Source: an uncultured Bacilli bacterium (GTDB lineage: Bacteria; Bacillota_I; Bacilli_A; RF39; UBA660). Taken from it: 32,324 nucleotides of DNA. Positions 1 to 32,324 of the stretch are shown here, piece by piece. The position numbers were made by a program, and so were the translations under genes. Within the stretch, counting starts at the first letter, position 1. Every line of letters starts with the position of its first letter. Under the pieces are notes generated by a model. That model was given only the letters and a program-made list of their open reading frames with translations, did no database searches and was not told where the DNA came from. The DNA lies in NCBI GenBank assembly GCA_944373135.1, contig CALWAM010000002.1:1-32324 (forward strand). Reading direction: 5' to 3'.

Positions 1-153
1 TTACATTGTATCACAGGTAACAATATGTGTCTTTTTTTATTCCTAATCGGACACTTAACTTTTCAATTTATATTAAATTTTTTGTCATATTATAGATTAT
101 TTATTTTAAAAAAATTTATGATAAATAACTATTTTAAATTAGGTAATTGTACT

Positions 154-181
154 ATATTAAGTTATCCTTGTTTCATAAGAT
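154..181 (+). promoter_or_regulatory. candidate sigma-E-type (mother-cell) promoter of the cotJ operon
   Basis: ATATT (154-158), a 15-nt spacer, then CATAAGAT (174-181) resembles the B. subtilis sigma-E consensus (ATATT / CATACAnT). It lies just upstream of the AGGAGG RBS at 187-192. cotJ is sigma-E dependent in B. subtilis. Confidence 0.25.
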
Positions 182-200
182 ACCTTAGGAGGTATGATTT

Positions 201-635
201 ATGTTATTTGATAATAACGATTTTGATATTAGCTTTTTAGTTGGAGGATATCCTAATATAGAAAATAAAAAATTAGTATATACCAAAGAAGAAGGCTTTT
301 TAAAAGGCAATATGTGGGTTGATGAATATAAACCTTATAAAAATTATAATGCTTATGTAATTAATCCTAGGAATGAGAAGGAGTTGTTAATTTTAAAGTT
401 ATATGAACTTGATTTTGCTATTAATGATCTTAATTTGTATTTGGATTTATATCCAAGTGATAAGGAAATCTATAATTTGTTTGTTAAATACAATAAAGAG
501 TATGAAGAGGTTAAAAATAGTTATGAAAAACTTTATGGACCACTATGTTTAACAGATACTGATTATAACAATTATAAATGGGATGATAATCCTTGGCCTT
601 GGGATAAAATGAGTGGAGGTAGTATGTATGTATAA
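201..635 (+). CDS. cotJB: spore coat protein CotJB, with an N-terminal CotJA-like segment
   Basis: AGGAGG lies 8 nt before the ATG. The C-terminal block YELDFAINDLNLYLDLYPSDKEIYNLFVKYNKEYEEVKNSYEKLYGPL matches the CotJB pattern (LYLDTHP...YE..YGPL). The N-terminal EEGFLKGNMWVDEYKPY resembles the CotJA C-terminal motif (aL.kGT.f.eL..PY). The gene overlaps cotJC by 8 nt. Confidence 0.7.
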   Translation: MLFDNNDFDISFLVGGYPNIENKKLVYTKEEGFLKGNMWVDEYKPYKNYNAYVINPRNEKELLILKLYELDFAINDLNLYLDLYPSDKEIYNLFVKYNKEYEEVKNSYEKLYGPLCLTDTDYNNYKWDDNPWPWDKMSGGSMYV

Positions 636-1185
636 ATATGTTAAAAAGTTAAATTACCCTATTAATTTGGATAAAAAAGATTTAAAGATGGCTAAATTGG
701 TTATAACGCAATTAGGTGGAGCTAATGGCGAATTAGGTGCGGCATTAAGATATTTTTCTCAAAAATTTACAATGCCTGATGAAAGAGGAAAGGCCTTATT
801 AAATGATATTGCATGTGAAGAATTAGGACACTGCGAAATGATTGCTACTATATTTAGACAATTAACCAAAGATGCAACATTAGAAGAATTAAAAAATGCT
901 GGATTAGATAGTTATTATACTGAACACAATAAAGGAATATATCCAATAAATGCGAGTGGTGTTGCTTTTACTGCCGATTATTTTGCCTCTGTTAATGATG
1001 TATTTGCTAATTTATCTGAAGATATGGCTGCAGAACAAAAAGCTCGGGTGACATATGAAAATTTAATTGATTTATGTACTGATGATAAATTAAGAGGAGT
1101 TTTATTATTCTTAAGACAAAGAGAAATTGTGCATTTTAATCGGTTTAAAGAATTATATGATTTTTATAAAAAGAAATATAATTAA
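628..1185 (+). CDS. cotJC: spore coat protein CotJC (manganese catalase / ferritin-like family)
   Basis: The translation has the CotJC/Mn-catalase hallmarks GGANGELGAALRYFSQ and EELGHCEMI, plus a C-terminal REIVHFNRF. I prefer the ATG at 628, with GGAGGT 7 nt upstream, over the GTG at 613 in the ORF track. Confidence 0.9.
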   Translation: MYKYVKKLNYPINLDKKDLKMAKLVITQLGGANGELGAALRYFSQKFTMPDERGKALLNDIACEELGHCEMIATIFRQLTKDATLEELKNAGLDSYYTEHNKGIYPINASGVAFTADYFASVNDVFANLSEDMAAEQKARVTYENLIDLCTDDKLRGVLLFLRQREIVHFNRFKELYDFYKKKYN

Positions 1186-1208
1186 AAAGAGAATTGTTTC
1201 TCTTTTTT
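1184..1208. terminator. bidirectional rho-independent terminator between cotJC and the convergent ATPase gene
   Basis: AAAAGAGAA-ttgt-TTCTCTTTT hairpin flanked by an A-run and a T-run. The right arm overlaps the ATPase stop codon at 1207-1209. Confidence 0.6.
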
Positions 1209-3828
1209 AAATGATTCTGGGAATATTAAAATGTCTTAAAGTTAATTTACGAATATAATCAACTGGTATAACAGTAATTGATAATAATGATACTATAATA
1301 AATTCTTTAGGCAATAAACCATATGTACGGAAAACCTCACCTCCATGGTATATAAGATATATTTGAACTAAGGCTATAAATAAAAAGATAAACATAAAAA
1401 CTTTATTTTTGGTAAGATTGGCTAAAATATTTAATCTAGTTGTCCTAGCCGAAAAAGCATTAAAAATACCAATAAATATAAATAACGCAAAATAGGCAGT
1501 CATAAAATATTTATAATCCGATGTTGTTCTTATCAAGGTTTTAAATAATGGTAATTTTAAAAATAAAATACATAATAGACTAGAATATAAACCAGTAAAG
1601 AATATTTGACTTAACATGTACTTCGACATAATTGGTTCATTTTTGGGCTTTGGTTCTTCTTTCATATATTCAAGTAGTGGAGGTTCAAATGAAAAGGCAA
1701 TACCAGAAAATGTATCCATTATCATATTTATCCAAAGCATTTGGACAATCGTTACGGGAGTTGAAACGCCAATAAGGGGGCCAATTATGGCAACTGATAA
1801 GGCAGCCATGTTTACGGTTAATTGATATATTATGAATTTGCGAATACTTTTGAAAATCGTTCTTCCATATAAAATAGCCTTAGCGATAGATAAAATATTA
1901 TTATCTAAAATAACTATGTCGGCAGCTTCTTTACTAACTTCTGTTCCACTTCCCATAGCAAAACCAACATCAGCTTTTTTTAAAGCAGGAGCATCATTTA
2001 CTCCATCACCAGTCATGCCAACTACTAAATTATTGTTTTCTAATATTTTTACTAATCGACTTTTATCACTAGGCAATGCACGAGCTATAACTTTAAGATG
2101 GGGATATATTTTAATTATTTCATCGTCAGTTAGTTGATTTAGTTCCTGACTAGTTAATGCTATATCTTCTTCAGAACTTATTATACCAACAGTTTTAGCA
2201 ATACTTTTAGCAGTTAATAAAGCATCTCCAGTAACCATGATAATATTTATATGAGCGTTTTTTATCATTTCAATTGCGGGAATAGCTTCTTTGCGAATGG
2301 TATCTTCTATAACAATTATTCCTAAATAAGTTAAATTATTTAATTTTTTTATTTGATGATAATTTAGGGAAGTACACATAATTAAAACACGACAATTTTT
2401 ATTAGTATAATATTTTATTGTCTTATTTATTTTTTCAATATCTATTTTATTAATAATATTACCATTATTATTATAAGAAGAATTACAATATTTCAATAGC
2501 ACTTCAGGTGCTCCTTTAAGGTAGGTAATTGGGCGCTCTTTTTTAATGGTAATTGAAGAATATTTATTAGTACTATTAAATATTTCTTGATTAATTATTT
2601 CTATTTGATTATTTTTTATTTTGTTAACAAATTTAATTATTGCTTTATCAGTTTGATTTCCCCCAATTATTTCTTTTTTATCATTAAAAGTACTTGAATT
2701 ATTATAAACAAGCGAGTTAATAACTAATGTTTCTAGATTAGGGTAAGATTTTAATTTATCTATAGAATTATATAATTGAAAATCTGGTCCAATGTAATTA
2801 CTTACTTTTAATTTTCCTTCGGTAATTGTTCCAGTTTTATCAGTGAGTAAAACATTTAGACTTCCTGAAGTTTCTATACCAACCAATTTACGTACTAGAA
2901 CATTATTTTTTAACATTCTTTTCATGTTTGATGATAATACTAAAGTAATCATCATCGGTAGTCCTTCTGGCACTGCTACAACTATAATAGTAACAACCAA
3001 AGTTAAAGCATATATCAAATAGCTAAACATTAATTTATAATTCGTAATAGTATTCATAATTAAGTCTATATCAAAGTTATTGTCAATAACTATTACAGAA
3101 AACAAATATGAAATTGTAACCAACAAAGCCCCTATATATCCTATTTTACTAATGAAATTAGCTAATCCCTTTAAGCGGATTTTTAAAGGGCTATCTGGTT
3201 GCTTTTCTTGTATTTCTAAAGCTAATTTCCCATAAACTGTATTAATACCTACTCTAGTTATTTTAATATAAGCTTCATTACTTAAGACGACAGCTCCACG
3301 TAATACAATATTATTTTCTTTAGGTTCATTATTAGGAGAAATAATGGAAGTTTTTTTTATTTCTTTGCTTTCACCATTTAATGATGATTCATCTATTGAA
3401 ATATTACCTTTAATTAAGTAACCATCAGCTGGTATTCTATCTCCGGAAGATAAAAGGACTATATCTCCAACCACAACATCACTTTCAGGAATTTCTATTA
3501 GCTTACCTTCTCTAATTACTTTGCAAAGAATTCTTTCGGCTTCTTTTTGGAGTCGACTAAAGGCCTTTTCACTTCCATATTCACTAATACTAGAAATAAA
3601 TGAAGCGAGAAATATTGCAACTAAAATGCCAATAGTTTCGTACCAATCAAAATCTCTAAATAATACTATGACTTTAATTGCTAAGGCGATTAGTAATATT
3701 TTTATTATAGGATCTCCTAAAGATTCTAATAATAAATGAAGGAAACTATTTTGTTTTATTTTAGTTATTTCATTACTACCATATTTTTTTCTACTATCTT
3801 CTACTTCTTTGTTGCTTAGACCAGTCAT
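1207..3828 (-). CDS. P-type cation-transporting ATPase, Ca2+-type (P2A, YloB/SERCA-like)
   Basis: It has the DKTGTITEG phosphorylation site, PEGLP in TM4, the TGDGVNDAPALKKADVG hinge and an NGES actuator motif, with about 10 hydrophobic segments. The RBS is AAGGAGG. Confidence 0.9.
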   Translation of the reverse strand: MTGLSNKEVEDSRKKYGSNEITKIKQNSFLHLLLESLGDPIIKILLIALAIKVIVLFRDFDWYETIGILVAIFLASFISSISEYGSEKAFSRLQKEAERILCKVIREGKLIEIPESDVVVGDIVLLSSGDRIPADGYLIKGNISIDESSLNGESKEIKKTSIISPNNEPKENNIVLRGAVVLSNEAYIKITRVGINTVYGKLALEIQEKQPDSPLKIRLKGLANFISKIGYIGALLVTISYLFSVIVIDNNFDIDLIMNTITNYKLMFSYLIYALTLVVTIIVVAVPEGLPMMITLVLSSNMKRMLKNNVLVRKLVGIETSGSLNVLLTDKTGTITEGKLKVSNYIGPDFQLYNSIDKLKSYPNLETLVINSLVYNNSSTFNDKKEIIGGNQTDKAIIKFVNKIKNNQIEIINQEIFNSTNKYSSITIKKERPITYLKGAPEVLLKYCNSSYNNNGNIINKIDIEKINKTIKYYTNKNCRVLIMCTSLNYHQIKKLNNLTYLGIIVIEDTIRKEAIPAIEMIKNAHINIIMVTGDALLTAKSIAKTVGIISSEEDIALTSQELNQLTDDEIIKIYPHLKVIARALPSDKSRLVKILENNNLVVGMTGDGVNDAPALKKADVGFAMGSGTEVSKEAADIVILDNNILSIAKAILYGRTIFKSIRKFIIYQLTVNMAALSVAIIGPLIGVSTPVTIVQMLWINMIMDTFSGIAFSFEPPLLEYMKEEPKPKNEPIMSKYMLSQIFFTGLYSSLLCILFLKLPLFKTLIRTTSDYKYFMTAYFALFIFIGIFNAFSARTTRLNILANLTKNKVFMFIFLFIALVQIYLIYHGGEVFRTYGLLPKEFIIVSLLSITVIPVDYIRKLTLRHFNIPRII

Positions 3829-3874
3829 TATATCCTCCTTACATTTAATTGTATGAAGGGGTGTTTATTTTAAT

Positions 3875-3903
3875 GAAAAAAATGAATCAAAATCGATTCA
3901 TTT
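3875..3903 (-). terminator. rho-independent terminator of the ABC transporter gene
   Basis: On the minus strand, AAATGAATC-gatttt-GATTCATTT runs into a T7 tract. The hairpin overlaps the TAA stop at 3902-3904. Confidence 0.5.
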
Positions 3904-6196
3904 ATTCTGTTCTTAAAGCTTCAACAGGGTCTTTTTTACTAGCTATTTTAGCAGGTATTGCTCCACCTATTAAAGTTAAAATAATACTAACAGTTATTAA
4001 TATTAAAGCATGAATTGGATTTAAGATTGCAACTCCTTTTAAATCAGTTAATTTATAGATTATGTTATTTACTGGAATAGTTAAAAGATATGCAATTAAT
4101 ATGCCTAGTAATCCTGATGATAAACCTATTATAAAAGTTTCAGCATTAAATACTCTAGTAATGTCTTTCTTTCTAGCTCCAATAGCTCTTAAAATACCGA
4201 TTTCTTTGGTTCTCTCTAGAACGCTAATATAAGTTATAATACCAATCATAATTGAAGATACAACTAAAGATATTCCAGAGAAAGCTATTAAAACTATTGT
4301 TATAGCATCCATTATTGATCCTGATAATGTTGTTAATATTTCTGATTGATCTATATATATTATTTTATCTTCATCGTTTTTATTTTCATTATACTCATCT
4401 AAGTATGAAGTAATATTTTCTTTAGAAGCAAAGTCTTTTGGATAAATATAGAAATACGCTGGTGTTTTAGATTGCCCAAAATAATTCAATAATTGTTCTT
4501 TTTTTTCGATATCTTCGTCTTTTGATAAGTCGAATTTTTCACCAGTTAAAACATTAAAATCAGATGCTTGTTGAGCTTTTACGATTTCTGAATGAGCATT
4601 TTTATTAATTATTTCATCTATTAAATCATCTCGATAAGATAATCCTGAAGTATTTCCAACTAGTACCTCTTTATCTTCTTTGCCTCTTACAATACCGCTA
4701 ATTGTAAGAGTTATATTATTTTCATTATTATAGATTTCATCTAAATTTTCATTAATAGTGAAATAATTACCGATTTTTTGATAATAATCATCATTAAAAA
4801 CAAATTTAATTTCTTTATTTAATAATTCATCAAAAGATACTTCGTCTTCAAATCCTAGTGACGTTAAAAGATTACTAGAGATTCTATTTTTCATATCAAC
4901 TACTAATAATATTTCATTAGATTTTGTTGGATAACTACCCTTTAATAAATCATAATTTGATTCTAGATATTCATTATAACTACCATCTTTAATAGGAAGA
5001 GGAATAAAAGAATTAGATATATTCAATGGCATTACTTTATTATTATTTTTAACTAAAAGATTTAAATTTGTATAATAACCATATGTAATTCCTGCTATCA
5101 ACCTTTCATCTATATTTTTAATATATTCATAATATTCATTAGTTATATTATTAACATGGACCGGGATAGTTTCTTCCAGTTGATAAGCACTAATTATTTC
5201 ATTTGAAGGATAGTTAGATTCATTACTTATTTCTTCTTGCATAGCAGAAATAGTTTCTTCATCTAAACTAATGCCTTGTTCAGCAATTATGATTGGCATA
5301 TTGGATAGTGAATCTTGTTCAAATTCGTTAATTTTTATGTCAAAACCATTTGATAACGAAAGGATTAGAGCTATACCTATAATTCCTATGGAAGATGCTA
5401 AAGCCGTTAAGAAAGTTCTCCCCTTTTTAGTTTTTATGTTATTAAAAGATAAATTAAGTGCTGAGAGAAAGCTCATTTTTGTTTTTCTAATTTTATATTC
5501 TTTACTAATAGCATTTTTTTCTACTTCATCAGAATCACTAATTATTTTTCCGTCTTTCATATTTACAATACGAGAAGCATAATTTTTAGCTAATTCTTCA
5601 TTATGCGTTACCATAATTACTAATTTTTCTTTAGATATATCTTTAATTAATTCCATTATCTGAATGCTTGTTTTAGAATCTAAAGCTCCGGTTGGTTCAT
5701 CAGCTAAGATAATATCCGGATTATTAACTAAACTACGTGCTATAGCTACTCTTTGCATTTGACCGCCAGATAATTGATTTGGTTTTTTATGAATATGATC
5801 TTTCAATCCGACTTTAGTTAATGCTTCAATGGCTTTATTTCGACGCTCTTTTTTGGATATGCCGCTTAAAGTTAAGGACATTTCAACATTAGCTAAAACC
5901 GATATATGAGTAATTAAATTATAACTTTGGAAAATAAATCCTATACAATTATTACGATAAGCATCCCAATATGCATCAGTAAATTTTTTTGTTGATTTCC
6001 CATTTATTATTAAATCACCACTGTCATATCTATCTAATCCGCCTAAAATATTTAATAGGGTGGTTTTACCACTACCACTTGGGCCTAGAATAGCAACGAA
6101 TTCATGATTTCGAAATTTTAGTGAAACATTATCTAATGCTTGTTGAACAAAATCTCCAGTATGATAACTTTTTTTGATATTTTTTATTTCTAACAT
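3902..6196 (-). CDS. fused ABC transporter ATP-binding protein/permease (MacB/FtsX-type with a large extracytoplasmic domain)
   Basis: It has Walker A GPSGSGKTT, signature LSGGQMQR and Walker B ILADEPTGALD. These are followed by a TM helix, a ~340-aa extracellular region, and a C-terminal FtsX-like three-TM bundle ending DPVEALRTE. Confidence 0.9.
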   Translation of the reverse strand: MLEIKNIKKSYHTGDFVQQALDNVSLKFRNHEFVAILGPSGSGKTTLLNILGGLDRYDSGDLIINGKSTKKFTDAYWDAYRNNCIGFIFQSYNLITHISVLANVEMSLTLSGISKKERRNKAIEALTKVGLKDHIHKKPNQLSGGQMQRVAIARSLVNNPDIILADEPTGALDSKTSIQIMELIKDISKEKLVIMVTHNEELAKNYASRIVNMKDGKIISDSDEVEKNAISKEYKIRKTKMSFLSALNLSFNNIKTKKGRTFLTALASSIGIIGIALILSLSNGFDIKINEFEQDSLSNMPIIIAEQGISLDEETISAMQEEISNESNYPSNEIISAYQLEETIPVHVNNITNEYYEYIKNIDERLIAGITYGYYTNLNLLVKNNNKVMPLNISNSFIPLPIKDGSYNEYLESNYDLLKGSYPTKSNEILLVVDMKNRISSNLLTSLGFEDEVSFDELLNKEIKFVFNDDYYQKIGNYFTINENLDEIYNNENNITLTISGIVRGKEDKEVLVGNTSGLSYRDDLIDEIINKNAHSEIVKAQQASDFNVLTGEKFDLSKDEDIEKKEQLLNYFGQSKTPAYFYIYPKDFASKENITSYLDEYNENKNDEDKIIYIDQSEILTTLSGSIMDAITIVLIAFSGISLVVSSIMIGIITYISVLERTKEIGILRAIGARKKDITRVFNAETFIIGLSSGLLGILIAYLLTIPVNNIIYKLTDLKGVAILNPIHALILITVSIILTLIGGAIPAKIASKKDPVEALRTE

Positions 6197-6219
6197 ATAT
6201 TCACTTCTTTCTATTTAAA

Positions 6220-6248
6220 TATTATACTTTATTTTCTTTCTTTAGCAA
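6220..6248 (-). promoter_or_regulatory. sigma-A-type promoter of the ABC transporter gene
   Basis: Minus strand reads TTGCTA (6248-6243), a 17-nt spacer, then TATAAT (6225-6220), about 25 nt upstream of the ATG. Confidence 0.4.
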
Positions 6249-6285
6249 TATCATACGCCATTATTTCATTTATTTTTCACAAAAT

Positions 6286-6312
6286 AAAGCTGTTGATTTT
6301 TTCAACAGCTTT
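6286..6312 (-). terminator. terminator hairpin downstream of the surface-protein gene
   Basis: Perfect 11-bp stem AAAGCTGTTGA / TCAACAGCTTT with a T/A loop. On the minus strand it is followed by ATTTTGTG. Confidence 0.5.
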
Positions 6313-6333
6313 AGCACCTTATAGTGCGAAGAG

Positions 6334-6392
6334 AATACTTAATGTGTGAGAATTAAGTATTTATTTATAACAAAGTCTTTCGACATTTGTTA
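6334..6392 (-). repeat. two further stem-loops in the 3' region of the surface-protein gene
   Basis: AATACTTAAT-n8-ATTAAGTATT lies at 6334-6361. TAACAAAGTC-tttc-GAC(a)TTTGTTA lies at 6368-6392 and forms 10 bp with one bulge. Confidence 0.4.
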
Positions 6393-6403
6393 CCAATTAT
6401 TTA

Positions 6404-7012
6404 TTAAACGTTATAGAATTTAGAATTTTTTCTAACTACCATTATTACAACTAATGCAACTAATGCGCCGCCACCTAATAAAGCATATGAAGCAAAGGCC
6501 CCAGTATTTGGATCACATTCTTCACCAACACATTCTTCTACGACAAAATCTGGTTCAATACAAATACCTTCACTTGATTCATTAGCATTATCAACAGGTG
6601 TATTATTTACTCTAACATTTTTTAAACAAAAACTACCGCAAGTACCATTTCCGATATCTTGAGCATTTTCACTTAAAGTCATTGTAAATGATCCAACAGA
6701 AACACTACCAGAAATTGCTTCACCAGTTCTTGTAAAATTAATTACAGTATTGGTACTACCATTATTAGCAAAACCAGCTGCTGTGTTAGCAATAGGATTG
6801 CTCATAGTTAAATAATTAGAACTAATTTCAGCAGTAAATGAAGTAATATTATCTGTAAATCCTTGTGCAGTTATAGTACATGTTGTTGATTCTCCTTTTT
6901 TTAATTCATCTTTTTCACATACTAAGCTGACACTTCCTGCATAAGCTTTAATACCAAATCCAAAGGTTGCAACAAATGTTAAAGCAATAAGTTTAGCCGT
7001 ATTTTTTTTCAT
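6404..7012 (-). CDS. secreted cell-wall-anchored surface protein with a cohesin-like beta domain and a DPNTG sorting signal
   Basis: The N-terminal signal peptide is MKKNTAKLIALTFVATFGFGIKAYA. The C-terminus has a tripartite sorting signal: DPNTG, the hydrophobic AFASYALLGGGALVALVVIMVV, and the basic tail RKNSK. The central domain pattern (GESTTCTITAQGF..ITSFTAEISSNYL..ISGSVSVGSFTMTL) looks cohesin-like, but that call is low confidence. Confidence 0.75.
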   Translation of the reverse strand: MKKNTAKLIALTFVATFGFGIKAYAGSVSLVCEKDELKKGESTTCTITAQGFTDNITSFTAEISSNYLTMSNPIANTAAGFANNGSTNTVINFTRTGEAISGSVSVGSFTMTLSENAQDIGNGTCGSFCLKNVRVNNTPVDNANESSEGICIEPDFVVEECVGEECDPNTGAFASYALLGGGALVALVVIMVVRKNSKFYNV

Positions 7013-7091
7013 ATTTACCCTACTTTCTATATTTATCTTTCCCTTATTATGTTTTAATTATAACATATTCTGTAAAAAATAAAAGATTTTT

Positions 7092-7121
7092 TTAGAAAAA
7101 AATGTCAAATTGTGATAAAAT
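7092..7121 (+). promoter_or_regulatory. candidate extended -10 promoter of the sortase gene
   Basis: TTAGAA (7092-7097), an 18-nt spacer, then TGaTAAAAT (7113-7121). Confidence 0.3.
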
Positions 7122-7161
7122 GATTTTAGATAGGAATAATAAAAAGGGAGTAAGATAAATT

Positions 7162-8688
7162 ATGGCTAAAATAATGTTTGAAATAAATAGTAATACTTTA
7201 ATTTTAAATTATAAAAAAAGCATGGATTTTCCCGAAAATTTAACAGATACAAACATTATAAGTCATGATAAGCTGGTATTTTCTACAAAATATATAGATG
7301 TTAATCAAAAATTAGTAAAATTATTTATCAAAGATCTAATAATTGAGAAAAATATTAATTCTGTAATAATAGAAAATCTAGCTATATTAAAAATTTTTGC
7401 TTCCATATTAGATAAAACATTAATTATTGAACGTTTAACAATTCTAGATGATGTAAATTTTTCTTATGAAGCATGTGAAATTTTAATAAAAAGTGGAAAT
7501 ATTAAATTAGTAAACTGTTATGCTATTCCAACATTTATGATAGAGTTACTTGATAAAAATAATATTAAAGTCGAAGCGAGAAGTGAAATACTCTTTGCAA
7601 GTAATTTTATGTTAGAAAATAATCTAAGTAAATTTACTAATATATATTATAAAACATCAATTAGAGTTACGCCAAAATTAAATGAAGCTGATATAGATGA
7701 TTTTAAGTCTTTCTGTTATATCAATAAATATTTAAAAAATATTCATTTTAATAAATATGATAAAGATACTATTCAATTAATTGCTGATATCTTAAAAAAA
7801 TATAAAATTAAAAGAATTAAAATATATATACATGAAAACATTAATAATGCAAAAGATGCCTTAGAATTAAAACAACTAAAGAAAAAGTTATTAAAGGAAT
7901 ATAAATTGTATATAAAAGTTGTTTATTCTAATGAATATATAAAGGATAATTATGCCAAACAAATTATTTTAACTACTTTAAAATATTGTTCTTTGTTAGG
8001 GATTATTATTATATTCGTATCTATTTCTTATATTTTTTTAGATAATAAAATTAGTGAAAGTAATACTAATAAATTTATGGAAGAAATTCATACTATTATT
8101 GAAAATAATACAATCGATACTAATACTGGTGTTTACGTAAGTCCTTTAAATAGTTTATTAGAAATAAATGATGAAACGGTTGGATGGATAAAAGTTAATA
8201 ACACTAACATTGATTATCCAGTGGTTCAACATAGCGATAAAGATTATTATCTAAATCATAACTTCAAAAACGAAAAAGATAGTAATGGATGGGTTTTTAT
8301 GGATCCAAGAAATAACAAAAATAGTTTGGATCAGAATACGATAATTTATGGTCATAATAGATTTTATAGTGGAGTTATGTTTGGTACTTTAGGTAATGTC
8401 TTGAAAGAAGAATGGTATTCTAATCCAGAAAATTTAATTATTACCTTTAATACTTTATATGGAGAATATTCATGGAAAATTTTTTCTATTTATAGTAATC
8501 CTTCCAATGGTGATTATTTAATTACCAAGTTTGATAGTGATATAGAATATAGTAATTTTATTAATATGATTAAAGATAGAAGTATTTTTAATAATGATGT
8601 AGAAGTAAATGTTGATGATAAAATACTTACTTTGTCAACATGTTTAGAAAATGATAAAAGACTTGTAGTACATGCTGTATTGATATAA
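7162..8688 (+). CDS. srtB: class B sortase with a ~270-aa N-terminal cytoplasmic extension
   Basis: The C-terminal ~215 aa carry WIKVNNTNIDYPVVQ, the catalytic His in IIYGHN, the catalytic Cys in TLSTC, and Arg in RLVVHAVL. There is one TM anchor, LKYCSLLGIIIIFVSISYIFL, at about residues 273-293. Residues 1-270 have no TM helix or signal peptide and no motif I recognise. Confidence 0.85.
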   Translation: MAKIMFEINSNTLILNYKKSMDFPENLTDTNIISHDKLVFSTKYIDVNQKLVKLFIKDLIIEKNINSVIIENLAILKIFASILDKTLIIERLTILDDVNFSYEACEILIKSGNIKLVNCYAIPTFMIELLDKNNIKVEARSEILFASNFMLENNLSKFTNIYYKTSIRVTPKLNEADIDDFKSFCYINKYLKNIHFNKYDKDTIQLIADILKKYKIKRIKIYIHENINNAKDALELKQLKKKLLKEYKLYIKVVYSNEYIKDNYAKQIILTTLKYCSLLGIIIIFVSISYIFLDNKISESNTNKFMEEIHTIIENNTIDTNTGVYVSPLNSLLEINDETVGWIKVNNTNIDYPVVQHSDKDYYLNHNFKNEKDSNGWVFMDPRNNKNSLDQNTIIYGHNRFYSGVMFGTLGNVLKEEWYSNPENLIITFNTLYGEYSWKIFSIYSNPSNGDYLITKFDSDIEYSNFINMIKDRSIFNNDVEVNVDDKILTLSTCLENDKRLVVHAVLI

Positions 8689-8717
8689 GCTTTTATCTTT
8701 TTTTTTATTAGTATTTA

Positions 8718-8726
8718 TGGTAAAAT
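8718..8726 (+). promoter_or_regulatory. possible extended -10 element (TGgTAAAAT) ahead of the giant ORF
   Basis: TGGTAAAAT lies 10 nt upstream of the ATG at 8736 and follows a T9 tract at 8698-8706. There is no good -35 element. Confidence 0.25.
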
Positions 8727-8735
8727 ATATTATAT

Positions 8736-11700
8736 ATGATAGAAGAGGAAAATGATAATATGAATATAAGTGAAATAATGAGTACTTTAAATAACATTTC
8801 TAATCATAAATTAAGAAGTAATGAAGATTTACCCCAAGAATTGGTAGACAAGCTAAATAAGGGAGCTTTATCATTACAAGATGAGAAAGAAAAATATTTG
8901 TTTTTAAAAAAAATATATGCCGGTAAAAATCGGGAGAATCTAGGAGCATATGATTACTACTATATTATATTATTAAAAAAACTTTTGTTAGATAAAGATA
9001 CTATTTTCTTATTTTTAGAAGATAGAAATATTTATAGCATTGATATTCTTAGATATTTATGGGATCTTTTATCAGTAGAAGAAAAAAAAGAATATTACAA
9101 TAAAATTACTAAATTTGATTATATTTTAACTGACTTGTTTAATGAAGATATAAAAGATAATTTTGAATTTGTTAATTTATTAAAGGATGATAATTTCGTT
9201 AATAAATTAAAAGATAATTGTATATTAATACCTAGTAAATTATATAATACTAAGTACTTAAATTTAAGTGAAGTAAAATCATCACTTTTAAAAAAGATAA
9301 ATAGTGATAGTCTAACTAGTCTAATTAATTTTAGATATAAATCACCTAAAAGATTAAGTAATTTACTAAATAAAAATATTAATCTAGTTAAATTTATTAA
9401 TAATCAAGGATTAGAATTTAGAATTGGAAAAGAAGATTTACTAAAACTGTTATTACAATTTCCCTATTTAATAACTAAATTAGATAGTATTCATATCATT
9501 CGAGATTTAAGTATGGAAGATATTCAAACTATTGAAAGCAAATTAAAAATATTAGAAAAAAGTAAATTAGTTGAAAATGCTTTATTGTATATTAAACAAT
9601 TATATATAATATTAAAAAATGAAAATAATAGGGATTTAAATTATTATATTACAAAAAGTGCTGATTATAGCATTATCTTCTACCCTTTTAAAAAAATAGA
9701 TTTTGAAGACTATCGTAATTTATTGGTTAAATATGTTAATTTAAAAAAATTCGCACCAAGTGTCATGGAACAAATAGTAGTTGAATATTTTAATGAAGAT
9801 GAAAAATTATCATTATTTAGAGATAGTCAATTCATTGCCGATATGAGTGGCGAAGTATTAACGTCTATACTAGACACAATGAATTTTAGAACAGTTTTTA
9901 ATTTATTACAAAATAAAGAATTATTTTTAAAGATTAAAAATTTAAATTGTAATATTGAGGAATTTGAGTTCTCATTAATGACTGGATATTTAGATGATCC
10001 ATTATTCGTTGAAGTATCAAGTAGTGATTTGGTTTTTAATGCTATTAATTCTTTAAAGACTAATAGTATTCGAAAATATTTAAGATATCCATATATTAAA
10101 AACAAACTAACTTTTAACCAATTTTTAACTCTTGCTAGTAAAGCAAATGTTAAAATACTTGATTTATTTAATGTCTTTAACATAAATGATTTTAATTGGA
10201 GCAGCGAATATAAAACAGTTAATGAATGGTTAAAAATCTATGTCGATAAATGTTTACAAAAAGAAGCATCTTTTAAAATTTTTGGTGATAAAGAAACTTT
10301 GATGCTTTTATACGATTTACCATCTAATGTTATATCGCAAATCAACATGAGTGAAATCGAATATTTACTTGAAACAATTTTAATGAAAAACAAATTAAAA
10401 AATACTCATGATAATATTACTTATGAAGGTGTAAGATCATTGCTAGCCAGCTATATTGCCTTAGGTTTTGATAAAACAGTAAAGTTGATTAACGACGGAA
10501 CTAATAATTTAGAATTAGAAGATATAATTGATTTTAAAACCAAGTTAAAGAAAAGTAAGTTAACTATATTTAAAGTCAATAATCAAAATATCTTTGAACA
10601 ATTGAATGTAAAATTAAAGAACAATTTACTACCTATTGCTTTAATGTATAAAAATGGAATTAGTAATTTTTCTTTAAGCGAATTAATATATGACTTCCCA
10701 TTTTTAAAGAATATAATAAGAATGATGAATGAATCTGGCTATTCTAATTATCAAGAATCTCTTGAGACTATTGAAAGATATATTAATTATTATTTTAATA
10801 ATAGTAAACAAGCCGATATTATTCTTTATAATTTTACGAATGGATTTATCGAATATTTGTTAACAAAAAAAAGTGAAGAACTTGATCAAGGATTGCAAAA
10901 AAATATTATAAATATTCTGTCATTAACAAGCGAAGCACTACATAGACAATTGCAGGGAACAAAAGATAAATTTTTACAAAGAAAGCATTTTATGATTCTT
11001 ACTAATATACTAGACGGAATTGACGATAAAAAAATATCTAGTTTAATAAAAAATAATAATGATTTTATTACAAAGCTTAATAAGGAATTAGCAGAAGAAT
11101 TGACCTCCTTAGGTGTCATTGATAATAGCATTATAAATGGATTAGAAAAAAATTTATTCTATAAGTTTTATAAAAATAAACTAAATATTTTTGATTTTTT
11201 ACTTAATTATTTTAATATTGCTAAACCGATTGGTTATGATGAATACCAAAAGTCCAATAATGAAGAATTGGTTATAAAAAAATTAAATCATTATATTATA
11301 CAAAATACTGATAATATCGAAGACAGAATTAATTGTTTTCAATATGTATTGTATGATATTCCTTTAAATAAGAAATATAAATCTTCAATTATAAATAAAT
11401 TAAATGATTATCGGAGAATTGTCAAAAAATTCATGGGAGAAATATTTATTAACAAAGTTGATATGTTACTTGAATATAAGCGTAAAGATATTTTAGGTGA
11501 TAAAGAAGAAATAACTTCATATGATGAAAAAATAAATGTTATTAAAAAGATTATCAAAAAAACAATTATCTTCTTAAATGAGAATATTAATGATAATAAG
11601 TTGTTAAAAGCTTATCGCAAAGAATATGAATCACAAAAAAAAGAAGATAAATTAGGAATCGCATTAAATAAGAAAAACTTTATAGTAAATCGGATGAGCT

Positions 11701-12833
11701 TTGGTATTCAAAATTTAATTAATATATTTAAAGGATACGATTTTAGAAATGAACAAAAGTTAACTGATGACGATTTTCAATTTCTTTTTGAAAGAAAAAA
11801 TATTTACTTTGCTGGAGTTGGTCTATGCGATTTTTATAATATTCCTTTCGGTCAAATATTAAACAATTTAAATAGTATTAAAAGTATGTACATGGAAGCG
11901 GGAATAAATATACAATCTCTAGATTTAGATAACGCAGCAAAATTAGCTCGATATTTGTTAATAGATGAGAATATTAATCGAAATATACTTATAAACAACG
12001 AAGAAGCTTATGCATACCAAAGAAGTAATATTTACACTAATATTCCTCCGGTGGCTGGTTTTTACAATTCAATATACTACGAAATAACTGATAAAATGAC
12101 GGCTAATATCGATGAGGATAATGTTAGTTGGATTATGGATGATAATAAATGTTTAGTAAAATTAATAGATCCCGTTACCAATGAGGTCTTAGCTCAAGTT
12201 TATGGAGAAAGAATTGGTAACTCACTAGTATTTAATGCTATAGGAATCGATGAAGATTTACTTGAATGTTTGGATAAAGTTGGTGAAAAAATTATTAAAA
12301 AAACACAGCTAGAAAACGAATCAATAGATTTTGTCATTATTCGAACCGATGGCAAAATAAACGGTGTTAGTCTAGATAGTAAAAACTGCAGTTGCTATCA
12401 AGAAATAATCAGTTTATTTAATAAAAACGATTTAGATAATTATAATTATTATATAACCGCCGCAGTTAAAGAAGTAAAAGCTGAAAACTTTATTAATTAC
12501 GAAGTTACTAATAAGTATTTAAGAAAGCGAAATAAAAATGTTTATGTTAGCAATATTGCTGAAATGAAATTAGTTGATAAAGCTAGAAGTATTTTATATA
12601 AATATGCCGAAGAAAATGATAAAAATGTAAGCAGTATAGATGATCTTTTAGCGAATTATAAAGAAATGTATTTAGGCGATGATTGGGTATTAATTATTGA
12701 TAAAAACAACGTGGTTAATTATTACATTACTGGTATTGATGATAGAGCACAAGAAGAAGTTAATGACTTATTAAAAAAAATTGAAAAGGAAATGGTTATA
12801 GATGCTAGGAGTAATTATAGATTACATATCTGA
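8736..12833 (+). CDS. giant hypothetical protein (1365 aa), predicted cytoplasmic, no recognisable catalytic motif
   Basis: This uninterrupted 4.1-kb ORF is in a ~25% GC background where random ORFs are short. It has no TM segment, signal peptide, Walker A, HExxH or DEAD motif. An alternative start is the ATG at 8760 (MNISEIM...), with GAGGA 10 nt upstream. It ends in TGA. Confidence 0.8.
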   Translation: MIEEENDNMNISEIMSTLNNISNHKLRSNEDLPQELVDKLNKGALSLQDEKEKYLFLKKIYAGKNRENLGAYDYYYIILLKKLLLDKDTIFLFLEDRNIYSIDILRYLWDLLSVEEKKEYYNKITKFDYILTDLFNEDIKDNFEFVNLLKDDNFVNKLKDNCILIPSKLYNTKYLNLSEVKSSLLKKINSDSLTSLINFRYKSPKRLSNLLNKNINLVKFINNQGLEFRIGKEDLLKLLLQFPYLITKLDSIHIIRDLSMEDIQTIESKLKILEKSKLVENALLYIKQLYIILKNENNRDLNYYITKSADYSIIFYPFKKIDFEDYRNLLVKYVNLKKFAPSVMEQIVVEYFNEDEKLSLFRDSQFIADMSGEVLTSILDTMNFRTVFNLLQNKELFLKIKNLNCNIEEFEFSLMTGYLDDPLFVEVSSSDLVFNAINSLKTNSIRKYLRYPYIKNKLTFNQFLTLASKANVKILDLFNVFNINDFNWSSEYKTVNEWLKIYVDKCLQKEASFKIFGDKETLMLLYDLPSNVISQINMSEIEYLLETILMKNKLKNTHDNITYEGVRSLLASYIALGFDKTVKLINDGTNNLELEDIIDFKTKLKKSKLTIFKVNNQNIFEQLNVKLKNNLLPIALMYKNGISNFSLSELIYDFPFLKNIIRMMNESGYSNYQESLETIERYINYYFNNSKQADIILYNFTNGFIEYLLTKKSEELDQGLQKNIINILSLTSEALHRQLQGTKDKFLQRKHFMILTNILDGIDDKKISSLIKNNNDFITKLNKELAEELTSLGVIDNSIINGLEKNLFYKFYKNKLNIFDFLLNYFNIAKPIGYDEYQKSNNEELVIKKLNHYIIQNTDNIEDRINCFQYVLYDIPLNKKYKSSIINKLNDYRRIVKKFMGEIFINKVDMLLEYKRKDILGDKEEITSYDEKINVIKKIIKKTIIFLNENINDNKLLKAYRKEYESQKKEDKLGIALNKKNFIVNRMSFGIQNLINIFKGYDFRNEQKLTDDDFQFLFERKNIYFAGVGLCDFYNIPFGQILNNLNSIKSMYMEAGINIQSLDLDNAAKLARYLLIDENINRNILINNEEAYAYQRSNIYTNIPPVAGFYNSIYYEITDKMTANIDEDNVSWIMDDNKCLVKLIDPVTNEVLAQVYGERIGNSLVFNAIGIDEDLLECLDKVGEKIIKKTQLENESIDFVIIRTDGKINGVSLDSKNCSCYQEIISLFNKNDLDNYNYYITAAVKEVKAENFINYEVTNKYLRKRNKNVYVSNIAEMKLVDKARSILYKYAEENDKNVSSIDDLLANYKEMYLGDDWVLIIDKNNVVNYYITGIDDRAQEEVNDLLKKIEKEMVIDARSNYRLHI

Positions 12834-12996
12834 TGGTGATTATTACAAAATTAAAACTGAAGATGGTATATATTTAGCTTATCAAAAGAAAAGTAAAGAT
12901 ATATTCTGTTTAGGTGATACCGTATATTTTAATAAAAAATTTATATTTATAGATAATAAGATTATTAAAACAGCGGTAAATGTTGAAAAATATTAA
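12802..12996 (+). CDS. small hypothetical protein (64 aa) overlapping the 3' end of the giant ORF
   Basis: The ATG comes directly after an in-frame TAG and the ORF overlaps the giant ORF by 32 nt. It has a weak AAGGAAA element 11 nt upstream and is followed directly by the locus terminator. No family is recognised. Confidence 0.35.
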   Translation: MLGVIIDYISDGDYYKIKTEDGIYLAYQKKSKDIFCLGDTVYFNKKFIFIDNKIIKTAVNVEKY

Positions 12997-13029
12997 AAAG
13001 GAATCCAAGTCAAGGCTTAGATTCCTTTT
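12996..13029. terminator. bidirectional terminator closing the sortase/giant-ORF cluster
   Basis: AAAAGGAATC ... GATTCCTTTT stem (12996-13005 / 13020-13029) with an internal AAG/CTT extension. A-run and T-run flanks allow it to act in both directions. Confidence 0.55.
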
Positions 13030-13542
13030 ATTTTACATGTTTAATTATTCTATATACCATTCCCAAAATTATCATTAATAAAATCTCTATAACAATTACT
13101 TGCCACTCATTAACATCAAAAATACTAGCAATTTTAGAAGAATAAGTTGTCATACCTATTGATACAGATTTAGCTATAATAGCTATTGGGGACAATTATT
13201 TTTAAGGGAATAGCTCCTAATGCTGAACCTACACACACAATTTCATCCGGTAAAATAGGAATGGCAAATAAAATACCAGTAGTTAAAAAGGGATTAGTTG
13301 ATACTAATTTTTTATATAATAAAAATTTGTTATTATTTTGATACTTTTTTAAGAATTTAGAACTAAAATAATGGGATATTTTATACATTATAATTATACC
13401 TGTTAAGATACCGATTTGGCCGATGAAAAAAAGTACAATTTGGTCCTATACTAAGTGTCCCAGATAAAATGGTTTTAGCTTCTGGAAATGGTAAACATAT
13501 AGGTTGTAATATACATAATATTAAAAAAACTAAATATTTCAA
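13028..13542 (-). pseudogene. TVP38/TMEM64 (DedA-superfamily) membrane protein gene disrupted by two +1 frameshifts
   Basis: Three consecutive minus-strand frames read as one multi-pass membrane protein. The pieces are LKYLVFLILCILQPICLPFPEAKTILSGTLSIG, then IVLFFIGQIGILTGIIIMYKISHYFSSKFLKK...ILPDEIVCVGSALGAIPLKIIV, then PIAIIAKSVSIGMTTYSSKIASIF..VIVIEILLMIILGMVYRIIKHVK*. The shifts map near the A7/T7 run at 13424-13430 and the G4/C4 run at 13188-13191. The 72-aa ORF at 13170-13388 is its middle piece. Confidence 0.6.
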
Positions 13543-13588
13543 ATTATTCACCAAATGAATTATAACATTTCATTAAGTTTTTGTAAAA

Positions 13589-14620
13589 TTAATTACAAGT
13601 ATATCCACTAGTTGTATAATAGTTTATTAATTCTTCTTTATAATTAAATGATGTTGGATTAGATATTTCTTCTTCACTTGTATATGAAAAATTATAATCA
13701 TTAAATGTAAAGTTATCATTTTGATGAGCATTTTTAAATTCTTCATATTTATCGTTACTAAAGAAAATATTATTACTGGATTTAATTATTTTTACTAATT
13801 CGTTATTATTATTAAAATATAATTTTTCAGTGATTGATACTCTAGTATTATTTATAGTATCAGAGTATGATGGTAAAGTACATAATATAGCAATATTATC
13901 ATCAACTTTATAATTTACTTCAATAGTTGTTTCATTACCTAATTCGTCTTTGGCAATAATTTTAATAGTGTAACCTCCAGCAATAGTTGTATCAGGGGTG
14001 ATTAAAAAGTCGTAAGAGCATCCAGACGGGTCACTACATGAAGCAACAAAATCATCTATGTTATAATTACTATTTAAGGATAAAATAATATTTTCTTTAC
14101 TTGATATAGTAGGTCCTTTAGTATCAACAATATTAATTATACCTTTTTTTGTTTCGCCTTTATAGGTTATTGTATAATTATAGGTTCCTATTTCATCTTC
14201 TTTTACACTATCAAGATTTAATGTATATTGTAGTTCATCAATATTTTCTCTGTTAACATAATCTCGAGGATTATTAGACACTTTATCACCAAGTTCATAT
14301 GTAACATTTTTTATTGTATAATTTTGGGGATTTTTAATAATTCCAAAGTAATAATAACAGCCGCCACAAAGAGCCAAAAGTAAAATCATAGTTATTGATA
14401 TGATAGTCATATGACGTTTTTCTCTTGGTGTTACAATCTTTTTTCTATTTTTATTAACATTATTGACTTTTTTCTCTACTTTTTGATAGGGATTGATTTT
14501 AGAAGGAAGAACTTCATTAACGATTTCTACTCCACCCTCGTTATTTATTTTGGCTAAAACACTTGTCCCATTACTACTTTTTATATCTTCAGTTTTTTTT
14601 ATTTCAATGTTTTCTTCCAT
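13589..14620 (-). CDS. single-pass (N-in) membrane protein with extracellular Ig-like repeats
   Basis: The RBS is AAAGGGGA. An ~80-aa basic cytoplasmic N-tail is followed by the TM helix MTIISITMILLLALCGGCYYYFGII. The beta-rich ectodomain has Ig-like signatures (GTYNYTITYKGETKKGIINIVDTKGPTIS; GGYTIKIIAKDELGNETTIEVNYKV). Confidence 0.7.
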   Translation of the reverse strand: MEENIEIKKTEDIKSSNGTSVLAKINNEGGVEIVNEVLPSKINPYQKVEKKVNNVNKNRKKIVTPREKRHMTIISITMILLLALCGGCYYYFGIIKNPQNYTIKNVTYELGDKVSNNPRDYVNRENIDELQYTLNLDSVKEDEIGTYNYTITYKGETKKGIINIVDTKGPTISSKENIILSLNSNYNIDDFVASCSDPSGCSYDFLITPDTTIAGGYTIKIIAKDELGNETTIEVNYKVDDNIAILCTLPSYSDTINNTRVSITEKLYFNNNNELVKIIKSSNNIFFSNDKYEEFKNAHQNDNFTFNDYNFSYTSEEEISNPTSFNYKEELINYYTTSGYTCN

Positions 14621-14695
14621 TTCTAATTCCCCTTTCTATTATCTTTAATATACTATTAAAGAATGAAAATTGCAAGGCAAAAAAAGTAATGGACA

Positions 14696-15886
14696 TTATT
14701 CATTAATAAGTTCCATTACTAATTCATTATCATACGACACTATATAAATTATATAATTTTTATTGATTTTTTTAACTCGGTTTTTTATTAATCTATATTC
14801 GGGTTCATCGTCTTTTAATTCTTCTTCTTTATTAGAAAAATATTCATCCATTAATTTCTCAATTGATTTTAAATGTCTTTTGCTATTTGATTTAAAGATG
14901 TAATAGCCAGTATTTTGCGAAACTAACATGGCTTCTTTAACTAAGGCTTCATCATATAAATTAGCACTAATATTTAGAGTCTCTTCTATATCTGCTTTTT
15001 TTAATTCTTTTAAGGGATTAAATACTCTTATTTGACATTGTTTAATTTTACTTAAAACTAAAGTATTATTTTTACTGGCAATAAAAAATTGATATTCTTG
15101 ATAAGATAAATATTCGTAATTTTTAATATTATTAGATTTAAAAAAGTTATCAAAAGTTTTTTTAATGTCTTGATCATGTTCATCAGTTGGTTTTATGACT
15201 ATAAACGCTTCTTTGCTTTTAGAATTATATTTAATTATATATTCTTCTACATAATCGGCATTTAACTTGAATTCTTCTTCAAAATCATATGTATAATAAT
15301 CAGTTAAATTACCATATGCTTCTGATTCTTCTATTATATTCTCTGTATCATCGATATTATAAGATAAGGTTTTTAATTGATCTAATGACTCGGGAAGACT
15401 TTGCAAATCATATATGTTATTGTCTTTATTTATACTTAAAATTACCCCTATTCCTAATAAAATAATTAAAAACATAATAGTTAATGTTACTAATGATTTA
15501 ATCCCAATAACATTTAATAAACCATACATTCTTATTTTTCTTTCATACATTTTAATTTTTTTTATTAATTTACCTTTTTTATATTTATTTATTTTTTGGT
15601 AATTTGATTTTTTCTTAGGTTTAAGTTTTTCTTTAATTATCGTAATTATGGAAGTTTTATTAGTTTTATTTGTGGCTTTTACATCTTTTAAGTTAGAAAA
15701 ATTATTGCTCTTATTATTAATCTTATTGGTTGCAATAATCTTTTTAGATTGAGTTGATTTTGAAGTCTTTTTCTTGTTACTATTCTTCTTATTTTTATAT
15801 GATTTTTTGCTACTTTTAGAATTTACTTTATTCTTTTTATTAGGAGTTTTTTTATTGCTCTTTTTTTTTGCTTTTTTTTCAGCCAT
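14696..15886 (-). CDS. single-pass membrane protein with a ~120-aa polybasic (Lys/Asn/Ser) cytoplasmic tail
   Basis: The RBS is GAAAGGAAA. The N-terminus MAEKKAKKKSNKKTPNKKNKVNSKSSKKSYKNKKNSNKKKTSK... is followed by the TM helix LVTLTIMFLIILLGIGVILSI and a ~230-aa extracellular domain of unknown family. Confidence 0.7.
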   Translation of the reverse strand: MAEKKAKKKSNKKTPNKKNKVNSKSSKKSYKNKKNSNKKKTSKSTQSKKIIATNKINNKSNNFSNLKDVKATNKTNKTSIITIIKEKLKPKKKSNYQKINKYKKGKLIKKIKMYERKIRMYGLLNVIGIKSLVTLTIMFLIILLGIGVILSINKDNNIYDLQSLPESLDQLKTLSYNIDDTENIIEESEAYGNLTDYYTYDFEEEFKLNADYVEEYIIKYNSKSKEAFIVIKPTDEHDQDIKKTFDNFFKSNNIKNYEYLSYQEYQFFIASKNNTLVLSKIKQCQIRVFNPLKELKKADIEETLNISANLYDEALVKEAMLVSQNTGYYIFKSNSKRHLKSIEKLMDEYFSNKEEELKDDEPEYRLIKNRVKKINKNYIIYIVSYDNELVMELINE

Positions 15887-15952
15887 AAAGATTTTCCTTT
15901 CATATAAAGTATACTTATTTTAGTACATTATTATTTATTTGACAAGTTATTG

Positions 15953-16204
15953 TTATTTATTGGTAAATTGATAATAATATAATTCACTGATATTAATACT
16001 AGTTTGCTCTAATTCTTCAATTTCTTCATCTATCATTATTTCACTATTGACGAAATCATTAATTATGAATAGTAATTCTTCCATAGTTTGACAACTATGA
16101 TAAGGAATTTGATATTTTTCTAAAACACTTATATCTTTTTCATAAAGATAATAATTATTGACTTTTCTTAAAGTATTTTCACTAATTATTTTATCTAAAT
16201 TCAT
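15953..16204 (-). CDS. small acidic hypothetical protein (83 aa)
   Basis: The ATG overlaps the end of the upstream U32 ORF by 14 nt, with GGTGAGG 12 nt upstream. The ORF is on the same strand as its neighbours and fills the gap between them. No family is recognised. Confidence 0.5.
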   Translation of the reverse strand: MNLDKIISENTLRKVNNYYLYEKDISVLEKYQIPYHSCQTMEELLFIINDFVNSEIMIDEEIEELEQTSINISELYYYQFTNK

Positions 16205-17615
16205 TTTTAGTATACCTCACCTTGTTTTCGCGAATTGAATTTATGCCTAATTGATAATATGGATAGGAATTATTTTTTTGATAATTATAGATAGTCATTA
16301 GACCATTTTTAGTTTTAACTAAAAAATATTTATCTTTACGATCTTTTAAATATAAAATATCTTCATGATATTTATTATTTAAACTAAATTTCGATATCAT
16401 TAATTCTATATAAGAATTAATAATTATTTCAGTATTGGGATGCTTTTTAAAGTTTTTTTCATAAGTATTTAGTAAATTTTTTACTTGACCAGGAAGTAGT
16501 TCACATGAAAGTGTTACTTTATTGGCGCCTAAACTATGAAGAAGTGCTAAAGTGTAAGAATTAGTAACATTTAAAGAATAATCAGTATCAACATTTTTTA
16601 AGGTATTTAAAGCTCCAATTTCACCTACTAATAATGGTGAAGATAAGTTGTGATAATTATCAATTACTCTTGGTGTTTTATAAATGGTATATTTTATTCC
16701 TGGTTCTTCGCAATATATAATATCATATTTATCTTTGGTCTCTGTCAATAAACTTTTATCTTCAATTAAAACTGTTTTTAATTGTTGACATGGGAAATTT
16801 GGCACTTCACGTTTATATTTTCCGGTAATTACCTTAATTTTATACTGACGAAGTGATGATAACTGTTCTAGAGCTTGACGTCTTAATGATGTCAAATCGG
16901 TTATGGGAATAAATGTCAAATTATCAGTATCAATGTCGATATTTGTAAATTTATAAATGGTATTGTTAGTTTTATTTATTTTTTCTAAAATAGTATCTTT
17001 AGAGGTTGGATAGTTAATAGCTTTTTCTAAAATATTTCCTTTAAGTGTTATAGAATTATAATTATCGGAAATAATCATTGTTAGAGGTTGGTTTATTTTA
17101 GCAATAACTTTAACATTTAGAGAAATTTTGCGAGGATTTTGCTGAATATCACTGGCGATTGTTTTAGCTATATGATTAGGTAAAGTTAAATAAACAGGTG
17201 AATTTAACTTGATTTTACCTTTAGTTTTGATTTTTATGATATCGTTTTTCTTAGCTTTTTTTACTAGTTTATTATCAATATACATTTCATTAATTTTAAA
17301 ACCGATATCTGAATCGCCTTCTATTCTAATTCCATCGTCAAAATATAATTCGTCGTTTAATTTTATTTCTATATATTTACTTGATGAAGAAATTACTTTA
17401 CCTATTAAAATACCATTATGATTAGGACGAGCTTCATTAGTAAAATTATTATTATCTTCATGAAAGATAAAGCCTTTAGTAAACCCACGGTTAAATATTT
17501 TTTTTAGATTATCTATTAACATTGGATTAATAAATACTTCATGGTTTTTATAATAATAATCTATTGCTTGGCGATATAACTTAGTAACTGTATAAACGTA
17601 TTCTTTACTTTTCAT
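16191..17615 (-). CDS. U32-family protein, C-terminal portion (post-KIEGRM segment plus long C-terminal extension)
   Basis: It starts at the Met of the conserved U32 block SLKIEGRMKS.EYV and continues with EYVYTVTKLYRQAIDYY. It is in frame with the upstream fragment across a single TGA. Confidence 0.7.
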   Translation of the reverse strand: MKSKEYVYTVTKLYRQAIDYYYKNHEVFINPMLIDNLKKIFNRGFTKGFIFHEDNNNFTNEARPNHNGILIGKVISSSSKYIEIKLNDELYFDDGIRIEGDSDIGFKINEMYIDNKLVKKAKKNDIIKIKTKGKIKLNSPVYLTLPNHIAKTIASDIQQNPRKISLNVKVIAKINQPLTMIISDNYNSITLKGNILEKAINYPTSKDTILEKINKTNNTIYKFTNIDIDTDNLTFIPITDLTSLRRQALEQLSSLRQYKIKVITGKYKREVPNFPCQQLKTVLIEDKSLLTETKDKYDIIYCEEPGIKYTIYKTPRVIDNYHNLSSPLLVGEIGALNTLKNVDTDYSLNVTNSYTLALLHSLGANKVTLSCELLPGQVKNLLNTYEKNFKKHPNTEIIINSYIELMISKFSLNNKYHEDILYLKDRKDKYFLVKTKNGLMTIYNYQKNNSYPYYQLGINSIRENKVRYTKNEFR

Positions 17616-17654
17616 GCGTCCTTCTATTTTTAATGAAGTAATATTTAAATCTAG

Positions 17655-18347
17655 TCATTGATTAATATAAGGAAGAATAGTTAAATCTTTAGTAGATAAT
17701 AAATATTTATTTTTGTGTAATTTTTTTAATTCATTATTATATAGATCATATGGTAAACGACAAGTTCCAGCACAGCAGCCACGATTGCCACTACGCCCTC
17801 CTAATAGTGAGCTCATCAGACACTGACCACTATAACTGATGCATAATGCTCCTTGCGCGAATATTTCTAATTCTATGTTAGTATTTTTACAAATGTCTTT
17901 AATGGTTTCAAGTGAGGTTTCTCGTGCTAATACTACTCTGGTGGCGCCAAGTTTTTCCATGAGTTTTACCCCATCAAGGTTATGAATATGGGCTTGAGTT
18001 GAAACATGAATTTCTAAATTGGGGTATGTTTGATGAAGTAAATCAATCATTCCAAAATCTTGAACGATTACAGCATCTACGTTATTTTCATGTAAGAATT
18101 TTACATAATTCATAAAGTCTGATACTTCATTATCATAAATCAAGGTATTGATAGTAACATATATTTTTACTCCGTATTCATGTGCAATTTTAATAGCTTC
18201 AATGATTTCCTCGTTAGTAAAATTTTTAGCAAAACTTCTTGCGCCAAATGTTTTGCCACCTAAGTATACCGCATCAGCCCCGGCTTCGATAGCATATTTT
18301 AGGCAATCCATATCGCCAGCGGGAGCTAATAATTCTACTTTATCCAT
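17655..18347 (-). CDS. U32-family protein (RlhA/TrhP/PrtC-like), N-terminal TIM-barrel portion with Cys cluster
   Basis: VELLAPAGDMDCLKYAIEAGADAVYLGG and the U32 signature region EIFAQGALCISYSGQCLMSS..GNRGCCAGTCR are present. The ORF ends at a TGA (17655-17657), 13 sense codons before the next ORF. Confidence 0.8.
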   Translation of the reverse strand: MDKVELLAPAGDMDCLKYAIEAGADAVYLGGKTFGARSFAKNFTNEEIIEAIKIAHEYGVKIYVTINTLIYDNEVSDFMNYVKFLHENNVDAVIVQDFGMIDLLHQTYPNLEIHVSTQAHIHNLDGVKLMEKLGATRVVLARETSLETIKDICKNTNIELEIFAQGALCISYSGQCLMSSLLGGRSGNRGCCAGTCRLPYDLYNNELKKLHKNKYLLSTKDLTILPYINQ

Positions 18348-18398
18348 TTAATCACTTCCAAATGTATTTTAACAAAAAATTAAAAAAAAGCAAACGAC

Positions 18399-18426
18399 AA
18401 AAAAACTGCTAAGATGGTTAGCAGCT
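18399..18426 (-). terminator. rho-independent terminator of hsp20
   Basis: Minus strand reads GCTGCTAA-ccatc-TTAGCAG followed by T7. Confidence 0.6.
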
Positions 18427-18439
18427 AATTTATTTTTTA

Positions 18440-18832
18440 TTATTTTATTTCAATGAACTTTTTATGATTTTCTTCAGCCATTTTTGGAATGACTAATTTA
18501 AGAGTACCATTACTAAATTCAGCATCGATATGATTTTCATCAGCATCACCTAAGTAGAAAGTACGACTTAATTTACGATATGCTCTTTCACGACGTATAT
18601 ATTTTTTACCTTTATGTTCATCTTCTTTAGTTTCTTTTTGTGCAGATATTGTTAAGTAACCGTTATCACTAGATACTTTTATATCTTTTTTTTCAAAGCC
18701 AGGAATATCCATTTCGATGTGGTACTTATTATCCTTTTCATAAATATCGCATTTCATGTTATTTACTTCTTTAGTACTCATTAAATCATCAAAAATGTCA
18801 TCTAAATAAAAATCTCTTGGAATTAAATTCAT
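18440..18832 (-). CDS. Hsp20/alpha-crystallin family small heat-shock protein
   Basis: The ORF is 130 aa. It shows the alpha-crystallin domain pattern (DIYEKDNKYHIEMDIPGFEKKDIKVSSDNGYLTISA ... FSNGTLKLVIPK). The RBS is AAAGGAAGGA. Confidence 0.9.
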   Translation of the reverse strand: MNLIPRDFYLDDIFDDLMSTKEVNNMKCDIYEKDNKYHIEMDIPGFEKKDIKVSSDNGYLTISAQKETKEDEHKGKKYIRRERAYRKLSRTFYLGDADENHIDAEFSNGTLKLVIPKMAEENHKKFIEIK

Positions 18833-18858
18833 ATATTATTCCTTCCTTTCACAATTAT

Positions 18859-18887
18859 AATTTACCACATTAGTTAGCACTTGTCAA
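18859..18887 (-). promoter_or_regulatory. sigma-A promoter of hsp20
   Basis: Minus strand reads TTGACA (18887-18882), a 17-nt spacer, then TGgTAAATT, with the -10 hexamer at 18864-18859. Confidence 0.55.
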
Positions 18888-18900
18888 TATAAAGTGCTAA
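18874..18900. promoter_or_regulatory. CIRCE-like inverted repeat (HrcA operator) upstream of hsp20
   Basis: TTAGCACTT-N9-AAGTGCTAA compares with the CIRCE consensus TTAGCACTC-N9-GAGTGCTAA. Each arm has one change, and the two changes are mutually compensating. It overlaps the -35 box of the hsp20 promoter and lies just 3' of addA. Confidence 0.75.
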
Positions 18901-18921
18901 CTATTTTTATTTTATACATTT

Positions 18922-21900
18922 TTAGTGTAAATATACGTAACATGATAAATTTATTAACTTTTCTTCAAGAATTGAATATAAATAAAGTTCTACTTTCTTA
19001 TTTGTAATGCTTTCAATATATCGCTTATAACCGGTTAATTGTTTAATGTAGGCATCATCATTAATATTCTTTAATTTATAATCAACGATTTTATAATGGT
19101 CATTAAATTCTAATAATAAATCGATGATACCGTGATATTCTTCATTATCTTCTGTATAAATAAATTCGTACTCTTTATATATATTTAAAGCGTTGTTTAA
19201 AATATGCGTATCAATAAATTTCTTAATTTTATTAGCAATCAAGGGATTAATATTTTCATAATTAGGTTGATTAAAATCAATTTGTTCAAACTCTTGATGG
19301 CACAACAAACCAAATTTTATATTTTGATAAGTATCATTACTATTAATATTATGTATGTCTTTAGAAAATTTTATGCTTTTTAATTCTTCGTTTACTATAT
19401 TAATAGGAGTTGTTTTAATTTCAATATCGCATTGAGAAATATTATCTTGATAATTGCTTACTTTAGTTAAATTATAGGATTTAGTTAAATTTAATTTTTC
19501 GATATCAATCTTTTTTTCATATGGGGCGATTATTTTATTTAAAGAGCTTAAAATATCAGCAGTTGAACGATAAGATAGCCGGTCCGTAGCAGGAATAATA
19601 CCATGAGTTGGAGTAACGCTTTTATCTTTTAATTGAGTAATAAGAATCATTTTTTCTCTTGCTCTAGTTAACGCTACATAGAAAAGGCGAATTCTTTCAG
19701 ATATTTCATTTTGATAAAATTTATAACTATTTAACTGTTTTAAAATAGTACTATGTAAGCCATCTTTATTGAAAGGTAATATAAAACCATAATCTTTGTT
19801 AAAACTAATTCTATCAGTTATTTCATCAATGTTATATTTTTCTTGTAAACTAGAAAAATAGCAAATCGGAAATTCTAAACCTTTAGAGCCATGGATAGTC
19901 ATAATCTTGCAAGAATTAGAAGTTTCTTTATTAGTACTAAATTTTAAATCTAGTTTCTTTTCTGATATATCATTTAAGTATTGTGATATTTTTTCAATAT
20001 TATAGCCGATATTTTCTAAATTTTTACATAAATCCATAACATAGTCATAAACAATGATATGTTTATTGATATCACCAATAGATATTAATTTATTATAAAC
20101 ATCAAATTTAATTATAATATTATTAAATAGTTGCGAAGGGGTTATTTCATCATAATCTTTTATTAACTCTTCGCCTAGTTTGTATAATGATGTTTCATAA
20201 TATTTTTTATTAGTTATAATATCAAATATATAATCATCATCATAGTTTATTAAATAGCTTCTACTTATACTTAAAAAGGAATATGTAAATGAAGCATCAT
20301 AATTATGGTTAGCTAGATGAACAAGAAAATTAAAAATATTTTTAATAATAGCAATGTTATCGGAAGTAGTAATAGACTCATCACGATAAATAGTGATAGG
20401 AATATTTAAGTATTCAAACACTTTTTTATATGTTGCGAAGGATTTACTCCGATCAATAAGAATGCAAAAATCACTATAGTTAGCAAGACGTAAAGATGAG
20501 GTATTGGGATCAAATACTTGATATTTGTTATTAATTTTCTCTTTTATGTCTTTAGCTATGGCGAATATTTCTATTTCTGTACTATTAAACTTGTAATTTT
20601 TTGGTATCTCATAAGTCATTATTTCAAAATCATGGGATGTGTGCGTATCTTCTTTTAAATATGCGGTATTACCGAATTCCATACGATGATTTAACCGGTA
20701 TTCTGCTCCACCTATTTCACTATCCATAATATAATCAAATAATAAGTTAATATTATTTAAAACTTCAGAACGAGAGCGAAAGTTTTTATTTAAATCTATT
20801 TTAAAACCACCATTACCATTTTGATATGCATTATATTTACTTTTAAATAACATTGGATTAGCATTACGGAAGCGATAAATAGATTGCTTAATATCACCAA
20901 CCATATAAACATTATTATTTTCTATTTTAGAAATAAATAAATCTTGTAAATCAGAAGTATCTTGATATTCATCAATTAATATTTCATTAAATGAAGCTTT
21001 TATCTCTTCTTTAATATTTTCATTCTCATCTAATATCCGGATGGCATATTTGGCGATATCAGTAAATTCATAAATAGAGTTGTTTTCTTTATATTTGATC
21101 ATTTTTTCATCTAAAGAAAGAATAATATCAATTAAAGCAGTAACGTAATCCTTAGTTAAAGCTATTGTACTTTTTATTTCTTCCTCGTTTTCATAAATAG
21201 TTAACTCTTGAATCTTTTTTAAATTTTCAGAAATCTTAGTTTTATAACTTTTGGTTTCTTCATCCATTCCGCGAGGTAATACAGGTAGTTTTATTTGACA
21301 AGAATTTTTTATTGACTCATAATCATTACTATTTAATAAAGGTGATATTATGGACATATATGTTTCTTCATATTTAGGAGTAACTCCTCTTAATAATTCA
21401 TTAGTTAAATTTTTAATATTATCTAAATACTTATTTATTAAATTCAAATATTCAGTTATTATTTTTTGTAAGTGAAGATTACTGTAATAATTTGTTAAAT
21501 AATTATGTAAATAATCTTTTTTATTATAAAGAAGGGATAAGGAATTATCCATTTTTACTATAGCTTCTTTAATACTTGAATCGTCTTTAGTACAAAAATC
21601 ATCAATTAGTTTTAAAAATACAGGGTCTGAGGCTTGATATTTTTGTTCAAAAATTTCTTCTAAGTATTTTTCTTTAAGAATTGCAAATAAACTACTTTCC
21701 CCTATTTGAATATTGCTAGATAAATTAAGTAAATAGTGATATTTCTTAACAATAGACAAGGAATAAGAATCGAAGGTAGTAATATAAGCACTATCAATTT
21801 TATCTAATTCATCTTGTAGTTCACTATAGGTGCTAATTTTTCGGCGGATACGATCTTTCATTTCCGCTGCAGCAGCATTAGTAAATGTTAAAATTAAAAG

Positions 21901-22047
21901 TTTATCCACACTAACTTTTTCCTTAACTTTACGAAGAACTCTTTCACTTAAAACAGCAGTTTTACCGCTACCAGCTCCAGCACTGACTATAATATTAGTA
22001 CCTTCCTTATCAATAGCAAGTTGTTGTTCTTTGGTCCAATTAGGCAT
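18922..22047 (-). CDS. addA: ATP-dependent helicase/nuclease subunit A (AddA/RexA), short form
   Basis: It has the UvrD-type motifs VSAGAGSGKTAVLSERV, LIDEYQDTS, VGDIKQSIYRFRNA, TIHGSKGLEF and LFYVALTRAREKM. The C-terminal RecB-type nuclease motif is GIIDLLLEF..YKIVDYKL. I prefer the ATG at 22047 (MPNWTKEQ, GGAGGTG 8 nt upstream) over the GTG at 22056. It overlaps the addB stop by 8 nt. Confidence 0.9.
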   Translation of the reverse strand: MPNWTKEQQLAIDKEGTNIIVSAGAGSGKTAVLSERVLRKVKEKVSVDKLLILTFTNAAAAEMKDRIRRKISTYSELQDELDKIDSAYITTFDSYSLSIVKKYHYLLNLSSNIQIGESSLFAILKEKYLEEIFEQKYQASDPVFLKLIDDFCTKDDSSIKEAIVKMDNSLSLLYNKKDYLHNYLTNYYSNLHLQKIITEYLNLINKYLDNIKNLTNELLRGVTPKYEETYMSIISPLLNSNDYESIKNSCQIKLPVLPRGMDEETKSYKTKISENLKKIQELTIYENEEEIKSTIALTKDYVTALIDIILSLDEKMIKYKENNSIYEFTDIAKYAIRILDENENIKEEIKASFNEILIDEYQDTSDLQDLFISKIENNNVYMVGDIKQSIYRFRNANPMLFKSKYNAYQNGNGGFKIDLNKNFRSRSEVLNNINLLFDYIMDSEIGGAEYRLNHRMEFGNTAYLKEDTHTSHDFEIMTYEIPKNYKFNSTEIEIFAIAKDIKEKINNKYQVFDPNTSSLRLANYSDFCILIDRSKSFATYKKVFEYLNIPITIYRDESITTSDNIAIIKNIFNFLVHLANHNYDASFTYSFLSISRSYLINYDDDYIFDIITNKKYYETSLYKLGEELIKDYDEITPSQLFNNIIIKFDVYNKLISIGDINKHIIVYDYVMDLCKNLENIGYNIEKISQYLNDISEKKLDLKFSTNKETSNSCKIMTIHGSKGLEFPICYFSSLQEKYNIDEITDRISFNKDYGFILPFNKDGLHSTILKQLNSYKFYQNEISERIRLFYVALTRAREKMILITQLKDKSVTPTHGIIPATDRLSYRSTADILSSLNKIIAPYEKKIDIEKLNLTKSYNLTKVSNYQDNISQCDIEIKTTPINIVNEELKSIKFSKDIHNINSNDTYQNIKFGLLCHQEFEQIDFNQPNYENINPLIANKIKKFIDTHILNNALNIYKEYEFIYTEDNEEYHGIIDLLLEFNDHYKIVDYKLKNINDDAYIKQLTGYKRYIESITNKKVELYLYSILEEKLINLSCYVYLH

Positions 22048-24352
22048 CTTTTTCACCTCCTAAGATATCTTCTATTTTTTGATAATCTAAATCAACTATA
22101 TCTTCTTCTTTGCGAAAACAAAGATCTTTATATTTACAGTACTTACAACCAATTAAATCATTATTAAGACGTTTAGGATTTATACTAAATTCCGCATTTA
22201 AAATATTATCTATAGCTTCATCTATTTTTTGATTAGTTATTGTAGATATTTTTTCAATATTTTCATCATTTATTAATTTAGTATAATTAGAAAAACCATT
22301 TGACGTTTTCTTCATTCCTTCTATAACTAAAGAATTTTCATAATTATCATCTAAATAGGATATAATTTTTTCATTACTATTACTATATCCACTTAATCTA
22401 AGTTTTTGACGATTATCTTTAAGATAGTCAATTTGATCAACTACTTTATTTTGTAAAATATGTTGAAGATAAAAACCAGCAATTTTTAAATTACTAAATT
22501 CTTTATTTTTTGCTAAATATATATATACAGGAAGTTGTAAATTTAAACCATAATTAATATTATCTAAAGTATTTTTTATATTTCCGGTTTTATAATCTAT
22601 AATTGCCGCAATTATATAATCTTGATTTTTAGTATATTTTATTTTATCAACTATTCCCATGAAGGTTATTTCAATATCTTTACTTTTATTAACAAATATT
22701 TTTTGTTCAGTTAAGACATTGTTTAGTTTGGTAAAACTATCTTGAAATTTAATTGTATCAATAACAAATTTTAAATCTTCTTTTAATTTATTAATAAAGA
22801 AAGATTCTTTTGGAGTTAGCATTTTATTTTTTATATATTCATTATATACAATATCTAAATCAAAGGTATCACTATACATTTTAGATAATACATCATGGAA
22901 TAAATTACCGATAAAAATGGCAAATGTTTCCTCATATGGGTCTAACTTTAAGATATTATTAATATAATATTTAAATGCACAATTGTAATAGTTATTTAAA
23001 GAAGAATAAGCTAACGTTAATTTGGGTTTTAAATGGTTTTTTAAAGATTCAATATTTATTTTTGTGTAAGCATTATTATAAGTACGATAACTTATTTGTG
23101 GATAATTATGATATAAAATTGCTAAATTTTCATCTTTTTCATTATATTTTATTAAATTATCTAATGATTGAGTTAAGTGATATTGATTCATTAAATCTGA
23201 ATAATGATATTTATTAGTATTTTCATCTTTAACTTTCATATTTAAAGTATTAATCAAATATGAAGGATAATAATTAGCAAATGGTGTTTTATCCTTATAA
23301 CTTAATATATAATTGGGAGTAGTTTTTAAGATTTTTATTATATAATCTTTTTCTTCTTTATTTATTTTTATAGAAGGAGATATATCAAGTAATATTTTTT
23401 CTTGATCGCTTATAAAGTCTTCATCTTTAACTACTTTAGGGACATTTTCTTGATTAAAAGATAGGATATGATAAATATTATCATTGGGTATTATATCTTC
23501 AAAATTAATTATATCAATGGCATTTTTTAATTTCTCAGAAGAAAGTTTAGTGCTTTTAAATTCTTCAACAAAGCAAGATATTAGGACATCGTCGACTGTA
23601 TTGGTAAAAGCATAATTATTAATTATTGTGACGATTTGATTTTTGATATCACTTTCGGGTAAGGAATTAATTGCATCTTCAATGTTTTTAGAATTAGTTA
23701 AGCTATTTAAAAATTTTTGAGCAATGTTAGTACTGTATATAGATGATGAATCATTAGTGTTCAAGGGGATGTTATACATACGAAATATTCTTTTTAAAGG
23801 AGTTATATATTCGGGAGTAACATTAACTAAGTGAATATCATTAATTGATATTGAGAATAATTCTTCTGTTATCTTTTGAGCATGATATTCTATTTCTTCT
23901 TCAATAGTTGAAAAATGGTAAACAAGGAACTGAGCGTTAACTTCTTTTTCTTTAATTATTTCGGTATGATAGTTAGCAAATATCTTTTTTAAATAATTAT
24001 CAATATGTTTAATATTAATTAACTTTATATTTTTTAAATTCTTTTTAAAATTATAATTATGAATTATTAATTTGTTTTTTTCTAGTTCTTCTAACAACTC
24101 TTTAGTTCTAGAAGAATTACTAAATATATTGGTTAAATACTTTAGGGCAATATCATACGGATAATGATAGGTCCTCATCAAGTAAACAATAGCTTCTTTA
24201 TTGTACGTGCCAAAATAATTATCTTTGAATTCTTGTAGAGTCATTATTTTTATATTTATAATCTTTTTATTTTTAGAAAGTTGTCTTAATATATCTTTTT
24301 TTATATTATTAGTAGTAATTATTAAGTCGTTGTTTTCAATTGAATTTAGCAT
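22040..24352 (-). CDS. addB: helicase-nuclease subunit B (AddB/RexB), reduced 770-aa form lacking a Walker A motif
   Basis: It is translationally coupled upstream of addA. The C-terminal PD-(D/E)XK motif is GIVDKIKY...AAIIDYKTG. The AddB-type Fe-S ligands are one Cys in NNYYNCAFKY plus CKYCKYKDLC (CX2CX5C). There is no GxxGxGK[ST] anywhere in the N-terminus. Confidence 0.8.
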   Translation of the reverse strand: MLNSIENNDLIITTNNIKKDILRQLSKNKKIINIKIMTLQEFKDNYFGTYNKEAIVYLMRTYHYPYDIALKYLTNIFSNSSRTKELLEELEKNKLIIHNYNFKKNLKNIKLINIKHIDNYLKKIFANYHTEIIKEKEVNAQFLVYHFSTIEEEIEYHAQKITEELFSISINDIHLVNVTPEYITPLKRIFRMYNIPLNTNDSSSIYSTNIAQKFLNSLTNSKNIEDAINSLPESDIKNQIVTIINNYAFTNTVDDVLISCFVEEFKSTKLSSEKLKNAIDIINFEDIIPNDNIYHILSFNQENVPKVVKDEDFISDQEKILLDISPSIKINKEEKDYIIKILKTTPNYILSYKDKTPFANYYPSYLINTLNMKVKDENTNKYHYSDLMNQYHLTQSLDNLIKYNEKDENLAILYHNYPQISYRTYNNAYTKINIESLKNHLKPKLTLAYSSLNNYYNCAFKYYINNILKLDPYEETFAIFIGNLFHDVLSKMYSDTFDLDIVYNEYIKNKMLTPKESFFINKLKEDLKFVIDTIKFQDSFTKLNNVLTEQKIFVNKSKDIEITFMGIVDKIKYTKNQDYIIAAIIDYKTGNIKNTLDNINYGLNLQLPVYIYLAKNKEFSNLKIAGFYLQHILQNKVVDQIDYLKDNRQKLRLSGYSNSNEKIISYLDDNYENSLVIEGMKKTSNGFSNYTKLINDENIEKISTITNQKIDEAIDNILNAEFSINPKRLNNDLIGCKYCKYKDLCFRKEEDIVDLDYQKIEDILGGEKDA

Positions 24353-24461
24353 TTAAATCACCAATTTTATTATATATTAAAAAACAATAGTTTGCATTAA
24401 TTAATTAAAAAAGAATTTACTTTGGAATAGTGATTATTTATAATAGCTTATTGGTGATTTA

Positions 24462-25991
24462 ATGTCTTTTAAAATATCAGGATTTGAATTAGATAGCGAA
24501 CAAAGAGCCATAGTATTAGATGAAAATAAATATTTATTAGTTACCGCCGGAGCCGGTAGTGGAAAAACTTTAACAATTTTAGGTAAAATAAAGTATTTAA
24601 TTAAAGAAAAGAATATTAAGCCAGAGGAAATATTATGTATATCTTTTACTAAAGCTGCAGCAGAAAGTTTAAAAAATAAAATTAAAAGTGAGTTTAATTT
24701 AAATATGCCGGTTTATACCTTTCATAAATTATCTTTAGAAATTTTACAAAAAAACCAGATTAATTATAACATTACTGACAGCGATATGTTAGAAAATATA
24801 ATTCATAAATTTCTAGCAATAGATGTCCTTGAATATGAAAAAATTATGAAGAATATTTTATATTATTTTGATCAAGAAGGAAATTACAATATAAAAAAGA
24901 AATATCTAAATTTTTATAAATATAAATATAAATATATAGATATGCTTGAAAAACTGCTAACTACATTTTTACATTTATTTAAGTGTAATAATTGGGAGTT
25001 AAATGATTTTGTTGATTTTTCCCAAAAAATAAAATGGACTTTATCATATAAAAAATATAAAAAAGAAAAAATATTTTTAATTTTAGCAATTAACATTTAT
25101 TTAAAGTATGAAAAGTACTTAAATGAGAATAATGAAATTGATTTTGATGATATGATACTAAAAGCCACAAATATTATAAAAAAGTCTAAAAATATTTATA
25201 AGTATAAATACATTATAATTGATGAATACCAAGATACATCTTATATAAGATTTCTTTTGATAAGAGAATTAGTTAATATTACGAATGCTAATTTAATGGT
25301 CGTAGGAGATGATTTTCAATCAATATATAGATTTACAGGATGTGATATTAGTTTATTTTTAAATTTTAATAATTATTTTAAAGATGCTAAAATTTTAAAA
25401 ATTCAAACTACTTACCGAAATAGTCAAGAGTTAATAAATATTGCGGGAAGTTTTGTTATGAAAAATAAAAACCAAATAAGAAAAAATTTACAATCTACAA
25501 AACGACTAAAAAATCCGATTAGAATAATTTATTATGATGATATAAAAAACGAATTTAAAAAGTTAATAAACGATATTTATAAAAATTGTGGTGGCAATAT
25601 TTTAGTATTAGGTAGAAATAACAATGATGTTAAAATGATTTTGAGTAATGATTTAATTTTAAAAAATAATACAATTATATTTAAAAGTAATAAAGAGATA
25701 AATATAAAGTTCATGACGGTTCATAAATCTAAAGGTTTAGAGAGTGATAATGTTATTATTATCAATTTAAAAGATGATATTTTAGGATTTCCTAGCCAAA
25801 TTAAAGAAGAAAGAATTTTAAGATTAGTTAGTAATAACTTTGATAGTTATCCATATAGCGAAGAAAGACGTTTATTTTATGTAGCTTTAACTAGAACTAA
25901 AAACTATGTATATTTATTAACGCCTAAAAAAAACGCTTCAGTATTTGTTAAAGAAATAAAAAGATATATTAACAAAAGAATCGATTCATAA
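24462..25991 (+). CDS. compact SF1 UvrD/Rep/helicase-IV-like DNA helicase (509 aa)
   Basis: All core motifs are present: VTAGAGSGKT, CISFTKAAAESL, IIIDEYQDTS, VVGDDFQSIYRFTGCD, TYRNSQEL, VHKSKGLESDNVIII and RRLFYVALTRTKNYVYLL. There is no nuclease or other accessory domain. The RBS is GGTGAT. Confidence 0.85.
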   Translation: MSFKISGFELDSEQRAIVLDENKYLLVTAGAGSGKTLTILGKIKYLIKEKNIKPEEILCISFTKAAAESLKNKIKSEFNLNMPVYTFHKLSLEILQKNQINYNITDSDMLENIIHKFLAIDVLEYEKIMKNILYYFDQEGNYNIKKKYLNFYKYKYKYIDMLEKLLTTFLHLFKCNNWELNDFVDFSQKIKWTLSYKKYKKEKIFLILAINIYLKYEKYLNENNEIDFDDMILKATNIIKKSKNIYKYKYIIIDEYQDTSYIRFLLIRELVNITNANLMVVGDDFQSIYRFTGCDISLFLNFNNYFKDAKILKIQTTYRNSQELINIAGSFVMKNKNQIRKNLQSTKRLKNPIRIIYYDDIKNEFKKLINDIYKNCGGNILVLGRNNNDVKMILSNDLILKNNTIIFKSNKEINIKFMTVHKSKGLESDNVIIINLKDDILGFPSQIKEERILRLVSNNFDSYPYSEERRLFYVALTRTKNYVYLLTPKKNASVFVKEIKRYINKRIDS

Positions 25992-26030
25992 GAATCGATT
26001 CTTTATATTAAGTCTATAAGACTTTTTTTT
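25975..26030 (+). terminator. tandem terminator hairpins after the helicase gene
   Basis: The first is a 13-bp stem made of two copies of the palindrome GAATCGATTC, with the TAA stop in its loop (25975-26004). The second is AAGTCT-ata-AGACTT followed by T8 (26010-26030). Confidence 0.65.
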
Positions 26031-26035
26031 AATAC

Positions 26036-26112
26036 TGGGGCGGAATATCGGGATCGAACCGATGCATGCCAGAGCCACAATCTGGTGTGTTAACCACTTC
26101 ACCAATTCCGCC
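26036..26112 (-). tRNA. tRNA-His (anticodon GUG) with encoded G-1 and 3' CCA
   Basis: A manual cloverleaf fits: G-1; acceptor GCGGAAT/ATTCCGC; anticodon stem CCAGA/TCTGG with loop TTGTGGC; T arm ATCGG-TTCGATC-CCGAT; discriminator C, then CCA. Confidence 0.93.
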
Positions 26113-26170
26113 ATAGCAATATTAGAATAACAAAATATTGCTTAAAAATCAAGTATTAATTGTTTTAATT

Positions 26171-26199
26171 AAAATTTAAAATAGGAGTTGTCCTATTTT
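26171..26199 (-). terminator. terminator of the M23 peptidase gene
   Basis: AAAATAGGA-caac-TCCTATTTT (minus strand) overlaps the TAG stop and is followed by AAATTTT. Confidence 0.5.
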
Positions 26200-27017
26200 A
26201 AATAAACATTATATACGTATCTATTCTCTCCTATTTTAGTCCAATTATTTTTTTCTTCTAGTATTGAAACGATTGTATTATTTTTAAGAGGCGCTTTATT
26301 TTTAACTATAGTACCATTTGGTGAAGTTCTAACATTTAGTCCCGTGGGAGCATTAACAACTTCTTTTGTGTATATTATCTTAAATGGCTTTTCGTCCGTT
26401 AAAAAATTAGACGATACCCACTGATTATCACCAATTCGTGACCACCCATTTTTTTCTTCATAAACTTTTACAATTGTATTAGGGGCAAGATCATTTACTA
26501 ATGATGATGACAGTGTAGAAGAAGTACGAACATTTAATGTATAACTAGGTTTAACATATTTAATTTTGGCTTCTTGATAATATCTAATTGGATATCTATT
26601 TTTAGTATTTATATTTACTATTTGGTCAGGGTACACTAATAAATATTCGTATGGATCTAAGGTCTTACTATCTACTATTGTAGAGTTTTTATATAATCCA
26701 AAATGGAGATGATTACCGGTAGTAATACCACTTGATCCCATTAAAGCAATTTTATCGCCTTTTTTTACTCGATCATTTTTAAATACAATTATACTATTAT
26801 CTAGTAGATGAGCATATAAAGAGACGTTACCGTTATCATGGCGGATATATACAACATTACCACCGGTTCTTTGACGTTCAATTTTCCATACTACACCGTC
26901 ATCTATAGCATATATAGGTTGGTTCTTACCACCATATTTATTACTCCATCCAAAATCAATTGATCTACCTTTATGATAACTTTGGGTAACAACTATGTAA
27001 TCGACAGGATATTGCAT
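26193..27017 (-). CDS. M23 (LytM-type) peptidoglycan metalloendopeptidase with two C-terminal SH3b domains, no signal peptide
   Basis: It has the HxH motif GNHLHFGLY and an upstream YHKGRSIDFG. Two SH3_3-like repeats are present (YTLNVRTSS...NGWSRIGDNQWVSSNFL and GLNVRTSP...NNWTKIGENRYVYNVYL). I prefer the ATG at 27017 (MQYPVDY, AAAGGAG 5 nt upstream) over 27050. Confidence 0.85.
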   Translation of the reverse strand: MQYPVDYIVVTQSYHKGRSIDFGWSNKYGGKNQPIYAIDDGVVWKIERQRTGGNVVYIRHDNGNVSLYAHLLDNSIIVFKNDRVKKGDKIALMGSSGITTGNHLHFGLYKNSTIVDSKTLDPYEYLLVYPDQIVNINTKNRYPIRYYQEAKIKYVKPSYTLNVRTSSTLSSSLVNDLAPNTIVKVYEEKNGWSRIGDNQWVSSNFLTDEKPFKIIYTKEVVNAPTGLNVRTSPNGTIVKNKAPLKNNTIVSILEEKNNWTKIGENRYVYNVYLK

Positions 27018-27092
27018 ATTACTCCTTTCATTTATGATGAAATACATCATCTGTTATAAATTATGAAAGTAATAATATTATGTCTATTATGT

Positions 27093-28319
27093 TTATCCAT
27101 TAATTAAGTATTCAAGAGATTTTATGATTGCAATTTTACCGTATTCATAAGTTAAGCTGCCTTGTAAATATGCTATGTATGGTTCTCTAATTGGACCATC
27201 ACATGATAATTCAATAGATGATCCTTGAGTAAAGCATCCAGCTGCCATTATAACTTGATTATCATAACCAGGCATATCCCATGGTTCTGGTAAAGCATAA
27301 GAATCTATAGGAGATGATAATTGAATTCCTTGAACAAACTTTATTAGTTTTTGAGGATCATGGAATTTTATACTTAAGACAATATCGACTTTTTCACTAT
27401 TATATTTTGGTTCAACTTCAAAGCCTAACTTATCTAAGACTGCACTAGCTAAAGTAGTTGTTTTTAAAGCACTTGATACTACTGAAGGAGATAAAAATAA
27501 GCCTTGAAGAATTTGTTTATTAACACCTAAACTTGGACCAACTTCTTTTCCTTCACCTGGTAGTGTAAGCCTTTCAGCTACTAATTTAATTAAATTTTTT
27601 TTACCAACAACATAAGCCCCATTAGGTGCTATACCCCCACCAAGATTTTTTATAAGGGATCCTACAACAATATCGGCGCCTACATCAGATGGCTCTTGAG
27701 TAGAAACAAATTCACAGTAACAATTATCAACCATTATTATAATATTTTGGTTTATATTTTTTATAAAATCGATAACTTTTTTCAATTTGTCAATAGAGAT
27801 ACTGGGGCGATCAGAATAGCCTTTTGATCTTTGGATAGAAATAACTTTAATTTTTTGGTTATTTAAGGTTTTTTCGATTTGCTCATAATCAAAGTCATTA
27901 TTAAGTAAATCTATTTGTTGATAATTAATATTAAAAGATTTTAAGGAACTAGGATTATCCTTAATTCCAATTACTTCATGAAGAGTATCATACGGAGTTC
28001 CAGTAATAGACAATAATGTATCATTAGGTCTAAGTAAAGCAAATAAAGTAACGTTAAGAGCATGACTACCACTTATAAATTGATTTCTAACTAAAGCATC
28101 CTCAGTATGAAAGATATCTTTATAAATTGATTCTATAACATTTCGACCTATATCATCATATCCGTAACCGGTAGTTGTATTAAAATGACTTTCTGATAAT
28201 TTATTTTGTTGAAAGGCTTTTAATACTTTTTGACTATTAATATAACAAGTATTATCAATTTGTTTTAATTCTGAAGCAATTTTTTTCTCGGTTTCTAATA
28301 CTACACTTTCGATATTCAT
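27093..28319 (-). CDS. methionine gamma-lyase family / aluminium-resistance (YnbB-like) PLP-dependent protein
   Basis: The N-terminus (KVLKAFQQNKLSESHFNTTTGYGYDDIGR) and overall length are typical of the YnbB family. Its ATG overlaps the SDR stop (ATGA). Confidence 0.8.
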   Translation of the reverse strand: MNIESVVLETEKKIASELKQIDNTCYINSQKVLKAFQQNKLSESHFNTTTGYGYDDIGRNVIESIYKDIFHTEDALVRNQFISGSHALNVTLFALLRPNDTLLSITGTPYDTLHEVIGIKDNPSSLKSFNINYQQIDLLNNDFDYEQIEKTLNNQKIKVISIQRSKGYSDRPSISIDKLKKVIDFIKNINQNIIIMVDNCYCEFVSTQEPSDVGADIVVGSLIKNLGGGIAPNGAYVVGKKNLIKLVAERLTLPGEGKEVGPSLGVNKQILQGLFLSPSVVSSALKTTTLASAVLDKLGFEVEPKYNSEKVDIVLSIKFHDPQKLIKFVQGIQLSSPIDSYALPEPWDMPGYDNQVIMAAGCFTQGSSIELSCDGPIREPYIAYLQGSLTYEYGKIAIIKSLEYLING

Positions 28320-29038
28320 CTTATTCCTCCATCAACGCTTATTATTTGATTATTTATGTATTTAGCTTTATCACTTATTAAAAATAATATTACATCAACT
28401 ATTTCTTGCTCTTTGGCAAAGCGTTTTAATAATATTTTTCCTTGTTCTTGTTGATAAAATTCAGGATTTAAATTATCAGTTGATGAATCTATCCACCCTG
28501 GACATATAGCATTAACACGCGTATTTGGTGATAATTCTACAGCGAAATTATGAGTTAAGGAATTAATGGCTGATTTACTAGCATCATAATCAATAGATTC
28601 GGGATAATATGTGTTAATACTATTTGAACTTGATATATTTAAAATACAAGAATCATTATTTAATAAAGGAATTGCATATTTAGTTATAAGATAAGTACCT
28701 AGGACATTATTAATTAAAACATTAGTAAATTCTTCTGCATTTTTATCTTCAATACTATTATCATGATAAATTGCAGCATTATTGATTATAATATCAATTT
28801 TTTGAGCTTTTTTCTTAATATCATCATACATCTTAATTACTTCATTTTCATTTTTTATGTCGATTTTATACCAAGATAAATTACAATTATATTGATTAAG
28901 AAGTTTATCAGTTTCTATTTTACTTAAATCGTCTTGATGATATATTAAAATCAAGTTATAGCCAAGTTCCGCTAAGTTAAGTGCTATCTTTCTACCCAAA
29001 TTTTTATTAGCTCCAGTTAATAAAACCGTTTTTTTCAT
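28316..29038 (-). CDS. SDR-family oxidoreductase (FabG-like)
   Basis: It has TGANKNLGRKIA (TGxxxxxG), NAAI, the catalytic YDASK and a PG motif (CPGWIDS). It ends in TGA. Confidence 0.85.
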   Translation of the reverse strand: MKKTVLLTGANKNLGRKIALNLAELGYNLILIYHQDDLSKIETDKLLNQYNCNLSWYKIDIKNENEVIKMYDDIKKKAQKIDIIINNAAIYHDNSIEDKNAEEFTNVLINNVLGTYLITKYAIPLLNNDSCILNISSSNSINTYYPESIDYDASKSAINSLTHNFAVELSPNTRVNAICPGWIDSSTDNLNPEFYQQEQGKILLKRFAKEQEIVDVILFLISDKAKYINNQIISVDGGIR

Positions 29039-29120
29039 AGTACCTCTTTTCTGTTAGTATTATACATCCCTATTGATATTTAGTCTAGTTATTTAGTAAA
29101 ATATATATAGGTGATATTTT

Positions 29121-29738
29121 ATGGAATTGATTAAAAAATATTGGAAATATATAACAGCATTTATAGCAATATTTTTATTCTTGATTATAGTTGAATTTTA
29201 TTATCAGGATAAATTATATATTTTTGATAACTTTGTCTATAACTATGTGAAAAATATTATTAACAATCCTATGACTATAATAATGAAGTTTATTACTTTT
29301 TTTGCTAGTCCATTATGGTGTATAGTTTTAGCAATAATTATTATAATCTTTAACAAAAAATTCGGAAAATATTTTAGTATTAATTTGGCTTTAGTATTTC
29401 TTCTTAATTTTGTTCTCAAATTAGTATTTGCGCGCGAAAGACCAATTGATATTAATATTATTACAGAAAGCGGTTATAGTTTTCCGAGTGGTCACTCTAT
29501 GGTTAGTGCTGGTATGTATGGTTTTTTAGCTTATAATTTATGGAAAAGTAAAATAAAAAATGGTTGTAAAGTAATAGGATTTATTGGATTAGTTATATTA
29601 ACATTCTTAATCGGATTAAGTAGGATTTATTTAGGTGTTCATTATACTAGTGATGTTATAGGTGGCTTTGTTTTAGGAATTGCCTACTTAGTATTGTTTA
29701 TTCAAATAGTTTATTCAAAAAAACTCACCAATAAATAA
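29121..29738 (+). CDS. PAP2-family lipid phosphatase (BcrC/PgpB-like)
   Basis: The three PAP2 motifs are KLVFARERP, PSGHS and SRIYLGVHYTSD. It has about 5-6 TM segments. Confidence 0.85.
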   Translation: MELIKKYWKYITAFIAIFLFLIIVEFYYQDKLYIFDNFVYNYVKNIINNPMTIIMKFITFFASPLWCIVLAIIIIIFNKKFGKYFSINLALVFLLNFVLKLVFARERPIDINIITESGYSFPSGHSMVSAGMYGFLAYNLWKSKIKNGCKVIGFIGLVILTFLIGLSRIYLGVHYTSDVIGGFVLGIAYLVLFIQIVYSKKLTNK

Positions 29739-29750
29739 TTAGTGAGTTTT
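29720..29750. terminator. shared bidirectional hairpin holding both convergent stop codons
   Basis: AAAACTCAC-n13-GTGAGTTTT. The loop contains the PAP2 TAA (29736-29738) and the psd TAA (29739-29741) back to back. Confidence 0.45.
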
Positions 29751-30605
29751 CTTTAATCCTATTTTTTCACCATATTTTACGATGGTTTCAATATTATTTT
29801 CTGAATTTTTTAAAATGTCTTTATCCAATTTAATAGTATCTTTTTGGTATAATAAAATTATTGTTGACCCGCCAAAAGAAAAGTACCCTTTTTCCGTCCC
29901 TTTCTTAAAAACCGATAAATTATAATTATTTATTTTGCCAACGTTTAATGCCCCAACTTCAATGTAAGTTACAGTTTTAAATTCTTTTGACTTAAGAACG
30001 GAATATTCTCGAGAATTTTCAATAAATACTTGATGTGTATCAAAGGCAATTGGGTTGACTGTATGTAAAATCCCCGATATTTTTTTAATATTAATAGTTT
30101 TGCCATCAAAAGGATATAGATAATGATGATAATCGGATACTGTTAAACGATAAACTAAAGCGTAGCCGTCTTGATATTTTTGACTTAAATTATCATTTTG
30201 TAGTAATTGGTTTATACTATAATTACTATTTTTTACCTTGAAAATAGTATTACTGTCTATCTTATAAGCCATTAATCTTGCGTCTGCAACACTAATAACG
30301 GTATTATCTTTGTAATTTATTGGTCTTTTTTCAGTCTTTATTTTACGAGTGAAGAAATCATTGAAAGAATAATATTTTGTCATCTCATATTCAGACATAT
30401 CTATATTGTTCTTTTTTATAAAACTTTTTATTTTAACTTTTGATAACGAAGAGTTAATAATTATTCCGTTTAATTTTGATACCCAAGGTCTAGTAATTAT
30501 TTTTAAAATTACTCTACCTATTATACTATTATATAAAAAAGTAAGTAATTTATTAGGTTGTTCTTCTATTATCTTTTTTGTTTTTCGATCATAATATTTT
30601 ATCAT
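29739..30605 (-). CDS. psd: phosphatidylserine decarboxylase proenzyme
   Basis: The self-cleavage G-S-T site is in YFSFGGSTIILL. The length is as expected, and the gene sits immediately downstream of pssA with a 1-nt gap. Confidence 0.85.
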   Translation of the reverse strand: MIKYYDRKTKKIIEEQPNKLLTFLYNSIIGRVILKIITRPWVSKLNGIIINSSLSKVKIKSFIKKNNIDMSEYEMTKYYSFNDFFTRKIKTEKRPINYKDNTVISVADARLMAYKIDSNTIFKVKNSNYSINQLLQNDNLSQKYQDGYALVYRLTVSDYHHYLYPFDGKTINIKKISGILHTVNPIAFDTHQVFIENSREYSVLKSKEFKTVTYIEVGALNVGKINNYNLSVFKKGTEKGYFSFGGSTIILLYQKDTIKLDKDILKNSENNIETIVKYGEKIGLKKTH

Positions 30606-30606
30606 G

Positions 30607-31251
30607 TTAGCCCCTTATTAATAAATAGGATATAAACAAAATCCCAATAATTAAAAATATATATTGCCATTGGCCTTTAGGTTTCTTCAAATTAAAATTT
30701 AAAATAAACAATATAGCAGTAAATAGCATTGTTAAATTATATGTTAAAGCAAAATCACTAATAGTTAAATATTTTTTTAATATATAGATAAATGGAAAAA
30801 TAATAGCAGCGGTAGTAACTGGCAAGCCATGATAATAAGTCACACCATTTTCTTTGCCTTTTTCTTCTGCAATAACATTAAAGTATGCTAAACGAATACA
30901 GCCATTAAGCATATATATAATATATACTAATACATTGTACCAGGCATCAAGTCCTAAACCATACCCTATGGCAACAGGTAAGAATGTAAAAGCTACTAAA
31001 TCTGCTAAGGAATCTATTTGAATTCCAAAGTATTTTTCAATATCACTTCTTTTACAAGCACGAGCTACTTTTCCATCAAATCCGTCGCTTATACCACAAA
31101 TTATTAAACAAATTATGGCATATAAAATATGATGATGTAAAGCAAAATATATTCCAATACCAGCAGATATGACACTTAAGTAAGTTAATAAGACGCTTAT
31201 TTTATAAAAACCAATAAACATGGGTTGTTCTTTATGTTTTCTGTGTAACAT
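30607..31251 (-). CDS. pssA: CDP-diacylglycerol--serine O-phosphatidyltransferase
   Basis: The CDP-alcohol phosphatidyltransferase motif is DGKVAR...GIQIDSLAD. It is a multi-TM protein. The RBS is AGGAGG. Confidence 0.85.
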   Translation of the reverse strand: MLHRKHKEQPMFIGFYKISVLLTYLSVISAGIGIYFALHHHILYAIICLIICGISDGFDGKVARACKRSDIEKYFGIQIDSLADLVAFTFLPVAIGYGLGLDAWYNVLVYIIYMLNGCIRLAYFNVIAEEKGKENGVTYYHGLPVTTAAIIFPFIYILKKYLTISDFALTYNLTMLFTAILFILNFNLKKPKGQWQYIFLIIGILFISYLLIRG

Positions 31252-31312
31252 GTTTTTACCTCCTTGTAAATTAAATTATAACAAAAACAATAGTAAAAGA
31301 AAAGAATTAACT

Positions 31313-32230
31313 CTAAGCTAATCCTCCTTCTTCAGCGATTATATCAGCAAATAATTCCTTAAATTTTTCAGCATCTTTTTTCTTAGAATCTTCATACACA
31401 TTACGAGCATTTAGGATGGCCTGATAAATATGGCGCATTTTAACCGTATTACTATTTTCATATAATGCATAAGTAAAAGCATTAGCTAAGATAGTTAAAC
31501 AAATATCGGGATATCGGCTTGCTATTTCATAGATTCTTTTATATTCGTCAGTCATTTCTACGATAAATCTCATTATTTTTTCAATGATAAATATCGTATA
31601 GTTTAATTTTACTCCTATTTGCTTTTCTAATTTAGGATATGTTCCCATTAACACTTTAACACAAGTTTCTTTATCAAATTCTTTTATATCTATTTTTTGA
31701 AATCTTCTTAAGAAAGCACGATCTCTTAATATATAAGTTTCATATTCTTCAGTGGTTGTTGCACCTATTAGTTTTATTTCACCACGGTCCAATCCAGCTT
31801 TTAGCATGTTAGCGAAATCAATTCCATAATTACCGGTTACGTTTTTATTTACAAGGACATGCGTTTCATCTATAAATAATATTGTTTTATTCATAGAAGA
31901 TAGTTCTTTCACTAATAAGTCAATTCGATTTTCTACTTGACCATCTACTTCGGTAGTTCCAAGCAAGGAAGTGATATTTATTTTATATAGTTTATATCCT
32001 ATTAAAGCATTGGGAACTTTATTGTATTTTATACGATATGCTAGGCCTTCAACAATAGCTGTTTTACCGATACCAGGTTTACCGACTAAAAGAGCACTTT
32101 TTTCAGGAGTAAGTAAAGTTAAAATTATTTGTTTTATTTCTTCATCGCGGGCTATAGCAGGATCCGTAATATAATTTTTATTTATTAAATCTTCTCCATA
32201 TCTCTCTAGCATACTAATTTTTTCTTCCAT
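31313..32230 (-). CDS. stand-alone AAA+ ATPase resembling the D1 module of ClpA/ClpB/ClpC
   Basis: LERYGEDL...[14 protein letters not shown], Walker [19 protein letters not shown], Walker [19 protein letters not shown] and [12 protein letters not shown] are colinear with Clp D1. The protein is only 305 aa, with no N-domain, M-domain or D2. Confidence 0.75.
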
Positions 32231-32247
32231 TTTTAATCACCATTTTT

Positions 32248-32317
32248 ATTATAACACGTATAATACTGATTAGTAAATGAATGAGATTTGATGAGTTTCA
32301 TTATTCAATCATTTACT
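32248..32317 (-). promoter_or_regulatory. candidate promoter plus 9-bp inverted repeat upstream of the AAA+ gene
   Basis: Minus strand reads TTTACT (32277-32272), an 18-nt spacer, then TATAAT (32253-32248). A perfect inverted repeat AGTAAATGA (32272-32280) / TCATTTACT (32309-32317) has one arm covering the -35 box. Confidence 0.3.
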
Positions 32318-32324
32318 ATATAAT

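Follow-up and report, generated by a model that had tools for sequence, protein, structure and literature searches.

A class B sortase of unusual architecture is encoded in the window studied here, a 32,324-nucleotide stretch of a contig from an uncultured gut Bacilli bacterium. What is new is that this sortase is two-sided, with a conserved cytoplasmic domain in front of its membrane anchor. Our preferred explanation, held tentatively and with confidence just short of even, is that the enzyme is dedicated to a single cognate surface protein and that its cytoplasmic N-terminal domain is tied to partners inside the cell, the likeliest being the giant orphan protein encoded directly downstream. 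A search of the open-access literature found neither an N-extended sortase B nor the giant's protein family described.

Layout of the locus

All features of the four-gene anatomy proposed in a sequence-only reading of this DNA, namely a surface protein gene, a divergent sortase gene, a giant gene and a 64-aa ORF, were recovered (Table 1), and so was the decaying membrane-protein pseudogene at the edge, whose DedA/VTT remnants are a boundary and lie outside the module. The neighbors of the sortase in the window include a MacB-like ABC protein and a P-type ATPase as well as the giant. None of the four proteins matched the PADLOC anti-phage defense models.

Table 1. Features of the sortase locus and its borders, with positions in the window
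Feature	Position	Strand	Description
Terminator-like hairpin 3' of the substrate gene	6285..6313	-	12 bp stem and T-run
Sortase substrate gene	6404..7012	-	202 aa; signal peptide, sorting signal, TM helix
Divergent control region	7013..7161		149 nt between the substrate and sortase genes
Sortase gene	7162..8688	+	508 aa, class B, N-extended
Sortase N-terminal cytoplasmic domain	7162..7959	+	Residues 1-266
Sortase single TM helix	7960..8052	+	Residues 267-297
Sortase linker and extracellular class B catalytic domain	8053..8688	+	
Sortase-giant gap	8689..8759	+	T9 run with weak hairpin, TGGTAAAAT, RBS AGAGGA
Giant cytoplasmic orphan	8760..12833	+	1357 aa; ORF opens at 8736
64-aa ORF	12802..12996	+	Overlaps the end of the giant by 32 nt
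Terminator-like hairpin 3' of the 64-aa ORF	12996..13029		14 bp, A-run and T-run flanks
DedA/VTT-domain membrane-protein pseudogene, fragmented	13028..13554	-	Weak PF09335 match in sister strains

The non-coding blocks of the divergent control region are invariant across 14 loci, and they may well contain the promoters of both genes: ATGTTATAAT at 7057-7066 on the minus strand is a candidate extended -10 element for the substrate and TGATAAAAT at 7113-7121 is one for the sortase. The region also holds a T-run/A-run palindrome at 7086-7103 and the sortase ribosome-binding site AAGGGAG. A riboswitch in the substrate leader was ruled out, given the lack of Rfam matches and a leader of only about 45 nt.

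The compact co-transcribed unit proposed earlier does not describe these loci well. A terminator-like hairpin with a T-run follows the sortase stop codon in 12 of 17 loci, and a TGnTATAAT extended -10 element precedes the giant in 11 of 17, so the trio of substrate, extended sortase and giant is no strict operon and co-transcription is not the rule. In the window itself the extended -10-like TGGTAAAAT lies at 8718-8726, in a gap that also holds the T9 run. The giant probably has a promoter of its own. Three loci have sortase-giant gaps of just 16-37 nt with no terminator. The strong terminator described after the 64-aa ORF is present as a hairpin, but the A-run and T-run on its flanks make it bidirectional, and the scan places it on the minus strand. 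The 64-aa ORF appears to be coding and is probably a real small gene; it is, however, confined to the window and its closest relative, a single sub-lineage, and absent from all other loci, which places it outside the conserved trio.

A two-sided sortase and its substrate

The enzyme is a class B sortase (TIGR03064 / MEROPS C60B) with an intact His-Cys-Arg triad. It matches TIGR03064 over residues 274-502 with 184.4 bits against a cutoff of 153.75 (2e-54) and the Pfam Sortase model at 3.9e-12; His398 (YGHNR), Cys494 (TLSTC) and Arg500 (KRLVVH) do not vary among 16 orthologues and can be aligned with Bacillus anthracis SrtB. The closest solved relatives, the SrtB proteins of B. anthracis, Staphylococcus aureus, Listeria and Clostridioides difficile, align only from residue 291 on, and no sortase of solved structure has a counterpart of the N-terminal 290 residues. 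Class B sortases usually have a type II membrane topology, in which the catalytic domain directly follows a short N-terminal anchor. Here a conserved 266-aa domain precedes the one strong transmembrane helix and a signal peptide is absent. The sortase thus departs from the class B norm in architecture, not in catalytic class.

The cytoplasmic N-domain, put at about 270 aa in the sequence-only reading, was confirmed with nearly the same size. It is present in every relative with 42-64% identity, a conservation on par with that of the catalytic domain, and residues 1-266 have no match in Pfam, NCBIfam or PDB sequences. A structure model built from a 9-row sortase alignment, in which the N-domain was modelled and the catalytic domain was not, predicts beta-hairpins followed by about seven alpha/beta (strand-helix) repeats with pLDDT of 73-91. 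The best Foldseek matches are the leucine-rich repeats (LRRs) of SKP2, tropomodulin and NLRP proteins, at the marginal values of E 3e-3 to 1e-2 and TM-scores of 0.12-0.39, and Pfam LRR models had no match in 22 sequences (E <= 1). The N-domain may tentatively be described as an LRR-like solenoid: the alternating short strands and helices predicted for residues ~60-260 resemble those of SKP2, tropomodulin/leiomodin and NLRP, but the sequence-level LRR signature is missing, and here the domain is fused to a sortase in a bacterial cytoplasm. A word-indexed protein search with the N-domain returned only eight matches, mostly fragments; AT-rich, low-complexity composition probably saturates the index in searches of this kind.

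The substrate carries a signal peptide (residues 1-25) and a non-LPXTG sorting signal, consisting of DPNTG (residues 167-171, nt 6500-6514), a transmembrane helix (residues 170-196) and the C-terminal tail RKNSKFYNV. Its mature domain is Cys-rich and belongs to no known family. The substrate has weak matches to NPXTG/LPXTG anchors and, in a Pfam scan, neither NEAT nor any other Pfam domain. The orthologous substrates have an x[P/V/A]xTG motif. All 12 proteins with an xPxTG signal detected by the scan of the loci are encoded divergently from the sortase in the position immediately upstream of it, with none elsewhere, and two further substrates of this type were recognised by eye. Mean identity among the substrates is 53% in the last 38 residues versus 26% in the mature part, and the tail, with the consensus AKKnnKFyrV (KKxNKFYRV), is unusually conserved. 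The sortase would anchor the 202-aa protein to the cell wall; the peptidoglycan genes noted in the clade are those for an M23 peptidase in the window, PBP5 in the closest relative (L048) and MurJ in a further lineage, L049.

The best matches of the catalytic domain (E 3e-41 to 2e-36) are the Isd-associated SrtB proteins of B. anthracis and S. aureus (PDB 1rz2, 2oqw, 1ng5, 1qwz), which are likewise dedicated sortases encoded beside their own substrate. In contrast to the Isd loci, the substrate in the window has DPNTG rather than NPQTN or NPKTG and no NEAT domain, and haem-transport genes are absent. C. difficile SrtB (CD2718), which cuts PPKTG/SPKTG between T and G and joins its substrate to mDAP (PMC4591827), shares class B, a homologous catalytic domain (PDB 5gyj/4ux7, E ~1e-29) and an xPxTG-type motif, (S/P)PxTG, in its substrates CD2831 and CD3246. 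However, the N-terminal part of C. difficile SrtB is no more than a short anchor, its substrates are scattered over the genome under c-di-GMP riboswitch control, and no giant neighbor has been described for it, whereas in the window one substrate is divergently paired with the sortase and no riboswitch was found. Pilus-assembly loci differ as well: the window has a single substrate, which lacks the YPKN pilin motif, and its sortase is class B by HMM.

The giant protein and its relatives

The orphan ORF of 1365 aa from 8736 is real, but the likelier product starts at 8760 (M9), a position preceded by AGAGGA, used by gene callers and in agreement with the starts of homologues. With this most likely start, the sortase-giant gap is 71 nt rather than 47. 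A chance ORF is excluded because 1357 codons stay open in DNA of 25% GC, and the gene is under purifying selection, with pN/pS of about 0.21 between strains (17 synonymous and 16 non-synonymous differences). The protein has neither transmembrane helix nor signal peptide. It is predicted to be all-helical to about residue 1120, followed by a C-terminal alpha/beta module with the superfamily motifs RxGN (1151-1154) and YxRxR (1253-1257) and with YLGDDW (from 1304). No part of the protein is better conserved across 74 superfamily members than this module, which has near-invariant polar residues; the giant of the window has lost some 31 residues, among them the GNDFLHY motif conserved elsewhere.

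No match to the giant was found in Pfam, NCBIfam, PADLOC or PDB sequences. PDB sequence searches with profiles built from 4, 23 and 20 giants had no match, a word-indexed protein search with the 4-sequence profile gave nothing new, and the giants have no P-loop. AlphaFold2 on residues 166-1365 (five sequences) reached a mean pLDDT of 50, with 22-59 in the C-terminal module, and Foldseek against PDB returned no match at E < 0.17. Pfam scans of 8, 23 and 20 family members detected only DUF4116 (PF13475), confined to distant paralogues (10 of 23, versus 0 of 20 core-family giants). A phage origin of the giant was ruled out by the lack of matches in phage records (tblastn) and viral contigs. Likewise rejected was a polymorphic toxin with the small downstream ORF as its immunity protein: the C-terminal module is conserved rather than variable, and 15 other loci have no small ORF 3' of the giant.

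Of the related loci with sufficient flanking DNA, all 14 contain the complete trio; they come from uncultured gut Bacilli, and their giant is 24-35% identical to that of the window. In the giant's own subfamily, every member with upstream DNA (16 of 16 loci, window included) lies directly 3' of an extended sortase, and a divergent xPxTG substrate accompanies it in 14 of these loci and the window. The sortase linkage of the giant and the N-extension of the enzyme, on both of which the sequence-only reading depended, therefore hold for this subfamily. In the closest relative the sortase is 62% and the giant 35% identical to the window; in the core loci L001-L018 the values are 44-50% for the sortase and 24-27% for the giant, with 68-75% for CotJC. 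The description of the region as accessory is doubtful, since the wider chromosomal surroundings (CotJB/CotJC ... methionine gamma-lyase, SDR, UvrD) are common to the window and its relatives; the genes between the trio and the common CotJ / methionine gamma-lyase context differ among loci. The L049 lineage has an extended sortase with conserved N-domain motifs and, in place of the giant, a convergent tRNA methyltransferase gene. A mirror-tree comparison of N-domain and giant gave r = 0.80, but the unrelated neighbor GT2-TPR versus the giant gave r = 0.88; the control being higher, this signal reflects only shared phylogeny and does not discriminate.

Sortase linkage does not extend to the wider family. 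Paralogues of about 1080 aa match the giant with an hhalign probability of 100% (E 1e-52, 743 columns), and 0 of 28 metagenome loci encoding them have a sortase within 6 kb. These unlinked paralogues are homologous to the giant over its C-terminal ~800 residues, and its N-terminal ~560 are specific to the sortase-linked subfamily. Like the giant, the paralogues and DUF4116-repeat proteins are large, cytoplasmic and of no known function, and occur in AT-rich gut or rumen bacteria. Several paralogues form tandem arrays or directly follow an M20/M28-like peptidase gene, which overlaps at some long paralogue loci (five recognised among the long G1 loci). This ~270-aa partner was considered as a relative of the sortase N-domain and rejected (hmmsearch, no match at E < 0.1).

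Possible control of anchoring from the cytoplasm

In the mechanism that we propose, the substrate would be exported by Sec and kept in the membrane through its C-terminal helix, and the extracellular catalytic domain, by analogy with C. difficile SrtB, would cut the xPxTG motif (here DPNTG) and join the substrate to peptidoglycan. The cytoplasmic solenoid may serve as a protein-binding module linking the sortase to cytoplasmic partners. The likeliest partner would be the giant helical-repeat protein, encoded directly 3' in nearly all relatives, which may be physically coupled to the sortase and serve as its scaffold or gate, placing the enzyme or permitting its activity; the substrate's conserved cytoplasmic tail, KKxNKFYRV, is another candidate partner. 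In its strongest form, which is possible but rather doubtful, the proposal would make this enzyme the first sortase to be controlled through a domain in the cytoplasm: an LRR-like module would read the substrate tail and/or dock on the giant scaffold, giving inside-out control of anchoring.

The giant could instead be a functionally unrelated neighbor held in place by inherited synteny, a serious alternative that we nevertheless judge unlikely. The N-domain would then act without the giant, for example in two-sided selection or retention of the substrate through the substrate's own tail and helix, or with another cytoplasmic factor. The synteny kept region-wide in this clade means that the adjacency of sortase and giant could be inherited rather than selected, and the same view gains from the hairpins and TGnTATAAT promoters that part the two genes in most loci, from the extended sortase without a giant downstream in L049, and from the paralogues not linked to sortases. 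A further point in its favor is that the substrate tail and helix are much better conserved than the mature protein, which calls for something in the cytoplasm or the membrane that reads them. On the other hand, adjacency and orientation persist in all 16 subfamily loci despite a giant at 24-35% identity and varying genes flanking the trio, the three short gaps lack a terminator, and the N-terminal ~560 residues of the giant occur only in the sortase-linked subfamily.

Two further proposals fit the data less well. It is improbable that the giant is an enzyme whose C-terminal module (RxGN, YxRxR, conserved Asp/Glu) makes the acceptor or the substrate ready for the sortase in the cytoplasm, e.g., by GNAT/Fem-like modification of wall precursors, with the helical part as an adaptor. 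The superior conservation of the module agrees with this idea, as do the coupling of some paralogues to an M20/M28-like peptidase, another peptide-bond enzyme, and a low-confidence beta-beta-beta-alpha-beta model whose small-domain Foldseek matches are mostly, though non-significantly, GNAT acetyltransferases (probability 0.6-0.9, E 0.25-0.9). However, that module is modelled at pLDDT 22-59 with no significant Foldseek match, the alignments contain no acetyl-CoA motif (Q/RxxGxG/A), the 20-23-sequence profiles had no Pfam or PDB-sequence match, and the giant of the window lacks the ~31 residues that include GNDFLHY. Very improbable, in our view, is a role in a spore-surface or envelope-maturation neighborhood, where the sortase, as an analogue of B. 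anthracis SrtC, would attach the substrate to the envelope of the forespore or spore, and the giant would serve in morphogenesis as a scaffold of the mother cell or forespore. CotJB/CotJC genes do lie upstream in the window and seven relatives, one locus encodes a collagen-repeat (BclA-like) protein by Pfam and several others show collagen-repeat ORFs like it, many relatives have GT2-TPR glycosyltransferase and CAP-domain genes on the downstream side, and Spore_Cse60 is near the L049 sortase. Yet these neighbors are inconstant across loci, the window lacks the GT2-TPR, CAP and collagen genes, no trio protein has a sporulation-specific domain, and the conserved promoters appear to resemble housekeeping extended -10 elements, not sporulation-sigma sites.

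Sortases are usually viewed as simple ectoenzymes, whose specificity resides in the extracellular motif, the positive tail of the substrate being a stop-transfer signal only. A sortase B with a 266-aa cytoplasmic domain, a substrate with a tail better conserved than its surface domain and a persistent 1357-aa neighbor run counter to this view and suggest that anchoring may be selected, positioned or gated from the cytoplasm. If the inside-out reading is true, the giants would be a new family of ~230 sequence clusters, with a sortase-specific N-terminal half that evolved for this partnership. If the link is one of synteny only, the finding would be smaller, but the sortase architecture and the sorting-signal tail, neither of them described before, would still be new. 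The locus provides a first genomic handle on these ~230 clusters of giant orphans in uncultured, genome-reduced gut Bacilli.

The extended sortase and its substrate

The window (GC ~25%) is chromosomal DNA, and the features discussed are listed in the table below. The sortase belongs to class B: the curated class B model gives 184 bits over residues 274-502 (cutoff 153.75), His398, Cys494 and Arg500 are all intact, and among enzymes of solved structure the best matches are SrtB from B. anthracis, S. aureus, Listeria and C. difficile, which align to it solely from residue 291 onward. Its single strong transmembrane helix spans residues 267-297, and residues 1-266 carry no signal peptide and match nothing in Pfam, NCBIfam or PDB sequences; therefore this N-domain must be cytoplasmic. 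In an AlphaFold2 model built from a nine-sequence alignment, residues 1-260 (pLDDT 73-91) form N-terminal beta-hairpins and then about seven strand-helix repeats. The top Foldseek matches of the model were LRR domains (SKP2, tropomodulin/leiomodin and NLRP; E about 3e-3), Pfam LRR models matched none of the 22 sequences scanned, and the predicted fold weakly supports an LRR-like domain.

Features of the locus and its surroundings (forward-strand coordinates)
Feature	Position	Strand	Remarks
CotJB/CotJC	201-1185		upstream of the region
Substrate, 202 aa	6404-7012	-	signal peptide, Cys-rich mature part, DPNTG, hydrophobic helix (residues 170-196), tail RKNSKFYNV
Substrate membrane helix and tail	6404-6514	-	
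T-run/A-run palindrome	7086-7103		between the divergent putative promoters
Sortase, 508 aa	7162-8688	+	starts 149 nt beyond the substrate gene, divergent
Giant ORF	8736-12833	+	next ORF after the sortase
64-aa ORF	12802-12996	+	overlaps the end of the giant; no known family
Bidirectional hairpin, 14 bp	12996-13029		after the 64-aa ORF
DedA/VTT-domain remnants	13028-13554	-	three short ORFs
343-aa membrane-anchored orphan	13589-14620	-	no Pfam domain
U32 peptidase/DUF3656 gene	16191-18347	-	474-aa and 230-aa ORFs

The pairing of this enzyme with a DPNTG substrate resembles that in C. difficile, where SrtB cuts (S/P)PxTG proteins between T and G and then joins them to peptidoglycan (PMC4591827). 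We predict with high confidence that the locus holds a dedicated sortase B and substrate pair acting in the same way.

A Pfam scan found no domain in the mature part of the substrate. Mean pairwise identity among the substrates is 53% in the sorting signal (consensus P.TGaFaSYa.LaaGALiAisAi..AKKnnKFyrV) versus 26% in the surface domain. The membrane helix and the tail KKxNKFYRV are kept across the core related loci (L001-L018) and the window's closest relative (L048), while the mature domains are barely alignable. Tails of cell-wall sorting signals usually consist of a few basic residues of no conserved sequence; to our knowledge, such conservation of tail and helix is unusual. Because the nine-residue tail ending in KFYRV is conserved, a cytoplasmic factor that reads it is suggested, and the sortase N-domain would be the obvious candidate.

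Conservation of the arrangement and the giant family

A search of one genome per species yielded 15 loci, every one of them in a MAG of uncultured gut Bacilli (Candidatus Coprovivens among them); three metagenome contigs and L048 were added. The sequence-only reading had described a compact sortase-associated unit of four genes, and the co-occurrence of N-domain, giant and xPxTG-type substrate is borne out in the giant's own subfamily. The extended sortase lies directly upstream of the giant in all 16 loci with upstream DNA, the window included, and 14/14 loci with enough DNA encode, divergently, a secreted protein that terminates in x[P/V/A]xTG followed by a helix and a basic tail (L018 has two such genes in tandem). 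The N-extension, too, is present in relatives, at 42-64% identity (catalytic domain, 46-64%). In the core loci, identity to the window is 68-75% for CotJC, 63-65% for methionine gamma-lyase, 44-50% for the sortase and just 24-27% for the giant.

The fourth member fared differently: since the 64-aa ORF has no homologue in 15 other loci, it lies outside the conserved trio. Even so, it resembles coding sequence. Its codon-usage score is 0.33, versus 0.31 +/- 0.09 for real genes and a maximum of 0.205 for 21 spurious ORFs. Among seven strains, its 163 non-overlapping bases contain one variable site (synonymous), and about 6.5% of the giant's synonymous sites vary, a comparison biased by the picking of strains by exact protein match. 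In L048 its first 16 codons are better kept than the giant frame that they overlap. The ORF is probably a small gene restricted to the window's sub-lineage.

The giant was described as a 1365-aa orphan, and it indeed has no recognised family: it lacks a transmembrane helix and a signal peptide, and matches nothing in Pfam, NCBIfam, PADLOC or PDB sequences. Its length needs amending, as the true start is more likely 8760 because that ATG has an AGAGGA ribosome-binding site ahead of it, coincides with the start of homologues and is the one chosen by gene callers (1357 aa). Its predicted structure, of low confidence (mean pLDDT 50), consists of helices up to about residue 1120 and an alpha/beta module thereafter, and Foldseek returned from it helical-repeat and GNAT-like matches, all non-significant. 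Residues kept almost universally in 74 superfamily members (RxGN, YxRxR and a few Gly/Asp/Glu) fall in the C-terminal module; the window's giant has ~31 residues deleted, including a GNDFLHY motif retained in the others. The giant evolves fast, since it shares 35% identity with L048, versus 61% for the substrate and 61-64% for the sortase, yet purifying selection acts on it between strains (pN/pS about 0.21).

A word-indexed database contained few close relatives of the giant; an exhaustive HMMER search gave 227 representative clusters, which divide into a core group (~1360-1390 aa), two smaller groups and a large ~1080-aa group homologous across the giant's C-terminal ~800 residues (hhalign probability 100%, E 1e-52). 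The linkage of giant and sortase holds among close relatives but does not extend to these ~1080-aa paralogues, with no sortase within 6 kb in 28 metagenome loci (L019-L046; for example, L020 5174-9333). There the paralogues are at times tandem, in two or three copies (L042 2461-11541, L028 3487-10720), and DUF4116 repeats occur in 10 of 23 paralogues. In at least five long loci the paralogue overlaps the stop of an upstream ~250-280-aa M20/M28/M42-like peptidase gene with the motif LLVAHMDTV.

Control regions and neighbouring genes

The divergent non-coding region is strikingly conserved in 14 loci, with one invariant block on the substrate strand, ATGTTATAAT, and another, TGnTAT(T/A)AT, on the sortase strand; their sequence suggests back-to-back extended -10 promoters. 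Between them lies the palindrome ATTTTTTTAGAAAAAAAT, whose form is kept in most related loci and which may represent an operator or paired UP elements. Between the sortase and giant genes, 12/17 loci carry a hairpin (delta-G -3.6 to -11.5 kcal/mol) and T-run, and 11/17 carry a TGnTATAAT motif; just three loci combine a gap of 16-37 nt with the absence of both. In the window the hairpin is weak, but the gap does contain a T9 run and TGGTAAAAT. On these grounds a separate promoter for the giant is probable in most lineages. The claim of compactness is thereby weakened, as it is by the unlinked paralogues and by L049, an extended-sortase contig with no giant downstream.

Several neighbouring genes were also noted. 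Indels in the DedA/VTT-domain remnants differ between strains. The U32 peptidase/DUF3656 gene, split in the window, is one intact 718-aa gene in other strains of the species (L047, L050-L053), so that the split reflects a frameshift or else faulty assembly of the window's record. In L001 and L017 the equivalent position is occupied by homologues of the 343-aa orphan (29-34% identity), and in other loci by ~415-430-aa ORFs resembling it. Beyond the substrate, on the same strand, a pair of cytoplasmic orphans (~340 and ~600 aa; no Pfam domain) occurs in L001 (4569-7407, minus strand), L009, L012, L013, L016 and L017 but not in the window. In L003, L006, L007, L009-L011, L013 and L016-L018 the giant is followed by a recurring gene cluster for a GT2-TPR glycosyltransferase (convergent), a CAP-domain protein and a BclA-like collagen-triple-helix protein with GPT repeats; together with CotJB/CotJC these genes lend the neighbourhood a spore-surface flavour.

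Possible roles of the cytoplasmic domain

Our tentative preference is that the N-domain is a protein-binding module inside the cell, which would tie the sortase to the giant next door, the tail of the substrate or both. The main rival, which we consider rather unlikely, is that the giant is a neighbour by synteny only, with the N-domain acting in substrate recognition or for some other partner. Inherited synteny is a real alternative because the chromosomal context of the whole region, with CotJB/CotJC upstream and methionine gamma-lyase, SDR and UvrD downstream, is common to the clade; moreover, the extended sortase of L049 (frameshifted, in a 2.4x assembly) is followed by a convergent methyltransferase in place of the giant. 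Less likely explanations are an enzymatic C-terminal module in the giant, which seems improbable, and a role of the trio in the spore envelope, which seems slightly more so.

Neither the N-extended sortase B nor the giant family is described in Pfam, NCBIfam, PDB or the open-access literature searched. Thus the catalytic class and the enzyme-plus-substrate logic of the locus are known already; the cytoplasmic domain of the sortase, the conserved tail of the substrate and the persistent giant neighbour are new.

Follow-up and report, generated by a model that had tools for sequence, protein, structure and literature searches.

The textbook sortase consists of a membrane anchor and an extracellular transpeptidase, and the cytoplasmic tail of its substrate is usually viewed as a non-specific, positively charged "stop-transfer" signal. 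The class B sortases (SrtBs) of S. aureus (1ng5), B. anthracis (2oqz), C. difficile (4ux7) and C. perfringens (5b23) have only a short N-terminal stretch ahead of the anchor, in keeping with the usual type-II topology of this class with its short cytoplasmic N-tail. Specialised enzymes that are co-inherited with substrates bearing a conserved C-terminal signal are represented by NF040525 (an SrtB specific for LPKTxAVK), NF033846 (Ruminococcus NPXTG) and the exosortase/PEP-CTERM systems; to our knowledge, in none of these does the enzyme carry a large cytoplasmic domain. In Streptococcus gordonii, cleaved sorting-signal remnants are reportedly sensed inside the membrane, a precedent for specific recognition of the membrane/cytoplasmic part of a substrate; the reader there is a separate sensor kinase, whereas the candidate reader considered below would be fused to the sortase itself.

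The window examined here (32,324 nt of DNA from an uncultured Bacilli bacterium) holds a complete gene for a long class B sortase on the + strand (7162..8688; 508 aa plus stop in the ORF list, with full-length homologues at 100% coverage). Its catalytic domain occupies residues 336–508 (8167..8685, +). The TIGR03064 (SrtB) profile matched residues 274–502 (profile positions 6–234 of 235) with 184.4 bits, above its cut-off of 153.75, and Pfam Sortase (PF04203) scored 46.5 bits against 26.6 over residues 343–507. SrtBs in the PDB were matched by phmmer at E 1e-41 to 1e-19, and sortases were the sole Foldseek matches of the full-length AlphaFold model (2oqz, 1rz2, 1ng5, 4lfd, 5b23 and 5jcv; E 1e-17 to 4e-21, target TM 0.85–0.90). 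The profile score and the match to solved structures are in full agreement with the initial annotation, which had read the gene as a genuine SrtB. Compared with the S. aureus, B. anthracis, C. difficile and C. perfringens enzymes, the catalytic domain was 34–39% identical (target TM 0.76–0.90), and it shares with them the Cys of TLSTC, the His and the Arg, as well as the N-terminal signal-anchor and an adjacent substrate with an [NSD]PxTG-type motif. H398, C494 (in LTLSTC) and R500 were invariant among 29 homologues and probably form the catalytic triad, R500 being the likely catalytic Arg by its position in the conserved RLVVHA strand. The gene product is predicted to be a working sortase of class B that has transpeptidase activity and type-II membrane topology, its catalytic domain lying outside the cell. 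With four PBP transpeptidase domains and three Mur ligases encoded in its genome, the organism does make a cell wall.

Unlike the known SrtBs, this enzyme has about 267 folded residues ahead of the anchor. The signal-anchor membrane helix was placed at about residues 268–296 (7963..8049, +) by hydropathy scan, model and alignment A1, and the TIGR03064 match begins within it, at residue 274; the segment named in the initial annotation, LKYCSLLGIIIIFVSISYIFL, corresponds to residues 273–293. A Kyte-Doolittle scan of the long sortase gave one membrane-grade segment (267–297) and no signal peptide, the first 40 residues being not hydrophobic (0.05); a borderline window at 65–83 (1.74) contains charged residues and was modelled as strand plus helix. 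These values agree with the claim that the anchor begins near residue 273 after a long soluble region lacking a TM helix or signal peptide. T272 and C276 in the anchor region were invariant in A1, and in the AlphaFold model the anchor is continuous with a helix (264–315) running from the N-terminal domain straight into the membrane. The extracellular stalk and variable linker that follow (residues 297–335; 8050..8166, +) were recognised by length-variable, gap-rich columns in A1 and by a pLDDT of 66–68 around 310–330. The region before the anchor had been assigned to the cytoplasm by the positive-inside rule; the placement stands, mainly because the catalytic domain must be outside the cell, but the positive-inside signal itself was modest (net +1.4 on the N-side vs −0.2 on the C-side, mean of 29 homologues).

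The long reading frame is preceded by a ribosome-binding site, GGGAG (7146..7150, +), read directly off the sequence 11 nt 5' of the ATG. Homologues shared the same aligned start Met, and K3 was invariant in A1; together with the ribosome-binding site these support the start at 7162 from which the initial annotation had marked out its feature (7162–7980, codons 1–273, that is, the N-terminal region as far as the anchor start). There is no ATG codon between M150 and the membrane helix within ORF 7162..8688, and from about residue 255 onward just one GTG or TTG was found by eye, a TTG within the helix; a short isoform initiating close to the anchor is therefore unlikely. A protein of the collection (P0001, 508 aa) was 99% identical, and more than 2,500 database proteins matched the long sortase over its full length. 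A single open frame was present at 74 of the 80 fetched loci, i.e., at every locus with a complete gene, the other six ending at a contig edge; in the sample drawn from the order, which takes in the window's own genome, 107 of the 108 matches to genomes likewise showed the one-frame fusion. It had been asked how widespread the extension is, and whether it might be an artefact, with translation starting near the TM segment or with the N-region as a separate upstream gene in orthologues. The homologue alignment and census showed the fusion kept as a single frame in independent assemblies from more than 100 species; there was no internal start at the TM segment and no separate upstream gene for any sortase orthologue.

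The cytoplasmic N-domain comprises residues 1–262 (7162..7947, +), and its AlphaFold models (pLDDT 85–86, pTM 0.70) hold two beta-hairpins (3–41), a helix (49–62) and then eight beta-alpha units of 20–30 residues. The regularly spaced Leu/Ile stretches remarked upon in the initial annotation correspond to these units, and the repeat or alpha/beta scaffold it had suggested was matched by the confident predicted fold. Strands in the model are just 4 residues long, as in a solenoid. Across 44 sequences of 39–56% identity, 26 columns were invariant; conserved polar residues include T30, N31, S34, N48, D131, R140, E142, S147, N153, K164, D177 and D180, the last seven of which cluster directly behind strands 4 and 5. 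Searches for the domain in Pfam, NCBIfam and the PDB sequences gave no credible match (window protein; Pfam on 44 homologues to E 1; HMM against the PDB), and LRR families were absent among the Pfam matches listed for the window protein and the 44 homologues at E up to 1. Two weak sequence matches were set aside as noise, DUF5616 (E 1.4e-3 with the full protein and 3.6e-3 with the N-domain, in 2 of 44 members) and YehR (E 0.26). With the isolated N-domain as query, a set of 5.8 billion proteins yielded just fragments, owing to the length window applied.

When the N-domain was predicted alone and compared by Foldseek with the PDB and BFVD, the best match had E 3e-3 and none reached E ≤ 1e-3. 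The weak matches were mostly to LRR proteins (NLRP3, SKP2, tropomodulin, RI, NLRC4, MAX2 and viral F-box/LRR proteins; TM 0.2–0.3), with TIM barrels and Rossmann-like folds scoring similarly. The domain resembles RNI-like and cysteine-containing LRRs (ribonuclease inhibitor, NLR, and the SKP2/MAX2 F-box proteins) in its short strand-helix units of 20–30 residues with Leu/Ile-rich strands. It differs from LRRs in the lack of an LRR Pfam match, in fold scores that stay non-significant (TM below 0.3, rmsd above 13 Å), in having no significant internal repeat (by hhalign, the modelled units showed only weak in-register matches among units 5–7, best P 1e-3), and in being capped N-terminally by a beta-hairpin and having a middle unit (136–164) that is irregular and strongly conserved. 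The LRR-like character first proposed thus survives as a tendency of the weak matches toward RNI/F-box-type LRRs, but not as a significant similarity. A closed TIM (beta/alpha)8 barrel was not supported by the best barrel matches (TM ≤ 0.34, rmsd 17–21 Å, E ≥ 9e-3). The models are best described as a folded domain of beta-alpha repeats, specific to this lineage, that would replace the usual few-residue N-tail on the inner membrane face. It was present in 107 of 299 sampled genomes of the window's own bacterial family (about a third) and in none of about 350 genomes from 29 other families of the class. In a tree of catalytic domains, a single branch (SH-like support 0.90) divided 82 long forms from 9 short SrtBs found in the window's family, which suggests a single origin for the long forms and sets them apart from the known SrtBs as a clade of their own.

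Divergent from the sortase, on the − strand, lies the gene for its cognate surface protein (6404..7012), of 202 aa and with a signal peptide. Its sorting signal reads DPNTG, then 22 hydrophobic residues, then RKNSKFYNV-COOH, and the motif can be likened to the (S/N)PxTG signals of C. difficile and Ruminococcus that lie near an SrtB gene. No other protein in the window's genome, which is 91%-complete, has such a sorting signal. A sorting-signal protein with a signal peptide was encoded divergently upstream of the long sortase at 46 loci plus the window. The signal is of fixed length: exactly 31 residues follow the PxTG in 48/48 long-sortase substrates. P, T and G of the motif were invariant over the 48 loci, the residue before P being N in 24/48 and S in 11/48. 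Downstream, Y occupied position −27 in 46/48, G position −21 in 40/48, K position −5 in 46/48 and Y or F position −3 in 44/48, and positions −4 and −1 were hydrophobic in 48/48. The 9-residue cytoplasmic tail conforms to the consensus [RK]K-x-x-K-hydrophobic-Y-[KRH]-[IVL]; the variants at −3 (4 N, 4 F) follow phylogeny. Mean pairwise identity among the substrates was 21% in the mature part and rose to 34% in the TM segment and 50% in the tail. As a control, credible substrates near short SrtBs in genomes of the same family were inspected, and 0/4 (a small sample) carried this tail, theirs being 4–11 residues long, with RKRLSKVNK and KKKR as examples. The pair is like the specialised enzyme/substrate systems named above in its co-inheritance and in the conservation of the entire C-terminal signal, from motif through TM segment to tail, and yet differs from two of them by score: the window's substrate reached 16.6 bits against NF033846 (cut-off 23.5) and its sortase 84 bits against NF040525 (cut-off 200). 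The architecture of the enzyme and its pairing with the substrate are, in our judgement, real beyond serious doubt. In the same neighbourhood, cotJB/cotJC are found near the locus in the window and also in a Coprovivens genome.

The explanation that best covers these data, which we hold tentatively, is that the long form is a functional SrtB whose N-domain serves as a binding module and which is dedicated, in a cassette of one enzyme and one substrate, to the small secreted protein encoded divergently from it. Lying against the inner membrane face and running on into the anchor helix, the N-domain would bind proteins or peptides, and would capture the substrate tail as it emerges beside the membrane helix of the sortase itself. 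Recognition of the substrate could then take place on both sides of the membrane, by its PxTG outside and by its TM segment and tail inside; or else the membrane remnant left by cleavage might be held or passed on after transpeptidation. The step on which most depends, docking of the substrate tail by the cytoplasmic N-domain, seems to us possible rather than probable. It is suggested by the high conservation of the tail, together with the reach of the N-domain to it and the habit of LRR-like scaffolds of binding proteins. The initial annotation had argued that a cytoplasmic domain cannot contact the extracellular part of the substrate, and we do not dispute this, but the unusually conserved cytoplasmic tail is within reach. 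Against docking stands the non-significant LRR resemblance described above. The tail could also be conserved because some other factor in the cytoplasm or membrane recognises it, or simply through common descent of one cassette. More doubtful still is the strongest form of this reading, in which the enzyme would be the first sortase to read its substrate from both membrane sides, the fused LRR-like domain binding the 9-residue tail or the cleaved remnant, and in which the domain plus anchor would be a portable "tail reader" that is also found alone.

A further point against docking is that genes for the N-domain and TM segment exist without a sortase domain: about ten such proteins (278–301 aa) were found in databases, and the N-domain thus has, or can acquire, a role independent of a fused sortase. 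Three of these loci were examined in DNA; they are unrelated to long sortase loci, and have no sortase-like gene downstream and no adjacent substrate. We considered whether the short forms were truncations by table 11 at a TGA read through under code 4, and rejected this; the two stops checked were TAA, and the third form was a closed 284-aa frame. One stand-alone gene precedes an IS transposase and may be a truncation. Two of the settings bear on a different proposal, in which the N-domain serves to localise or couple the sortase, tethering it to the divisome, the wall/teichoic-acid machinery, the Sec translocon or the sporulation septum with no contact to the substrate; wall anchoring would then be confined to one particular place. 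One belongs to what looks like an operon (LtaS – 203 aa – LCP (LytR_cpsA_psr) – N-domain) and a second is divergent beside mraZ-rsmH-ftsL-PBP (assigned from gene order and N-terminal sequences), both of them envelope-biogenesis contexts; the protein-binding nature of LRR-like scaffolds and the nearby cotJB/cotJC genes would fit as well. The contexts differ among themselves, however, the third locus adjoining ribulose-phosphate epimerase and a TPR gene, and no partner gene co-occurs consistently; a tether would also leave the fixed-length, conserved substrate tail unexplained, and we consider the proposal unlikely.

The gene directly downstream of the sortase encodes a 1365-aa cytoplasmic protein (8736..12833, +) that might be the main docking partner of the N-domain in a sortase-associated cytoplasmic complex. 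Wherever its homologues (1000–1392 aa) were detected, they came directly after the long sortase and in its orientation, at most loci 2–80 nt away, and neither protein has any other annotated partner. They were present, though, in only ~35/80 loci (~45%); the remaining loci have a convergent, unrelated gene after the sortase, and the N-domain is equally conserved there, so that the giant protein cannot account for the domain in general. Docking of it as the main function is accordingly quite unlikely, and the protein is better seen as a probable accessory partner present in just part of the family; under the tail-docking reading, the same N-domain platform may also dock it in those loci where it occurs.

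The cluster of R140, E142, S147, N153, K164, D177 and D180 lies at what is usually the active-site edge of a beta-alpha fold, and on the models it would also be compatible with a site for catalysis or for a small ligand. An N-domain of Rossmann/TIM-like build, with its eight beta-alpha units, might then be an enzyme or a small-ligand sensor that gates the sortase or modifies a cytoplasmic target, and TIM barrels and domains that bind CoA or nucleotides do occur among the weak Foldseek matches. We regard this as improbable, as there was no significant sequence or fold match to enzyme families, the strands have the 4-residue length of solenoids, and no nucleotide-binding motif was visible. An artefactual origin of the long ORF, through an assembly or frameshift error that joined an upstream gene to a normal SrtB or through a misplaced start whose true position is near the helix, is hardly credible: we found no support for it, the ~ten short proteins could at most superficially hint at a split gene, and the single frame across species, the conserved start Met and K3, the dearth of start codons near the anchor and the closed ends of the short forms all argue against it.

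Docking of the substrate tail by the N-domain is our best, though uncertain, reading of the mechanism. In contrast to the textbook sortase, there are clade-wide SrtBs with a large, conserved and folded cytoplasmic domain, and their substrates have a tail conserved above the rest of the protein. The N-domain defines a new domain family for annotation, one absent from Pfam and NCBIfam. If the substrate is read from both sides of the membrane, then substrate choice, timing or remnant clearance would be controlled from the cytoplasm. If the N-domain and the tail interact, surface display could be regulated or proof-read from the cytoplasmic side, which would be a new principle of sortase specificity and might provide a basis for the design of orthogonal sortase/tag pairs; the surface-protein cassette concerned is found in abundant, uncultured, small-genome gut Bacilli.

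The long sortase is a 508-aa protein encoded at 7162..8688 (+), with a ribosome-binding site (GGGAG) read from the sequence 11 nt 5' of its ATG. Residues 274-502 matched TIGR03064, the NCBIfam equivalog for class B sortase (SrtB; 184.4 bits, cut-off 153.75), and residues 343-507 matched Pfam Sortase; no match to residues 1-270 was obtained in NCBIfam or Pfam. The hydropathy scan gave a single membrane-grade segment, 267-297, containing LKYCSLLGIIIIFVSISYIFL; the first 40 residues were not hydrophobic, and therefore a signal peptide is absent. The open frame, the SrtB match, the one anchor and the missing signal peptide agree with the initial annotation, which was thus correct in its description and coordinates. 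Judged from its sequence, the long sortase is shown to be a catalytically complete SrtB, and its N-domain (residues 1-262) must be cytoplasmic, because the protein has one anchor and lacks a signal peptide, and its catalytic domain needs to be outside.

A search of 5.8 billion proteins with the long sortase returned >2,500 matches, the best 120 of which covered 98-100% of the query at 46-62% identity and were 508-565 aa long; P0001, a database protein, was 99% identical, and one match carries the name 'class B sortase [Candidatus Coprovivens sp.]'. Scanning one genome per species for N-domain relatives gave 111 positive species, from which 80 loci were fetched, all from uncultured gut Bacilli MAGs (labelled e.g. 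Coprobacillus sp. CAG:605, Mycoplasma sp. CAG:776 or 'Tenericutes'). The claimed fusion was borne out, as the N-domain and SrtB domain shared one frame in 80/80 loci, with the gene complete in 74 and cut by the contig end in the other six. The claimed start at 7162 was likewise supported: in an alignment of 29 sequences the homologue start M-K-K-I aligned with M1-A2-K3-I4 of the long sortase, and the stretch from M150 to the membrane helix has no ATG. A reading of the DNA by eye beyond about residue 255 showed a single GTG/TTG, a TTG within the helix. Invariant N-region residues in the same alignment include T30, F40, S41, Y44, N48, C119, Y120, P123, D131, R140, E142, S147 and F149. As far as sequence can tell, the shared frame, the conserved start and the near-absence of start codons close to the anchor rule out both an assembly artefact and a downstream start.

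The full-length AlphaFold model (mean pLDDT 85) consists of the N-domain, one long helix (264-315) holding the anchor, and an SrtB fold that compared with solved SrtBs at a target TM of 0.85-0.90 (Foldseek). Modelled alone with 44 homologues (pLDDT 85.6, pTM 0.70), the N-domain comprises two beta-hairpins (3-41), a helix (49-62) and eight beta-alpha units, with strands at about 67, 91, 116, 136, 166, 193, 220 and 250. No Foldseek match at E <= 1e-3 was found in PDB or BFVD. The commonest theme among the weak matches, all at TM <0.35, was RNI/NLR/F-box-type LRRs (NLRP3 at 3e-3, SKP2, tropomodulin, ribonuclease inhibitor, NLRC4, MAX2, giant-virus F-box/LRR proteins), and TIM barrels and Rossmann-like domains scored similarly. 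Profile comparison gave no significant repeat homology between units, with a weak signal among units 5-7. We therefore describe the modelled N-domain as LRR-like, a beta-alpha repeat domain that represents a new sequence family, and do not assign it to the LRR superfamily; the eight modelled units agree with the repeat or alpha/beta scaffold first suggested, the likeness to LRRs being weak. Its invariant polar residues (T30, N31, S34, N48, D131, R140, E142, S147, N153, K164, D177, D180) cluster in the N-cap hairpin, the irregular middle unit and the start of unit 5, a candidate binding site in the model.

Divergently upstream of the long sortase lies its substrate, a 202-aa surface protein (6404..7012, -) with a signal peptide and a C-terminus of DPNTG, 22 hydrophobic residues and RKNSKFYNV; no other ORF in the window's genome bears a sorting signal of this kind. 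In 46 further loci (L006-L084) the long sortase has an equivalent gene (173-350 aa) upstream of it, and the long sortase and its single substrate are shown to form a one-to-one cassette. In 48/48 substrates exactly 31 residues follow PxTG, whose P, T and G are invariant, and the last nine residues fit [RK]K-x-x-K-hydrophobic-Y-[KRH]-[IVL]; Y occurs at -27 in 46/48 and G at -21 in 40/48. Mean pairwise identity was 21% in the mature part, 34% in the membrane segment and 50% in the tail. This tail pattern fitted none of four control substrates, credible ones close to short SrtBs in same-family genomes, which have 28-36 residues past the motif and the tails KKKR, RKNKDKENMQF, KNRKFN and RKRLSKVNK. 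The constraint on the membrane and cytoplasmic parts of the signal is shown to go far beyond 'hydrophobic plus basic'. At 721-1849 (-) of contig C88 (L001), the window's genome has a second, small sortase (211 aa, N-terminal anchor, LILYTCYP active-site motif) together with a 167-aa secreted protein whose end it overlaps and which has a C-terminal hydrophobic segment and RKLRYEK, but no recognisable LPXTG-type motif; a pattern search found no LPXTG substrate in this 91%-complete genome.

We tentatively propose that the continuous helix would hold the N-domain at the membrane surface, where it may bind the substrate's nine-residue tail or the remnant left after cleavage. It is rather doubtful that the N-domain serves instead as a module for localisation or coupling. 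The domain+anchor unit is able to exist alone, as was seen in three stand-alone genes checked at the DNA level. P0202 ends in TAA, followed by a convergent gene, and a fused copy is present in the same MAG. P0173 (286 aa; in the region 491-5861 of L085, a JGI metagenome contig) ends in TAA and closes an apparent, tightly packed operon LtaS - 203 aa - LCP (LytR_cpsA_psr, 622 aa); an IS transposase (DDE_Tnp_1_6) lies immediately 3', and the insertion may thus have truncated a former sortase gene. P0208 (284 aa; genome G049, L108, in the region 7309-8892 of G049:C6) stops directly past the membrane helix, has lost the NTN motif that is invariant elsewhere, and adjoins divergently an apparent mraZ-rsmH-ftsL-PBP division/wall cluster (read from gene order and N-termini). 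The short SrtB of G049 is on a different contig and groups with short forms in the tree; the fused gene is present in G254, a congener. None of the three lies directly upstream of a sortase, so the separate upstream N-region gene envisaged in the initial annotation was not encountered among them.

That the N-domain docks the giant protein (1365 aa; 8736..12833, +) encoded 3' of the long sortase is more doubtful still: only about 35/80 loci have a homologue of it (1000-1392 aa) immediately 3' of the long sortase, the remainder having a convergent, unrelated gene, and docking cannot be the N-domain's general role. The dependence is one-sided: in these data the giant gene always comes after a long sortase, whereas the long sortase can do without it. 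A ligand-sensing or enzymatic N-domain is improbable, and the chance that the long sortase is an artefact is negligible.

Against 1.84 billion cluster representatives the isolated N-domain gave only 159 matches; nearly all of at least 480 aa bear the TLSTC sortase end, short ones are mostly fragments, and about ten of 278-301 aa stop right after the membrane helix. The N-domain was present in 107/299 genomes sampled from the window's own family (46/127 genera), consistently within genera (e.g. 8/8 and 14/15); about 350 genomes sampled from 29 other families of the class gave no match. Family genomes free of it have ordinary short SrtBs (open frames of 245-324 aa, short basic N-tail). In the catalytic-domain tree one branch (SH-like support 0.90) parts 82 long forms from 9 short forms, a pattern consistent with one fusion event and subsequent vertical inheritance and loss. 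Sampled genomes are 0.7-1.6 Mb; that of the window (0.89 Mb, 91% complete) has one N-domain copy and encodes PBPs and Mur ligases, so by its gene content this bacterium builds a cell wall. Both cotJB and a CotJC-type Mn-catalase gene lie a few kb from the cassette in the window (201-1185, +) as well as in a Candidatus Coprovivens genome (L003 3324-4251), which suggests conserved synteny and that these small-genome bacteria may sporulate.

The catalytic part of the long sortase belongs to the SrtB family. The architecture differs from that of the family at one defining point, as it lacks the short N-tail. In the literature searched, including a 2021 sortase review, no sortase bearing a large domain in the cytoplasm was described, although absence there is not proof. 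The N-domain represents a new domain family. The long sortase offers a testable hypothesis, that sorting signals may be recognised from the cytoplasmic side.
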